DNA from: an uncultured bacterium | GTDB lineage: Bacteria > Electryoneota > B3-LCP | DNA length: 60,704 nucleotides | Reading direction: 5' to 3' | Assembly (NCBI GenBank): GCA_964623265.1 | Contig: CAZUTK010000009.1 | Location: 1-60,704 of the forward strand | Shown: positions 1 through 60,704 of the stretch, one piece after another | Position numbering within the stretch: the stretch's first letter is position 1 | How the letters are laid out: each line of letters starts with the position of its first letter | Position numbers and translations under genes: made by a program | Notes under the pieces: generated by a model | What the model saw: the letters and a program-made list of their open reading frames with translations, nothing else | Told to the model about the DNA's origin: nothing | The model's database searches: none

Positions 1-2
1 TG

Positions 3-2552
3 ACCTACGATTCGAGCCTCTTCGCTTTGTTGCTTTACGGCAACACCTGGAAGATCGAATCCATCGCGCCGGTAACGGTGAACGCCGGAACGGTCTGGCG
101 CGCTGCGGTGGCGACCACGGACGTGGGCGAGATTCAGGCTTTCGGCGTGGGAGACGGCAATCACGAATTGTTTTACGTGTTCAACGGCACTCAACAGCAG
201 ACCGCGACTCAGTGGAACACCACCTATCAGAATGTGGCGGCGTTGAACAACTGGGCGTTGATCCAGATGCCCATCGGCAGGGACTGGAAAATCCGCTACA
301 ACGAGTATCCCGTCATAGACCGGCTGTTTTACGTCAACGATATAGACGCCCCGATGGGGACTTCCACCTCCTTCTTCGACGAAATTCACGACATCACCGA
401 AGACCTGCCCAACATTCCGCAGGTATACATCACGGCGCAGGGGGATTCTTCGGCGCTTCAGCCTTTCTACCAGTTCACCAGCCTGGTGATTGATCCGGAC
501 AGTCCGAATCACACCTATTTCTGGGATTTCGGCGATTCCACCTTCTCGGATCAACCCAATCCCAGCCATACGTATGCGTCACGGGGTTATCGCACGGTGT
601 CGCTGATCGTTATGGACGACGACAGCTTGTTCGGCGACGCCGCAGTCCATCTGTACCCTCCGCCGGGCGTCCCTCTGCCGGAATTCACGTTAAACGCCGC
701 CGGCGACGTCATGCTGGCGCGCCGCTATGAGGAAGCGGGGGGGATCATCCCCACCTACGGCGTGAATTACATCTTTGAAAAGACGCGCGCTATGTTCGGT
801 CAGGCGGCGGATATCAGCATGGTGAACCTCGAATGTCCGCTCACGAATCAAGGTTATCCGCATCCCACGAAGGATTACGTCTTTCGCGGCAGTCCCGCCA
901 ATGTCAGCGGATTGATTTTTGCTGGGTACGATTACGTCGCTCTGGGCAACAACCACACGACGGACTATATGGAACCTGGATTAGCGCAGACCATCGCGGT
1001 GTTGGATTCCGCCGGTCTGCTCTTTTCGGGATCCGGCTTGAATGAATACTGGGCGACCCGCCCGGCGTTTTTCACCGTGGATGGCATCCGCGTGGCAGTG
1101 CTCTCGTATTGCAATCGGGACGGTCGCGAAGACTTTTTGCCGCCATTTCTGGAAGCCGGCTACAACAAAGCCGGTTTCGCTATGTTCGACGAGCCCACTT
1201 TGGCGGCGACGATTCCGGCTGTGGATTCGCTGGCGGACCTAGTGATTGTGCAGGTTCACGCGGGCACGGAATACGATCCTTCCCCCCTGCTTGCCGGCTT
1301 GCCGCCTCTTGCCGCCCAGCTCCCCCGCGAAGAATTCATCCGCTATGACTTCGCGGATGTGGATTCCGTTGACCGCATCTTGAAGAAGCGCGCCGTCGAG
1401 CTCGGAGCGGATCTGGTGCTCTGCCACCATCCGCATGTCATCCAGGGTTTCGAAGTGTACCAGAACAAGCTCATCGCGCACAGCTTCGGCAACTTCGCCT
1501 TCGATCAGAATTACTGGGAGACCTATCTGTCTTTCATCCTATACACTCACGGTTCGTTGGACGGATTCAACGATTTCACTTTCCGCCCCGTCTATATTGA
1601 CGATTACATCCCCACGCCAGCGACGGGGGAACTGGCGGAAGCCATTATGCGCAAGCTGGCGTCTTATTCCCGCGAACTGGGGACGGCGGTTTCTTACGAT
1701 TCCGCGGCGGGTCTGGGGAAAATCGCTCTCTCCCCGGCGCAGGTGCAGGAAAGCCATCGCGACATCTCCGCCACCGTGGCTTTCCGACAGGAAGGAAATT
1801 ATTATATCTCCGAACCGCTGCGTCTGGAGGATCCGGGGTTCTTGAGCGCCATCGTCTCGATTTCCGGCATTCCCGGTGGAGCGCAGCTGCGAGCTTCCCT
1901 GGGGCGGGAGATTCTCTATATGGGCGGCTTCGAATTCGAAGGGGGATGGCTCTGGAACCATACCTCTCCAGACGTCTTTATGGAGCCGATGTATCCTCAT
2001 TCGGGGACTTACTGCCTGGGAGTGCGACGCAGCAGCGGAAATCCGCCGCTCTGGGGGGATCTTGAGGATCGCATCCCGGTCAGCACCAGCCGGCGCTACA
2101 CTCTGGACGGTTATATGGCTGGGATCAACGCGAAGAACGCGCGTTTTGGAGCCGCTTTTTACTGGAGCCGCTCCGCTTCCGGCACGTTCATTGATGAACA
2201 GACGGTGAATCAGCAGACGGGCACTTTTCCCTGGACGCGTGAATACGTCAATCTCACCACGCCCAACAACGGGTATTTCATCAATATCCTCTGCCGCAAC
2301 GAAGCGCCGACCACGGGAACCGGAACCGCCAAATTCGACGATCTGAAATTGATCGAGTGGACCACCAACTGGGCGACGATCTCGACCGGATTCACCGCCG
2401 TGGATTATCCCAGCGAGACGACGTTCATCCAGTTGAGATCGAATCAGGCGGTCGCCAATGCCGTCATCACCTACCGCATGACCACCCGGGAGATTCTGCC
2501 TGCTGGGGTGTCCGTTTTCGGAAACCGCAACGGGCGAAACTTTGAAAGATGA
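3..2552 (+). CDS. CapA/PGA_cap-family metallophosphatase-fold protein with PKD domain and a C-terminal CBM-like domain (5' partial)
   Basis: Frame is open from position 3. PKD motif YFWDFGD..NPSHTY. CapA motifs AAGDVML, NLECP, LGNNH, HAGTEY, HHPHV, SFGNF. Confidence 0.85.
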   Translation, partial: TYDSSLFALLLYGNTWKIESIAPVTVNAGTVWRAAVATTDVGEIQAFGVGDGNHELFYVFNGTQQQTATQWNTTYQNVAALNNWALIQMPIGRDWKIRYNEYPVIDRLFYVNDIDAPMGTSTSFFDEIHDITEDLPNIPQVYITAQGDSSALQPFYQFTSLVIDPDSPNHTYFWDFGDSTFSDQPNPSHTYASRGYRTVSLIVMDDDSLFGDAAVHLYPPPGVPLPEFTLNAAGDVMLARRYEEAGGIIPTYGVNYIFEKTRAMFGQAADISMVNLECPLTNQGYPHPTKDYVFRGSPANVSGLIFAGYDYVALGNNHTTDYMEPGLAQTIAVLDSAGLLFSGSGLNEYWATRPAFFTVDGIRVAVLSYCNRDGREDFLPPFLEAGYNKAGFAMFDEPTLAATIPAVDSLADLVIVQVHAGTEYDPSPLLAGLPPLAAQLPREEFIRYDFADVDSVDRILKKRAVELGADLVLCHHPHVIQGFEVYQNKLIAHSFGNFAFDQNYWETYLSFILYTHGSLDGFNDFTFRPVYIDDYIPTPATGELAEAIMRKLASYSRELGTAVSYDSAAGLGKIALSPAQVQESHRDISATVAFRQEGNYYISEPLRLEDPGFLSAIVSISGIPGGAQLRASLGREILYMGGFEFEGGWLWNHTSPDVFMEPMYPHSGTYCLGVRRSSGNPPLWGDLEDRIPVSTSRRYTLDGYMAGINAKNARFGAAFYWSRSASGTFIDEQTVNQQTGTFPWTREYVNLTTPNNGYFINILCRNEAPTTGTGTAKFDDLKLIEWTTNWATISTGFTAVDYPSETTFIQLRSNQAVANAVITYRMTTREILPAGVSVFGNRNGRNFER

Positions 2553-2601
2553 TGCGGCTCCGGTGCATGAGCGGAAATTTCACCGAATTTCGACGCTCCT
2601 C

Positions 2602-2630
2602 TTGACATTCGCAGAATTTAATGTTATATT
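2602..2630 (+). promoter_or_regulatory. sigma70-type promoter TTGACA-17-TATATT with extended -10 TG
   Basis: Consensus -35, 17-bp spacer, upstream of RBS AAGGAG and ATG 2676. Confidence 0.8.
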
Positions 2631-2675
2631 GAGACGATAGAATCCGTAAAATGCGACAAAATGTAAGGAGATGCA

Positions 2676-5600
2676 ATGAAACGCTTGCTCGCGGTTTTAT
2701 CCGCTGTCGTCTTTCTGCTATGTAGCGGGACCTCTCTGCCGGCGCAGGATGGACCCTATTTGCTGGTGCGCGTGACCGTCACACCGGAAGTCAAGTTGAT
2801 CCCTCTACTGGAATTAGGATTGGATATCACTGGAGGGGTCAAGGATCAGTATTTGGAAGTCGTCTGCCATCCGGCGGAACTGGCGCAGATCCGCGCGCTG
2901 GGCTATACCGCCGATGTGCTGATTGAGGATATGGAAAGGTATTACGCGGAACAAGCCCCCGTCAGCGATGATATGGGAGGGTTCCACACCTATTCCGAAA
3001 CCGTGCAGTTGCTCAATGCTGCGCATAACCTCTATCCCAATATCACCACAGCTCCGTTCTCGATCGGGCAGACGATCGAAGGGCGCGAGATGTGGGCGAT
3101 CAAAATCTCCGACAATCCGAATCTGGACGAAGATGAACCGGAGATTTTCTTCAACGGTCTGATTCACGCGCGGGAACCGATCGGACTGGAAATCTGCCTG
3201 GCTCTGATTGACACGCTCTTGCACGGTTACGGGGTGAATCCGCAGATGACCTACTTTGTCAACGAGCGGGAAATCTTCTTCCTGCCGATTTTCAATGTGG
3301 ATGGTTACGTTTACAATGAGACCACCAATCCGACCGGCGGCGGGATGTGGCGTAAAAACCGTCGTTTGAACGCCGGAGGCTCATACGGAGTGGATCTGAA
3401 CCGCAACTTCGGGTTCAACTGGGGTTACAACAACGTGGGTTCTTCACCTACCCCCAGCTCTGAAACCTATCGCGGGACCGGTCCCTTCTCGGAACCGGAG
3501 ACGGAAAACGTGCGGCAATTCTGCAACGACCACTATTTTGCCATTGTGTTGAATTTTCACTCCTACTCGAATTTAATGCTGTATTCGTGGTCAATCCCCG
3601 CTGCGCCGTGGGGTTATACACCGGACAACGCGACCTTCTACTCGATGTCCCAGACGATGAACGCCTGGAACGGCTACGAGTTCGGCACCGCCTGGGAGAT
3701 CCTCTATGAAGTCAACGGAGATGCCAACGACTGGATGTACGGCGAGCAGATTGAAAAGCCGAAGTCGCTCGCCTGGGTGTTCGAAGTCCATCCCAGCAGC
3801 TTCTGGCCCTACAGTCAGATTCAGTATCTGATCAATCAGAATATGCAGCCCTGTTTTTACCTGATTGACCAGGCGGCGAACTACATGCCGACTCCGGTGA
3901 ACCTCTCCTACGTCGGCGGGGTGATTGACGACCAGATCGGCGGCAACGGCAACGGCGGTCTGGATCCCGGGGAAACCGCTCAGTTTACCCCGACTCTGCG
4001 CAACGGCGGTTGGGTGACTGGAACCGGCATCTCCGCCACACTGGTCAGCCCGGATCCTTACATCACGATTACAACGAATACGGCGACCTATCCGAACCTG
4101 GATCCTCGGGCTTCCACACCGTCCAGCACACCCTACACCATTGTGGTTTCCAGCGGCTGTCCGCTGGAGCACACGGCGCAATTCGGGTTGATTTGGACCT
4201 GCAATCAGGGCTATTCGGATACGGCTTCCTTCTCGTTGGTCGTCGGCGATCCGATGTATCAACCGATGGGACCGGATGCCTACGGATATATGGCATATGA
4301 CATCTACGATCAAAATGGTCCGGAGTTCAATTGGATCGAAGTGGATCCCGTCGTCGGAGGCCCCGGTTCGCTGATCAATTTCACTCAGGATGATCAGACC
4401 GTGCAGTTGACTTTGCCCTTCACCTTCCGTTACTATGGACAGAATTACACACAGATTTCGGTCTGCACCAACGGCTGGATCGCGATGGGCGTCACCACTA
4501 GCACGGATTACTCTAATTCCGCCATCCCCAACTCTGACGGACCGCCCGCGATGATCGCGCCTTTCTGGGAAGACCTGTCACCGCAACAAGCGGGTCGGGT
4601 GGCTTACCACTACAACGCGGCGCAGCATTACTTCGTCGTGGAATACGACAGCGTGCGGGAATACTCGCCGACCACTGCGCGGGAAACCTTCGAAGTTGTG
4701 CTGTATGATCCGGCGCATTATCCGACTTTGAGCGGCGACGGTCAAATCCTCTTCCAGTATAACCAGACGACGGATCTGACGTCGAACACCGTGGGCATCG
4801 AAAATCAGACGCAGACGATCGGGCTGCAATGTCTGTATAACGGCGATTTGAACAATCATATGGCGTCTTTGCAGCCGGGTCTGGCGATTCTCTTCTCGAC
4901 GCCCACCAGCGCAGCGAATCTTGATATCACTCTGACGCCCGTCAATCCTCCGATTCAAATTCCCGCGACGGGCGGAAGCTTCAACTTCAACGCTTCGGTG
5001 GCGAACAACGGGACGAGTCCGGCGACGTTCGATGTCTGGATTATGACGCAGCTCCCCAGCGGCACATGGTACGGTCCGGTGTTGGGACCGGTGAATTTGA
5101 CGTTGTCAGGCGGCGTCTCCATCACCCGTCTACGCACTCAGGCGGTGCCGGCCTCAGCCCCCGCCGGAACGTACGTATATCGCGGATATGTGGGCACCTA
5201 TTCGTCGGTGAAAGTTGACAGCAGCAGCTTCAACTTTACGAAGTCGGCGACGGGCGTGGGCGCGACCTTCAGTGAATGGAGCAACAGCGGCGAATCATTC
5301 GCTTCCTGGTTCACAGAAGATGAAGATGCTCTTCCGGATCAGGTGATACTGTCGCAGAATTATCCCAATCCCTTCAACCCACTTACAACCATCCGCTATG
5401 GTCTGCCTCAAGCCGCGTTTGTTAGCCTGAAGATCTACGATCTGCAGGGCAGAGAAGTAGCGGTGCTGAGCGACGGCAATCAGCCTGCGGGCATGCATCA
5501 AGTCACTTGGAATGCTCAGGATCTGGCTTCCGGAGTGTACCTGTATGTCTTGCGCGCCGGGGAATATACCGCGGCGAACAAATGCCTGCTGATTAAGTAG
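2676..5600 (+). CDS. Secreted M14 zinc carboxypeptidase (carboxypeptidase T-like) with Ig-like domains and T9SS C-terminal sorting domain
   Basis: Signal peptide. HARE, RKNR, NRNF, FHSY motifs. C-terminal QNYPNPFNP...IYDLQGREV...LASGVYLY...KCLLIK. Confidence 0.9.
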   Translation: MKRLLAVLSAVVFLLCSGTSLPAQDGPYLLVRVTVTPEVKLIPLLELGLDITGGVKDQYLEVVCHPAELAQIRALGYTADVLIEDMERYYAEQAPVSDDMGGFHTYSETVQLLNAAHNLYPNITTAPFSIGQTIEGREMWAIKISDNPNLDEDEPEIFFNGLIHAREPIGLEICLALIDTLLHGYGVNPQMTYFVNEREIFFLPIFNVDGYVYNETTNPTGGGMWRKNRRLNAGGSYGVDLNRNFGFNWGYNNVGSSPTPSSETYRGTGPFSEPETENVRQFCNDHYFAIVLNFHSYSNLMLYSWSIPAAPWGYTPDNATFYSMSQTMNAWNGYEFGTAWEILYEVNGDANDWMYGEQIEKPKSLAWVFEVHPSSFWPYSQIQYLINQNMQPCFYLIDQAANYMPTPVNLSYVGGVIDDQIGGNGNGGLDPGETAQFTPTLRNGGWVTGTGISATLVSPDPYITITTNTATYPNLDPRASTPSSTPYTIVVSSGCPLEHTAQFGLIWTCNQGYSDTASFSLVVGDPMYQPMGPDAYGYMAYDIYDQNGPEFNWIEVDPVVGGPGSLINFTQDDQTVQLTLPFTFRYYGQNYTQISVCTNGWIAMGVTTSTDYSNSAIPNSDGPPAMIAPFWEDLSPQQAGRVAYHYNAAQHYFVVEYDSVREYSPTTARETFEVVLYDPAHYPTLSGDGQILFQYNQTTDLTSNTVGIENQTQTIGLQCLYNGDLNNHMASLQPGLAILFSTPTSAANLDITLTPVNPPIQIPATGGSFNFNASVANNGTSPATFDVWIMTQLPSGTWYGPVLGPVNLTLSGGVSITRLRTQAVPASAPAGTYVYRGYVGTYSSVKVDSSSFNFTKSATGVGATFSEWSNSGESFASWFTEDEDALPDQVILSQNYPNPFNPLTTIRYGLPQAAFVSLKIYDLQGREVAVLSDGNQPAGMHQVTWNAQDLASGVYLYVLRAGEYTAANKCLLIK

Positions 5601-5621
5601 ATTTGAGGACAATCCATCCAT

Positions 5622-5661
5622 AAACGAACAAGCGGGAGATGAACTTCCGCTTGTTCGTTTT
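5622..5661 (+). terminator. Intrinsic terminator hairpin
   Basis: aaacgaacaagcgggag / cttccgcttgttcgttt stem directly after the M14 gene stop. Confidence 0.75.
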
Positions 5662-5692
5662 CTGATTTCAAAACTTTCGATCGGAGATGATT

Positions 5693-5884
5693 ATGCTGAA
5701 GATGAAAGAAGTTGTCGGTGCTTCGCCGTTGGGGTATTCGGAAGCGGTGCGAACCGCGGTCGAGAAGTTGCTGGAAGCCGGAGAGAAAGTGCATTTCTTT
5801 CAGGTGATGGAACAGCGAGGCGCCGTGCGCGATGGGAAATTCAAGGAATTTCAAGTCATCGTAAAAGTAGCTGTGGAAGGCTGA
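5693..5884 (+). CDS. Dodecin-family small protein
   Basis: 63 aa. EVVGASP..YSEAVRTAV...FQVMEQRG....GKFKEFQVIVKV matches the dodecin pattern. RBS GGAG. Confidence 0.75.
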   Translation: MLKMKEVVGASPLGYSEAVRTAVEKLLEAGEKVHFFQVMEQRGAVRDGKFKEFQVIVKVAVEG

Positions 5885-5973
5885 TTCTGCACAGATCCTG
5901 GTTTGCTCATAACCATAGATTTCCCCGAAGCGCTTCTGCTTGGCATATCGCAATTCGATGCACCAAATAATCC

Positions 5974-6002
5974 TTGCAAACTCCTGAGAGGTTTCGTATA
6001 TT
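5974..6002 (+). promoter_or_regulatory. sigma70-type promoter TTGCAA-17-TATATT, probably leaderless into ATG 6010
   Basis: 17-bp spacer. The -10 ends 7 nt before the ATG. Confidence 0.65.
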
Positions 6003-6009
6003 TCTTCTG

Positions 6010-6894
6010 ATGCGAGAATTTACGGTTATAAGAATAGATCCGCCTAATGAGGCGTATCGGGAAGCGGCGGAGCTGGTCCGAAAGCTGCAATCGGCGGGTT
6101 TCGAAGCGTATTTCGTCGGCGGATGCGTGCGAGATCTGCTGCTGAAGCTGGCTCCGGAAGATTTTGACATCGCCGCAAGCGCGAAGCCGGAAGATGTCCT
6201 GAGCCTTTTTCCGCAGGCGCACGGTGCCGGCAAGCGATTCGGCGTGAGTATCGTGCCGGTTTCGACCGGCGAAGTGGAAATCGCCGCATTTCGACAGGAC
6301 GGGCCGTATTTCGATCATCGCCGCCCCGCCTGGGTTCAATATGCCGGCATCGAAGAGGACGCCTGGCGGCGGGACTTCAGCATCAATGCGCTTTACTACA
6401 ATCCTGTCAGCGCTCAGGTCGTGGATCTCGTCTCAGGGCTGCCGGATCTGGAGCAGCGCATCTTGCGGGTGATCGGCGATCCCTTCGAGCGTCTGGATGA
6501 AGACTGGCTGCGTCTATTGCGGGCGGTGCGCTTTGCGGCGCGGTTCAATCTCGAATTCGAATTCGTCACCTGGGATGCTGTGCGCGCATTGGCGCCGTTG
6601 GTCGTGGGGGTCAGCATGGAGCGGCGCACCGAGGAAGTGCGCAGGATGTTGATGGGTCCCAATCCCGTCAAAGCGATCGGTTTGCTCTACACCAGCGGCC
6701 TCTGGAAAGCGCTCTGGGGAGATCTGCCGTTCACGCAGAAGCGCTTGATCAAGATCATGGATGCCTTTGATAAGGACGTGAACCGCAGCTTTATCTGGCG
6801 GGATTTCTTAGGGGATTTATCCACCGAATGGGCGCAGAAAGCGGCTGAAAATTTAACCCTGACGCGCGAGGAAAAGCGTTCGATCGGATTGTGA
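6010..6894 (+). CDS. cca: CCA-adding tRNA nucleotidyltransferase / poly(A) polymerase family (short, no HD domain)
   Basis: VGGCVRDLLL..DFDIA, RRDFSINAL and EDWLRLLRAVRF motifs. Confidence 0.85.
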   Translation: MREFTVIRIDPPNEAYREAAELVRKLQSAGFEAYFVGGCVRDLLLKLAPEDFDIAASAKPEDVLSLFPQAHGAGKRFGVSIVPVSTGEVEIAAFRQDGPYFDHRRPAWVQYAGIEEDAWRRDFSINALYYNPVSAQVVDLVSGLPDLEQRILRVIGDPFERLDEDWLRLLRAVRFAARFNLEFEFVTWDAVRALAPLVVGVSMERRTEEVRRMLMGPNPVKAIGLLYTSGLWKALWGDLPFTQKRLIKIMDAFDKDVNRSFIWRDFLGDLSTEWAQKAAENLTLTREEKRSIGL

Positions 6895-6914
6895 TAGCGC
6901 CGGCGAGGATGCTG

Positions 6915-7319
6915 ATGAAGAAAGAGGAAGCACTTTGGGATGCCTTGATACAAGCTGCTCAGACGGCTCGTCTGAATGCCTGCGCGCCGTATTCGACATT
7001 CAAAGTCGGAGCCGCTCTGGAAACCGCGGATGGGCGAGTCTTTACAGGATCGAATGTGGAGTCTTCATCTTATGGGCTCTCGATTTGCGCGGAACGCGTG
7101 GCGTTATTTAAGGCGCTTTCAGAAGGGTTTCGATCCTTCCGGCGACTGGTCGTTGTAACCGAAAGCGATCCGCCCGCGCCGCCCTGCGGAGCCTGCCGGC
7201 AGTTGTTGTGGGATTACGCGCGGGGGATTGAAATCCTGCTAACAGGCGGGATCGGGAAGACTGTTCAAATGAAACTGGAGGATCTTCTGCCGATGCCGTT
7301 TGGTTCAGAACATTTTTAG
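6915..7319 (+). CDS. cdd: Cytidine deaminase (tetrameric type)
   Basis: APYSTFKVGAAL, GSNVE, CAER, PCGACRQ. RBS GAGGA. Confidence 0.92.
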   Translation: MKKEEALWDALIQAAQTARLNACAPYSTFKVGAALETADGRVFTGSNVESSSYGLSICAERVALFKALSEGFRSFRRLVVVTESDPPAPPCGACRQLLWDYARGIEILLTGGIGKTVQMKLEDLLPMPFGSEHF

Positions 7320-7373
7320 AAACATTCACGATACTGTAAAACGGGTGTACGAATCATTAAAGGAGAAATACGA

Positions 7374-7811
7374 ATGTCAACAAAAGAATTGCAGGAACGC
7401 ATCGTGGCGAATATGAAAAGCTGGCAGAGGATTGAGAACGCCTCGGCGGCAAGCACGGGAAAGGTCATGGAAAAAACGGATCATCCCATCATCCGTCTGG
7501 TGATGGAGATCATTCAGCGGGATTCGATGCTGCATCACCGCGTTCAAGAAATGGTGGTGGAAACCTTGGAGAGGAAAGCCGTGTCCTTGACACCGGAACA
7601 ACTCGCGGAAGCCTGGGGATTGATCGAAGAGCACATTGAACTGGAAAAAAAGACGATTCAGCATGCAACAGAAGCCCTGGATGCGTTGAAAGGCAAGAAG
7701 ATGGTGGTGCAGGAATACCTGATTCACTACCTTCTGCAAGACGAAACCAAACACAACAAACTGCTGGACAGTCTGGCGATGATCAAGAAGGGGATGTATC
7801 CATACGGGTAA
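7374..7811 (+). CDS. Ferritin-like four-helix-bundle hypothetical protein
   Basis: All-helical. Paired E...DxxxH and E...DExKH motifs. RBS AAAGGAG. Confidence 0.6.
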   Translation: MSTKELQERIVANMKSWQRIENASAASTGKVMEKTDHPIIRLVMEIIQRDSMLHHRVQEMVVETLERKAVSLTPEQLAEAWGLIEEHIELEKKTIQHATEALDALKGKKMVVQEYLIHYLLQDETKHNKLLDSLAMIKKGMYPYG

Positions 7812-7832
7812 ACCCATCGAAGAAGATCGGAG

Positions 7833-7867
7833 GACGGGGCGGAATCTTCCCGCCCCGTTTCATTTTC
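7833..7867 (+). terminator. Intrinsic terminator
   Basis: gacggggcgg/ccgccccgtt stem followed by a T-rich tract. Confidence 0.75.
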
Positions 7868-7993
7868 CCCTTAGGCGCCGTCGAGGAAGAAGCTCAAATT
7901 TCGCACCTCTGGTCAGGTGTAGCCCTTGGATCATTTTGCATTTTCAATCGTAAGTAAAATTGGGACAGTTGGAATTCATCAGGGATCAATATT

Positions 7994-9523
7994 ATGGAAC
8001 AAAAGCCGCAATTCAAGACGAATCTGCAGAGCATTCCCAAACCCGAAGCCGAAACAGCGGGTTATGAAGAAGGTGTCAGCAGTAAGCGGACAGACAGCGG
8101 GATTGACTTCCGCTTGAAGCCCGAGGAGCTGGAAAGCTACCTCAACCGGTACGTGGTGGATCAACCCGAAGCCGTTGCGGTGCTGGCGACGAAGATCTGC
8201 ACCCACTTCAACCGGATGCGGTTGGAGATGGAGGAGGCTTATCCCGAAGACTCCGTGCTGGGCAACATCAAGTCGAATATCTTGATGATCGGTCCCACCG
8301 GTGTGGGGAAGACTTTTATTGTGAAGCTGATCGCGCATCGCATCGGCGTACCCTTCGTCAAAGGCGACGCCACCAAATTCAGCGAGACCGGTTATGTCGG
8401 CGGCGACGTCGAAGATCTCGTGCGCGAACTTGTGCGCGAAGCGGACGGTGACATCAAGCTGGCGGAGTACGGTATCATCTACATAGATGAGATTGACAAG
8501 ATCGCCGCGGCGCCGGGCGGATGGGGACCGGACGTCAGCCGCACGGGTGTTCAGCGCAATCTGCTCAAGTTGATGGAAGAGACAGAAGTGGATATGAAGG
8601 TGCCGCACGACTTAGCCAGTCAGATGGAAGCCGTGATGCAGGCTCAGAAGACCGGCAAGGCGGAGCGCAAGAAAGTCAACACCCGGAATATCCTCTTCGT
8701 GGTGTCCGGCGCCTTCGACGGCATTGCGGACCTGATCCGCAAGCGGTTGGCGCAGAGGTCCATCGGATTCAAAGGCAGTCCCGATTCAGCGGGTCAAACG
8801 GAAACCGATCTTTTGCGTCAAGTGACCAGCCGGGATCTGATTCAATACGGGTTCGAATCGGAATTCATCGGCAGGCTGCCGGTGGTCGTGGTATTGAACG
8901 ATTTGACGGAAGAAAGTCTCTATAGCATTCTCGCTAACCCTAACAGCGCGGTCATCAAGGCGAAGAAGCGGGAATTCCGCGCTTACGGCATTCATTTGGA
9001 ATTCGAGGATGATGCCTTGCGCTTGCTCGCCAAGCAAGCGGCTCAGGAAAAGACCGGAGCCCGCGGGATACTCTCCGCGGTGGAACGCGTTCTGGTAAAT
9101 TTCGAAAAGCGATTGCCCACGTTGGGAGTGAAGCAGTTGCGGGTGACGAAGCGGTTAATCGAGCATCCGGAAGAGGTGATGCGGGAAATCATCTTCGAGC
9201 ATGTGCTGGATGAATTCGCCGCAGAGTTCGAGGAGAATTCCGGGGTCGTGCTGAGGTTTCATCCTGATGCGCGCCGAAAGCTCGAAGTGGATTTTGCGGA
9301 CCATCCTGAGGCTATCGCCGACGTCTTGCGTCAAAAATTGAAGGATTACATTTACGGTGTGAAACTGCTGGGGGTGTCAGAATTCGAGATTACGGCTCAA
9401 ATTCTGGATGAACCGACGAAGATTTTGGATCAGTTGATCAAAGAAGCCTACGAGAAGAGGAAACGGTCTGACGAAGCCACGCAGATGGAAGCGCAAAACC
9501 CTGAATCCGAATCGCAGGCTTAG
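7994..9523 (+). CDS. ClpX-like AAA+ ATPase lacking the N-terminal Zn finger, with C-terminal extension
   Basis: KSNILMIGPTGVGKT, GYVGGDVE, IYIDEIDK, DVSRTGVQ, IGF loop, EFIGRLP, TGARG. Confidence 0.85.
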   Translation: MEQKPQFKTNLQSIPKPEAETAGYEEGVSSKRTDSGIDFRLKPEELESYLNRYVVDQPEAVAVLATKICTHFNRMRLEMEEAYPEDSVLGNIKSNILMIGPTGVGKTFIVKLIAHRIGVPFVKGDATKFSETGYVGGDVEDLVRELVREADGDIKLAEYGIIYIDEIDKIAAAPGGWGPDVSRTGVQRNLLKLMEETEVDMKVPHDLASQMEAVMQAQKTGKAERKKVNTRNILFVVSGAFDGIADLIRKRLAQRSIGFKGSPDSAGQTETDLLRQVTSRDLIQYGFESEFIGRLPVVVVLNDLTEESLYSILANPNSAVIKAKKREFRAYGIHLEFEDDALRLLAKQAAQEKTGARGILSAVERVLVNFEKRLPTLGVKQLRVTKRLIEHPEEVMREIIFEHVLDEFAAEFEENSGVVLRFHPDARRKLEVDFADHPEAIADVLRQKLKDYIYGVKLLGVSEFEITAQILDEPTKILDQLIKEAYEKRKRSDEATQMEAQNPESESQA

Positions 9524-10335
9524 CGTGGCGGATTCCGGGAGGGTTTCGCCGTAGAAGATTTATTCCCCCGTGTAAACGTATACAGCAGAATTCCCGCCGC
9601 CACGGCGAGATTCAGAGATTCGGCTCGGCCGCATCCCGGAATCAACACCGAACCGACGCAATGATTCATTATCTCGGCGGAAACGCCGAGTTTTTCATGT
9701 CCGAGAATCAAGCCGCGGCGACCCAGAGCCGGCAGGTCGTGCGGGAACATTTCCCCCCGCAGTGATGCGGAGTAGAAGAGTCGCCCCTCCTCTTTTTCCA
9801 GAAACTTCCCCAGATTATCCGGCGACTGAATTTTCACGCGAAAGATGGATCCCGCCGTCCCCCGCACCACCTTGGGGTTGAAAGGATCCACGGAACCGGC
9901 GCCGAGGATGACGTGTCGGATGCCGAACCAATCGGCGGTGCGCAGGATCGTACCCAGGTTTCCAGGATCGGAGACTCGCTCCAGCACGAGTATGACGTCA
10001 TCCGGCAGCGGTTGGGAAATCGTGTCACGCACTTCCGGCAGCTTCGCAATCCCGATGATCCCTTGGCTGGTTTCTGCATCGGAAATGCGGCTCAGATCGT
10101 TCGCGGATCCGCATTTATGTGATGTTTCGGATAAATCCAACAACTTCTCGATTTTACGTCCAGCGCTGCTCCGCGCGTATTCCTGCGTGAGTAGGACTTC
10201 CTTCAGATTCCACCCTTCCCGCAGCGCTTCCTGCACGAGCAACGGTCCCTCGACGAGAAAGAGACCCGATTCTCTGCGCCCTTTTGTCTGGCGCAGGCTC
10301 CGGTAGAGCTTTATTTTATTTTTGCTCAGCGGCAT
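9520..10335 (-). CDS. TrmH/SpoU family RNA 2'-O-methyltransferase
   Basis: DPGNLGTILRTADWFG, LGHEKLGVS and ESLNLAVAAGI SPOUT motifs. Confidence 0.92.
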   Translation of the reverse strand: MPLSKNKIKLYRSLRQTKGRRESGLFLVEGPLLVQEALREGWNLKEVLLTQEYARSSAGRKIEKLLDLSETSHKCGSANDLSRISDAETSQGIIGIAKLPEVRDTISQPLPDDVILVLERVSDPGNLGTILRTADWFGIRHVILGAGSVDPFNPKVVRGTAGSIFRVKIQSPDNLGKFLEKEEGRLFYSASLRGEMFPHDLPALGRRGLILGHEKLGVSAEIMNHCVGSVLIPGCGRAESLNLAVAAGILLYTFTRGNKSSTAKPSRNPPR

Positions 10336-11208
10336 TTACGCTTCCTCGCTGCGTTGACCGAGGATCAGGGCGAAAATCAGAAGAGCCGCGCCCGGATAAA
10401 GCCAGGTGCTGGGCTGTTCGCGAAAGAAAAACCAAGCCATAATCGTGGCGCCGATGGGTTCTACAATAATGCTCGAATTGACGGTGAACGCCTTCAAGTA
10501 GCGCAGCGCCCAATTGAACAGCCCATGGCCGATAATCGTCGGAATCAGCGCCAGCATAAGGCACCAGAAGTAAGCGTTGGCGGATAAGGACAGGATTGGC
10601 GCGCGCGCCGACAGGCAGACCGGCAGAAGCACCAGGGCGGCGATGCCGTAGACGATGGTGATATAGGGAATCAGCGCGATTTTTTTGCGCACGCTGCGCC
10701 CCGCAAGGAGGTAAAAAGCCGCCATCACCGCCCCCAGCAGAGCCAGCAGGTCGCCGAACAAATATTCCGATCTCAGTTGAAGATCGCCGATGTTGATGAG
10801 TGCGGATCCGGCAAGCGTCAAACCCAGCGCCCAGATCACCCAGCGGTTGAGCTTTTCCTGCAAAAGGAAGTGCCCCAGCACAGCGACCAGAATCGGCTGC
10901 GTGATGATGAGAAAGGAAGCGGACGCCACCGTGGTCTTGGTTACGGATGTCACCCACAGCACCATATGCGCGCCGAGGAACACGCCCGCCGCAATTACTC
11001 GACCCCTCTCCGGATTGGACAAATTATTCCAGGCGGTATGCATTCCGGCAACAGCGAAAGGAAAGAGAACGACGGCGGCGATCGCAAGCCGAAGGAAGGA
11101 GATGGAGAGGCTGTCCGCATCCGCGAAGCGGATGAAGATCGCCGGAAAAGAAAAAGCGATGACCGCTACGGCTAAACCCAGCCTGGGGGAAAACGGGGGC
11201 GTGGTCAT
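10336..11208 (-). CDS. DMT/EamA family transporter
   Basis: About 10 TM helices in two EamA-like halves. EPIGAT...FFREQP. Confidence 0.9.
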   Translation of the reverse strand: MTTPPFSPRLGLAVAVIAFSFPAIFIRFADADSLSISFLRLAIAAVVLFPFAVAGMHTAWNNLSNPERGRVIAAGVFLGAHMVLWVTSVTKTTVASASFLIITQPILVAVLGHFLLQEKLNRWVIWALGLTLAGSALINIGDLQLRSEYLFGDLLALLGAVMAAFYLLAGRSVRKKIALIPYITIVYGIAALVLLPVCLSARAPILSLSANAYFWCLMLALIPTIIGHGLFNWALRYLKAFTVNSSIIVEPIGATIMAWFFFREQPSTWLYPGAALLIFALILGQRSEEA

Positions 11209-12350
11209 CGAAGGATCTCTTCTAAAGACTGAATATAACGCCGGATGGTGGTTTCCCAGGTGTGAGTTTCCGCCCAGGCTCGTGCTTTGCTGCTCATCGT
11301 CCGTCGCAATTCCTCATCTTCGATCAATTTCTCGATTCGTTGCGAAATTTCTTCTGAATCTTCCGGGTTCACGAGAAAACCGGTCTCGCCGTCCTGAATT
11401 ACCTCCGGAATGCCGCCGGTGTTCCCTCCGATGGCGGGGACGCCGCAGACGCCGGCTTCCAGAAAGACGATGCCGAACCCTTCCCCTTGCAGTCTGCTGG
11501 AAGGCAGGACAAACAAGTCGCAGGAGCGCAGCAGGCTCGCCACCGCCGGGTGATCCACGTTGCCGAGAAAAGCAACATAAGGCTGTACATCAAGTCGTTG
11601 TACCAGAGCCCGCAACTCCATCTCAAGGGGACCTGCGCCGGCGATGAGATAAGCGACCTTTTTCCCCCGCCGGATCAAGGATGCGACGGCTTGAAGCGCG
11701 GTTGCGTGGTTCTTGCTGCGGGTGAGCGCGGCGATGGTGCAGATGACGAAGCGATTTTCGAGTTCGATGCCGCTTTTCGAAGACCAGTATGATCGGGTGC
11801 GAACACCAGGCTGAAAAAGGGTGATGTCCACGCCGTTGGGAATTACCACGGGATCCCGAATTCCCGGCGCCAGTTCCATCGCCAATCCGGCGATGTACCT
11901 GCTGACGCTGAAGACTCTGGCGGCTCTTTTCAGCGTGCGACGCCCCTGCCATACGTAGAAATTCCTGCCGGAAGATCCTCGAATTAAACGCCAGACATCG
12001 GATCCATGGGTTCCGACCACGTAAGGGATGCCGAACCGTTCCGCCAGAAACTGGACGAACAGGCCATAGGGATGCAAAGAGGCGAGGAAGATGAGATCGG
12101 GTCGGTTCCGCTTCAACTCCTGCATAAGGGGTTTGCAAATTGCCAATCTTCGCATTTTGCCGAAAAAACTTGATTCGTGGAAGCGGATTACTTCGAAAGA
12201 ATCGGATGAGGCTTCCGTCTCGAGTCCTGGCGTTAAAACGCGCACTTCAAAGCCCGCTGCCGCCAGACCCCGGCAGATTTCCTGTGAATAAATGGCTATC
12301 CCCCCGCTCTGAGAGGGAAAATTATGAGTGATAAAGAGAACTTTATGCAT
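11205..12350 (-). CDS. Glycosyltransferase family 4
   Basis: FP..GG N-terminus, HGSD, IPNGVD, EGFGIVFLEA, GGIPEVI. Start chosen at MHKVLF. Confidence 0.92.
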   Translation of the reverse strand: MHKVLFITHNFPSQSGGIAIYSQEICRGLAAAGFEVRVLTPGLETEASSDSFEVIRFHESSFFGKMRRLAICKPLMQELKRNRPDLIFLASLHPYGLFVQFLAERFGIPYVVGTHGSDVWRLIRGSSGRNFYVWQGRRTLKRAARVFSVSRYIAGLAMELAPGIRDPVVIPNGVDITLFQPGVRTRSYWSSKSGIELENRFVICTIAALTRSKNHATALQAVASLIRRGKKVAYLIAGAGPLEMELRALVQRLDVQPYVAFLGNVDHPAVASLLRSCDLFVLPSSRLQGEGFGIVFLEAGVCGVPAIGGNTGGIPEVIQDGETGFLVNPEDSEEISQRIEKLIEDEELRRTMSSKARAWAETHTWETTIRRYIQSLEEILR

Positions 12351-13935
12351 CGTGATCATCCCTCTCTTGCGAGAAGAATGAGATGAGCTTCGCCTTGATC
12401 TTGTTGTGCGCGTATTCATAGGCTTCGACGCGAAGCAGCCGCAGCGCAAGAACGTAGAGGGCTGTTCCCGCCGCCGCGAAGAGCACCAATCCCGATAGCC
12501 GCGTAAGGAAACCGACGAGAATATGAGCCTCTTCTAAAATACTCCAACCCGTCTTCATCAGCCAGCCGATGGGGACCACGAGCGCAGAGGCAAGGAAAGC
12601 GATCTTCAAATTGCTTCTCGTATGCGCCGGAGTCAAATGCCGCGAAAAAAAGAGATAGACCAGAATCATATTCGTTGTATAGCCGATGCCCGTGGCGAGA
12701 GCCAGCCCGGTGATGCCCATCGGTCGGATGAGGATGAAATCGAACAGGATCATAATCGCAACGGAGAGGATCGTCGCCAGCATAGGGCGCTTTGTATCCT
12801 TGTAAGCGTGCAGCCCCCGGACGATGACGACGACGAATGCCTGCGCAATATAAGCGACCGTATAATAGACCAACAGCCGCGCAGTTGCCAAGGAATCCTG
12901 AGCTGTAAAGGCGCCGCGTTCCAAGAGGATTCGAACCGTCGGCAGCGCCAGTGAGATCATGACGGCGCCGGTCATAAACAGGAAGAGGATCACCGCCTGC
13001 AGCGACAGCGAGAAATGGTGAGCCAGTTTTTCCTTCTGTTCCTTCGCCGCCAGTTCGGAGAAAATGGGGAAGACCGCGACCCCGAATGTCCCCAACCAGA
13101 TGTCGGATGAAGTGCGGATCAATCTGAGCGCGTAGCCCTGTGCCGATAGCGCTCCCGCCGGCAGACCGCTCGCCAGAGAACGATCAATGAATAGCTGAAT
13201 CTGTTCTGTGAACACTGAGACAAAAAGAGGTGTCAATAATACCGCATAAAGGCGCACGCCCGGATCCCCCCTTCCCCAGCGCGGTGACAGGATTTTTCGG
13301 CGCTGCGGGATGCCGGCAGCTTGCAGAAGGAAAAACGCCAGAAATCCGAGGGAAAAGCCCGCCGCCAGAGAAAGGACGCCGTATTGCGCAGCGAAAAAAA
13401 TCATCGCTAAAATGGCGCCGACATTCATCAGGAGAGGGGCGAAGGAGATCATCGTGTAGCGGAAAAAGCACATGTAAATGCCTGAATAATATCGGTGTAG
13501 GATGAAACCGACGCCCCCAACGGCGAACCAGCGGATCAACGTGCCGGCTAAATGGACTTGATCCGGCTGAAATCCGGGCGCGATCCACTGGATGATCTGT
13601 TTCGAACCGATGAAAACCAGCGCGCAAATCCCGATCGAAATGAGGTTGAGGCGTGTGGTGATATAACGCAGGGATTGAACCGCGGCGGTTTCACCGCTTT
13701 CTTGGCGGCGTTGAAAGAAGGTCGGAATGATCGGCGTGAGGAACTGTTCCGCGAAAAACTGCCGCATGCTGGTGACGACAGTGAACGCCAGATTAAAAGC
13801 GTCCATCGCCGCGCTGGATCCGAACAAGGCGGCGGTCAGAACTTCGCGTCCCACCCCCAGAATGCGGTTCAACATCCGTCCCGACATCAACAGGGAGACG
13901 CCGCGCAGGAGCGACTGAGGCGGACGAGAGCTCAT
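12343..13935 (-). CDS. MurJ/MviN-like lipid-linked precursor flippase (MOP superfamily)
   Basis: RILGVGRE..AALFG...DAF, IDRSLASGL, RGAFT..DS, RGLHA..DTKRP. Confidence 0.88.
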   Translation of the reverse strand: MSSRPPQSLLRGVSLLMSGRMLNRILGVGREVLTAALFGSSAAMDAFNLAFTVVTSMRQFFAEQFLTPIIPTFFQRRQESGETAAVQSLRYITTRLNLISIGICALVFIGSKQIIQWIAPGFQPDQVHLAGTLIRWFAVGGVGFILHRYYSGIYMCFFRYTMISFAPLLMNVGAILAMIFFAAQYGVLSLAAGFSLGFLAFFLLQAAGIPQRRKILSPRWGRGDPGVRLYAVLLTPLFVSVFTEQIQLFIDRSLASGLPAGALSAQGYALRLIRTSSDIWLGTFGVAVFPIFSELAAKEQKEKLAHHFSLSLQAVILFLFMTGAVMISLALPTVRILLERGAFTAQDSLATARLLVYYTVAYIAQAFVVVIVRGLHAYKDTKRPMLATILSVAIMILFDFILIRPMGITGLALATGIGYTTNMILVYLFFSRHLTPAHTRSNLKIAFLASALVVPIGWLMKTGWSILEEAHILVGFLTRLSGLVLFAAAGTALYVLALRLLRVEAYEYAHNKIKAKLISFFSQERDDHDA

Positions 13936-15341
13936 ATCGTGGCGAATTCGCGGGAATATAGTTGATCCTGGATCGCCAGCAAGAGAACCATAAAGATATT
14001 CTGGTTTAGATAAAGGTGCGGTATCATGAAATCCACTTCGAACAGGATATGTGCGAATTCACCGAACATCAAAGAAGTAATGGCGATCAGGACGGCTTTG
14101 TCGGCTCGGTCGAGCGACCTCCGCCACAATATGAAGCTGCGGTATCCGAAGAACAGCATAATCGCCAGCGCGACGAGCATGGCGAGCAGACCGACATCCA
14201 CGCCGATTTGCAGGAAGGCGTTGTGGGCGTTCAGGCGGTCCGACCCCATCTTGATGCCGTTTTCCATGAAGGGGGCGTTCAGAAAGAACCTCTCCCGGAA
14301 CCAGCCGGGTCCCATACCCAGAAACGGCGTATCCGAGATTAAATCGAAAGTCATCGCCCAGATCTTATCTCTGCCGGATAAGCCGGATTGCAGGCGAAAA
14401 ATAGAACTGCCCAGGGATAAAATCTGTGGAAAGAAGAGAAGAACTGCTGCTGTTCCCAGCATGAAAGACGCGAAGAAAATCTTGCGCCAGACGGGATGCA
14501 GCAGTGCGGCGAATAGAATTCCCGCGAAGACTCCGACCAGCACGCTGCGGGACATATTCAGCCCGGCTTCGAGAAAGAGAATGAGCGCACAGCCGATGAG
14601 GAGAGACAACTTCCGGAAAGACTTCGGAGAATATAGGATCAACACCGCTGCCAGCGGCAGACCCACCATGGGATACAGAGCCCAGGAATTCGCATTGTGA
14701 TTCAGGACGACGGGTCGCATCAAGCCGTATGCAAAACCGGACAGAGTCAGCGAAGGCATCCCGCGGCTGAAAGCGATGAAAAAGCCGATGCATCCCACAG
14801 TCGTTCCGAGGATGATCGCGATCAAGATGCGGGTCAAATCCTGGTTCATCAAAAGTTGAGAAGTCAGCCAGTAAATCCCAATCAGCGCGAGCAGTTGCGC
14901 GAGGGAAAGGAGAGCGTTTTCATGGATGGGATGGGTGAAAAGGGAGGCGGTGAACAGAATCGCGTAGAGGATTAGAAAGAAGAGGTAAGGAGTCTTGCTG
15001 CAACGCTTCAGCCAGCTTCCGGTGGCACCTGTGATGACCCATACCGAAAGGAACATGGTGAGCCAGACCAAAGTGACCTTGATCGTGATAATGCCGTTCA
15101 GTAATCCGGTTCCTAAAGGTGTGATCAGCGGCAACGCGAAGAAGGCGGCTTCCGGCAGAGTGGGGCGCAGGATGATGAGGATCAGTACGAATGCGGCTAA
15201 GGTGAAAAACGGCAGGAGAAACAAGGGGTTCTTCTCGAATGCGACCGCGCACAAGACCGCAAGGATGATAACCAGAAGCGCAGCGGTAAAAGATGGGTAC
15301 TTAATCCGCGCCTGGAAACGGCTGGCGACCGACCTCATCAT
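13932..15341 (-). CDS. O-antigen ligase / Wzy polymerase family membrane protein
   Basis: Multi-TM. HNANS, SRS, SGRDKIW, PFLGMGPG, AHNAFLQ. Confidence 0.85.
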   Translation of the reverse strand: MMRSVASRFQARIKYPSFTAALLVIILAVLCAVAFEKNPLFLLPFFTLAAFVLILIILRPTLPEAAFFALPLITPLGTGLLNGIITIKVTLVWLTMFLSVWVITGATGSWLKRCSKTPYLFFLILYAILFTASLFTHPIHENALLSLAQLLALIGIYWLTSQLLMNQDLTRILIAIILGTTVGCIGFFIAFSRGMPSLTLSGFAYGLMRPVVLNHNANSWALYPMVGLPLAAVLILYSPKSFRKLSLLIGCALILFLEAGLNMSRSVLVGVFAGILFAALLHPVWRKIFFASFMLGTAAVLLFFPQILSLGSSIFRLQSGLSGRDKIWAMTFDLISDTPFLGMGPGWFRERFFLNAPFMENGIKMGSDRLNAHNAFLQIGVDVGLLAMLVALAIMLFFGYRSFILWRRSLDRADKAVLIAITSLMFGEFAHILFEVDFMIPHLYLNQNIFMVLLLAIQDQLYSREFATI

Positions 15342-16561
15342 GGCGTCTTCTGTGAATCCCTATTCTTTCGTTGAAAGATTCGGCTGATACGCCGAAAATC
15401 GCTTTGCAGACTCTTTTGCGCCTCTTCGATCCATTGATATTCGCTCGTGCCACGCACAGAGTCGGCGTAATTGAAGAAATACATCGCCACGACGGCGAGG
15501 AAGAAGGCGCACAAGGAAGCGACGGCAACCAGGATGATGCGCTTGGGGCGGTATTTATATTCCGGAACCACTCCGCGATCCACAATGCGCAGAGCCGGCA
15601 TACTTTTCGTCTCCTGCATGCGCGCCTGCTCGTACTGCTGCACCAGCACTTGGTGGATGGTTTCCAGCGTTAAAACCTCCCGATATCGCCGTGCGAATTC
15701 GAGGCTGATTTCGGGGGCGAGATCCAGAGGCAGCATCAAGCCCTGGTGGGCGTCGGCGGAACGAAGTTTCTTCTGCTCTTCTAATAATCCCTGCAATTCG
15801 AGTTTAGCACGTTGCAAATTGGGATGATTGGGCTGAAAGAGCTTTTCCATCACCTGGACGGCGATGCGGGCTTCCACGATCTTCTGTTCCAAAGCGATGC
15901 TCGAAGTGACGGTACCTTCCACCTGAGCTTCGATGTTCGCTACGCCGTATTTATCCTGCAGCGAGCGCATGGAATCCTCGGCGGCGAACAATTCTTCGCT
16001 GTTCTTTTTCAGGTTCTCTTCGACGAACTGCCGGCGCAGTTGCGCCCCTCGGATGTTCAGCTCCACGACGAGGTTGTTCCATTCATCCACCAGTAGATTC
16101 ACCATCCTGGCGCAGTATTCCGGGTCGCGGTCCATGACATGAATTTTGAAGGCGATGACATTGACGGCACCGAAGCTCTCTTCGCTCTCGAGTTCCACTT
16201 CGATTGCGTCCTCGAAAGCTGCATACGCTTTCTCCAGCAGATCCTTCTTGTAATGTTCCTTAAGATCAATGTGTTTTTGGATGCGATCTTTAAGCGTGCG
16301 GCTCTTCAGCAGCGTCGCCATGGTGGAAGCGGAGACTTCGTTGGATCCGAAGATGTCCACGGTGACCCCTTGCAGAAATGGGATTGCGGTTCCGCCTTCG
16401 AAGGGAGGTAGTACGATCGCCGTGGATCGGTAGGTCTTGGGCATCAGCGAGCTGATGATGGCGGTCAGCAAGGCGGCGAAGAAGACCACTTTGAAGAGAA
16501 ACCAGCGCCATCGCACCCAAAGTGCGATGTGGTCAGTGAAGCGTTTCGGGAGAGAGGACAT
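15338..16561 (-). CDS. Wzz/Wzc-like polysaccharide co-polymerase (GNVR domain)
   Basis: Two TM ends with a coiled-coil periplasmic part. PKTYRSTA, HPNL, VDRGVVP..KYRPKR. Confidence 0.88.
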   Translation of the reverse strand: MSSLPKRFTDHIALWVRWRWFLFKVVFFAALLTAIISSLMPKTYRSTAIVLPPFEGGTAIPFLQGVTVDIFGSNEVSASTMATLLKSRTLKDRIQKHIDLKEHYKKDLLEKAYAAFEDAIEVELESEESFGAVNVIAFKIHVMDRDPEYCARMVNLLVDEWNNLVVELNIRGAQLRRQFVEENLKKNSEELFAAEDSMRSLQDKYGVANIEAQVEGTVTSSIALEQKIVEARIAVQVMEKLFQPNHPNLQRAKLELQGLLEEQKKLRSADAHQGLMLPLDLAPEISLEFARRYREVLTLETIHQVLVQQYEQARMQETKSMPALRIVDRGVVPEYKYRPKRIILVAVASLCAFFLAVVAMYFFNYADSVRGTSEYQWIEEAQKSLQSDFRRISRIFQRKNRDSQKTP

Positions 16562-16662
16562 AAAGGTTGAATCCGTTTGGCTTTGTGATCATAGCTATAT
16601 ATCTAACTTCAATGGATACAGAATGATCCGATTGATTCGCTCGAATCTTACCGGAATGCATC

Positions 16663-16691
16663 ATAGTACGAAGTTTTTTTCAGAAAGTCAA
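16663..16691 (-). promoter_or_regulatory. sigma70-type promoter TTGACT-17-TACTAT for the polysaccharide operon
   Basis: Hexamers with a 17-bp spacer in the divergent intergenic region. Confidence 0.65.
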
Positions 16692-16793
16692 TTGATTTTG
16701 CAGTCGTGATTGCAAAATTCAATCCCAGTCAAATAATGCTTGCTTGGCGGAAAGAATTATTTTACATTATCTTTCCACAGATGGATCGGTCCG

Positions 16794-18125
16794 ATGGAAT
16801 TGTTTCAAATAGGTGAGAATCGTTCCCGCGAAGTAGTGCCGCCTCTGGCGGAGCGGCTGCGGCCGTCGTCGCTGGATGCGATTCTGGGACAGCCGCACCT
16901 GCTGGGTGAAAACGGCACATTGACGCGGGCTCTCCAGGAACACAGCCTGCCGTCCTCCATCTTCTGGGGTCCGCCGGGATCCGGGAAGACCACGTGCGCC
17001 CGCCTGCTTGCAAAGGCGCTGGGAGCGGACTTCCAGTCTTTATCGGCGGTGTTGTCCGGCGTAAAGGAGTTGAGGTCTGCGCTCGAAATTGCGAAAGCAC
17101 GAAGGAGAACCGGCGAGAAGACACTGCTCTTTATTGATGAAATTCACCGCTACAACAAAGCTCAGCAGGATGCGCTCCTGCACGCCGTAGAGGAAGGGAC
17201 GGTGATCTTCATCGGAGCCACGACGGAAAATCCCTCCTTCGAGGTGATCGGCCCCCTGCTTTCGCGCTGCATCGTTCTGCGATTTGATCCTTTGCCGGAG
17301 GAAGATCTTCAGAAAATCCTCACTAGGGCGCTGGATCAGGATGCTATCATCCGATCTCTTAACCTGCGGATCACCGATCCTGCCCGCGACGCTCTGCTGG
17401 CTTACGCCTCCGGAGATGCGCGCCGATTGCTGAACTCGCTGGATCTTGCCGCGCACTGGGTCAAGCCGGATGAAAACGGAATCAGGACGATCCAATTGGA
17501 TGACGTGAATCAAGCGTTGCAAGGGCGGACGTATCTATATGACAATCAAGGCGATTATCACTACGACAATATCTCTGCCTTTATTAAAAGCGTACGCGCT
17601 TCGGATCCGGATGCGGCGGTCTATTATCTGGCGCGCATGCTGGAAGCGGGGGAAGATCCGCTGTTCATAGCGCGACGTCTGGTGGTGCTGGCATCCGAGG
17701 ACATTGGAAACGCAGCGCCGAACGGGCTGGTGTTGGCGGCATCGGCTTTTAACGCTGTTCATCAGGTCGGAATGCCGGAGGCGCGAATCATCCTGGCGCA
17801 GGCGACCACTTATCTTGCATCCTGTCCGAAATCGAACGCAGCCTACGTGGCTTTAACGGAAGCGCAGGAAGATGTTAAAAAGTATGGACCGCAGCCGGTT
17901 CCGCTGAAACTGCGCAATCCAGTCACCGGTTTGATGAAAAAAGAGCATTACGGTGAAGGCTATCAATACGCGCATGATTTCGACGGAGGTTTTTCGGGGA
18001 TGGAATGCCTGCCGGAAGCCTTGTGCGACCGCATCTACTACCGGCCCACGGAACACGGGCAGGAAAAGAGCATCAAGGAGAGACTGGAAGCCTGGTGGGA
18101 AAAAAGAAGAGCGAAAAAGTCCTGA
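16794..18125 (+). CDS. rarA: Replication-associated recombination protein A (MgsA)
   Basis: PLAERLRP, WGPPGSGKTT, IDEIHR, ATTENPSFE, SAFIKSVR, ASEDIGNA, PKSN. Confidence 0.95.
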   Translation: MELFQIGENRSREVVPPLAERLRPSSLDAILGQPHLLGENGTLTRALQEHSLPSSIFWGPPGSGKTTCARLLAKALGADFQSLSAVLSGVKELRSALEIAKARRRTGEKTLLFIDEIHRYNKAQQDALLHAVEEGTVIFIGATTENPSFEVIGPLLSRCIVLRFDPLPEEDLQKILTRALDQDAIIRSLNLRITDPARDALLAYASGDARRLLNSLDLAAHWVKPDENGIRTIQLDDVNQALQGRTYLYDNQGDYHYDNISAFIKSVRASDPDAAVYYLARMLEAGEDPLFIARRLVVLASEDIGNAAPNGLVLAASAFNAVHQVGMPEARIILAQATTYLASCPKSNAAYVALTEAQEDVKKYGPQPVPLKLRNPVTGLMKKEHYGEGYQYAHDFDGGFSGMECLPEALCDRIYYRPTEHGQEKSIKERLEAWWEKRRAKKS

Positions 18126-18191
18126 TCGGTTTTCAATCTGATTAAATCAACGCATGGACGCAGTGAAGAATCCGAGACGAGGAGTGGACGG

Positions 18192-19403
18192 TTGAGGCGG
18201 TTCCCCGATCATCCCGTGGCTCATGTCTGTTCTATGGGCTGCGTAGAGAATCAGCTCGACGGCGCGCGCATGGAGCGATTTTTCCAGGCGAACGGGTGGC
18301 GTCTTACCGAGAGCGCCGCGGAAGCGGACCTGGTGCTGGTGAATTCCTGCGGTTATACGGATGCGCTCGAGCGAAGCAGCCTGGACGCGCTGGAACAGTT
18401 GCAGAGATCGTTGAAACCCGGCGCGGAAATTCTGCTCGTCGGATGTCTGCCGGCGATTCATCCGGAGGTGACGGACCGCAGCGACGGGTTGAGAATCATT
18501 CCGCGGAATCTTTCGGCATTAAACCGTGTGATTAACGCGCAAATCCCGATCGAAGAAGTGGAAGCCAACACGCTGCCTCCCGACGAGGAGCATCGGGATC
18601 GCTTCCGCGCCGCTATGATCGCTTTCAAACGCACGGTGGAAACGCTGGATCGAGTCTCCCCGATTCCTCTGCCGCGCGGACTGCGCCAATTCCGCTACAT
18701 CTACGATGACCGCGCCTATTATATCAAGATCAGCGTGGGCTGTCTGGGTAGATGCAGTTTCTGTGCCGTGCGCCGAGCAAAAGGAAAGCTGTTATCCCGA
18801 GATCCCGATCGAGTGCTGAAAGACTTGGACGAAGGTTTGGCGCGGGGGTATCGAGATCTGGTCTTGAGCGCTGATGAAGTCGGCAGTTACGGCCGGGACA
18901 AAGGGACCACGCTGGCGGCTTTACTGCGGGAGTTCTTGAAGCGTCCCGGTGACTACCAAATCTTTTTGCGCAATCTGGATCCGGAGTGGTTGATCGCCGA
19001 TCTGGATAACTTGATCCCGCTTTTCAAGACTGGGCGCTTTCCGTACATCGTCGCGCCGGTTCAGACGGGAAGTCCGGAAGTTCTGCATTGGATGGATCGC
19101 GGCTACACATTGGAACAAGTGGAGGATGCGTTTGCGCAATTACGCCGGGCGATACCCTTCATGATCCTGCGCACGCACTTCATCGTGGGTTTTCCGGGGG
19201 AAACCGAGCAGCATTTCGAAGAGACTCTCGAATATGCGAAACGTCTGCAGGTGGATCATTTCAAGGTTCACGAATACTCCGCGAGACCTCACACCCGAGC
19301 GGCTCTCCTGCCGGGGCAAGTTCCGGAAGATATCATCCGCAAGCGCGTCCGTCGTCTGCGAAAACTCGGATTGATGATTTACGCCCGCCGATTTTTTTCG
19401 TAG
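18192..19403 (+). CDS. Methylthiotransferase-like (MiaB/RimO/MtaB superfamily) radical SAM enzyme without TRAM domain
   Basis: N-terminal GCVEN, NSCG and VGC cysteines. CLGRCSFC, QTGS and IVGFPGET motifs. TTG start with RBS GAGGAG. Confidence 0.85.
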   Translation: MRRFPDHPVAHVCSMGCVENQLDGARMERFFQANGWRLTESAAEADLVLVNSCGYTDALERSSLDALEQLQRSLKPGAEILLVGCLPAIHPEVTDRSDGLRIIPRNLSALNRVINAQIPIEEVEANTLPPDEEHRDRFRAAMIAFKRTVETLDRVSPIPLPRGLRQFRYIYDDRAYYIKISVGCLGRCSFCAVRRAKGKLLSRDPDRVLKDLDEGLARGYRDLVLSADEVGSYGRDKGTTLAALLREFLKRPGDYQIFLRNLDPEWLIADLDNLIPLFKTGRFPYIVAPVQTGSPEVLHWMDRGYTLEQVEDAFAQLRRAIPFMILRTHFIVGFPGETEQHFEETLEYAKRLQVDHFKVHEYSARPHTRAALLPGQVPEDIIRKRVRRLRKLGLMIYARRFFS

Positions 19404-19453
19404 TATTTGGCAATGCGTTGACTTCGTGATTCTGTTTAAGTAAGGAGACATTT

Positions 19454-20563
19454 ATGGATTTCAAACCTGCCGTGTATATGGAATTCGCCAAGCAGCAGCA
19501 CGCGCGCAAAGTGGAATGCAATTTAGGTTTATCCGGAATTACACGGCCCTATACATTGGAAGAATTGGGTGTTACGACGCGGGTTTTTCAGAACGATGCT
19601 TTCCATCCATACGGAAATGCGGAACTGAAAGAAGCCATCGCGCACCGCTACGGCGTCCAAGTGGATCAAGTGCTAATTCCCAGCGGCGGTTCCTCGCTGT
19701 GCAATTTTCTGCTGGCTGCCGCTCTCTTAGATCGCGGCGATGCCGTCATCACGGAAACCCCATATTACGAACCGCTGACTGCGACGGTCGCTTCCACCGG
19801 CGCGGAAGTCGTCCTTCTGCGCAGGCGTCCTGAAAATGATTATGCGATTGAACTGGAGGAACTGGAGCGGATTCTCCGTCCTCCCGTGAAGCTCGTCGTC
19901 GTCACGCGGCTGCACAACCCTACGGGTGTGGATATCCCGGAACAGACCCTCTTCGCCGTCGGCGAGGCGGCAGCGCGGATCGGCGCTTATGCGCTGGTGG
20001 ATGAGGTATATCTGGATTTCCTGCCGCCCGCAAGCAGGCGAATCGCCGCCTGCATCCATCCGCACTTGATCACAACGTCCAGTCTGACGAAAGTGTACGG
20101 GATGGGTGATCTGCGCGTCGGCTGGGCGATTGGACCAAAGGCGATCGTCGAGCGCTGCTGGCGCATCAACAACGTCCTGGGGGTGAATCCGCCGTTCATC
20201 ACGGAACGCATAGCTCTGGAGTTGTTTCAGCAAGGCGGGTTGGATCGCATGGCGGAATACGCGCGGGAAATTGCGGAAAAAAATTGGTCGATCGTCGAGC
20301 GCTTTTTGAGCAACCGTTCCGATCTGGATTGGGTCAAACCGGATGGGGGGATCATCACTTTCGTTCGTTTGAAAAACCGGAGCAATGCGGATGCACTCGC
20401 CGCTTGCCTCTTGGAGAGGTACAGCACGCGCGTGATGCCGGGGTCTTATTTCAACCAGCCGGATGGTTTCCGGTTGGGCTTCGGTGCCTCCGCGCAGGAG
20501 TTATCCGAAGGCTTGCGGCGCATCTCCGCGGCGTTGGAGGAATGGCCCGCCGGTGCTGCCTGA
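19454..20563 (+). CDS. PLP-dependent aminotransferase class I/II
   Basis: HNPTG, DEVY, SLTKVYG..LRVGW and FRLGF motifs. Confidence 0.9.
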   Translation: MDFKPAVYMEFAKQQHARKVECNLGLSGITRPYTLEELGVTTRVFQNDAFHPYGNAELKEAIAHRYGVQVDQVLIPSGGSSLCNFLLAAALLDRGDAVITETPYYEPLTATVASTGAEVVLLRRRPENDYAIELEELERILRPPVKLVVVTRLHNPTGVDIPEQTLFAVGEAAARIGAYALVDEVYLDFLPPASRRIAACIHPHLITTSSLTKVYGMGDLRVGWAIGPKAIVERCWRINNVLGVNPPFITERIALELFQQGGLDRMAEYAREIAEKNWSIVERFLSNRSDLDWVKPDGGIITFVRLKNRSNADALAACLLERYSTRVMPGSYFNQPDGFRLGFGASAQELSEGLRRISAALEEWPAGAA

Positions 20564-20584
20564 TTTCCATTTTAGGGAGATCGA

Positions 20585-21808
20585 ATGGTTTTCTATGAAC
20601 CCATCCGAATGGCGCTGACCGCCATCTTGACTCATAAGTTGAGATCTTTTCTGACGCTTTTAGGGGTCATCATCGGAGTGACGACTATCATCTCGCTGAT
20701 GACCATCATCCGCGGCTTGCAAAATCAGATCGAATCTCAGATGAGTCAACTCTCGGCGGATGTCTTTCAGGTGCAGCGCCATGATCTCCAGATGGGGTTC
20801 GCAGGGCACGGCAGAGATCAAAAACGCCCGAAGGTAACCCTGGAGGAGGCGAGGGCGATTGAGGAGTTTTGTCCTTCCGTTTTACAAGTGGGCCCGGAAG
20901 TCTGGCAGTTCGGGCAGTGGGTGGCGTACGGGAAGGAGAAGACTAATCCGAACGTTACGTTAGCCGGCGGTTTTCCGGAATTCGCTCCGAACAACGGCTA
21001 CAGCATAGCCCGCGGGCGGTTCTTCAGCATGTACGACGTAGAGCACGCTCGCCGCGTCATCGTCCTGGGAGACGCCGTGGCGAAGAAGCTTTTCCCCTTT
21101 GAAGATCCCCTGGATAAAGAAGTGCGCCTGGAGCATGGCAGGTTCCGCGTAATCGGCATCTTCGAAGAGATGGGAAGCCGTTTCGGCGGTTCCAATGACT
21201 ATCACGTCGTCATTCCTTTCACTACGTTCGAACACCTCTACGGCAAGGAGAGGTCCATCAATATCACGGTGAAAGCGCGTTCCCCCGAAGTCTTCCACCA
21301 GGCTCAGGATGAAGTCGTCAGCTTGTTGCGGCGGATGCGGGGGTTGAAACCGGATCAACCGAACAACTTCGCCATCTGGTCGCCGGAAAATTTGATTGAC
21401 AACTTTAACAAGATGACGTTCTGGGTGAAGGTGGCGGCGGTGGGTATCGCCGGAATCTCCCTGTTGGTGGCGGGGATCGGCATCATGAATATCATGCTGG
21501 TTTCCGTGACGGAGAGAACTCGCGAAATCGGTGTGCGGCGCGCCATCGGAGCGAAGAAAAGACAGATTTTAGGCCAGTTTCTTGTGGAAGCCGTTCTCTT
21601 ATCGGAAGTCGGCGGAATCATCGGAGTCATCGTGGGAATCGCTCTGCCGCTGTGGGTTGGACCTGCGCTGAAGCTGCCGGTCGCCGTGCCGACCTGGTCT
21701 ATCATCCTCGGTCTGGTATTCTGCTCCTTAGTGGGCATTGTCTTCGGAATGTGGCCCGCCGTTCGAGCCGCCAACCTGGATCCGGTGGAAGCGCTGCGCT
21801 ACGAATGA
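20585..21808 (+). CDS. MacB/FtsX-family ABC transporter permease
   Basis: HKLRSFLTLLGVIIG, GIGIMNIMLVSVTERTREIG, LDPVEALRYE. Confidence 0.93.
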   Translation: MVFYEPIRMALTAILTHKLRSFLTLLGVIIGVTTIISLMTIIRGLQNQIESQMSQLSADVFQVQRHDLQMGFAGHGRDQKRPKVTLEEARAIEEFCPSVLQVGPEVWQFGQWVAYGKEKTNPNVTLAGGFPEFAPNNGYSIARGRFFSMYDVEHARRVIVLGDAVAKKLFPFEDPLDKEVRLEHGRFRVIGIFEEMGSRFGGSNDYHVVIPFTTFEHLYGKERSINITVKARSPEVFHQAQDEVVSLLRRMRGLKPDQPNNFAIWSPENLIDNFNKMTFWVKVAAVGIAGISLLVAGIGIMNIMLVSVTERTREIGVRRAIGAKKRQILGQFLVEAVLLSEVGGIIGVIVGIALPLWVGPALKLPVAVPTWSIILGLVFCSLVGIVFGMWPAVRAANLDPVEALRYE

Positions 21809-21922
21809 TGCCTTTCATTCTGGATGCGAAGATCCGGGTCCATCCGATATTTGTCTAGGTCAAATTCTACGATCTGCGAGTAAATAAATTAGGATGATAA
21901 CAACCTCTACGGATAAAGCTCT

Positions 21923-22687
21923 ATGAAGACCCGCACGATCCGCTATGCGATGTTGATCCTGGTGTTCATTCTCGTGCTGTACCTCGCGCTGGGGTATGGC
22001 AGGCGATCCTTCGAAGCTTACTGCCCCTTCGGCGGGATGGAGAGTCTCTGGGGGTTGATCGCACGGGGGGAGTTCACCTGCGCACTGGGTCCTCTGAATC
22101 TCTCGATGCTGATCGCTGTTCTGGGCCTGGCTCTGATCGCCAAAAAATCTTTTTGCGGCTGGGTATGTCCTGTGGGATTCTTAAGCGAGCTGGCGGGCAG
22201 GTTGAGCGGCGTGCTCTGGAAAAAACAACTGATGGTTCCACCGAAGGTGAATTCCGGTTTGAAACTCTTGCGCTACCTCGCTCTTCTCCTCGCGCTCTTC
22301 TTCACATATCGTCTCGGCGAACTGATATTGCGGGGATTAGATCCTTATTACCTCCTTTTTTCCGGATTCGGGCACGGTGCGCTGGGTTGGATCAGCGTTC
22401 TGACTCTCGGGATTCTGCTGCTGGGGTCTTTCCTCATACCGATGTTTTTCTGCCGCTATCTCTGTCCGTTGGGCGCGACGTTTGATCCATTTTCCCGGCT
22501 GGGGCTGGTGAAAGTCGTCCGCGACGAGTCCTCCTGCACCGGATGCGGCGAATGCTCGCGCGCCTGTCCGCAGGGATTGAATCCGGATGCGATGATCCGA
22601 ATCCGCCATCGGGATTGCACCAATTGCTTGGAATGCTTGGATGTTTGTCCGGTAAAGGATACCTTGAAATTGAAATGCACCTTGTAG
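21923..22687 (+). CDS. Membrane polyferredoxin (NapH/MauN/YccM-like 4Fe-4S binding protein)
   Basis: CPFG, FCGWVCPVG, FCRYLCPLG and two CxxCxxCxxxCP motifs. Several TM segments. Confidence 0.88.
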   Translation: MKTRTIRYAMLILVFILVLYLALGYGRRSFEAYCPFGGMESLWGLIARGEFTCALGPLNLSMLIAVLGLALIAKKSFCGWVCPVGFLSELAGRLSGVLWKKQLMVPPKVNSGLKLLRYLALLLALFFTYRLGELILRGLDPYYLLFSGFGHGALGWISVLTLGILLLGSFLIPMFFCRYLCPLGATFDPFSRLGLVKVVRDESSCTGCGECSRACPQGLNPDAMIRIRHRDCTNCLECLDVCPVKDTLKLKCTL

Positions 22688-22697
22688 GAGTTGTAGG

Positions 22698-23060
22698 ATG
22701 ACCGTATCCAGATTTATCATACCAATTCTCGTGATCGCCGCGCTGTACGGAGGATTTGTGCTGCGGACGGCTCTGACTCAGCCTACGACCCAAACGACTT
22801 TCAGCGCCACCGGGCGCGAGAAGGTCGTCTGCACGGTAGAGGGGTTGAAGTGCAAAGGCACGGCGGGGTTTTTCACCAAAATGTTCGCGAATACGCCGGG
22901 GATTGCGACGATCGAAACCTTCGCCACCGAACACAAAGCCGTCATCTACTACGATCCGAAGGTGATTTCGCCCGCCGGAATCAAAGCCGTCATCGAAACC
23001 GCCGTGCCGATGCGCGACGGTTCGCATCGAGCGGTGTTCAAGTGCCTCGAGATGAAATAA
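22698..23060 (+). CDS. Membrane-anchored HMA-like domain protein (CxxT variant)
   Basis: N-terminal TM. VEGLKCKGT...PGI......HKAVIYYDPKVIS. RBS AGGAG. Confidence 0.65.
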   Translation: MTVSRFIIPILVIAALYGGFVLRTALTQPTTQTTFSATGREKVVCTVEGLKCKGTAGFFTKMFANTPGIATIETFATEHKAVIYYDPKVISPAGIKAVIETAVPMRDGSHRAVFKCLEMK

Positions 23061-23082
23061 CGCGCGGATTATATCTGGAAAC

Positions 23083-23121
23083 AAAAAGGCTGTCTCTTTG
23101 TAAGTGCAGACAGCCTTTTTT
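23083..23121. terminator. Bidirectional terminator between convergent genes
   Basis: aaaaaggctgtct/agacagcctttttt. Confidence 0.8.
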
Positions 23122-23138
23122 ATTCTGTTGAAACCGTT

Positions 23139-24080
23139 TTATCTCGACATTTCTTCCAAGAACAACCTCACATTGTCCCCCAGCGATGTCAGGTGATAAC
23201 CGCCTTCCAGAGCAGCCACCCACTTCCCTTGACAGTGGTCATCGGCGATTTGCTTCAGCAGCCTTGCCATACGGCGGAAGCCATCCGCGGTGACTTTCAG
23301 TCCAGACAAAGGATCGTGGATGTACGAATCGAAACCGGCGGAGATCAGCAGGAGGCGGGGGTGCTTCGATTCCGCCCAAGGGAGGAGTCTGTTTTCCAGC
23401 GCATCTAAAAGCTCCCGATCGCCGCTGCCGGACGCCAGAGGGACATTCAGCGTCCATCCCTTCCCTTCATCCACGCCGGTCTCATATTCAGAGCCGGTGC
23501 CGGGATAGTGGGGAAATTGGTGCAGGCTGAAATAAGCCACCTGGTTGTTTGCATAGAAGGCGTCTTGAGTTCCATTGCCGTGATGCACGTCGAAATCCAC
23601 GATCAGGAGCGGTTCAGCGTTTCGGGCTTCCAGCAGCCAGGCGGCTGCGATGGCGATGTTGTTGAAGACGCAAAAGCCCATCGCCGAAGAACGCACGGCG
23701 TGGTGTCCGGGAGGTCGGACCAGGGCGAACGCTCCTGACCATTCTCCGTCCCAGACCATCCGGCTGCCTTGAATCACGGCTCCGGCGGCTTTCAAAGCCG
23801 CGGTATAGGTGATCGAGGAGAGTTTGCCTTCCAGTGCCGGATACATAACCCCCCCTGCTTCGCAGCTTTCGCGGACCCAGTTGACATATTCCGGTGCGTG
23901 AATCCTGTACAGATCCTCCGCTGTCGCTGCTTCCGGCTGAACCCAGAGAAAGCGCTCGTCCCCCTGCAGCGGCTGCAGTGCCTGAAGGATCTGGAGCAAT
24001 CGCTCCGGGCTCTCCGGATGCCCTTCTCCCAAAGTGTGCTCCGCGAAAATGGGATCATAGAGCAGCGCGACAGGTTTCAT
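23139..24080 (-). CDS. Histone deacetylase / acetoin utilization (HDAC-like) amidohydrolase
   Basis: [43 protein letters not shown]. Confidence 0.93.
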
Positions 24081-24934
24081 GGGCTCCGCTCCTGCGAAGT
24101 GGATATCGTGATGGTTTTTCCGTCGCTGGTGATGATGATTGTGCCGTCCACATCCGTGCGCAGAACCGTCGGGCAATGCCGCCGCAGCCTCTGCAGCGTC
24201 CTCTCGGAAGGGTAACCGTATTCGCTCGGTCCCGTCGAGACGACGATCACTTCGGGCTGAACCTGTCGGAGAAATTCCTCGCTGTTGCCGGCATCGGAAG
24301 CGTGGTGAGCTGCTTTCAGCACGGAGCTTCGCAGCTTTTCACCGTGCATTCGGATTAACCATTGTTCCCGCCGGCTGTCCACGTCTGCGGTCAAGAGAAA
24401 TTTCACCTCGCCGTGCGTGACCAGGAGAACCATCGAATTCACATTCGGATCTACTTTCTGATCAGCCGCCTCGACTTTTAGGGGGCTGAGGACTTCGATG
24501 GTGAGGTTTTCGAACTGCACCGGAATTGCGCCGATGTCGGTGGTGTCAACCGTCCAGGACCCGGATTGGATTCTTGCGGCGTAGTCTCGATCGGCGGGCT
24601 GATCGTTCCGCATCCCCGTACAATGCACAGCATCCACTGCAATGGAGTCCAGTACAGCGCCGCATCCCCCGATATGGTCTTCGTGGATATGGGTGATGAA
24701 GAGATGCTCCAGGTGTTGTATACCAAAGGTGCGCAAATACCGAACCACCTCGTCGCCGGACTTTCGTCCTCCGCAATCCACCAGTGCGATCCCTGCGCCG
24801 TCGGCTTCGATGAGCGCTGCATCGCCGTGACCGACGTTGATGAAGTGGATATGGACAAGATCCGCACAGAAGGCTGGTCCGGAAGCCGTCAGACACAAGC
24901 CGGCGAGAACAGAACAGAGGATGATTTTGCGCAT
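24077..24934 (-). CDS. Secreted ComEC/Rec2-like metallo-beta-lactamase-fold hydrolase
   Basis: Signal peptide. [41 protein letters not shown]. Confidence 0.88.
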
Positions 24935-24940
24935 ACGCTA

Positions 24941-24969
24941 ATGGTAAGAAAATCTTTCCGCCGATGCAA
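24941..24969 (-). promoter_or_regulatory. sigma70-type promoter TTGCAT-17-TACCAT, probably leaderless into ATG 24934
   Basis: The -10 ends 6 nt before the ATG. No SD sequence. Confidence 0.6.
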
Positions 24970-24970
24970 T

Positions 24971-25014
24971 AAAAAAAGAGGTTCAACGCGTTATGCCCGG
25001 CGGCGCTGAACCTC
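24971..25014 (-). terminator. Intrinsic terminator of the sulfatase-like gene
   Basis: Minus strand gaggttca...tgaacctc followed by T7. Confidence 0.75.
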
Positions 25015-25017
25015 CTT

Positions 25018-25047
25018 GTAGAAACCGGGGTTATACCCGGTTTCTCC
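25018..25047. repeat. GTAG-type REP-like palindrome
   Basis: GTAGAAACCGGG-GTTATA-CCCGGTTTCT, a perfect 10-bp stem. Confidence 0.4.
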
Positions 25048-25062
25048 CCCCGAAAGATCGCC

Positions 25063-26919
25063 TCAGTGGATATACCCCAAAGCTTTCAGATTGGCGATGG
25101 TTTCATCGCTGGCACGCGTATTTGCGGATGGGGGCACGAAAATCTCCTCTTTCCACCGGTCCATTCCCTCCATCATCCCTTCTCGGATTTCGGGTTTTTG
25201 ACGATGCAGATTCACGATTTCATCCGGATCGGTCATAATATTGAAAAGCAGTGTGTCTTGAGGAAAGTATTTGGGGAGGTAATCGTCCGCGTTGACGATC
25301 AGTTTGTATGCGCCGTCCAGCAGCGCGCAGACACTGCCGCCTTTGTTCACGTTGACGCTGAGCAAGCGGCGATCCTCCCTCGGCATCTCCCCGAAGAGAT
25401 TGATGCCGCTGATGTCGGATGGTATTTGTTCTTCATATCCCATCATCGTTAAAAGTGAGGGGAAAATATCCACGTTGGAGGCGTAGTCGAAGCGTTTTTG
25501 CGGCGCGATGAGGTGCGGATACCGGAAGATTAAGGGGATTTTCAGGACCGGGTTGAACAACAATTCCGGATGCCCCACTGTCGCGTGTTCGCCCAGAAAT
25601 TCGCCGTGATCCGCCGTGATGATCAGGAGAGTCTCGTCCAGTATGCCTTTACGGCGCATCCTGTCGGCGAACGAGCCGAAATTCTGATCCGCATACGCCA
25701 GCTCACCGTCGTAACGGGCTCGCAGGAAGCGGAAACTCTCCTCATTGAATCCGGCGAAAAAGCTCGAATCGTGGATGACCATCTCTTTTTGATTGCAAAG
25801 CTTTTGCGTTTTCTCGAGATTCCCCACAGCGTTGAAATCGAGAGATCCCGCGAATTGTTCGAAGAATTTCCGATGGAATTTGTAGGGTGCGTGCGGTTCC
25901 GTGATGTTCAGATAAAGGAACATATGGGCGTTGCGTTTCCGCATCCATTCGAAAGTCTTTGCGGCGATGGAAAAGGTCGTTCTGGAGCCGGAATCCCGTA
26001 GAATGAACCGGTTCCAGATTCGAAACAACGCCGGCTCCACCCAACTGTTGCTGAAGACTCCATAATCGCGGTCGAACCCCTGAGTTACATTGATGTCTCT
26101 GCCGGCGATGGGATTGTTATACATCGCCACGCAGTAGTAATTCTCTTGGTTCAAAATCTCTGCAATGGAGATCAATTCCTCCGGCATATAGGCTTCGCCG
26201 TTGTTGGCGTGCTGGTAGGGGTATTTCCCCGTGAAGATGCTGATATGACCGGGAGGCGTCCAGTTCGCGGCGCTGAAGGTGTTGACGAATAACGCTCCCT
26301 CTTCAGCAATGCGATCAATATTGGGTGTAGTCCGCATAGGGTAGCCGTAGCCTGAGAAATGATCGCTACGCGCCGTATCCAGCACCAAGAGGCAGATTTG
26401 CGGAATCTTACCATCGAAACCGTTACTGCGCTCTTGAACCTCGGATGTGTAGTAGAAATTGGAAAACTCGTATGCGCCGATGGTCAGAAGAAGCAGCCCC
26501 AGCACGATGACGGGAACCAGGATCGGGATGCGGGATGTTTGTTTTAATAAGCGCAAAAGGATGAGCAGCAGAAGGATCCCCCCGCAAATCGGGAATACGA
26601 TGAATTCCGTCCAGGTATGCTTCATATCCAGAGCCATCAGAAGCAGCTGCACGGTGGTGCCGAATAACCATCCGGCGGCGGTGAGGATCAGGAAGCGCCG
26701 GCTCGGTTCAGCGGCGATCTTTCTGCCGATGGCAGTTCTACGTAAGAGTAAGTCGAGCAGCACCATGCCCGGCAGCAGCGCGGCGGAGTATAGCAGAATC
26801 GTTTTGACGAAAAGCGCCGAATCCAACCAAAAGGGTCCACAAAACATAATGATATAGAGGCATTCCCCTAAACCTATCAGTGCGCCGGCGAGAACGGCGG
26901 CGAAAAGATACAGAGGCAT
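25063..26919 (-). CDS. Membrane-anchored sulfatase/alkaline-phosphatase-superfamily protein (Thr at nucleophile position)
   Basis: About 5 N-terminal TMs. LDTARSDH, WTPPGH.S..TG, EPHAPY, TADHGE and a C-terminal LKALGY. Confidence 0.88.
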   Translation of the reverse strand: MPLYLFAAVLAGALIGLGECLYIIMFCGPFWLDSALFVKTILLYSAALLPGMVLLDLLLRRTAIGRKIAAEPSRRFLILTAAGWLFGTTVQLLLMALDMKHTWTEFIVFPICGGILLLLILLRLLKQTSRIPILVPVIVLGLLLLTIGAYEFSNFYYTSEVQERSNGFDGKIPQICLLVLDTARSDHFSGYGYPMRTTPNIDRIAEEGALFVNTFSAANWTPPGHISIFTGKYPYQHANNGEAYMPEELISIAEILNQENYYCVAMYNNPIAGRDINVTQGFDRDYGVFSNSWVEPALFRIWNRFILRDSGSRTTFSIAAKTFEWMRKRNAHMFLYLNITEPHAPYKFHRKFFEQFAGSLDFNAVGNLEKTQKLCNQKEMVIHDSSFFAGFNEESFRFLRARYDGELAYADQNFGSFADRMRRKGILDETLLIITADHGEFLGEHATVGHPELLFNPVLKIPLIFRYPHLIAPQKRFDYASNVDIFPSLLTMMGYEEQIPSDISGINLFGEMPREDRRLLSVNVNKGGSVCALLDGAYKLIVNADDYLPKYFPQDTLLFNIMTDPDEIVNLHRQKPEIREGMMEGMDRWKEEIFVPPSANTRASDETIANLKALGYIH

Positions 26920-26934
26920 CGCTGATTCCTTTCC

Positions 26935-27348
26935 TTAATGAACATACCCCAGCGCTTTCAGATTCGCCTAACTTTGCCGTGTGATTTCGAACTCATCTTC
27001 AGGAAGCACTTCGATGCGCTGAGCTCAATGATCCAATTTATTCTACAGATCGTCGCGCAGCGCCGTTTCGATTCCGGTCAAATCTTTGTTTTCCTGAGGA
27101 TCATTCTGCAGGTCGAAGAGCAGAATTTCGTAAGGGTAGCGCCGCGCTAATCCAACGTCGCGGTTGATGATGAGTTTATAGCAGTCTTCGATGATGCTAA
27201 GGCAGACGCCCCCCCGACTCAAGCAGCTGCTCTGCAGCGTCCGCCGCGTCGAATCCTCTAAGTCCAGCAGGTTTAATCCTTCTACATTCGGCGGGATGTC
27301 GTCCCCGCATCCGATCAAATTCAGCAATGTGGGCAGAATATACGCATT
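26935..27348 (-). pseudogene. 3' remnant of a paralogous sulfatase-like gene with three in-frame stops
   Basis: Reads ...ILPTLLNLIG...YKLIIN...LLFDLQNDPQE...DL*NKLDH*AQ...QS*ANLKALGYVH*, colinear with the C-terminus of 25063-26919. Confidence 0.85.
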
Positions 27349-27375
27349 TCCTTTCGAACTGAAAAACAGATACTT

Positions 27376-30300
27376 CTAACGCAGATCCTGATTCGCTCGA
27401 TTCAAATCCGGACTGAGCGCGGCGTCGCAGGTGAACTTGCCCACGGCGCTTTCAGCCGTTAAACCCGTGTTGTCCATAGCGGTCACCTGCCATTGATAGA
27501 TGCGCCCCCCCGCCAATTTTTCCGTCGTGAAGCGCGGGGATTTCAGCCCGGTTTGAGTGATCACCGCTTCGGGGTCGTCTTCGGGCCACCAGCGCAATTC
27601 ATAGCGGATAGAGGCATTGAAGTCCGGATCCGTCGAGCTCGTCCAAGAGAACTCCACCGGCGCTCCCGCCGGGATGACGAAGCCGATGGTCGGCGTCAGC
27701 AGTTCTGGAATGGTAGGGGGATCCTCTTGCAGATTTACCAGGAAGCTGACCGGCTGGCTCCAGGCGGAAGCCGCACCGCGCGAATCCTCCGCGCGGATTC
27801 TCAAGCTCCACATCTGGTTGTCCGCCAGCTGCAAGTTCGTCGTTTCCGCCGCATCCGCGCCGATGACTTTCTCGATGAACTCGCCCTTGCTGAAATTATC
27901 CCCGCGCACCGCCTGCAGACGGTAGCTTAAAGCGCTGCGGCGGTCGGAGGGATCGGGATCTTCGGATTTCGACCAGCGCACTGCGATGTTCGTCGTCTGA
28001 ACTACATCCTGGCGAGGATCGAGGAGAGACGGCTGAGAGGGCGCTTCGTTGTCGAGATCCAAAGCGAATCGGATCGGATCCGACCAGCCGGATGTCACTT
28101 TATGCGGATCCACCGCCCGCATCAAGACGTCGTATTCCTGATTTTCCCGGAGTTGTTTAACGCCCTTCAGATCTGCAAGGCCGATGCCGGATGCGGCTCT
28201 GGAGGCCGGGATCTTATTCAATTCGAGGAGCGTTTTCGCCGGATTGTCCGCTTCTCGGATGATGAAGTCATAGGTCAAAATATCGGAAGGATCCGGATCC
28301 GTGGACGGTTTCCAGCGGATGAATTCTTTTCCTGTATAGACGCCGTCGGTCAACGGTTCAACCAGGGGGACGGAAGGTGTCGTATTGATGGTGAAGCGGC
28401 GTTTTTCCGTTGAAGCCGTACGCGCGCCGGCGGCGTCTTCGGCTTCCACCCACCATTGATATTCCGTCTCGTTCTTCAACGTCTGCGGGATGACGCAGCG
28501 AGTCGAATCCACTGCTTTCGCCTGCAATACTGCAAGACCACCCGGGTATTCTTCGCAGAACACTCTGTACCTTAGTTTGTCTCCCGGATCAATATCCGTC
28601 GAAGCGTCCCAGCGGAGTTCCAGTGCTTCCATCTGATAAGTGACCAGACCGTCTGCGGGTCCCTGCAGAGCAAAAGGCGCTGGATGATCATTGCGCTGAT
28701 TCAGGATGAAACTCTTCGCAGGGCTCCACGGGGAGACGGCTCCTTCATCGTCGCGGGCGCAGATCCGGAAGTACCATTGAGTATTATCCGCTAAGCCCGG
28801 CACAGGGATCATGGTCACTCCCGCCATCACCTGAGCCTGTCGTTCGACTTTCTGGAAGGATTCATCCTTAGAGAATTGGATCAAGTACGATAATTTTGAC
28901 GGCGGATCGCTGCGGTCGGCATCCTGCGCGGCGCCCCAGGATAGAATCGGTTCGGCACTTGCGACGACGATCCCATCCGGCTGGATGGGTTGCGTTACTG
29001 GGCCCGGAGGAGTATTCGCCTTGTTGAAGAAGAAGGAGCCGGAATCCTTCGACCAATGGGATGCAATCCCATGCTGATCCTCGGCGCGCACGCGGACTCG
29101 ATATTCGCGATCATCCGCGAGGACGGCGTAGTTCTGAAGCTGCTGCAATGTCAGTGAGTTTGTGGTGACCACTTCTTCCAGCAGAGGCTTCGCGAAATCC
29201 TTGTCCGTGATCTGGATTCGATACTGAATCCGATCCTGGGGATCCGGATCCTGCGATTGACTCCAGGAAACCGCGTCGTAAGGGCGGAATTCTTGGTCCG
29301 GCAGAGGCGATGCGATTTCAGGTGTGGTGGGAGTCGTCGAAGCGGTGAAATGCCGCACCTGAGTGGAAGGCGTGATTCGCTGGGTGTTGTCAATCGCTTC
29401 CACTTTCCAGTAATAGGAGCCGTCGTTTTTCAGGGCTTGATCCAGTTTTGCGAAGGTCAGATCCGTTTCCTGCTTGATCGTGAGGTTCGGTGAGAATTTG
29501 CTGTCGCTGCTGACCAGCAGGCGATAGCGCACGGACGAAAGCGGATCCGGGTCAATGGTCTTCTCCCAAGAGAAAACGGGTTGCAATTGATAAACCAGGG
29601 CACCTTCGTCAGGATCGGTCAGAGAGAACGCCAGGGGAGGTTCCTCGACCAGATTGACGTAGAAATGTCCCGCCTTCGTCCATGCGCCAATTTCGTAATC
29701 ATCGCGTGCGCGGGCTCGCCAATAGTATTCCGCGTCGTCCTGCAGATCTATCGGAGCGACCCAGTGCACCGATTGTCCGCTTGCCCGCAGCTCTTTTTCG
29801 ATGGCGAGGACGTGAGTGAAGGCGGCATCCTGGTACAGTTGCATTTCGTAATGGATGGGATCGCCTTCCGCGTCCTTGGATGCCAGCATGGACAAGGTGG
29901 GGCGAATCTGATTCACGATCGCTTCATCCAGCGGGGAAGTCAACGCCGGATTCGTCGGCAAGCTGTTCATGCGCAGCGGCATCTCCGCCCAGTCGCTCCA
30001 TTCCGAACCGCTGTTCATGCGCAGGCGCAGAGAATATCGTTCGCCGTCCTGCAGGGAGACTCCTGTGATGACGGCGTTCGTCCGGTCGTGCGGGACAATG
30101 CCGCTGTCCCAAATACCGGGCGCGGTGAAGACGGATCCTTGCGCTATCTGCAGCTGATACGTTTTCTGCGGCGCGCCGAAGATATTGCGGAATTCCCAGG
30201 AAACCTGAGGATTATGGTTGACGACGTGAAGAGAGTCCAGTTCGTTTTCGAATTGGAACGCGACGATGTAGCTTTTGGATACATCCACTCTGCGCGAAAT

Positions 30301-31797
30301 CTCAAAACCCTCGATGCCTTCCAGACTGAAGAAGAGGATCTCTCCGGGCTGAGCGCGGACGGCTCCTTCCTTCGCTTGACTGTATCCCCGCACTCTGCCG
30401 GACAATCGGAAAATGCCGGTCGCAGGTCCGGTCTCCCAGGCGAGCGATACAACTCCGCGGGGATCGCTCTCGCTCGACCTCAGGCGCACGGCGATCCAAT
30501 CCGCGTGATACGGATTCCGGTCGGTGGCTTTGATTTCGAGATAGATCGGCGCGTCCGGGCATAGAGGAAAGGGCCAATCCGCAGAGAACTCCGGATCCCC
30601 GAACAGGTCAAAAGACCGGATGTTCGCCGGCATATTGGGCACCAGCGGAGAAGGCGCTTCCAAGAGGGGATCGCATAATACGGTGCGCTGAGCCGGGTCG
30701 TCGTAGCGGTCGCGGACTTTCGCTTCCAGATCGCCTGCCGCCAGAGGTCCGAAGTAATTGCCGCGGAAATCCAGATCCGCTTCCAGAGCTTCGATGAAGA
30801 GGTCAATCCCGTCTGAGAACAGGCAATTTCCCTGAAATACGGTCTCAAGCTTGGCGGTCACGTAGATGTTGCTCGCGCCATAGCCCGCTTGATTGGAGAG
30901 CAGCACGTTGTTTCGAACGCGGGAGATGGATTGCGTGACGGTGTTCGATCCGTACAACCCGCCGCCCTGGTATCGGGCGTAGTTATTCTCGATGATATTG
31001 TCTATAATCTGCGGCGAACTGAAGGAAAAATAAATGCCTCCCCCGTGTTCGCCGGCTTTGTTCGCCTGGAAGATGTTCCGCTTAATCAGAGCGTTGGAGT
31101 AAAAGAAGCACGCCAGTCCTCCGCCTGTTAATTCTGCTTCATTTTCGAGGAAGAGACAGCCTTCGATGTAAGGCGACGCAAATTCGTGGCAGTAAATACC
31201 GCCGCCGGTCAGACTGCGGTTGTAGCGGATCGTCAGGTTGCGGAAATAGGGCGAGGATTTCTTGCAGTGGATGGCGCCGCCCAAAAACTCCTTCGCAGTG
31301 CCTTTTCCAGGCATGCCGCCGTACTCGATGATGCAATATTCGAGGCGGGATCCTTTGAAATAGTTTCCGGCGTCATCGTAAGAGAGCGTCGTATCCGCGG
31401 TGATGAAGCGGAGGTTTCCCCAATCGCCGAGCGATGGTGCCGGAGCTGCGCTGGAAAACCGAATCGGCTCCTGCGCCGTACCGACAGCGATCAGATCCCC
31501 CTGAATGATGAGGCTGACGCCTTTCTGGAACAAGATTTCTGTGCCCGCCTCAATCCTGAGCTGAACGCCTTCCGGAATCAGCAGATCTTCCTGTATCACA
31601 TAGGGGCCTGCCGCAGGATTCCAAGTCGTGCTCTGCTGTAATGATTCGATTTCTTTACCCGAAACACCGCCTGTTCCGCAGATTTGCAGTAACGTCAGGC
31701 TGAGAATCCATGCGAAACCGCGCCCGCGTCGCACAGGATCCGGATATGCTCCATTCACCCTTTGACGCAGATTTCCGGCTCTATCGCGCCACGCCAT
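27376..31797 (-). CDS. Large secreted protein: right-handed beta-helix N-terminus plus about 9 tandem FN3/Ig-like repeats
   Basis: GGGIYC/GGGL beta-helix repeats. Recurrent P..P.L..P...W..S.DPD..D...Y...W.V.A.D..G..S.WS units. Confidence 0.8.
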   Translation of the reverse strand: MAWRDRAGNLRQRVNGAYPDPVRRGRGFAWILSLTLLQICGTGGVSGKEIESLQQSTTWNPAAGPYVIQEDLLIPEGVQLRIEAGTEILFQKGVSLIIQGDLIAVGTAQEPIRFSSAAPAPSLGDWGNLRFITADTTLSYDDAGNYFKGSRLEYCIIEYGGMPGKGTAKEFLGGAIHCKKSSPYFRNLTIRYNRSLTGGGIYCHEFASPYIEGCLFLENEAELTGGGLACFFYSNALIKRNIFQANKAGEHGGGIYFSFSSPQIIDNIIENNYARYQGGGLYGSNTVTQSISRVRNNVLLSNQAGYGASNIYVTAKLETVFQGNCLFSDGIDLFIEALEADLDFRGNYFGPLAAGDLEAKVRDRYDDPAQRTVLCDPLLEAPSPLVPNMPANIRSFDLFGDPEFSADWPFPLCPDAPIYLEIKATDRNPYHADWIAVRLRSSESDPRGVVSLAWETGPATGIFRLSGRVRGYSQAKEGAVRAQPGEILFFSLEGIEGFEISRRVDVSKSYIVAFQFENELDSLHVVNHNPQVSWEFRNIFGAPQKTYQLQIAQGSVFTAPGIWDSGIVPHDRTNAVITGVSLQDGERYSLRLRMNSGSEWSDWAEMPLRMNSLPTNPALTSPLDEAIVNQIRPTLSMLASKDAEGDPIHYEMQLYQDAAFTHVLAIEKELRASGQSVHWVAPIDLQDDAEYYWRARARDDYEIGAWTKAGHFYVNLVEEPPLAFSLTDPDEGALVYQLQPVFSWEKTIDPDPLSSVRYRLLVSSDSKFSPNLTIKQETDLTFAKLDQALKNDGSYYWKVEAIDNTQRITPSTQVRHFTASTTPTTPEIASPLPDQEFRPYDAVSWSQSQDPDPQDRIQYRIQITDKDFAKPLLEEVVTTNSLTLQQLQNYAVLADDREYRVRVRAEDQHGIASHWSKDSGSFFFNKANTPPGPVTQPIQPDGIVVASAEPILSWGAAQDADRSDPPSKLSYLIQFSKDESFQKVERQAQVMAGVTMIPVPGLADNTQWYFRICARDDEGAVSPWSPAKSFILNQRNDHPAPFALQGPADGLVTYQMEALELRWDASTDIDPGDKLRYRVFCEEYPGGLAVLQAKAVDSTRCVIPQTLKNETEYQWWVEAEDAAGARTASTEKRRFTINTTPSVPLVEPLTDGVYTGKEFIRWKPSTDPDPSDILTYDFIIREADNPAKTLLELNKIPASRAASGIGLADLKGVKQLRENQEYDVLMRAVDPHKVTSGWSDPIRFALDLDNEAPSQPSLLDPRQDVVQTTNIAVRWSKSEDPDPSDRRSALSYRLQAVRGDNFSKGEFIEKVIGADAAETTNLQLADNQMWSLRIRAEDSRGAASAWSQPVSFLVNLQEDPPTIPELLTPTIGFVIPAGAPVEFSWTSSTDPDFNASIRYELRWWPEDDPEAVITQTGLKSPRFTTEKLAGGRIYQWQVTAMDNTGLTAESAVGKFTCDAALSPDLNRANQDLR

Positions 31798-31888
31798 GAG
31801 TCCCCCTCAATTCATCAAGCGCAACTTATTGAAATTCTTGCGGCTATGAATGATTTCGCCGTCTTGCAACATCCTTTGATTCATGCAA

Positions 31889-31917
31889 ATAATAGCAAAG
31901 TTCTGTATGATACGCAA
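31889..31917 (-). promoter_or_regulatory. sigma70-type promoter TTGCGT-17-TATTAT
   Basis: Hexamers with a 17-bp spacer upstream of 31797. Confidence 0.55.
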
Positions 31918-31984
31918 GCAATTTCAGCCGCGATTTAACCCCTCCGCGCGGGGTTCCGTCGAAGGTGACGTTTTGTTCGGGTGG

Positions 31985-32024
31985 AAAACGCGAAAGGCCG
32001 GCGGATGCCAGCCTTGTCTCGCGT
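31985..32024 (-). terminator. Probable terminator hairpin
   Basis: Imperfect stem acgcga..aaggc/gcctt..tcgcgt followed by a short T run on the minus strand. Confidence 0.45.
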
Positions 32025-32040
32025 GAGATGAAGCCTTACT

Positions 32041-35000
32041 CTATTTCAGCAGCAGCATCTTGATGGTGCGATGCGTCCCCTGCGCCCAAAGTTTGCAGAA
32101 GTACAAACCCGAAGGCAGCGGATTGCCGGAGCGGTCCCTGCCGTTCCAGCTCAAGGGATATACCGCCGCTTCCAGCTCGGCGTTATCCAGGATGCGGACG
32201 ACTTCCCTGCCTTGCAGGTCGTAAATGGCTACGGTGACTCGCTGATTCTGCGGGACCCGCAGTTCGAAATGCGTTTCCGGGTTGAAAGGATTGGGGAAGT
32301 TCTGCCCGAGTTCGAATTCCGTCGGAAGAGGAAGCGCCGCGGCGGAAGCGATCAGCGAGCTGAACTCCGTCCTGCCGTTGATGTCCACGTTCTCCAACCG
32401 ATAGTAATACATCGTCTCGGGCTCGATTTCCTGCCGGTCCGTGAAGGTATAGTGATAGCCGGTCTCGCCGGAACCTTGGCACAGCAGTTCCGGATCCGTT
32501 TCATACGATCCCACCAAGATCGGTTCAGAAAAGCTCTGGTCGAGGTCCCGCCATACGCGGAAGCCCAGAGCGTCCACTTCGGATTCCGTCGCCCAATTCA
32601 GCGTGATTTTGCCGTAACCGCCGGAAGCCTGGAATGAGGATAATGTGACCGGCAGCGAGTAGTCCGGCGCCGTCGTGTAACAGCCGGCGGCGATGAGAGA
32701 CCAATATCCCTGCGCATCACGGGTTTTGATGGCGTAGTAGTAGTTCCCCGCGGGGAATCCCGCCATATAGATGTGCCAGGAACTGGCGCCGTTGAAAGAG
32801 GAGGGCTTATTGGTCGTGCCGACGCTGGTCGCTGCGTCCCAAGCGGCTTCCGAATTGATGATCGAAGCCGAGAAGCGCACGTCGAAATCCGCCACATTGC
32901 CGGAAGCAGCGACGCGATCATCGTCGTAGCTGGAGTTGGGATTCCACGCAGCCCAGACGTAGTTGTGGTCGGTCTGATCTTCCGTGATGTCGAACCCTAA
33001 GACGCTTCCCGGGCGGGTGGCATCCACTGATACGAGGCCGGTGGAATCCGTCAGCGAGCCATAGGAGGCGGTGATGTAGCCGCTCACGCTGCTGCTCGAA
33101 ACCGCCGTCCAGCGGTTGGAAGAGCTGGGGTTGCTGTTTTCGAATCCGGATCCGCCCCCCGTCGGCAGCGAGCCTACCACCCCCCAATCCGCGCTGACAT
33201 CTTCGACGTACTGACCCAGGATATTATACCCTGCAACGTACATCCAAGGAGTAACGTTGTAATCCCCGCCGTTCGGCGCACCGGCGACTTCCAATCTCTC
33301 CGTGGCGCTGCCTCCACCTCCGGCGGCGGAGCGAATCACTATGGATGTAATCGAAGTGTTCGAGGTTACGGTGTATTGAGTAGAGTCATCCTGCAACGCC
33401 ACATTGACGACGCGGATCCAGTATGTCCCGGCTTGGGTGTCGTAATAGTAGAAGTTCCCCGCAGAAGCGTTGATGAGGTTGATGTATGTCACGCTGGAGC
33501 CACCGGATACGGCCCGGAAAACGCCCGTCGCCGAAGAGGTGCTGAGCGAGATGGTTTGAGTCACATTTTCCGCATTTCCGTAGTTGTCATGCACAGTGAA
33601 GGTCCATTGGCCGGATTCAACGCCGGCGGGCGTGGAAGCCGGTATGGTCGTCAGATGGAGATGGTGGGCATCCTGCAGATTCGCCGTGGAAGCGGAGTTG
33701 GTGGTGTTGTTGCTCGTATCGTACGCTCTGGCGCGGTAGTACGTATATTGTGTCCCGAAAGTGTAGGTGCCTCCATACGGAGCGCTGGTGTCGTCATCCA
33801 GATTCGTCCAGTCGCTGCCGTTGTCTGATCCCTGAAAGAGGATGCCCGCCAGCGAATTGTCCGTGCCGGATCCCGCCGAAGCCTCCCAGTCAACGGAACC
33901 TCCTTCCATCATGGTATTGTTGTCGGGCGTTGTGAGCGTCGGTGTGGCGGGGGGGATGCCGTCCGTTGCCGTGATATGCGGATCCACGGTGCTTTCACAG
34001 TCATTGCCGGAGGGATCTTCGAATTCGTCGGCGCCGGTCACGAATTGCACCACCGGAGTTGCGCCGCGGTCACCCAGATCGGCGATAGTCAATGTCACGG
34101 TGTTGGTGCTGGTCGAGCCCAGGGGCGATAGGGCAGTAACCGCACGATTGCCGTTGAATGTGACCGTCCAATTATCTATGGCGTCCGAGTTATCCGCCGG
34201 AGTTGTCACCGCTTCGGAAAATGTCACCACAATCGTCGTCAGCGAAGTCGCATCGGCGGAAGAGACCTGAGGTGCGGTCACGTCTTCCGCTGAAAGCCAG
34301 CCTTCCCCTTGCACAGCACCGGTGGTTTCCGTCCCAACGATGGTGCTGATGTACCCTTCATCCCAGACCAAGACCGCCATACGAATGGAGTTGTAAGTGG
34401 AGCTCATCCCTTGCACAACAGCGGATGAACCGGAAACGATGTTCCCGCCGCTGAACGTCAGGTCATTGGCGATGCCGATGACGGTGACCGGTGTTCCCGT
34501 GCCGTTATTAGAGGTATAGCGCTGCAGGTTGACCCCGTACAGACTTCCGGACCAGCCGCTGCCGGTCAGCGGGATGTCGTCACCGTTGACGACGGGGGGT
34601 TCGCCCGGTCCGCCATGTTCGAAAGCATCAAAGTAGAGAGTTCCCGCCGTGGCATCCAGGCTGAAGGGCTGGTAACTTCCGGAGCCGCGGACTTCCACAA
34701 ATTCCGATGCGATGATGCTACGGTGATAGTAGATCACAAGCTGAGCCTGGCCGAACAATCCGGGAGGAATCGCCGGCGCGTATTCCGTACGGAATTGACC
34801 CCTGGCATCGGTTCGGATTCGAATGTCCGGTGCCTCGAAGCCCTTGTAAAGCACCGGGTTCTCATTTTCAATTCTGTAGAGAAATCCGAACCCTGACAAT
34901 TCCTGGTTCGCCGCAAATCCGGATCCATGGAGAGTCAGAGTCTGACCGCTGTGAAGCGGCGTCGGACCGTATATCTCGAGTTGTGGACCGTTCGGATCAG

Positions 35001-35085
35001 CTGTGCTTCCAGCGTACGGAATGAAGAGCAAGATCGCCATCCCGTAAAGTAGGGACAAGCCCGCCCCAAATCCTCTCCTCATCAT
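32041..35085 (-). CDS. Ser/Thr/Gly-rich multi-Ig surface protein with T9SS/FlgD-Ig C-terminal sorting domain
   Basis: Signal peptide. LPVTLSSF...W.TESE...GF.V.R pre-CTD module. QNFPNPFNP...WNGRDRSG..LPSGLYF...KMLLLK. RBS GGAGG. Confidence 0.85.
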   Translation of the reverse strand: MMRRGFGAGLSLLYGMAILLFIPYAGSTADPNGPQLEIYGPTPLHSGQTLTLHGSGFAANQELSGFGFLYRIENENPVLYKGFEAPDIRIRTDARGQFRTEYAPAIPPGLFGQAQLVIYYHRSIIASEFVEVRGSGSYQPFSLDATAGTLYFDAFEHGGPGEPPVVNGDDIPLTGSGWSGSLYGVNLQRYTSNNGTGTPVTVIGIANDLTFSGGNIVSGSSAVVQGMSSTYNSIRMAVLVWDEGYISTIVGTETTGAVQGEGWLSAEDVTAPQVSSADATSLTTIVVTFSEAVTTPADNSDAIDNWTVTFNGNRAVTALSPLGSTSTNTVTLTIADLGDRGATPVVQFVTGADEFEDPSGNDCESTVDPHITATDGIPPATPTLTTPDNNTMMEGGSVDWEASAGSGTDNSLAGILFQGSDNGSDWTNLDDDTSAPYGGTYTFGTQYTYYRARAYDTSNNTTNSASTANLQDAHHLHLTTIPASTPAGVESGQWTFTVHDNYGNAENVTQTISLSTSSATGVFRAVSGGSSVTYINLINASAGNFYYYDTQAGTYWIRVVNVALQDDSTQYTVTSNTSITSIVIRSAAGGGGSATERLEVAGAPNGGDYNVTPWMYVAGYNILGQYVEDVSADWGVVGSLPTGGGSGFENSNPSSSNRWTAVSSSSVSGYITASYGSLTDSTGLVSVDATRPGSVLGFDITEDQTDHNYVWAAWNPNSSYDDDRVAASGNVADFDVRFSASIINSEAAWDAATSVGTTNKPSSFNGASSWHIYMAGFPAGNYYYAIKTRDAQGYWSLIAAGCYTTAPDYSLPVTLSSFQASGGYGKITLNWATESEVDALGFRVWRDLDQSFSEPILVGSYETDPELLCQGSGETGYHYTFTDRQEIEPETMYYYRLENVDINGRTEFSSLIASAAALPLPTEFELGQNFPNPFNPETHFELRVPQNQRVTVAIYDLQGREVVRILDNAELEAAVYPLSWNGRDRSGNPLPSGLYFCKLWAQGTHRTIKMLLLK

Positions 35086-35244
35086 AACCTCCATTGTATG
35101 CAAAGAAATCCCCCCTCCGAGCGGATTCAACTCACCCCCGCTCATCTGGCGTTATAAATCATATAAAAATAATGATAAAATCTCCTTCCTAACCGCCGGG
35201 TTGCGGTTATTCCATTTCTGAGTTTTACCCGATTAGCGTGCTTC

Positions 35245-35274
35245 AAGATAATGTCCGATGTCAGGTAAAGTCAA
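35245..35274 (-). promoter_or_regulatory. sigma70-type promoter TTGACT-18-TATCTT
   Basis: Lies about 150 nt upstream of the start at 35085. Confidence 0.55.
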
Positions 35275-35369
35275 GTTTTTTTCGGCTTTATTAGAGGGGT
35301 ATCGGAAGGTAATTTTGAGGAAACAATCGTTCTAAGCGATCTTAGGAGGGGGAGTCGGTGGATTCTGTG

Positions 35370-38204
35370 TCATTTCAGGATCATCACCTTGGTGGTGGAG
35401 TTTCCGGAATGGTTCGTCCCGCGTAGGAAATAAATTCCCGAAGCGAATTCAGAGCAGCGGATTCTGGTGCTGTGGACACCTGCAGAAGCAGAAAACATCC
35501 GGTTACGCCACAGAGTCCGTCCGGTGATGTCCAGCAGTTCGAATTGCACCGGTCCGGCGGCGGGCAAGTAGAAAATCAGGTTAATCTCGGGGTTCGCGGG
35601 TTTTGGGAAGACGTCTAATATCTCGAATCCCTCGAGATGCGATGGTTTAATGGAGAAGGGGATTTGCAGGTTGTTCCAGTAGGTGAGCGCCGTTGCGGCG
35701 TGGTCTTGCAGGTCGGCGAGACTCTCCCCACCCAGCACGGAGAAGGCGACAGTAACGCTCGCTCCCGCCGGCAGATCGAACGGACCTGCGGAGAGGATCA
35801 TCGCGTAATCGGATGGGTTGACTCCGGATGTCTTCACCATGCCTGACGTCATAAAATCCCACTTCATGCTGTCGGACATCCATGGGTAAAAGGGACCGGC
35901 GGGTAAATCGTTGACGTTGTCTATGACACGGTAGGATGCCGGCTGACTGTTCAGCAGGCTGGTTCCGTAATAACGCTTGTTGGGGGATAGGGCGAGGGGA
36001 TTGAAGGTGTATCCGAGATTGTAGTCCGCCGACCAGTCCGCCCGGTTTGAGTCGTAATACGCTACGTCCCAATCGCAGTATAGAGCGGCGTACAGTTGGC
36101 TCAATGGACTAACCGATATGTTCTTCATTTCGAAGGCGAGGATGACGAAAGCGTCGGCGCCGGGTGTACTCCACGCATAGCTGCGCTGTGTGACTTCTAA
36201 CCCCACTTGCTCCGCCGGCGGTGGTTTCGTATCTGCATAGACGGCGATCCCCTCCTGATCCGCGTGCGCGCCGGGTCCGATCGTAATTTCGCCGTCCGCC
36301 GCCGTCTGCCAGTCATAGCGTTGAACGTACGAACCTCCGTAGGCGCAATCGCTGACCTTCCCGGCGGAAACGCCCGCCAAGAAAGATCCGTGGTAGAGGG
36401 CATTCGATCCGTTTTTAGGATAGCGGAAACCCGATCCCGGGGAAGCGGCGCCGGGCTGCGTGTAATTGCGAAAGCCGAAAGCGCCGAAATCCGTGATGGT
36501 GAAGATCACATCACCTGTGTCATGGTCTGCGAACGAGGGGTCTACCCACAGAGTTGAAGTCAAAATAGCGGAGTAAAAATCTTCGGCGTTGACCGTGAAG
36601 GTCAACGAAGCCGGGGTGTTGGAAGGAGCGCTGGGGGAGACGGAAATCATGAAGGGAGTGGCGGAATTATCCGCCACGGCGCCGGCATTCAACTGCGCCA
36701 GATTCCAATTCCCCTGCAAGACCACGAGGCTGGAGCTTCCTGACGTCAACGTCGTTTGAACATTCGAAGTGGAAGCGCCGAAGTTTTTCAGAGATAAAAT
36801 CAGGTTGCCGGTTTCTCCTGGATCCAACCTCCCGTCGCCGTCGCCGTTTACTTCTGTCACTGCGAGGTTTTCGATGCGCATCCCGGGTGCGGTTTCGGTG
36901 ACGGCACGATACGCATTGATTCTGCCGCTGCCCAGCAGACCGATGTAGAGAGGGTTGAAGTAGTCAATATTGTCGGCGGTATAGACGATCTGAGTGAAGA
37001 TCTGCTGCGGTGTCCAATCTGGATGCAGTGATTTGATCAGAGCCGCTACGCCCGCGACCAGCGGCGTGGACATAGAGGTCCCGTTTGCTGTGCCGTAGCC
37101 GGCGGGAATCAAAGAGAGGATATTGCTGCCCGGCGCGCAGATGGAGACCCACGTTCCATAATTGGAGAAGCCGGAACGGACGTCACCCGGAGCGGTCGCG
37201 GCGACCGCGAGGACGTTGCTGTATGCTGCCGGATAATGGGGGGTGGAACTCCCCTCATTGCCCGCCGCCGCGATGACGAGGGCGCCTTGTAGAACGGCGT
37301 CGGCGATGACGTCTAACTCGAAGGAATTTGAACCCGGCCCGCCCCAGGAAAGACTGATGACATCCGCGCCGTTCTGCGCGGCGTAGATGATGCCTTCCAA
37401 GCCGTACACAATGGAAGAGCCGACTCCCACGCGGATCGGCATGATTTTGCATTCCGGCGCCATTCCCACTACACCGCGCTGGTTGTTCATAACCGCTGCG
37501 ACGAGGCCCGCCGTGTGGGTGCCGTGGTAATCCACCGTGCCGTTGAAAGTTTCCGGCGCGGGATTATTGTCTTGGCCGAAGAAATCCCATCCTCGAATAT
37601 CGTCCACAAAGCCGTTTTGATCATCATCCAAGCTGTTGCCCGGTATTTCGCCCGGATTCGACCAGATGTTGCCCGCCAGATCCGGATGCTGCCAATCCGT
37701 CCCGTTGTCCACGATGGCGACGACGCTGCCGTTACCGCGAGCGAGATCCCAGGCGGCGGGAGCCTGGATCACCGGGTAGAACCACTGTTCGCCGTAAAGC
37801 GGATCGCCAGGTACATTGTCGAGGCGAAGTGGTGAAGTATCTTTATCCGGCGAGGTCGTCCTGCAGGGGTTTTCTGCGATGTACTCGGTGCCTTGCAAAC
37901 CGCGAAGGGCTTGAAGCAGTCCGACAATGTCGGTTCCGGAGCTGACCGTCAGACGCAAGACGCGCTGCAACCCAACCGCGGACGTTTGTCTGGGGCTGCT
38001 GATCACCCTCTGTACCTCCACAAGATCGAAGCGTCGAAGAACCTCATCCAATTCCCGCGCACCGGTCTCCCAACAGTCAGAGGTGCGCTGGGGTGAAAGC
38101 TCCTCCGACCATTTCAGGTAGAGGATCGTTTGCGCCAAACAGGCGGAACCTAAGAGAATGAAACTGAACGCTGCGATCAACAGGGAGACGGTGTATTTCA
38201 GCAT
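35370..38204 (-). CDS. Secreted S8 subtilisin-like serine peptidase with degenerate T9SS C-terminal domain
   Basis: VAIVDNG, HGTHTAG, AAGN, GTSMSTP. C-terminal FPKPANP...DITGR...ASGIYF...KVMILK. Confidence 0.92.
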   Translation of the reverse strand: MLKYTVSLLIAAFSFILLGSACLAQTILYLKWSEELSPQRTSDCWETGARELDEVLRRFDLVEVQRVISSPRQTSAVGLQRVLRLTVSSGTDIVGLLQALRGLQGTEYIAENPCRTTSPDKDTSPLRLDNVPGDPLYGEQWFYPVIQAPAAWDLARGNGSVVAIVDNGTDWQHPDLAGNIWSNPGEIPGNSLDDDQNGFVDDIRGWDFFGQDNNPAPETFNGTVDYHGTHTAGLVAAVMNNQRGVVGMAPECKIMPIRVGVGSSIVYGLEGIIYAAQNGADVISLSWGGPGSNSFELDVIADAVLQGALVIAAAGNEGSSTPHYPAAYSNVLAVAATAPGDVRSGFSNYGTWVSICAPGSNILSLIPAGYGTANGTSMSTPLVAGVAALIKSLHPDWTPQQIFTQIVYTADNIDYFNPLYIGLLGSGRINAYRAVTETAPGMRIENLAVTEVNGDGDGRLDPGETGNLILSLKNFGASTSNVQTTLTSGSSSLVVLQGNWNLAQLNAGAVADNSATPFMISVSPSAPSNTPASLTFTVNAEDFYSAILTSTLWVDPSFADHDTGDVIFTITDFGAFGFRNYTQPGAASPGSGFRYPKNGSNALYHGSFLAGVSAGKVSDCAYGGSYVQRYDWQTAADGEITIGPGAHADQEGIAVYADTKPPPAEQVGLEVTQRSYAWSTPGADAFVILAFEMKNISVSPLSQLYAALYCDWDVAYYDSNRADWSADYNLGYTFNPLALSPNKRYYGTSLLNSQPASYRVIDNVNDLPAGPFYPWMSDSMKWDFMTSGMVKTSGVNPSDYAMILSAGPFDLPAGASVTVAFSVLGGESLADLQDHAATALTYWNNLQIPFSIKPSHLEGFEILDVFPKPANPEINLIFYLPAAGPVQFELLDITGRTLWRNRMFSASAGVHSTRIRCSEFASGIYFLRGTNHSGNSTTKVMILK

Positions 38205-38213
38205 AATTTCTCG

Positions 38214-38654
38214 TCAAATCCGAAGACGGCTCAGCTCTTTCTTCATGCAATGATCCATAATCACCCGAACGCCGGCTTCCTGTGCCCGCAGCGCGGCGTC
38301 TGGATTGACCACCCCTTCCTGCAGCCAGAGATAAGGGATACGCAGACGGATGACCTCATCCACGATTTCATGAATTGCGTCCGAGTTGCGGAAGACGTCC
38401 ACTACGTCAATGGGTTCGGGGATGTGATCGAGGGACGGATAACAGATGGTTCCCAGCACTTCTTCCAGCGACGGGTTCACGCCGATGACGTGATAACCGC
38501 TTTCAATGAGGAATCGGGCGACGTCGTAACTCGGTCTGCTGGGTTTGTCGGAAATACCCACCACCGCGATGGTGCGCGCTTCGTTGAGAATTTCCTGAAT
38601 CAGATCCGGATTGGACCAGGGGGGACTGAATTTCTTATTTCGACTACGTGGCAT
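38214..38654 (-). CDS. CoA-binding protein (YccU-like)
   Basis: TIAVVGISDKPSRPS, VNP, DVVDVFR, WLQEG, VIMDHC. Confidence 0.9.
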   Translation of the reverse strand: MPRSRNKKFSPPWSNPDLIQEILNEARTIAVVGISDKPSRPSYDVARFLIESGYHVIGVNPSLEEVLGTICYPSLDHIPEPIDVVDVFRNSDAIHEIVDEVIRLRIPYLWLQEGVVNPDAALRAQEAGVRVIMDHCMKKELSRLRI

Positions 38655-38663
38655 AAGCGGCTC

Positions 38664-38987
38664 CTATAAATGCGAGTCTAGTTTCGAGATGATGCTGGCT
38701 TTCGGCACGGCACCGATAATTTGTTCCACCGCTTTGCCTCCCTGGAAAAGCATCAGCGTGGGGATGCCTCGGATGCCGTACTGGGCGGCGATCTGCGGAC
38801 TTTCATCCACATTCAGCTTCCCGACTTTGATGCGTCCGGCGTAATCTTCGGATATCTGTTCGACGATGGGTGCGATCATATGGCAGGGCCCGCACCACTC
38901 CGCCCAGAAATCCACCAGAACGGGAATTTGACTTTCCAGCACTTCCTGTTTGAAATTTTCTTCTTTAAGGTGCAGCAGTTGACTCAT
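38664..38987 (-). CDS. trxA: Thioredoxin
   Basis: VLVDFWAEWCGPC, IPTL. Confidence 0.96.
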   Translation of the reverse strand: MSQLLHLKEENFKQEVLESQIPVLVDFWAEWCGPCHMIAPIVEQISEDYAGRIKVGKLNVDESPQIAAQYGIRGIPTLMLFQGGKAVEQIIGAVPKASIISKLDSHL

Positions 38988-39015
38988 CTGTTCTCCGATA
39001 TTGTATTTTCACTGT

Positions 39016-39588
39016 TTATTCTTTAATAGAATTCACGACGTTGGTTGTCACGGATAGTCTCAATTCCGTTTCTCCCGCCGCGGCATTGAAGATGAAAGTG
39101 CAGGGACCCGGACCGTCCACGGCGCGGCAGCGCATCTCCAGTCCCGATGTTTCCCGCCCCAGCGCGAACTGCCAGACTCCTGCAAATAGACCGCGGATCA
39201 AGTGGCATACCGGGAAGTCGGATTTGCGATACCCTTCCGCGAATATGCTGTGAAACACGTCCAGTTCCAGCACCCCGCGTTTTGCATCGAGCGAGGTGAT
39301 TTCCGTCCGGCCCCAGCCCATATGACGGTTCATCCTCGCAAAATGGCGGATCAGTTCGCCGGTTTCTAATTCCACTTCGCTTTCCGTTTGGAGAGCGAAA
39401 AGTTTTCCGTAAATATGCCCGATCTTATACAATTCCTGCCCGACTTTTTCCGCGCCTAACTCGCTCTCCATGCTTTTCTGAAAATCCAGAAGGATCTCCG
39501 GATTCAAGAGCATCAGGCGGGTTTCGCCGCACATAATGGCGCCGCCTTCCGGCAGATTTTCCAAACTATCCAGCAGATCATTTCTCAT
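39016..39588 (-). CDS. Standalone V4R (4-vinyl reductase) domain protein
   Basis: GWG, PVCHLIRGLFAG, EMRCRA...CTF. Start at MRNDL after RBS GGAG. Confidence 0.8.
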   Translation of the reverse strand: MRNDLLDSLENLPEGGAIMCGETRLMLLNPEILLDFQKSMESELGAEKVGQELYKIGHIYGKLFALQTESEVELETGELIRHFARMNRHMGWGRTEITSLDAKRGVLELDVFHSIFAEGYRKSDFPVCHLIRGLFAGVWQFALGRETSGLEMRCRAVDGPGPCTFIFNAAAGETELRLSVTTNVVNSIKE

Positions 39589-40432
39589 CGCCTGCTCCGG
39601 CGCCGGTTTCGGGATTGCGTTCGAAAGCACCCGGACGCAATTGATAAATCAAGGAGCGGATGAAGGGATGCAGGGTCAGATCCATCAATGCGTCTATATC
39701 ATCTCCTGCTACCGAGCGTAAACCGCTCTTCAGCATCCTGCTACGGATTTCCAGAACCGCGGTAGCGATCGCTCTCGATTCATCTCCGCTTGCGAGCAAA
39801 TGGGCGTAATGGACGATCTGAGTGAGCAATTCGAACGGATCGAGGCTGATGGCGCTGTTGAACTCGGCTTCGAGCTCGGTTTGTTTCGCCTTGGTGCACC
39901 GGTAGGTCGCCTCCCAATCCACGTCAGACGGCTTTTGCAGCACTCGGCGGGCGCCTGTCTTCCTCGCCCTCTCCGCCTCTTCGATGGTGCCTTTACGGGT
40001 GTAAGTTACGATCGGCACGCCGGGGAACTGCCGTTGGACGTCGGCGATGAGTTGTAAGCCGCCTTCTGGACCTTGACCCCGGGCGATTCGAATCGCCTGA
40101 TAACGGCGGTTCGCTGCGGCGACGTTAAGATATGCCTTGATCAGATCCCCTTCATCGTCAATAAGAGAAACAGGGGGTTCCGAGACAATGGCCGGCCGAA
40201 CTGCCGCCGACGCATCCGGAAAGTAGAGATCCAGCACAAATAGATCCGGTTGCGGCTTTACGGCAGAGATCTTTTCTCTGGCTGCCGCGAGAGTCGGAGC
40301 GGTCACCACTGAAAACGATCCGTCTTCGTTTCCGAAGATTTTTTCGAAGAGTTCGAGTTCGGCGGGATCGTCGTCAATGAAACAGATCAGTTTCTTATGT
40401 TGTGATTGAATCGGGGAGCCCGTTTCAGAAAT
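39578..40432 (-). CDS. Response-regulator receiver-domain protein with insertion; start uncertain (probably non-canonical)
   Basis: In-frame KLICFIDDD lies upstream of the first GTG (40309). LFVLDL, PIVTYT and VLQKP follow. Confidence 0.7.
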   Translation of the reverse strand: MSETGSPIQSQHKKLICFIDDDPAELELFEKIFGNEDGSFSVVTAPTLAAAREKISAVKPQPDLFVLDLYFPDASAAVRPAIVSEPPVSLIDDEGDLIKAYLNVAAANRRYQAIRIARGQGPEGGLQLIADVQRQFPGVPIVTYTRKGTIEEAERARKTGARRVLQKPSDVDWEATYRCTKAKQTELEAEFNSAISLDPFELLTQIVHYAHLLASGDESRAIATAVLEIRSRMLKSGLRSVAGDDIDALMDLTLHPFIRSLIYQLRPGAFERNPETGAGAGDEK

Positions 40433-40455
40433 GAATGAAATCCGCTTCTTTCGTG

Positions 40456-40484
40456 AATATACGACGATGAAATTCCAAAGTCAA
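40456..40484 (-). promoter_or_regulatory. sigma70-type promoter TTGACT-17-TATATT
   Basis: Hexamers with a 17-bp spacer upstream of the receiver gene. Confidence 0.7.
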
Positions 40485-40512
40485 GCAGAAGAAAGAAAAA
40501 CCTGCGGCGATC

Positions 40513-41619
40513 CTATTCGTCGGGAGTCAGCCAGCCCCGCAGTTGATCAAATCCCACGTTAACGGCGGCGTCCATCCGCAGACCGTTCATCCAAGTCCAG
40601 TCAGAGGCGGGTTCGTGCACCCAAGCCAGGTTGGCGCGCAGCCACTCCGGTCCCATTCCCAGTCCGAGGTGGTGAAAGAATCTTCCGGTTCCGTGTTCCT
40701 GGGTCCAGCCCATCCGCAGGCTGATCAGCGTCATAATGCCGGCTTCGATTCCGCAGCGTGAAATCCATTGTCCTTCGTTTCCTCGCCCTTCCCAGGCGGT
40801 GAAGAGAGCATCGCCCGCCTTCTTGTATCCGCCGGCGCTGTTGCGCGCCACCAGGAGCTTTTCCACACCGCATGCCAGGCGCAGATCCAACCAGCGACTC
40901 AGGTACGCCCCCCAGAGAAGATCGGCGCGGAATCGCTGCGGAAGCATTTCCACCTGCGTGGAATTTTCGTATTCCACGCTGCCGCCTAGATTCTGTAAGG
41001 CGATCCCCAGGTTCAAGCCGCGGGGGAAGGGTCTGCCAAATTTCAGACGATGGTTGCGCGCTTCTTCATCTAATTTCCCCAGCGTGATGCCTGGAAAAAG
41101 ACCCGCATATGCCGCGCCGACGTCAAAAGCGGTCTTGTAGGTTTTCGTGTCCGATTCGTTGAGCGGCGTGAAAGGAAAGCGGTTTTTGGTCGAGAGAATT
41201 TTCAAGGCCAGTCCTACGGAGACCCCCCGCCAGGGTTTTCCTGCTAAAATCAAGGCGCTGGCTTCTTCGGGAGGATACGATGTGCCTTCTTCCCCTTTGC
41301 GGTTCAGATAATTCACGCTGATGTAGCCGAATTCGGTGTGAGCCGCGGCGTTCAGAACGAGGAGATCGTAGCCTCGCTGAAAATACGGGCGCGGATTGGA
41401 ATAGACTGTGCCGCCTACATCGCCCATAAACGCTTGCGCCGCAGGATTGAGCAATCCGCTGGAAGGATCCCCCAGCAACGCGCCGCAGCCGCCCATCCCT
41501 TCCGATCGGGCGCTGGTTCCCAGGAGGAAGAGCTTGCCCGCCGTATTGATCGGATAATTCGCCCCGGATGCGGTTTGCGTCAGCAGCCAAAGAAACAGCG
41601 GAAAGGCAACCCGCCTCAT
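40513..41619 (-). CDS. PorV/PorQ-like outer-membrane beta-barrel (T9SS shuttle family)
   Basis: Signal peptide. FL.GTSARSEGMG......NPA, AFDVG, G.ALQNLG...Y.....LP..FR, LRMG. Confidence 0.7.
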   Translation of the reverse strand: MRRVAFPLFLWLLTQTASGANYPINTAGKLFLLGTSARSEGMGGCGALLGDPSSGLLNPAAQAFMGDVGGTVYSNPRPYFQRGYDLLVLNAAAHTEFGYISVNYLNRKGEEGTSYPPEEASALILAGKPWRGVSVGLALKILSTKNRFPFTPLNESDTKTYKTAFDVGAAYAGLFPGITLGKLDEEARNHRLKFGRPFPRGLNLGIALQNLGGSVEYENSTQVEMLPQRFRADLLWGAYLSRWLDLRLACGVEKLLVARNSAGGYKKAGDALFTAWEGRGNEGQWISRCGIEAGIMTLISLRMGWTQEHGTGRFFHHLGLGMGPEWLRANLAWVHEPASDWTWMNGLRMDAAVNVGFDQLRGWLTPDE

Positions 41620-42386
41620 ACGTCAATGCTCCGGGGAGCGGGGCCGTCATACTCGAAGGGCGGCGGACCCAGTCTGCGCATCGTTTTCTCGCGAGTCCAT
41701 TCCTCGTACACGTGGGCGATCAATCCCGGCACGCGGCTGATGATGAAGAAGCCCTTGCCCATCCTCCAATCGAAGCCCATTTCGCTGATGACGGCCGCGA
41801 TAGCACCATCCACATTCAGCGGCAAGTCCTTCCCGGACGTGCGCTCCAGTTCATCCTGAATCGCCACCGCCAGCTCGATGATCCGCCCTTTGTAGCCGAT
41901 TCTCTCGGCGATCTCCAGCAGCTTCAAAGTCCGAGGATCCCGCTTGTGAATGCGGTGCCCGTACCCCGGCATGCGCTTGCCTTTTTCCTTCATCTCTGCG
42001 ACGAGCTGTGCGGCGAGTTCGGCGGGGGAACCGCTTTTGCGCGCCCATTCCTGCAGGATGCGGGCGCACTGTTCGATGGCGCCGCCGTGGGAGTCGCCGA
42101 TCGTCATCACACCCGCCGCGACGGCGCAATTGAGAGGATTCCCGCCGGAAAAGACCGTCCGCGCCGCGAGATTGGAAGGCGGAGTCGGTCCATGGTCAAT
42201 CGAAGAAACCAGCATCGCCTCCATCATGCGGCGCTGCTGATTGTTGGGTAATTCCCCTTTCAAGATGAGGTAGATCGCATCCGAAAAGGAGAGATGCTCC
42301 ATCATTTCCGCGATCTCATACCCGCGGACTCGGATCGTGCCGCCGGATACATCCGTGACGGCGGTTTTCCAAGGTTGTTCAGCCAT
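41616..42386 (-). CDS. Citryl-CoA lyase (citrate synthase family)
   Basis: WKTAVT, SIDHG..PPS, HGGAIE, PGYGHR.H..DPR, LNVDGAIAA, RVPGLIAH..EE. Confidence 0.88.
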   Translation of the reverse strand: MAEQPWKTAVTDVSGGTIRVRGYEIAEMMEHLSFSDAIYLILKGELPNNQQRRMMEAMLVSSIDHGPTPPSNLAARTVFSGGNPLNCAVAAGVMTIGDSHGGAIEQCARILQEWARKSGSPAELAAQLVAEMKEKGKRMPGYGHRIHKRDPRTLKLLEIAERIGYKGRIIELAVAIQDELERTSGKDLPLNVDGAIAAVISEMGFDWRMGKGFFIISRVPGLIAHVYEEWTREKTMRRLGPPPFEYDGPAPRSIDV

Positions 42387-42479
42387 CGTTGACTCAATCT
42401 GAAATGGAAATTTCTATTATCAGGTAATCGAATCTGCGATAAATAGTGCAAAACAGATCTGCAATGCCGTTGATGCACC

Positions 42480-42508
42480 ATAATACGAAAAAACTGATGG
42501 ATATGCAA
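42480..42508 (-). promoter_or_regulatory. sigma70-type promoter TTGCAT-17-TATTAT
   Basis: Hexamers with a 17-bp spacer upstream of the citryl-CoA lyase gene. Confidence 0.6.
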
Positions 42509-42675
42509 GCAATTTCAGCGGAGTCCGCGCAGGCGGAAATGCAATATTTTGCATCTTGTTTTAACGGATGCTTTTATTATTTTATGGAAAAAATGCTTGT
42601 ATCTTTGATTTAAACGCAATAAATTTAGCAAAACGACGCACGAAAAAGAATCGTCCAATTCGACAGGAGAACAGA

Positions 42676-44589
42676 ATGAGAACCCACACCGTTTCCTGGG
42701 TGTTGCTGATGCTGCTGGTACCGGCAGTAGTCTTCGGCACGCCGCAAAAAGTTACCAAGGGCCCTATGGTAACGCTACCTGTTATGGGGTACAACGACCC
42801 GATCGTTGACGCTCCGGTAGTGCCGCCGCCCTACCTCACTCCATTGACGGATGAGGTCACCGTCCTGGGCGATACGGTTACGATCGGGACCACCTGGTAC
42901 GAAAACCAGCACAACGGTACCATCGGACGCATGGTCGTCAAAGATGAGCTGGGCTTCCTGCATTTCGTCTGGATGAACGGATTGAACAACGGCGCTTCCC
43001 AGCGTCATGTGTATTACAATGCGATTTTCCCGGACGGCAGCCAGCTCTATCCGCAGTCCGGCTACGCGGTGGAATCCGCCACCCGCAGCGGATATACCTG
43101 CGAAGCCGTAGGCTGGGGCGGCATTGCGTTTCCCGCCTTTCATCAAGTAACCACCACGAGCAATGCCCATTCCGCTGTAGCGACGGATTACTTCCCCCAC
43201 ACCGCCGCCTTCTTGACCTTCGAACTTCCGTATTTCCAGGGTCAGGAAATTAATCAGTTCATCTGGCCCCGCATCGCAATGAAGCAGGACGGTCAGATGC
43301 TGGTTGTCAGCACGGAATATCAAGCTTCCGCCGGCACACCCCAGCGGCAGACCTGGAGTATGGGCACATATAATCCGACCCTATACCAGATCACCTATAC
43401 GGACCAGGTCGAGATCGAATACACGATGACCATCGCGGCGGATGTGGCGGCGTCCAGAGTTTCCAATCGGGTGGCGGTGGCATGGACCACCAGCCGCGAC
43501 GAGGGTTTCCCGGGCGGCGATCCGACGCAGTACAACAACGACATCCACATGCTGATTGACGACGACGGCGTGGATCTGAATTTCAACGACTGGTTCAATC
43601 TGACCAATTTCATCTATCCGGAACTATCGCTCCTGCCCGACACGACGCTGGCGGACGGCGACACGATTCGCGCCTACACGGATATCAGCGTCTTCTTTGA
43701 TGACAACGACTACTGCCATGTCGCCTTCACTACGCCTGGTTACTATGAATTGGAAGGTCTGATTTCCATAGCGCCTTCCCTAATCTGGCATTGGTCGGAA
43801 GAGTCCCCCAACGAGTTCAGCCTGGTCGCCAATCACTGGTACCCCAATTATGCTCCGGGCGCCTGGAACCGGAACTGCCAGCGTCCATCGCTGGGACAGG
43901 ATCCCACCACCGGATACCTCTACTGTATGTATCAGGTGTACGACTCTTCCTCCGTTTCCGCAGGAGGGTATCCTTCAGGTGAAGTGTACATCAGCGTCTC
44001 CACGGACGGCGGATTTTCTTGGTCCCGCGGAACGAACGTGACCAATACCGTAAGCCCGAACAACGCGCCCGCCGGACAGTGCCTGTCCGAATTAACCCCC
44101 TCGATGGCTGAAATCGTGGACGGTTACTGCCATATCACGTATGTTTTAGACCGCGATGCGGGTTTCGTCGTTCAAACCGAAGGAACCTGGACGTTCAACG
44201 AAGTCAAGTATCACAAGGTGCCGGTCAACCTGATCCCCACCACTCCGTTGATTCCTCAGATCCCGTTCCACGTCGAGCATCTGCCGGATACCACGGGAGT
44301 AAAATGGGGTCATCCCGTCACGCCTTCGGAATTTGCTCTGGATCAAAACGCTCCGAATCCCTTCAATCCTACCACGACGATCCGCTTCTCGCTGGAGACT
44401 CTGGGCGAAGTCAGACTCGCCGTGTTCAATTTGAAAGGCGAAAAGGTGGCGACGATTGCTGAAGGGGTCTTCCCTGCCGGCAGTCACATCGTGGGCTTTG
44501 ACGGCAGCGCTCTGGCATCGGGAGTTTACATCTACCGGCTCGAATCCGCCGGCAAGACTCTGCAGAAGAAAATGCTGCTGCTGAAGTAG
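42676..44589 (+). CDS. Secreted Asp-box/propeller-like protein with T9SS C-terminal domain (paralog 1)
   Basis: Signal peptide after RBS AGGAG. SVSTDGGFSW. QNAPNPFNP...LASGVYIY...KKMLLLK. Confidence 0.85.
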   Translation: MRTHTVSWVLLMLLVPAVVFGTPQKVTKGPMVTLPVMGYNDPIVDAPVVPPPYLTPLTDEVTVLGDTVTIGTTWYENQHNGTIGRMVVKDELGFLHFVWMNGLNNGASQRHVYYNAIFPDGSQLYPQSGYAVESATRSGYTCEAVGWGGIAFPAFHQVTTTSNAHSAVATDYFPHTAAFLTFELPYFQGQEINQFIWPRIAMKQDGQMLVVSTEYQASAGTPQRQTWSMGTYNPTLYQITYTDQVEIEYTMTIAADVAASRVSNRVAVAWTTSRDEGFPGGDPTQYNNDIHMLIDDDGVDLNFNDWFNLTNFIYPELSLLPDTTLADGDTIRAYTDISVFFDDNDYCHVAFTTPGYYELEGLISIAPSLIWHWSEESPNEFSLVANHWYPNYAPGAWNRNCQRPSLGQDPTTGYLYCMYQVYDSSSVSAGGYPSGEVYISVSTDGGFSWSRGTNVTNTVSPNNAPAGQCLSELTPSMAEIVDGYCHITYVLDRDAGFVVQTEGTWTFNEVKYHKVPVNLIPTTPLIPQIPFHVEHLPDTTGVKWGHPVTPSEFALDQNAPNPFNPTTTIRFSLETLGEVRLAVFNLKGEKVATIAEGVFPAGSHIVGFDGSALASGVYIYRLESAGKTLQKKMLLLK

Positions 44590-44607
44590 TCGAAACTTAA
44601 GCATTAC

Positions 44608-44659
44608 AAGAAAAGCCGACTCGATCCGCTCGCTTTGGGAAAGAGTCGGCTTTCCTTTT
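44608..44659 (+). terminator. Intrinsic terminator between the paralogs
   Basis: aaagccgactc/gagtcggcttt followed by a T tract. Confidence 0.7.
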
Positions 44660-44683
44660 GAGTCTGCAAAAAAAAGGGCGGTT

Positions 44684-46576
44684 ATGAAAAAGTTACTTTG
44701 GTTGATGCTGATCCTGCTGAGCGCGCCGGCGCTGCTTTTTGCGGATGCAAGGATCGGCCTGAAGATGATCAGTGAGCCGGCCGTCTTCACGGGTTTGGAA
44801 GAGGTACCGGCGAATTTGCCGATCGCTTTCCCTCCTTACAAGACGCCCGGACCCGAGGGTCTGGATATCCTCGGAGACACCGTCACTGTGGGCACCACCT
44901 GGTATGAGTATCAGCACAACGGACAGATCGGGCGGATGATCGTCTTGGATGATGACGGGTATGTGCATATCGTTTGGACGAACGGACTGGACCAGATGTC
45001 CACCAACCGTCACGTGTACTACAACCTGATTGATCCCGCCGGTTCCCAGTTGTTTCCTGGCTCGGGCTATGCGGTCGAATCGTCCGTGCGCGCGGGGTAC
45101 ACGAATCTGGCGGTCGCTCACGACGGCACCGCCTACATCGCGTTTCATCAAATCATCGTGTCGGGCGGCCACGCTCATTCCGCCGTGGCGGTGGACTATT
45201 TCCCGAGGATCGGAGCCTTCTCGACCTTCGAGCTGCCTTGGTTTCAAGGGCAGGATCTCGAATACATCTGGCCCAGGATCTCCATGAAACAGGATGGACA
45301 AGTCCTTGTTTTGAGTCGGTTGAACGGTGGAGATGGACAAACCTGGTCGTTGGGCGAATATAACGCCGCTCTTTTCACGATGTCGTACACACCTCAGGAA
45401 TTGACGGAACCGTCCGCACGCATCAGCAACGGGACGGGGGCATCGCACGTCTCCAACCGCATCGGCGCGGCATATAGCGCGAGCCTCAATAACGGCTTCG
45501 CCGGCACCTACGCCTGGCTGAACAACGATCTGCATGCGATGGTGGACGATGACGGCGTCAATCTGAATTTCAACAACTGGTGGAACGTGACCAACTTCCT
45601 CTCCCCGGATACCACCCTGCTGCCCGACACATTGCTGGCGGAAGGCGACACGCTGCGGGCGCTCACGGACAATTGCGTATTCTTCGATATGGATGGCGTG
45701 TGCCATATCGCCTTCACCACGCTCGGGTTTCGCCAGATCGAAGACATCGCCTGGGCGGCGCCTTCCATCATCTGGCACTGGTCGGAAAACACCCCGGACG
45801 AGTATCAAGTCATCGCCAACGCCTATTATTGGAATTATCCGCCCGGAGCCTGGAATGTGAACGCTCAGCGCCCGTCACTGGGACAGGATCCCGCCACGGG
45901 ATACCTCTACTGCATGTATCAGCTGTTTGATTCTTCGACGGTCTCCGCGGGCGGGTATGCATCCGGGGAAATCTACATTTCGGTTTCTATGGACGGCGGC
46001 GCCAGCTGGTCAATCGGCACCAACGTGACCAACACCGTCAGCCCCATGAACGCCGCGCCGGGAGAATGCCTCTCGGAAGCCTGGCCCTCTATGGCGGAAA
46101 AAGTCAACGGATACTGCCATATCGTCTATGTCTTGGATCGGGATGCGGGGTCCTATCTGCAGACGGAAGGGACGATCACCTTTAATCCCATCATCTATCA
46201 CAAGGTGTCCGTCAACCTGATCGCGACGACTCCGCTGGTGCCGCAGATCCCCTTCCACGTGGAACATATGCAGCCGCCGGCGTCGGCGCGGCCGGAAACC
46301 GTTCAGATTCCACTGCAATTCTCTTTGGAACAGAATTCGCCGAACCCCTTCAACGCCGTCACCGTGATCCGCTTCACTCTGGAGACTCTGAGCGACATCC
46401 GCATCCGTTTGTTCAACCTTTGCGGGAAAGAGATCAGAACGCTGGCGCAGGGGACGTATGCGGCGGGCAGTCACACGCTTGAATTCGATTGTGGCGATCT
46501 GGCTTCCGGCATCTACATCGTTCAGCTGGAATGTTTCAACCGCACCCTCGAGCGGAAAATGGTGCTTCTGAAATAG
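44684..46576 (+). CDS. Secreted Asp-box/propeller-like protein with T9SS C-terminal domain (paralog 2)
   Basis: Colinear with 42676-44589. SVSMDGGASW. QNSPNPFN...LASGIYI...RKMVLLK. Confidence 0.85.
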   Translation: MKKLLWLMLILLSAPALLFADARIGLKMISEPAVFTGLEEVPANLPIAFPPYKTPGPEGLDILGDTVTVGTTWYEYQHNGQIGRMIVLDDDGYVHIVWTNGLDQMSTNRHVYYNLIDPAGSQLFPGSGYAVESSVRAGYTNLAVAHDGTAYIAFHQIIVSGGHAHSAVAVDYFPRIGAFSTFELPWFQGQDLEYIWPRISMKQDGQVLVLSRLNGGDGQTWSLGEYNAALFTMSYTPQELTEPSARISNGTGASHVSNRIGAAYSASLNNGFAGTYAWLNNDLHAMVDDDGVNLNFNNWWNVTNFLSPDTTLLPDTLLAEGDTLRALTDNCVFFDMDGVCHIAFTTLGFRQIEDIAWAAPSIIWHWSENTPDEYQVIANAYYWNYPPGAWNVNAQRPSLGQDPATGYLYCMYQLFDSSTVSAGGYASGEIYISVSMDGGASWSIGTNVTNTVSPMNAAPGECLSEAWPSMAEKVNGYCHIVYVLDRDAGSYLQTEGTITFNPIIYHKVSVNLIATTPLVPQIPFHVEHMQPPASARPETVQIPLQFSLEQNSPNPFNAVTVIRFTLETLSDIRIRLFNLCGKEIRTLAQGTYAAGSHTLEFDCGDLASGIYIVQLECFNRTLERKMVLLK

Positions 46577-46755
46577 CCGTACGTGTCGCTTGATATCCGC
46601 CGCGCCAATAGATCCTTGTTGGTTCTTAGGGGATGGCGCGCGTTTCCCGCGTGATGCGGGGAGATGATCATTCTTGTTCAAGGCGTGAGATCCGCCGATT
46701 TTCCCTTGAGATTGCGGCGATGGGCGGAAAAACGCGAAAATGCAAAAAATTGCGC

Positions 46756-46801
46756 TTGCTTTCAGCCGTTCCTGTTCGTAGTTTATAGTAGGAACCTGAA
46801 A
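46756..46801 (+). promoter_or_regulatory. Promoter TTGCTT-17-TAGTTT embedded in an inverted repeat (putative operator)
   Basis: tttcag-cc-gttcct-N16-aggaac-ctgaaa. Confidence 0.5.
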
Positions 46802-46847
46802 CTGCAACCGCGGTGCCGGATAGCTGGATCCGAAGGAGGAGTGAGCC

Positions 46848-47861
46848 ATGCAGGTGCGGGACAGTGATACATTGTTGCTATACGGACTCTTCCAGAGCAT
46901 CTGCGGGTGGGCTCTGGAAAAGGGCTACCGTGATATTGCAACGATGAAACATCTCCTCAAGCTGGCGATGATTGATGTCTGCCGCCAGAAGTATGAGGAT
47001 AAACCCCCGTCGGCGGTGCAGATGTCGGTCGTGGAGGATCTCGGGATTTCGCTGAGGAATGTGCAGTACAGCCTGAAATCCCTGCAGAAGCTGAATGATC
47101 TGACCAACAGCTTCGTCAAGATCAGGCAGATCCGCCGCGAGCTGCTGACGCTGATTTCGCAGAAGCCGCAGTCCCTGGAGGAGCTCTTCCCGGAAGTCTC
47201 GCATTTCATCCACGCACCCTATGAGCTGCAAAAACGAACGCTGCGCACCATTCTAAGAGACCTCGAACAAAAAGGCTTCATCAGCGCTGAAGTGGTGGAT
47301 GGTACGGTTAAATATCGCGCGATTGAAGCGCACGTCAGCCTGTTCGATCCGACCGACATCTCAGCGCGCTTATCCGGCTTGTTGAGCCACATTGACGCCT
47401 TCCGGAATACAATCGGTGAGCCGTTTTACGGCATCTTTCCCTTAGGCCTCAGACAAGCCAAAGGGTTGCAGACGGCGTTGCACGAATTGCTGCTGGGTAC
47501 CGGCAACGCGCATGAACACGATTGTAGAGAATCCGGCGCGGTGACGCTGCCTTATTATTACTATCTTGGCTGCACTGCCGTAAAGCGGGAGCATCCGCCG
47601 ACCTGCGTGGCGGACGCGATGCTGGAGGTGATTCAAGCGCGGTTCAAGGATGCGGATTCACCGTCCATCGCCAGAACGCACTGGTATCATCTGACGCCTG
47701 TATCTGCGAAGGATGTTTATGCGGAAGTGACGGGTTTTCTGAAAGGGGAGGTCGCTTCCACGGAGGGGAAATCCACGGGCGAGGAGACGGTGCCTTTCGC
47801 ATTTTACTTTGGTATGGCGGTTCGTTCAAACGGTTCGTCAAATGAGGGGACGAAATCATGA
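46848..47861 (+). CDS. Hypothetical HTH/winged-helix DNA-binding protein with duplicated C-terminal module
   Basis: RBS AAGGAGG. HTH-like QMSVVEDLGISLRNVQYSL and wHTH-like LRDLEQKGFIS. Confidence 0.6.
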   Translation: MQVRDSDTLLLYGLFQSICGWALEKGYRDIATMKHLLKLAMIDVCRQKYEDKPPSAVQMSVVEDLGISLRNVQYSLKSLQKLNDLTNSFVKIRQIRRELLTLISQKPQSLEELFPEVSHFIHAPYELQKRTLRTILRDLEQKGFISAEVVDGTVKYRAIEAHVSLFDPTDISARLSGLLSHIDAFRNTIGEPFYGIFPLGLRQAKGLQTALHELLLGTGNAHEHDCRESGAVTLPYYYYLGCTAVKREHPPTCVADAMLEVIQARFKDADSPSIARTHWYHLTPVSAKDVYAEVTGFLKGEVASTEGKSTGEETVPFAFYFGMAVRSNGSSNEGTKS

Positions 47862-48205
47862 ATAGGAATCAGACGCTTCGACTTGCGGTATTTGTGTCAC
47901 TGGCTGCGTTATGGGTCACTTTGATGGCACTGCAGCCTGCCGTCGCTTCGAATATCAGGATGGAATCGGGTTCTGCGGCAATTCAGAACCAGCCCCAATT
48001 CCAGCATATGCCGGCGACTTGGTTTTTCTGGGGAGGATATTCCGGCGTATGGCTGCCGGATCCGCTCTTCTGGTTCCTCACAGGCAACAGCGGCTGGAAG
48101 CCGAATTCGCACGACCTCTTCAACGTTGATCCTGATCCGAGGGATACCATTCGAAATTGCGGAGGGGATGACGGCTTCGCCCCTTCATTGATCAAGAAGC
48201 CGTAA
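47858..48205 (+). CDS. Small secreted Trp/Gly/Pro-rich hypothetical protein
   Basis: ATGA overlap, RBS GAGGGG, Sec signal ending AVA. Confidence 0.6.
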   Translation: MNRNQTLRLAVFVSLAALWVTLMALQPAVASNIRMESGSAAIQNQPQFQHMPATWFFWGGYSGVWLPDPLFWFLTGNSGWKPNSHDLFNVDPDPRDTIRNCGGDDGFAPSLIKKP

Positions 48206-48262
48206 GGATTGGTCTGCACAACCGTTCGGAAGGGTCACCTCCTACCCTTGAAGAACAAGTGC

Positions 48263-48304
48263 AAAAAGAGGCTGTCTCAAAACGCCTAAGACAGCCTCTT
48301 TTTT
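48263..48304. terminator. Bidirectional terminator
   Basis: aaaaagaggctgtct/agacagcctctttttt between convergent genes. Confidence 0.8.
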
Positions 48305-48310
48305 CATGTC

Positions 48311-49303
48311 TTATTTTATCAGGACAATTCTCTGCGAACTCTGCAGATGATCCGTCTGCAATCGTGTCAGATATACGCCTGCCGGCAGCCCTTCGGCAGA
48401 AAACGGCAGACTATGCAAACCCGCCGGAAGCGTAACTCCGTTCAGCAATTCCGCGACCTGACGACCCTGCGCATCAAAAACCGCCAGATGCGCCGCGCCC
48501 GGACGATCCAGAGCAAAAGCAATCATGGTGGAAGGGTTGAAGGGGTTGGGATAAGCGCTGATCAGGGAGGAAGAGACCGGCAGCCGCGGCGTCGTAGTCA
48601 CTACACCGGTGGTGTCTTCACCGGTGACGACGATGTCATCCACCCGGGTGTAGTCATTGGGATTGGTGAAGTTGAAGATGTAAACGCCGAAAGCGCCGTT
48701 GGAAATGGCGGAGTCCGTGTATGGACAGCCCGGGAGTTCCTGATCGTCCCAATAGAGCCAGAACTGATTGCCTTCTCCGCGGATCGCCATCTTATGCCAG
48801 CCGGTGCTGGAAGGGATACCTCCGGGGATTTCCCCCGCGGACCAATCCCGAATGACTTCCGGCAGGCTGGATGCGATCTTTTTCCGGAATCTCAGACGCT
48901 GGTTGGAGTCGAAATCCGTGTCGAATTGATAATAGGAGTTATAGGCTGTGTCTATTTCCGTGTTGTACCGGAATATCAAGGAGTTATAGGGTCCCGACCC
49001 CGGAGTTACCGTGGCGTACACGTATGCCGTGAGAGTATAATCCGTGAGATTTTGGTCTCCAGCATAGGTTAATCCGACGCTTCCTCCGGAAAGATTATTC
49101 CCGATCTTTCCAATGAAACCGTCTCCGGAGGGATTGCCCGCCATGAAATCCACTTCCATATTGTTGGTGGTGTCTCCGTAGCCGGCGTGCCATTGCAGCG
49201 CCATCCCGCCATTGGTGAAGTGCTCTTCATAGAGCACGATCTGACTCCACGCCGCCGTTGCGGCGAAAAGCAGAGCGATCACGGAAACGATCAGCACGCG
49301 CAT
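48311..49303 (-). CDS. Secreted ConA/LamG-like (DUF1080-like) domain protein with T9SS C-terminal domain
   Basis: Signal peptide. WHKMAIR..GNQF.LY.D, GAFGVY. AYPNPFNP...LPAGVY...IVLIK. Confidence 0.8.
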   Translation of the reverse strand: MRVLIVSVIALLFAATAAWSQIVLYEEHFTNGGMALQWHAGYGDTTNNMEVDFMAGNPSGDGFIGKIGNNLSGGSVGLTYAGDQNLTDYTLTAYVYATVTPGSGPYNSLIFRYNTEIDTAYNSYYQFDTDFDSNQRLRFRKKIASSLPEVIRDWSAGEIPGGIPSSTGWHKMAIRGEGNQFWLYWDDQELPGCPYTDSAISNGAFGVYIFNFTNPNDYTRVDDIVVTGEDTTGVVTTTPRLPVSSSLISAYPNPFNPSTMIAFALDRPGAAHLAVFDAQGRQVAELLNGVTLPAGLHSLPFSAEGLPAGVYLTRLQTDHLQSSQRIVLIK

Positions 49304-49344
49304 AAAGCCTCCTTTCGGAATGACTGATAGGGTGATTTCAACAA

Positions 49345-49373
49345 ATGATACGAAAAAAAGCGGGTATTGTCAA
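49345..49373 (-). promoter_or_regulatory. sigma70-type promoter TTGACA-17-TATCAT
   Basis: Near-consensus hexamers upstream of RBS AAGGAGG. Confidence 0.75.
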
Positions 49374-49435
49374 CTTGAAATGCTGCCACTTTTTATTTAG
49401 ATAAAATAGTGATTTATTTCACATTAACAGACGAA

Positions 49436-52400
49436 TCAGGGTTGTTTCACATTCGGATTGGATAGGAAAAATTTCAACGGCACTCGTCCGAAGGTGATGG
49501 ATCTGCCCAGCCCCACCAATCTCGATATCAGGAACATATCCGGCTTCGAAAGCGGCGGCTGGGAAGGTGTGATCGAGGCATAGACGAAATCGTCGCTGAT
49601 CGCAAACGAGAAAACCTTCACGCCCCAGCCGCGACTGAGGTATCCGCGATATGCTTGAATGGAAGGATCCGTTTCTTCGGGATCGAGGAATTTCAGGAGG
49701 TTGTCCGCTACCCTGGGACCTATATGCGTAATATCCACGCCTCCTTCTAAATCAAAATACCCATCAGTCCGCACCCCTTGCCCGCGAAAGCGGGCGAAGG
49801 CGGTGATTTGCGCTTCTTCTCTGCGCTCGGAATTCCTGATCCCCGGCAGCAAAGAGGAATTCACCGACTCCAGAGCGAATTGCAGACGATATCGCACGGA
49901 ATCAAGCGAGAGCTCAGGGATGTCCACTCGACCCCCGCCGTAAATCGTCCCGCCGTAGGCTTCCAGGAAAAACTGAGGGAAGGCGAATCTGCCCTGCCGG
50001 AAGAATAGATTGCCGCGTAGATTCTGGATTTGATAACCACCGAAATCCGCGCTCGACAGCCGCACCCTGCCGCTCTCGTTCTTGGGTCCGAATTGGTGTT
50101 GCATCGAAGCGAATAGAACCGGGTCATCCAAAGCCAGCGGGGAGCTGTTCTCGAAGTGGATTTTCACGCCTTCCTGAGTGATTTTGAACGTCTGCTCGTA
50201 GGGAAGCTGGATCGTCAGGTTTTCCGCCTGAAATGCATCTGCCATGCCGACAGTGAAGTTCTCGCTGCGCAACAACCCATTTACATTTACCGTGGAATCC
50301 GGCGTGAAGTGCGCTTCCATGGAAGCATTGCATTTTCCTTCGAGCGATAGTTCAGGCAGCGGATGAATGGGTTCTTTCTCGGAAATCGTGAGTTGCGTTT
50401 CGAAGTCGAAAGCTATTCTATTTGGAGGAAATTCCGCGTTGACATATGCCTGCGCGTCCAGTCCCAGTTCGCGGGATTCCAGCCAGATCAAGGCATCGCG
50501 CAATTGATGCGATTCGGAGAACCTTCCGGATGCCCCCCCTTCCAGATTCCGCAGCGGTTCTTCCCGCACTTTGCGAAGAAACAGTCGTCCGATCTTCGTT
50601 TCTCCGGCGAAATTCAGATTCTTATTTTCCCCAGACGCGGTGAAGCTCAGGGATATCGAATCTGCGGTAATTCCGTCGTAGGGAAGCTCCACGGCGAGTT
50701 CCGATCCTCGTACGTTGAGATTCTGTTCCCATTGCAGACTGTCCGGCGTCATTCTGCCTCGGGCAAATCCGCTGATATGAATCGCACCGGCGGATCGAAT
50801 TGCCCTCCCCTGCACAGATGAAAGGGTCTGCAGCAGCGCCGTTAGCTCGCTTAGATCGAACCGGGCGTGGATATCTTGCATATCCCATCCCGGACGATGG
50901 TCGAAGGATCCGTGAAAGGATATTGCGCCGTACGGCAAGGCTTCGATGTCGGCGTTTTGCACGTTCAAGCCTGAAAGATCGTCCCGCAAGCTCCCATCTA
51001 ACGTTGCGTGGATTCGCAGCTCGGGAATTCGCAGGGTGTCGGCTTCCAGCGGAATGGAAAGATCCCGCGGAAATGCGGAAAGCTTCACGCTGAGATTGCG
51101 CAATGGATACAATCGAATATCCGCTTCTGCGTCGAGAGATCCCGAATAATCGCCCGCAGTCAGACTTTTCAGATCCAGTCGTTCCAGCCGTGCAGTGATA
51201 TTCGCGCTGAAACCCGGGGATGCCGCAGGATCATCGAGATTCAGACTATTTGCCTGGAGGACGATGGCGCCGTTTTGAGAGGCTTGTTCGGGTCCATTCG
51301 CCTTCCAGTGCAGGCGGAAAGAAGGCTTTATGAGTCCAGGAAGGATGCCGGCGCTGAACTCTCCGGAGATATTTTTCAGCTGGATTGGTTTTTCCCTGTC
51401 CGCATTCATCAGAATATGGTTGAATGCGAATTCCGCTTCGGCGGCAAGTCGCAAACTATCGAGCGGCAAGATGCGGGCTTTCAATACGGATCGAACCATC
51501 CCGTCGTGGACCTGGAAACCGACGGCTGGATTTCTATATTCGAGGCTGGAAATACTCCAGGGTATCACTATGCTGAGCGACGGTTCAGTGCCGCGCAGGG
51601 AACCGGTCACGGATGCTTCGCGGATCTGCAATTTGCCGGTTGCTTGCGGCGCGCTGCCGCCGTCTATTGCCGATTCTGGGAAAAGATTCTGAAAAAGCGA
51701 CTGGAATTTCCCGAAATCCAGTTCGGCGAATAAGATGTTTGCTGAAATCGCTCCCGTTTTAAGAATATCCGGTGCTTTCCCGCAGGTTTGCAGAGAAAGC
51801 CAGTCTTCGACGCGCAGCGTGAGGCTGTCCAGGACGATGTTGCGGTATCCGATCAACCGGGCGCGGGCGCGCGATTCGATCATCGAAATTTCGACGAACG
51901 ATGAGCGGTTTCCCGAGTGCAGCTTCAGAGCCGGCGACAATCCCCATTGGAAAACGGCTTCAGCGGAATCCGCCGCAATCACCGCTCGCAGGGAAAAGTC
52001 TGAAGGTGAGGTAAATGAAACCTGGAGATTCGGCGATTTTCCGCTGATGCGCAGGGAGTCGTCCTGGCGGATTGTGAGGTTTGCGAACAAATCCCCTTCT
52101 TTTCGGACAGCGATATCCTGCGATTCAATTTGTATATTACCCGTTGAGGCGCTGAAATCACCGGATGCGCTGCGCAGGGATAGATCCAAATGAAGGTCGC
52201 GAAGGGATAGACGTGCGATCTCGATCGAGATCGGGAGAGAAAATTCAGGGCGCAGTTCCAATGCCGCGGCAGTGCTATCCGACGGCACCGGTTCTGCGGA
52301 GGCGGTGTCCGGTATTTCTATGGATGCGAAGACGTGTGGATTGTCCAGTTGTAGCTGCGTGATGACGAGTTTCTTCTCCCAGATCGCAGGGATGCGGTAT

Positions 52401-52672
52401 CGAAGCGTGAGTTTATCCACCTGCAAACGCCAGTATCCTGCGGAATCCGCTGCGGTTACGCCCCGTAAATCCAACCCCTTCAGGAATCGAATGCGACCGC
52501 TTTCGATGCTCAGCTGCAACGATGTCGAAGAGGTGATTTTTCGTTCAATCAGCCGCAGGAGATATGCGTCGGGAAGAAATACAGGGCGGAAGAGGGTTAA
52601 AAGCAGAATCAGCAGGATTGCTCCGAGAAATGCGTAGAATAGCCCTCTTTTCAGGTGGGATCGCCTTGACAT
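49436..52672 (-). CDS. AsmA-like/YdbH-like intermembrane lipid-transport protein
   Basis: Single N-terminal TM, AsmA-type N-terminus (GLDLRGV...LDNP), about 1000 aa of beta-rich sequence, AYGGTIYG near the C-terminus. Confidence 0.65.
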   Translation of the reverse strand: MSRRSHLKRGLFYAFLGAILLILLLTLFRPVFLPDAYLLRLIERKITSSTSLQLSIESGRIRFLKGLDLRGVTAADSAGYWRLQVDKLTLRYRIPAIWEKKLVITQLQLDNPHVFASIEIPDTASAEPVPSDSTAAALELRPEFSLPISIEIARLSLRDLHLDLSLRSASGDFSASTGNIQIESQDIAVRKEGDLFANLTIRQDDSLRISGKSPNLQVSFTSPSDFSLRAVIAADSAEAVFQWGLSPALKLHSGNRSSFVEISMIESRARARLIGYRNIVLDSLTLRVEDWLSLQTCGKAPDILKTGAISANILFAELDFGKFQSLFQNLFPESAIDGGSAPQATGKLQIREASVTGSLRGTEPSLSIVIPWSISSLEYRNPAVGFQVHDGMVRSVLKARILPLDSLRLAAEAEFAFNHILMNADREKPIQLKNISGEFSAGILPGLIKPSFRLHWKANGPEQASQNGAIVLQANSLNLDDPAASPGFSANITARLERLDLKSLTAGDYSGSLDAEADIRLYPLRNLSVKLSAFPRDLSIPLEADTLRIPELRIHATLDGSLRDDLSGLNVQNADIEALPYGAISFHGSFDHRPGWDMQDIHARFDLSELTALLQTLSSVQGRAIRSAGAIHISGFARGRMTPDSLQWEQNLNVRGSELAVELPYDGITADSISLSFTASGENKNLNFAGETKIGRLFLRKVREEPLRNLEGGASGRFSESHQLRDALIWLESRELGLDAQAYVNAEFPPNRIAFDFETQLTISEKEPIHPLPELSLEGKCNASMEAHFTPDSTVNVNGLLRSENFTVGMADAFQAENLTIQLPYEQTFKITQEGVKIHFENSSPLALDDPVLFASMQHQFGPKNESGRVRLSSADFGGYQIQNLRGNLFFRQGRFAFPQFFLEAYGGTIYGGGRVDIPELSLDSVRYRLQFALESVNSSLLPGIRNSERREEAQITAFARFRGQGVRTDGYFDLEGGVDITHIGPRVADNLLKFLDPEETDPSIQAYRGYLSRGWGVKVFSFAISDDFVYASITPSQPPLSKPDMFLISRLVGLGRSITFGRVPLKFFLSNPNVKQP

Positions 52673-52696
52673 TGAATGCGACCGAATGGATGGACA

Positions 52697-54940
52697 CTAT
52701 TCCGCCGCCGCGGCGCTTCTGAAGTAGTCGGGCAGCGAGTCGTAATAAGCTTTCATCAGAGCGTTGAGATCCAGTCGAACCCATTCGCCGATGATCAAGC
52801 GGCTCTTGCCGACTCTGCCAATTTCACAAACCGGAATCCCCATAAATTCAGCCAGGTTGATGATTTCCGCCGCGTTTTTTGGAGAAGCGGAGAGGATGAT
52901 GCGCGCGGGGCTTTCCGCAAACAGCAGGTCGGCGATGCTCAGATCGCCCTTTTCCAGGTTGATTTCCGCGCCGATAGGGCGGTTGCGGTTCAGGATGCAG
53001 CATTCCGCCAGCGCCGCAGCCAAGCCGCCTTCCGAACAATCGTGAGCGGAACGCACCCAGCCGTTCCGGATCATTTCGCGCAAAACGAATTGCGTGCGCT
53101 TCTCCATTTCGAGGTCCAGTTCCGGTGCATCGCCGGCGATGACGCCGTACAGGTGTGCCAGGTATTCACTTCCCCCTAGATCCGGTCTGGTATTCCCTAA
53201 AAGGATGATTCGGTCGCCTTCCTCCTGAAAATAAGATCGAACCGCGCAGTCCACATCTTCGAGGACGCCCAACATGCCGATGACCGGCGTGGGAAGGATG
53301 GAAGTCGCCTCGCTTTCATTGTAAAAGGAGACGTTGCCGCCGGTGACCGGAGTGTTGAAAACCCGGCAGGCTTCACCCATTCCCGCCACGGCTTCTTTGA
53401 AAAAATAGAAGGATTCCGGCTTGTAAGGATTGCCGAAATTGAGGCAGTTGGTGATGGCGATGGGTTCGGCGCCGGTGCAGGAAACGTTGCGGGCGGCTTC
53501 CGCCACAGCCAGTGCCGCTCCGCGGCGGGGATTCAGATACACGAAGCGGGGATTGCAGTCTGTAGTCATCGCCAGAGCGATGGGGGTATCTTTGATCCAG
53601 AGCAGGGCGGCGTCGCCGCCCGGGCCGAATACGGTGTTGGTGCGCACGGTGGAATCATATTGACGGGTCACCCAGGCTTTGTCACAAATGTTGGGCGAGG
53701 AGAGCAGTTGCAGTAGCGCTACGTTCCAGTCGCGGTCCTGGCGGTAGGGATTCAGGTCGGCGGCATTGAATTCGTCCAGATATTCCGGGCGCTTTGCTTC
53801 CCGGTGATAGACCGGTGCACCGCCGCCTAAAACCAGATCCCAAGGGGGGATGTCGCAGACTTGCTCGCCTTTGAAAAAGACCCGCATCCTGCCGTCGTCC
53901 GTCACTCGACCGATGCGTTCGTGGAGCAGTTCCCAGCGGTCGAGGATCCGCTCGGCTTCGGCTTCTTTTCCCTTCTGCACAACTGCCAGCATTCTCTCCT
54001 GAGACTCGGAGAGCAAGATCTCGTACGCCGTCATTCCTTCTTCCCGAAGCGGCACTTTGTCCAGATCGAGCACGATTCCGGACTTTCCCTTCGCCGCCAT
54101 TTCGCTGGATGAGCAGGTGATGCCGGCGGCTCCCATATCTTGAACGCCCACCAGCACGCCCGCCTTTACCAATTCCAGAGTGGCTTCCAACAACAGTTTC
54201 TCCGCGAAGGGATCGCCCACCTGAACGGACGACCGCTTCGATTCGCTCGCATTGCTGATCTCTTCCGAGGCGAACGTAGCTCCGTGGATGCCGTCTCTGC
54301 CGGTGCGTGATCCGTAAATCATAACGGTGTTGCCGGCGCCTTTCGCCACCGCCGAGGCGATGCGGTCCTTGTGCACAACGCCCACCGCCATGCAGTTGAC
54401 GATGGGATTGGCGCTGTACCCGTCATGGAAGAAGACTTCGCCCGCCACGGTGGGAATGCCTAGGCAGTTGCCGTAATCCCCGATGCCGCGCACGACGCCG
54501 TCCATCAGGAAGCGGTTGCGCGCCGTTTCCAGCGGACCGAAGTGCAGCGAATCCAGCGAGGCGATGGGCCGGGCGCCCATCGTGAAAATGTCGCGCATAA
54601 TGCCGCCCACACCGGTGGCGGCTCCCTGATACGGTTCCACGGCGCAGGGGTGATTGTGCGATTCGATCTTGAACGCCACTGCCAAGCCATGCCCGATATC
54701 CACCAGACCGGCGTTCTCTTCGCCGGCTTCCGCCAGCATCCGCGGGCTGGACCGCGGCAGTTTCTTCAATTCCGCGATGGAATTCTTATAGCAGCAGTGC
54801 TCCGACCACATAACCGAAAACACTCCTAATTCCGCGTAGGTCGGCGTGCGTCCGAGGATCTCCAGAATGCGTTGGTATTCCTCTTCGGAAAGCCCATGCT
54901 GAAGGGCGAGGGCAAGGTTGACGGGGGGGGGAATTTTCAT
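52697..54940 (-). CDS. purL: Phosphoribosylformylglycinamidine synthase subunit PurL (small type)
   Basis: [62 protein letters not shown]. Confidence 0.97.
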
Positions 54941-54989
54941 TGGAAAACGGCTAATGCAACAGCAATTGATTCCTTTTAAATTCGAGTAA

Positions 54990-55018
54990 AATATATCCAA
55001 TTCACTGCCGAAATGCAA
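54990..55018 (-). promoter_or_regulatory. sigma70-type promoter TTGCAT-17-TATATT for purL
   Basis: Hexamers with a 17-bp spacer. Confidence 0.7.
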
Positions 55019-55054
55019 GCCTTAGGCGCTGAATCTGCTTCAGCTAAAAACTCT

Positions 55055-56764
55055 TCAGGCCTTCAAATCCCCGTTCAGCGCTTTCAGACCGATCTTCAAG
55101 GGAATGATCGTCAGCAAGATCCCCAAAGCGATGATCATGATGGTTGCCGAGATCCACTCGGTCAGAGGGAAAATCACGGCGAAGCGCGTGAATTTATAGT
55201 GCAGATAGGTGGGCCAGGCGAAAATAGAGGTGATGAGCACGACGAAGACCAGACTGAGGAAAATGCAGAGAACGCCGCCGGGAGTATTGGCGATCTTCAT
55301 GGGATTGCGCTGGGAAAAGTCCGCGTACAAAGCTCCCAACCCCAGCGACAAAGCCGTCATCGAAAAGCAGACGACGAAAACCGCCAGAAGCGATAGCTGG
55401 ATCAGCGCGGAATGCATATGAAGCGCCAGTCCGCCGATGCCCACCATCGTCCCCGCGAGAAAGAAGAGCGGCAGGAACGACTGCCAGAATTTGGACCAGA
55501 TGAGCGCATCCATCGCTACGGGAGCGGAACGCAAAATCCAGATCGCCTGCCCTTCCAGGCTGATGATCGGAAAAACAAAACGTCCCGCGACCGCCGCCGC
55601 AAAATAACAGGAGAAGCAGAAATTGCCGTAGTAGAGCAGCATCTTCCAGAATTGGGATTCCACATCGAAAAAGCGGTGAATGTTGAGGAAATTCCCGAGA
55701 TAGAGAGCCCAAAACGCCAGCAGGAAAAAGCTCTGACCCCATTGCAGCGGATAGCGTTTGAACTCGAGAAAATCCTTTCTGAACAGACTCAGATAAAGCG
55801 GCGAGATGCCGGGAATCTTCCGCCAGAAAGACGGGTAGAAGAAGGTTCGGCGCCGTTTCCTTTCGGGGGATCGGTCGCCTCCCGCCAGCCAGCTCTGATA
55901 ATACAGGACGCGGCCCATATCCAGCACCAGCAGGACAATCAAAGCGCACAGCCCCAAAAGCGTCAAGATGATCCGTTCCAGATCGGCGTAACGCTCTTCG
56001 AGGATTGTGAAAAAACCTCTCGCAATCAATTTGTGAGGTATCAGGGTGACATTCTGATCCTTGCTCGCTTCGAGAAGCGTGAATAGATAATCAAGCCCTC
56101 TTTTCCCGACACCCCGGCGATTCACGACGATTAGAATGAAAACGAGGATCACCACGCCCGCCGCGAGAAGCCCCCAATACAGCAGTTTCCGGCGCGAGAC
56201 TCCTCCGAACAACCAGCGCAGCAGAACCGCCGCCCCTACTCCGATGGAACCGGAAATCAGCACTAAAGGCAGCAAAAGCCCCGCGAACAGGCTGAAAAGA
56301 GTAATCCAATGAACCTGGAAGAACACGGCGTACGAGAGGATGAACGGAACCGTCAATACGACTAAAGCCCAGGAGCTGTACAGGATGACTTCGAAGTATT
56401 TCGCCGTGAACAGAACCCCCTCCGAGATCGGAAGCGAGAAAAGCAGGCTTAACTCGTCATCGCGGTAGAGCATGGAAAGAGCGGTCAAGGCGGTGGAGAT
56501 CATCAGCAAGATGAAATAGAAAAGAAAGGCGAGTTCGAAGAATCGAGCCATGACCAATTTCCCCAGATCGGGGATGTTCATCAGGTAGGAGAAGATGAAA
56601 AAGTCAAAGCGGTAGATCAGCGCCGCGATAGCCGCCGCCAGAAAAAGTGAGACCATCATGCGGGCGATCTGGCCGGATTTCAAGCCTTTCAGAGCCCCCA
56701 GCCAATCCGCCAGCCGCAGGTTCAGCAAAAGACGCAAAGCATTTAAGTCTTGCTTCACGTTCAT
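55055..56764 (-). CDS. Putative ABC-2-type exporter permease
   Basis: About 12-14 TMs. LLFSLP, FPIISLEG..W.LRSAP. Coupled to the ATPase gene. Confidence 0.8.
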   Translation of the reverse strand: MNVKQDLNALRLLLNLRLADWLGALKGLKSGQIARMMVSLFLAAAIAALIYRFDFFIFSYLMNIPDLGKLVMARFFELAFLFYFILLMISTALTALSMLYRDDELSLLFSLPISEGVLFTAKYFEVILYSSWALVVLTVPFILSYAVFFQVHWITLFSLFAGLLLPLVLISGSIGVGAAVLLRWLFGGVSRRKLLYWGLLAAGVVILVFILIVVNRRGVGKRGLDYLFTLLEASKDQNVTLIPHKLIARGFFTILEERYADLERIILTLLGLCALIVLLVLDMGRVLYYQSWLAGGDRSPERKRRRTFFYPSFWRKIPGISPLYLSLFRKDFLEFKRYPLQWGQSFFLLAFWALYLGNFLNIHRFFDVESQFWKMLLYYGNFCFSCYFAAAVAGRFVFPIISLEGQAIWILRSAPVAMDALIWSKFWQSFLPLFFLAGTMVGIGGLALHMHSALIQLSLLAVFVVCFSMTALSLGLGALYADFSQRNPMKIANTPGGVLCIFLSLVFVVLITSIFAWPTYLHYKFTRFAVIFPLTEWISATIMIIALGILLTIIPLKIGLKALNGDLKA

Positions 56765-57492
56765 GCAATGTCCGGTTGGGATTCGTTTGTGATGCGCAGG
56801 AAGGTCGCTTCCAGGTTGGCGTCCCCGCTCTGACGGATCTCTTCCAGTGTGCCCAATGCCAGCAGTTTGCCGCGATCGATGATTCCCAGTCGGTCGCAGA
56901 GTTCCTGCGCAATGGGAAGAACGTGTGTGGAGAAGAAGACGGTGGCGCCGTTGGAAGCGCGTTCGCGCAGGACGTCTTTGAAGATGCGCGCCGAACGGGG
57001 ATCCAAGCCCACCAGCGGTTCGTCCAAAATGATCAGAGCCGGATCGTGAGCGAGCGCCGCCATGACGGCGATCTTCTGACGAGCGCCGTGCGAATAACTC
57101 TCGATGCGTTCGTCCAGAAGCGAATGCATGCCGAATAGGTTCGTCAGCTCTTCCAATTTTCCGTTCAGCGCCATGAGGGGAACGTTGTAAAGTTTGGCGT
57201 GGAACTCGATGAATTCACGGCCCGACAGACGCTCATAGAGGTAAGGTTGGTCTGGCACATAGCCCATCATCCATTTGGCGCGGCGCGGATTTAAGGCGAT
57301 GTCTATCCCGTCAATCAGCACGCGCCCGTAGGTGGGTTTCAGCAGTCCGGTGATCAGCCGGATCGTGGTGCTTTTTCCCGCTCCGTTCGGGCCCAAAAAT
57401 CCAAAGATTTCGCCCTTGCGGACGTGCAGATTCAAATTATCCACCGCCCGCACTCGAGCGAAATCCTTGATTAAGTTTTCCAATCTGATCAT
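56761..57492 (-). CDS. ABC transporter ATP-binding protein
   Basis: GPNGAGKST, YSHG, LDEP, STH. Confidence 0.93.
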   Translation of the reverse strand: MIRLENLIKDFARVRAVDNLNLHVRKGEIFGFLGPNGAGKSTTIRLITGLLKPTYGRVLIDGIDIALNPRRAKWMMGYVPDQPYLYERLSGREFIEFHAKLYNVPLMALNGKLEELTNLFGMHSLLDERIESYSHGARQKIAVMAALAHDPALIILDEPLVGLDPRSARIFKDVLRERASNGATVFFSTHVLPIAQELCDRLGIIDRGKLLALGTLEEIRQSGDANLEATFLRITNESQPDIA

Positions 57493-57517
57493 AAGCTGCG
57501 AACCGCCGATTTTCCAA

Positions 57518-57546
57518 AATATACCGCCCCGATGACGAAAAGACAA
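57518..57546 (-). promoter_or_regulatory. sigma70-type promoter TTGTCT-17-TATATT
   Basis: Hexamers with a 17-bp spacer upstream of the ABC operon. Confidence 0.65.
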
Positions 57547-57682
57547 GTAAAATGTGCGGTGTTTTGATCGCGGGCGGGCATAGCGGCGGCGGTTCGAGTA
57601 GCGCGCCCTCATTCATCCGGTTATGACCGCAGCGGAATATTCAGCAGGTTCGAGGCAGCATCCTACCACAACTATGCGCTGG

Positions 57683-58507
57683 TTATGGTTTCCATCCTTT
57701 CACAGTGATGCTCTCCACAGCCCCCATAACTTCTTTTGCCTGTTCCGCGGGAATTCCGGCTTCCTGAATTAAGCTCTGAACGGAAGGGTCGTTGGCGAGG
57801 TAGTCCACGGGGAAGACCTTGGATTCCAGAACCATCACTTTGTGAAATCCCGCTTTCCTGATCAAATCGAGATAACGGTCTTTCAACAATGCGCCCGAGA
57901 TGCAGCCGTTGTACGCAGCGACGGATCGTCGAATGAATTCCGGCAGGGGTTTGGTGAGGACGATGTCCGACACCACAAATCTGCCGCCGGATTTCAATAC
58001 TCGGTGCATCTCGCGGAAAACCGCTTCTTTATCGGGGGAGAGATTGATCACGCAATTGGACAGAATTGCGTCCACAGCGGCGTCTGCGACAGGTAAATGT
58101 TCGATTTCACCCAGACGAAATTCGACATTGGTGTAGCCGCCGCGAGCCGCGTTGCGCCGCGCCAAGTCAATCATATCCGCGGTCATATCCACGCCGATGA
58201 CACGGCCCTCTGATCCCACTTCCCGCGCCGCGAGGAAACAATCCAGACCGCCACCCGAACCCAGATCTAGAACAGTATCCCCCGGTTTCAATTCCACCTG
58301 GTTGACCGGACTCCCGCACCCCAATCCGAGATTGGCATCCTCTGGGATGGAACTCAGTTGTTCGTCGCTGTAACCCAACCCTTTGCTGGTCATCTCTGGA
58401 TAATTTCCTCCGCAGCAGCTGCTTGCGGGACCGCAGCAAGAGCTCTTTTCGCGTGCGATCCTGCTGTATCCTTCGCGGACGGTTTTCCTGATGTCTTCTG
58501 AAGTCAT
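57683..58507 (-). CDS. arsM: Arsenite S-adenosylmethionine methyltransferase
   Basis: SCCG..SCCG, NLGLGCG.P, LDLGSGGG.DCF, SNCVINLSPDK, GCISGA. Confidence 0.9.
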   Translation of the reverse strand: MTSEDIRKTVREGYSRIAREKSSCCGPASSCCGGNYPEMTSKGLGYSDEQLSSIPEDANLGLGCGSPVNQVELKPGDTVLDLGSGGGLDCFLAAREVGSEGRVIGVDMTADMIDLARRNAARGGYTNVEFRLGEIEHLPVADAAVDAILSNCVINLSPDKEAVFREMHRVLKSGGRFVVSDIVLTKPLPEFIRRSVAAYNGCISGALLKDRYLDLIRKAGFHKVMVLESKVFPVDYLANDPSVQSLIQEAGIPAEQAKEVMGAVESITVKGWKP

Positions 58508-58528
58508 TTTCCGTTCTCCTCGTCGTCT

Positions 58529-58810
58529 TCAAGGTTTATCCGTTATTTCCTGCATCAATGGTCCGATGAAGTCCTGGACCAAAGTGGACAATTCTTCCGT
58601 CTTGAGCAGAGCGAAACAGCAGATCACCCCTTCCTTTTCGAAGCTGATCAGCGCCAGTTTCGATCCAGGCTGGATTCCGCTCCGCTCCCGCAATTCTTTG
58701 GGCAGAACCATCTGCCCGCGCTCATCCACGCTGAGCACCGCTTCCAGTTTGCAGCAGCTTCTGCCTGAGTCATTCCGCAGGCAGGCATCGGGTTTGAATT
58801 TCAATTTCAT
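58529..58810 (-). CDS. AbrB/SpoVT-fold protein resembling HgcAB-associated protein HgcC
   Basis: CCKLEAVLSVDERGQMVLPKELRE..GI..G.KLALIS......CCF.L.K. RBS AGGA. Confidence 0.75.
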   Translation of the reverse strand: MKLKFKPDACLRNDSGRSCCKLEAVLSVDERGQMVLPKELRERSGIQPGSKLALISFEKEGVICCFALLKTEELSTLVQDFIGPLMQEITDKP

Positions 58811-58828
58811 ATGGATCCTAAATGGATC

Positions 58829-58887
58829 ATTATTCAGAATTATAAGAAATTTCAGAATAATATACAATCAAAAAATCTCTGCAGCAA
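58829..58887 (-). promoter_or_regulatory. Promoter TTGCTG-17-TATATT with overlapping operator-like repeat
   Basis: -35 at 58882-58887, -10 at 58859-58864. ttcagaat occurs twice (58833, 58851) inside the inverted repeat attattc...gaataat. Confidence 0.65.
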
Positions 58888-58934
58888 GCATTTTTTCGAA
58901 TTTTTTCGTTATGTATCATCCCGCCCAAAATCCT

Positions 58935-58963
58935 TTGACTTTGTTCGATGGGTAATATATATT
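58935..58963 (+). promoter_or_regulatory. sigma70-type promoter TTGACT-17-TATATT for valS
   Basis: Hexamers with a 17-bp spacer. Confidence 0.7.
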
Positions 58964-58996
58964 ATAAAGATATAAAAAATCTTCTTCAAGAAAACA

Positions 58997-60704
58997 ATGC
59001 CCGAATTAGCTAAGATCTACGATCCCACACTGGTCGAAGACAAATGGTATCGCTTTTGGGAGGAGAACGACCTCTTTCGAACGACCGCGGGTTCCGATAA
59101 AAAGCCCTATGTGATTATGATGCCGCCGCCCAATATCACCGGCATCCTGCATATGGGGCATGCGCTGCAGGACGCCGTCCAGGACGCTCTGATTCGATAT
59201 CATCGCATGAAAGGCTTCGAAGCGCTCTGGCTGCCGGGCACGGATCACGCGGGGATCGCCACGCAGAATGTAGTGGAACGTGAACTGGCGGCAAGGGGGA
59301 TCCGACGGGAGGAATTGGGGCGCGAAGCGTTTCTGGCGGAAGTCTGGAAATGGAAGGAGAAACACGGTGGCATCATTTCACGGCAAAAGCGTCGGCTGGG
59401 CGATTCCGCGGACTGGCACCGGGAACGCTTCACGATGGACGAAATGCTCTCCCGCGCCGTGGCGGAAGCCTTCGTGCGCCTTTACCAGGACGGCTTGATC
59501 TATCGCGGGGATTATATCGTCAACTGGTGTCCGCGTTGCGGCACCGCCATTTCGGATGAAGAAGTGGATCACCGCGAAACGCAGGGGCATCTCTGGTACA
59601 TCCGCTACGCATTGAAAGGGACGGACGAGTTTCTGACGGTCGCCACGACGAGACCTGAGACGATGCTGGGGGATACCGCTGTCGCTGTTCACCCCGATGA
59701 TCCGAGGTATCGTCATCTGCAGAGCAGGATTGCCATCCTTCCGGTTTTAAATCGGGAAATCCCTGTGATTTTCGACCGCTTTGTGGATCCCGAGTTCGGC
59801 ACTGGGTTGGTCAAAGTAACACCGGCGCACGACCCCAACGACTTCGAAATCGGAAAGCGTCATCAACTCCCGTTCGTCAAGGTCATTGACGAGAGCGGGA
59901 AGATGACCGCGCAAGCCGGACCGGATTTCCAGGGGATGGACCGTTTCGCCTGTCGGGACGCTCTGGTGGAACGGCTGACGCAGCTCGGCTTGCTGGAGAA
60001 AACGGAAGATCATCGCCATGCCGTGGGGCATTGTATGAGGTGTAAGACGGTCATCGAACCGTTTCTCTCACGCCAGTGGTTCGTGAAGATGAAGCCTCTG
60101 GCGCAGCCCGCCGTCGAAGCCGTGAAGTCGGGGCGCATCCGGTTCGTGCCGCCGCGTTGGGAGAAAGTCTATTTATCTTGGTTGGATGAGATCCGCGACT
60201 GGTGCATCTCCCGCCAGCTCTGGTGGGGACACCGCATCCCGGTTTACACCTGCGAAAAGTGCGGCGAGACTCTGGCATCCGCGCAGGCGCCCGAACACTG
60301 CCCTAGCTGCGGCGGTCGCAGGATGACTCAGGATCCGGATGTTTTGGATACCTGGTTTTCTTCCTGGCTCTGGCCGTTTTCCACTCTGGGCTGGCCGGAG
60401 GATACCCCGGCTCTGCGTTATTTTTACCCCACAGATGTGCTGGTTTCCGGGTATGACATCATCTTCTTCTGGATCGCCCGCATGATTATGGCGGGTCTGA
60501 AGTTCACGGGGCGGGAACCGTATCATACGGTTTATATCACAGGAATGGTGAAAGACGAGCAAGGCCGCTGGATGTCCAAATCGCTGGGCAACGGCATAGA
60601 CCCCATCGAAATGATTGACCGCTACGGCGCCGATGCCGTGCGCTATTCGCTGGTTGTCCTGACGACGGAGGGGCAGGACATCAAACTGGCGCCTTCCCGC
60701 TTCG
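58997..60704 (+). CDS. valS: Valine--tRNA ligase (3' partial; absent from the ORF track because it runs off the window)
   Basis: My translation: MPELAKIYDP...PPPNITGILHMGHA...GTDHAGIATQ...VKVTPAHDPND...DWCISRQLWWGHRIP...DVLDTWFSS...WMSKS. Confidence 0.96.
   Translation, partial: MPELAKIYDPTLVEDKWYRFWEENDLFRTTAGSDKKPYVIMMPPPNITGILHMGHALQDAVQDALIRYHRMKGFEALWLPGTDHAGIATQNVVERELAARGIRREELGREAFLAEVWKWKEKHGGIISRQKRRLGDSADWHRERFTMDEMLSRAVAEAFVRLYQDGLIYRGDYIVNWCPRCGTAISDEEVDHRETQGHLWYIRYALKGTDEFLTVATTRPETMLGDTAVAVHPDDPRYRHLQSRIAILPVLNREIPVIFDRFVDPEFGTGLVKVTPAHDPNDFEIGKRHQLPFVKVIDESGKMTAQAGPDFQGMDRFACRDALVERLTQLGLLEKTEDHRHAVGHCMRCKTVIEPFLSRQWFVKMKPLAQPAVEAVKSGRIRFVPPRWEKVYLSWLDEIRDWCISRQLWWGHRIPVYTCEKCGETLASAQAPEHCPSCGGRRMTQDPDVLDTWFSSWLWPFSTLGWPEDTPALRYFYPTDVLVSGYDIIFFWIARMIMAGLKFTGREPYHTVYITGMVKDEQGRWMSKSLGNGIDPIEMIDRYGADAVRYSLVVLTTEGQDIKLAPSRF

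Follow-up and report, generated by a model that had tools for sequence, protein, structure and literature searches.

An HgcC-family, cysteine-rich AbrB-type protein encoded directly before arsM: a proposed autoregulated repressor of arsenic methylation

In the window, that is, the whole 60,704-nucleotide stretch of DNA analyzed here, a protein catalogued as 'HgcAB-associated' is paired with arsM in a genome without hgcAB. Judging from its sequence, the protein belongs to the HgcC family and is of a cysteine-rich AbrB/SpoVT type. We somewhat favor the reading that this HgcC protein is an autoregulated repressor of hgcC-arsM, with As(III) or some other thiophilic compound as the ligand that releases it. 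The features concerned are as follows.

57683..58507, (−) strand: arsM, arsenite S-adenosylmethionine methyltransferase by family, 274 aa (NF008823, PF13847)
58508..58528, (−) strand: hgcC-arsM spacer, 21 nt, with the ribosome-binding site GAGGAG at 58516-58521 (from the sequence)
58529..58810, (−) strand: hgcC-family gene encoding the proposed repressor and sensor, a cysteine-rich protein of 93 aa with an AbrB/SpoVT-type fold (NF040962, TIGR01439, PF04014)
58829..58861, (−) strand: putative operator array built from three 9-bp units, of which two read TCTGA (58852-58856 and 58834-58838) and the middle one is a degenerate TCTTA (58843-58847) (from the motif)
58859..58887, (−) strand: probable promoter with −35 TTGCTG at 58882-58887, a 17-nt spacer, and −10 TATATT at 58859-58864 (by analogy with relatives)

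The first-pass annotation had described a 93-aa AbrB-fold ORF with two Cys-Cys pairs lying 21 nt upstream of arsM and had likened it to HgcC; all of these points hold. The pairs are C19-C20 (in CCKLE) and C64-C65 (in ICCF), with C10 as a further cysteine, and 58508-58528 is exactly 21 nt. In the NCBIfam search, the protein scores 114.5 bits against the HgcC model NF040962 (cut-off 70, E=1.5e-33), and residues 19-88 match the full 70-position model (positions 1-70), in agreement with the genome search. The AbrB model TIGR01439 (34.5 bits, cut-off 28.3) and, in Pfam, PF04014 (MazE_antitoxin; 30.7 bits, cut-off 24.7) are also above their cut-offs. PF04014 is the sole family reported in the Pfam scan of the protein, and the ArsR winged-helix family PF01022 gives no match at E ≤ 1. 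The downstream product scores 345 bits against NF008823 (cut-off 263, E=3.2e-103) and matches PF13847 at 7.2e-40; it is the only NF008823 match above the cut-off in the genome. Given the scores of NF040962, the AbrB model, PF04014, and NF008823, the two ORFs are not chance reading frames. ArsM has Cys pairs near the N-terminus and further cysteines within GLGCG, NCVINL, and NGCISG, which we take to be the catalytic ones, and its family membership points to an arsenite methyltransferase. The start codon of hgcC is ATG. An alternative TTG start (58867, longer frame) would fall inside the promoter, and the homologues start near the ATG. The gene is present in a single copy in the genome.

The ribosome-binding site GAGGAG is located 8 nt ahead of the arsM ATG. 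Neither a promoter-like nor a terminator-like site was found in the spacer, so a single hgcC-arsM transcript is plausible, and the two genes are presumably co-transcribed. The sequencing runs listed as covering 57400-59100 are all DNA runs, with no RNA run among them. In related hgcC-arsM loci, the tblastn matches of the two genes are at most 70 nt apart in 40 of 45 cases (from the best 80 of 542 loci). Upstream of hgcC, valS is divergently oriented. For the ABC transporter genes past arsM, separate promoter-like sites are present 190 nt downstream of arsM. Among the loci, the genes after arsM vary, encoding DUF2284, DUF1326, GNAT, C_GCAxxG_C_C, peptidase M48, MetRS, and other proteins (21 chosen ORFs). 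A conserved third operon gene was rejected on this variation, and the ABC transporter genes are not conserved partners.

The protein resembles the AbrB/SpoVT/MazE/MraZ group in its domain models and its nearest solved sequences and folds, and a homodimer is predicted. Among solved proteins, the closest in sequence are the DNA-binding N-domains of SpoVT (E=0.0013) and of members of the AbrB family. The AF2 model (pLDDT 71.3, residues 1-16 below 50) has the expected strands and helix, and its top Foldseek matches are SpoVT, AbrB, C68, and Sso7c4, all weak (E=0.029 and above), with no match in the PDB at E ≤ 0.001. Thus, all matches to solved AbrB-type structures are weak, at best E=0.0013 by sequence and E=0.029 by Foldseek. 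The homodimer model scores 0.42, whereas the best control scores 0.00; at least 77% of contacts are common to the runs, and the partner pLDDT is at least 57. Among reference proteins, 20 of 30 that were solved as same-chain pairs reach this mark of 0.42, as does 1 of 23 solved as single chains; these counts are only rough because our own alignment was used. The pass may also stem from likeness, since AbrB-type dimers have already been solved. The modeled interface consists of residues 18-36, 46-59, and 63-69, taking in both Cys pairs. We infer DNA binding by HgcC and its oligomeric state; the protein would form the swapped-hairpin dimer typical of the AbrB fold. HgcC adds to this fold a Cys-rich N-terminal tail, two adjacent cysteines in the last strand, and a C-terminal helix that is conserved. 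We know of no member of the AbrB/SpoVT/MazE/MraZ group with a conserved cysteine cluster or a metal response.

The positions of the cysteines should be noted. C20 and C65 are present in 79/79 relatives and C64 in 78/79, and D29, R31, G32, Q33, M34, P37, K38, and R41 are also found in all 79; the window protein has the DERGQMVLPK loop together with C20, C64, and C65. In the model, C64 and C65 are placed in β-strand 62-70, where neighboring side chains face opposite ways, which would make a single metal site from these two residues awkward. Residue 19 is Cys in 42/46 arsM-linked members versus 8/33 hgcA-linked ones, suggesting that the Cys site may differ between the two groups, or the skew may reflect ancestry only. 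The N-terminal tail varies among members and is rich in cysteine: 78/79 have 2-4 Cys within the 30 residues preceding the core.

That homologues would be tied to ars or hgc genes was borne out in every sample. In all 78 assessable loci among the best 80 of 542 confirmed ones, the gene directly 3′ of hgcC on the same strand is arsM (45 loci) or hgcA-hgcB (33 loci); the remaining two loci end within 130 nt. These loci are mutually related, were ranked by similarity or score, and were annotated with our crude ORF calls. In three loci (L034, L063, and L073), one cluster holds both arsM and hgcAB. Record titles point to Methanospirillum hungatei and a Methanosarcina as carriers of hgcC-hgcAB and to a Dethiobacter as a carrier of hgcC-arsM. 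In a second phylum, HgcC is found in 48 of 301 sampled genomes, and the 30 loci taken comprise 22 with arsM and 8 with hgcA (30/30), a sample that overlaps with the best 80 by drawing on the same species genomes. Thus, arsM is a commoner partner than hgcA in the loci examined (45 versus 33 and 22 versus 8), and the name 'HgcAB-associated' fits only part of the family. The arsM-linked and hgcA-linked proteins appear from their sequences to be one family. A tree of 77 rows, which leaves out four of 81 (L045, L066, L068, and L086) whose DDRG variant was missed by the motif pattern, requires at least five partner changes, at least two of which are forced by well-supported branches.

The host phylum differs from the catalogued picture of NF040962 in that arsM is the partner. 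All six HgcC genomes of the phylum carry hgcC-arsM, none has hgcA above the cut-off, and hgcC stands before arsM in 5/5 loci of the relatives. Conversely, none of the seven hgcA genomes of the phylum has HgcC; HgcC was not found before hgcA in five loci; in one of the five, a stretch resembling ArsR lies at a distance of about 1 kb. In the host genome itself, which is 95.6% complete, the best match to the hgcA model scores 19.3 bits (cut-off 275), and no hgcA is present. The single Pfam CdhD match was rejected as HgcA, since it is a MetH-like protein of 803 aa. As the first-pass annotation had noted for the window, hgcAB and arsR are absent there: neither hgcA nor an ArsR-type gene is found on the window contig (C9).

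The proposal that HgcC replaces ArsR can hold only at arsM and not for the cell as a whole, because the genome keeps an arsR-acr3-arsC operon on another contig (C8). Of the phylum's 30 best arsM loci, 6 have HgcC as the upstream neighbor and 14 have an ArsR-family domain (in one case a weak match, at 45 bits); the other 10, three of which lie at contig ends, have neither, and no locus has both. This alternation supports HgcC standing in for ArsR before arsM. At arsM, HgcC would take the job that ArsR has in related genomes, and the cell's own ArsR would stay with acr3 and arsC. The likeness to ArsR/SmtB regulators lies in the small size, the first position in the operon directly before arsM, the same slot in related genomes, and a cysteine cluster as the likely sensor. 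Like ArsR-type regulators, the HgcC family also occurs before both arsM and hgcAB. However, the two folds are unrelated, an AbrB-type swapped hairpin versus a winged helix; PF01022 gives no match; and the putative HgcC operator is a 9-bp-periodic array, not a single dyad. HgcC is ArsR-like by position and is not a member of ArsR/SmtB.

An operator had been anticipated within 58820-58890, and the region does contain an array of TCWGA units; two such units at 9- or 18-nt spacing occur in only 1 of 1000 shuffles. The array region 58829-58861 is also an imperfect inverted repeat with 11-nt arms, 10/11 complementary, and an 11-nt spacer. Dinucleotide shuffling of the 186-nt spacer yields an equally good repeat in 126 of 1000 trials; the repeat alone is therefore unremarkable and was rejected as stand-alone evidence. 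The promoter assignment is probable and made by analogy. The −35 hexamer was missed by the consensus scan because only 3/6 bases match, and a second −10-like sequence, TATAAT, lies at 58839-58844 within the array. In four of five phylum relatives, TTGACA or TTGACT is followed by a −10-like TATATT and then by the units; the fifth combines TTGACT and TATATT with a single exact unit plus less strict ones at 9-bp spacing.

Arrays of WWTCWGAWW with a 9-bp period are found upstream of hgcC throughout the relatives (120-nt regions; two of 81, L024 and L069, were too short and left out). At least two TCWGA units are present in 63/79 hgcC upstream regions versus 10/150 other upstream regions from the same loci, and the mean number of sites is 2.14 versus 0.36 in these controls and 0.23 in shuffles. 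The 7-mer ATCAGAA/TTCTGAT is found in 51/79 regions versus 5/150 controls. Both partner groups share the array, with at least two sites in 32/44 arsM-linked and 30/33 hgcA-linked regions. The spacing of neighboring sites is exactly 9 nt in 64/104 cases and a multiple of 9 in 94/104. In regions with a WTAAATA box, sites lie 10 or 19 nt before the box in 25/28, and where TTGAC[AT] is present (45 regions) the sites mostly fall 10-49 nt past its start. The array overlaps the core promoter, and in bacteria as well as archaea it keeps a fixed position with respect to core promoters; each unit is a small palindrome by itself. The conserved array supports DNA binding by HgcC. A comparable operator layout is known for MraZ, whose binding region consists of short direct repeats following one another at a spacing of about 10 bp. 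Several observations weigh against our preferred reading: the window array is weak, with two exact units and one degenerate unit; 16/79 promoters of relatives contain one exact unit or none, though looser CWG units are visible in some; and the 9-bp period does not match the helical turn of DNA.

The further suggestion of a metalloid regulon needs narrowing after the genome search. The 2.87-Mb genome has six three-unit sites (≤ 1 mismatch). Of the five that were checked (all but C55:1466), three fall inside ORFs, and the only intergenic ones are at the hgcC promoter and before a cyclophilin gene. A wider regulon was rejected on this basis, and the system looks like a single operon. No array precedes the genome's single tRNA-Cys gene, and no tRNA was found close to the site on contig C40.

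In the proposed mechanism, HgcC would bind the WWTCWGAWW array over its own core promoter, thereby repressing hgcC-arsM. One unit may take one HgcC dimer, and the C-terminal helix (residues 71-90) may join neighboring dimers. A thiophilic ligand, in this genome most likely As(III) or methylarsenite, would be held by C20, C64, and C65, aided by C19 and the Cys-rich N-terminal tail, and would free HgcC from the DNA to turn on arsenic methylation. We infer thiol-based sensing of As(III)/Hg(II), as the first-pass annotation had suggested, and repression rather than activation.

It is conceivable, though in our judgment unlikely, that HgcC regulates hgcC-arsM while its cysteines serve to sense redox state or oxygen, an Fe-S or Zn site, sulfide or polysulfide, or a methyl-cycle metabolite. 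A physiological state, not a metalloid, would then turn on the methylation genes. The operator and promoter evidence is silent on the ligand, the same cysteines and operator for As and Hg fit one common signal, and C64 and C65 in the modeled strand would suit a disulfide or an inter-subunit bridge equally well. The taxa among the hgcC loci include Methanomicrobiales, Methanoperedens, Syntrophales, and Dehalococcoidia, presumably all anaerobes, which would also be compatible with such a signal. In addition, the preprint by Gionfriddo et al. (10.1101/2022.10.17.512643) describes for Pseudodesulfovibrio mercurii ND132 an ArsR-like regulator that is co-transcribed with hgcAB and answers S-adenosylhomocysteine besides arsenic, making a metabolite signal conceivable here. 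On the other hand, the 93-aa AbrB-fold protein has no obvious nucleoside pocket, and before arsM it takes the place otherwise filled by ArsR, which is known to sense As(III). A pair of cysteines together with a third one is also the type of site through which known sensors bind As(III).

Less probable still is that HgcC acts mainly as a metallochaperone passing As(III)/Hg(II) to ArsM/HgcA, with DNA binding only setting its own level. ArsD offers a precedent. This protein, which carries vicinal Cys pairs and has the ArsA ATPase as its partner, was initially regarded as a weak repressor and subsequently as an arsenic chaperone. HgcC resembles ArsD as a small ars-operon protein with vicinal cysteine pairs; however, no sequence or fold relation between them is seen, and ArsD partners ArsA, not ArsM. 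The strict adjacency of HgcC to an As- or Hg-methylating enzyme in every assessable locus and the cysteines of its tail would suit a chaperone, and in 6/6 loci examined in the same phylum ArsM carries an ArsR domain as an in-frame fusion, indicating that a metalloid-binding domain joined to the enzyme is tolerated. A pure chaperone, though, would have no need for an invariant DNA-reading loop and a conserved promoter-fixed array. Among 78 longer candidates, no fusion of HgcC to ArsM or HgcA was found, which is weak evidence against a chaperone; three singletons have the AbrB part after unrelated N-terminal sequence. A double role, as regulator and as chaperone, is conceivable.

That HgcC is an orphan type II antitoxin (PrlF/MazE-like) lying beside arsM by chance is scarcely credible: Pfam does assign MazE_antitoxin, JGI labels many relatives 'antitoxin PrlF', and Zhang et al. 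2023 (PMC10349881) treat the hgcA-linked gene as toxin-antitoxin associated, but the gene order contradicts this reading, with no adjoining toxin gene, arsM downstream and divergent valS upstream, and arsM or hgcA downstream in every assessable locus, and antitoxin NCBIfam models score far below their cut-offs (14.2 versus 65 bits and 13.1 versus 55.9). In the same paper, the prlF/mazE/abrB-like gene directly upstream of hgcA is proposed to be a mainly archaeal regulator of hgcAB. Among the papers listed in our literature searches, in which PMC10349881 was the one relevant to AbrB-type or antitoxin genes beside hgcA or arsM, we found no publication on the hgcC-arsM link or the operator. Neither the name of the HgcC family nor the label 'antitoxin PrlF' seems apt, and both should be revised.

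Returning to HgcC as a repressor released by a thiophilic ligand, the suggested link between arsenic and mercury methylation shows in the gene order across loci, where the partner is arsM or hgcAB, and does not show within the host phylum, where the partner is never hgcAB. The window protein shares with hgcA-linked members the same invariant cysteines, DNA-reading loop, and promoter array. If the same protein, cysteines, and array drive arsM or hgcAB, one signal may serve both. We put forward only tentatively, as a possibility short of probable, that HgcC is a new structural class of metal(loid) sensor, an AbrB-type swapped-hairpin repressor controlled by its cysteine cluster, through which one signal, likeliest arsenite, switches on both As and Hg methylation. 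If so, hgcAB would natively belong to a soft-metalloid response, and a single switch would span anaerobic bacteria and archaea. A family unrelated to ArsR would then have reached the same As-Hg link as the one reported for the ArsR-like P. mercurii regulator. The finding bears on the control and purpose of hgcAB and on the expression of arsM in anaerobes, and could give a marker for environmental microbes that are turning on arsenic or mercury methylation.

The first-pass annotation placed an AbrB-type gene with two vicinal cysteine pairs 21 nt ahead of arsM. This observation is right in every particular, since the ORFs, the cysteine pairs and the gap are all as described.

58529–58810, minus strand: hgcC-family ORF, 93 aa, ATG start
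57683–58507, minus strand: arsM, 274 aa, matching NF008823

The 93-aa protein scores 114.5 bits against NCBIfam NF040962, "HgcAB-associated protein HgcC" (cut-off 70), 34.5 bits against the AbrB domain model TIGR01439 (cut-off 28.3) and 30.7 bits against Pfam PF04014 (cut-off 24.7), which confirms both the HgcC and the AbrB identity. Its cysteines are the pairs 19–20 and 64–65, plus residue 10. The 274-aa protein scores 345 bits against the arsenite methyltransferase model NF008823 (cut-off 263). The gap contains a GAGGAG ribosome-binding site, neither a promoter-like nor a terminator-like site was found in the scanned hgcC/arsM junction, and the two genes are plausibly co-transcribed. The valS gene lies 186 nt upstream of hgcC in divergent orientation. 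ABC-transporter genes follow 190 nt downstream of arsM (55055–57492, minus strand), coding for a drrA-like ATPase (224 bits, below cut-off) and a 569-aa multi-pass permease for which no NCBIfam match was found; the gap before them holds promoter-like sites of their own and a terminator-like hairpin. Because such genes are absent downstream of arsM in the related loci examined, they are probably a unit separate from hgcC-arsM. Two public runs of one study (X1 and X2), labelled hot springs metagenome, cover most of 57400–59100; they may be the window's own source sample, and therefore no habitat is deduced from them.

A protein search gave 738 relatives that are similar in length. Among 31 that were aligned, picked from 121 listed, C20, C64, C65 and the motif D-E-R-G-x-M-V-L-P-K are invariant. 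Scanning species-representative genomes yielded 542 confirmed loci, and the partner, defined as the next same-strand gene within 600 nt of hgcC, was counted in the best 80. In 45 loci this partner is arsM and in 33 it is hgcA with hgcB behind it, while the contigs of the other two end within 130 nt; one or the other methylation system thus adjoins hgcC in 78 of the 78 assessable loci. In three loci, one hgcC precedes both arsM and hgcAB, all on the same strand.

L063 and L073: hgcC-arsM-DUF2284-...-hgcA-hgcB
L034: hgcC-hgcA-hgcB ... arsM

In L073, arsM and hgcA are parted by the DUF2284 "predicted metal-binding" gene alone. On a short, weakly resolved tree covering 77 of 81 proteins, the partner switches at least five times, two of these forced by well-supported branches, against a mean of 23.7 for shuffled labels. 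The HgcC proteins are one family moving between two methylation systems. According to record titles, the hgcA-linked members are mostly from Methanomicrobiales and Methanosarcinaceae, with some from Thermodesulfobacteriota and Nitrospirota, and the arsM-linked ones are from Chloroflexota, Thermodesulfobacteriota, Bacillota, Methanoperedens, Aerophobota, Aminicenantes and Actinomycetota. An even sample of a second phylum, overlapping the species-representative one, has HgcC in 48 of 301 genomes; the partner in the 30 loci fetched is arsM in 22 and hgcA in 8. GNAT acetyltransferases, C_GCAxxG_C_C redox proteins and DUF1326 proteins recur after arsM in a few loci, and none of the three is kept across the whole set. 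The acetyltransferases may resemble the arsinothricin-resistance enzyme ArsN.

L023 6160–6594, L058 6222–6791; L024 1298–1651, L025 2750–3103; L063 2085–2786, L074 6372–6863: recurring genes after arsM

The main evidence that HgcC would bind DNA is a conserved array upstream of its gene. Of 79 regions covering the 120 nt before hgcC, 63 contain at least two copies of TCWGA; of 150 other upstream regions taken from these loci, 10 do. Mean counts are 2.14 and 0.36, respectively (0.23 in shuffles). Likewise, the 7-mer ATCAGAA/TTCTGAT is found in 51/79 and 5/150. Both arsM-linked (32/44) and hgcA-linked (30/33) regions have two or more copies. Of 104 spacings between neighboring copies, 64 are exactly 9 nt and 94 are multiples of 9 nt, and the consensus of 113 units, WWTCWGAWW, is a small palindrome. 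The arrays take a fixed position relative to the predicted core promoter. Units lie 10 or 19 nt before the archaeal-type WTAAATA box in 25 of the 28 regions having it. Where TTGAC[AT] is present (45 regions), most units fall 10–49 nt downstream of where this box starts, which places them over the −10 box and the start site. All five phylum relatives have TTGACA or TTGACT, a −10-like TATATT and units spaced by 9 bp, some in looser CWG versions. The promoter region in the window fits this pattern.

58882–58887, minus strand: putative −35 box, TTGCTG, followed by a 17-nt spacer
58859–58864, minus strand: putative −10 box, TATATT
58852–58856, minus strand: unit, TCTGA
58843–58847, minus strand: degenerate unit, TCTTA
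58834–58838, minus strand: unit, TCTGA

The inverted repeat proposed earlier as the operon's own operator is this unit array. As a repeat it is unremarkable, being matched in 126 of 1000 shuffles. Two units at the family spacing arise in 1 of 1000 shuffles of the region. Three-unit sites with at most one mismatch number six in the whole genome; among the five checked, only those at the hgcC promoter and before a cyclophilin gene are intergenic. The HgcC circuit looks local.

The absence of hgcAB and arsR from the window has different meanings for the two. In the assembly (2.87 Mb, 124 contigs, rated 95.6% complete, with the window as all of contig C9), hgcC and arsM are single-copy and hgcA was not found, the best HgcA-model match reaching 19.3 bits (cut-off 275). 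The genome's only CdhD-domain match was rejected as HgcA; it is a MetH-like 803-aa protein on contig C61 (382–2793 of locus L002) with homocysteine methyltransferase, pterin-binding and B12-binding parts, and a screen based on Pfam alone could take it for a relative of HgcA. Three ArsR-type genes above the PF01022 cut-off lie on other contigs; ArsR is therefore missing from the window, not from the cell. One heads an operon on a contig other than that of arsM.

Contig C8, about 3150–5050 (1016–2911 of locus L103), minus strand: canonical operon of arsR (114 aa), acr3 (396 aa) and arsC (141 aa, thioredoxin type)

ArsR serves efflux and reduction in this cell, and arsM stands behind a different small protein, HgcC. 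Among 79 species genomes of the phylum, 6 have HgcC, 50 arsM and 7 hgcA above cut-off. The hgcC gene is directly 5′ of arsM in all six HgcC genomes; none of these has hgcA, and none of the seven hgcA genomes has HgcC. Of the 30 best-scoring arsM loci, 6 have HgcC as the upstream neighbor, 14 have an ArsR-family domain there (one of them weak) and 10 have neither, three of these lying at contig ends. Since both never precede the same arsM in these 30 loci, HgcC and ArsR alternate in one slot. This alternation is the strongest argument that HgcC may do ArsR's job at arsM; the suggested replacement of ArsR applies to this slot in the phylum, while the cell keeps ArsR with acr3-arsC. Six arsM loci of other phylum genomes (L114, L115, L118, L122, L126 and L133) carry an ArsR-type winged helix and a full ArsM in one apparent fusion ORF of 369–410 aa (start codons are crude calls), with no stop between the domains and a CxC motif in the ArsR part of all six.

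Among proteins of solved structure, those closest in sequence are the DNA-binding N-domains of SpoVT (E=0.0013) and AbrB-family proteins. In the AlphaFold model (pLDDT 71.3), the strands and the short helix are present as expected, a further helix lies at the C-terminus (71–90) and residues 1–16 are disordered; the best structural matches of this model are SpoVT, C68, AbrB and Sso7c4, all with weak E-values. A two-copy model scores 0.42 against 0.00 for the best control, though this pass may come from likeness to AbrB dimers, which are already solved. Among proteins of known structure, 20 of the 30 solved as one-chain pairs and 1 of the 23 solved as single chains reach that mark; these counts hold only roughly, since an alignment made for this analysis was used. 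At least 77% of contacts recur across the runs (pLDDT at least 57). The predicted interface comprises residues 18–36, 46–59 and 63–69, so both cysteine pairs would be in or beside it.

HgcC is probably a cysteine-gated AbrB-type metalloid switch, and computation, as far as it goes, supports the first-pass interpretation with the corrections described. HgcC dimers would sit side by side on the 9-bp units over the core promoter and repress hgcC-arsM. A thiophilic ligand held by C20, C64 and C65, with help from C19 and the tail cysteines, would loosen the dimer or its DNA contact to induce arsM. Against this stand the weak array in the window, a 9-bp period out of step with the DNA helix, and the position of C64 and C65 in a modeled strand, where adjacent side chains would point to opposite faces. 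Further, a cysteine at residue 19 is common in arsM-linked members (42 of 46) and uncommon in hgcA-linked ones (8 of 33).

HgcC may instead be the same regulator answering to a redox, sulfur or metabolite signal, since two substrates are served by one set of cysteines and one operator. Moreover, the ArsR-like regulator shown to control hgcAB and to respond to arsenic (Gionfriddo et al., preprint 10.1101/2022.10.17.512643) also answers to S-adenosylhomocysteine. HgcC is possibly a metallochaperone, even besides regulation, which would suit its Cys-rich tail and its strict placement next to one of two enzymes that handle metals; however, this role leaves the conserved operator unexplained, and fusions of HgcC with methylation enzymes were looked for among longer proteins and not found. 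Zhang et al. 2023 (PMC10349881) described a prlF/mazE/abrB-like gene immediately 5′ of hgcA, present mostly in archaea, and suggested that it is a regulator linked to a toxin-antitoxin system. The reading of HgcC as an orphan antitoxin is contradicted, a toxin gene being absent in all 78 assessable loci.

Our literature search found no paper on the operator of the AbrB-like hgcC gene and none linking such a gene to arsM, though the supplementary tables of PMC10349881, outside the search, might list such genes. The hgcC gene belongs to a family catalogued by NCBI as HgcC (NF040962), and the name "HgcAB-associated" covers part of its range. As a probable metalloid switch, HgcC is directly testable.
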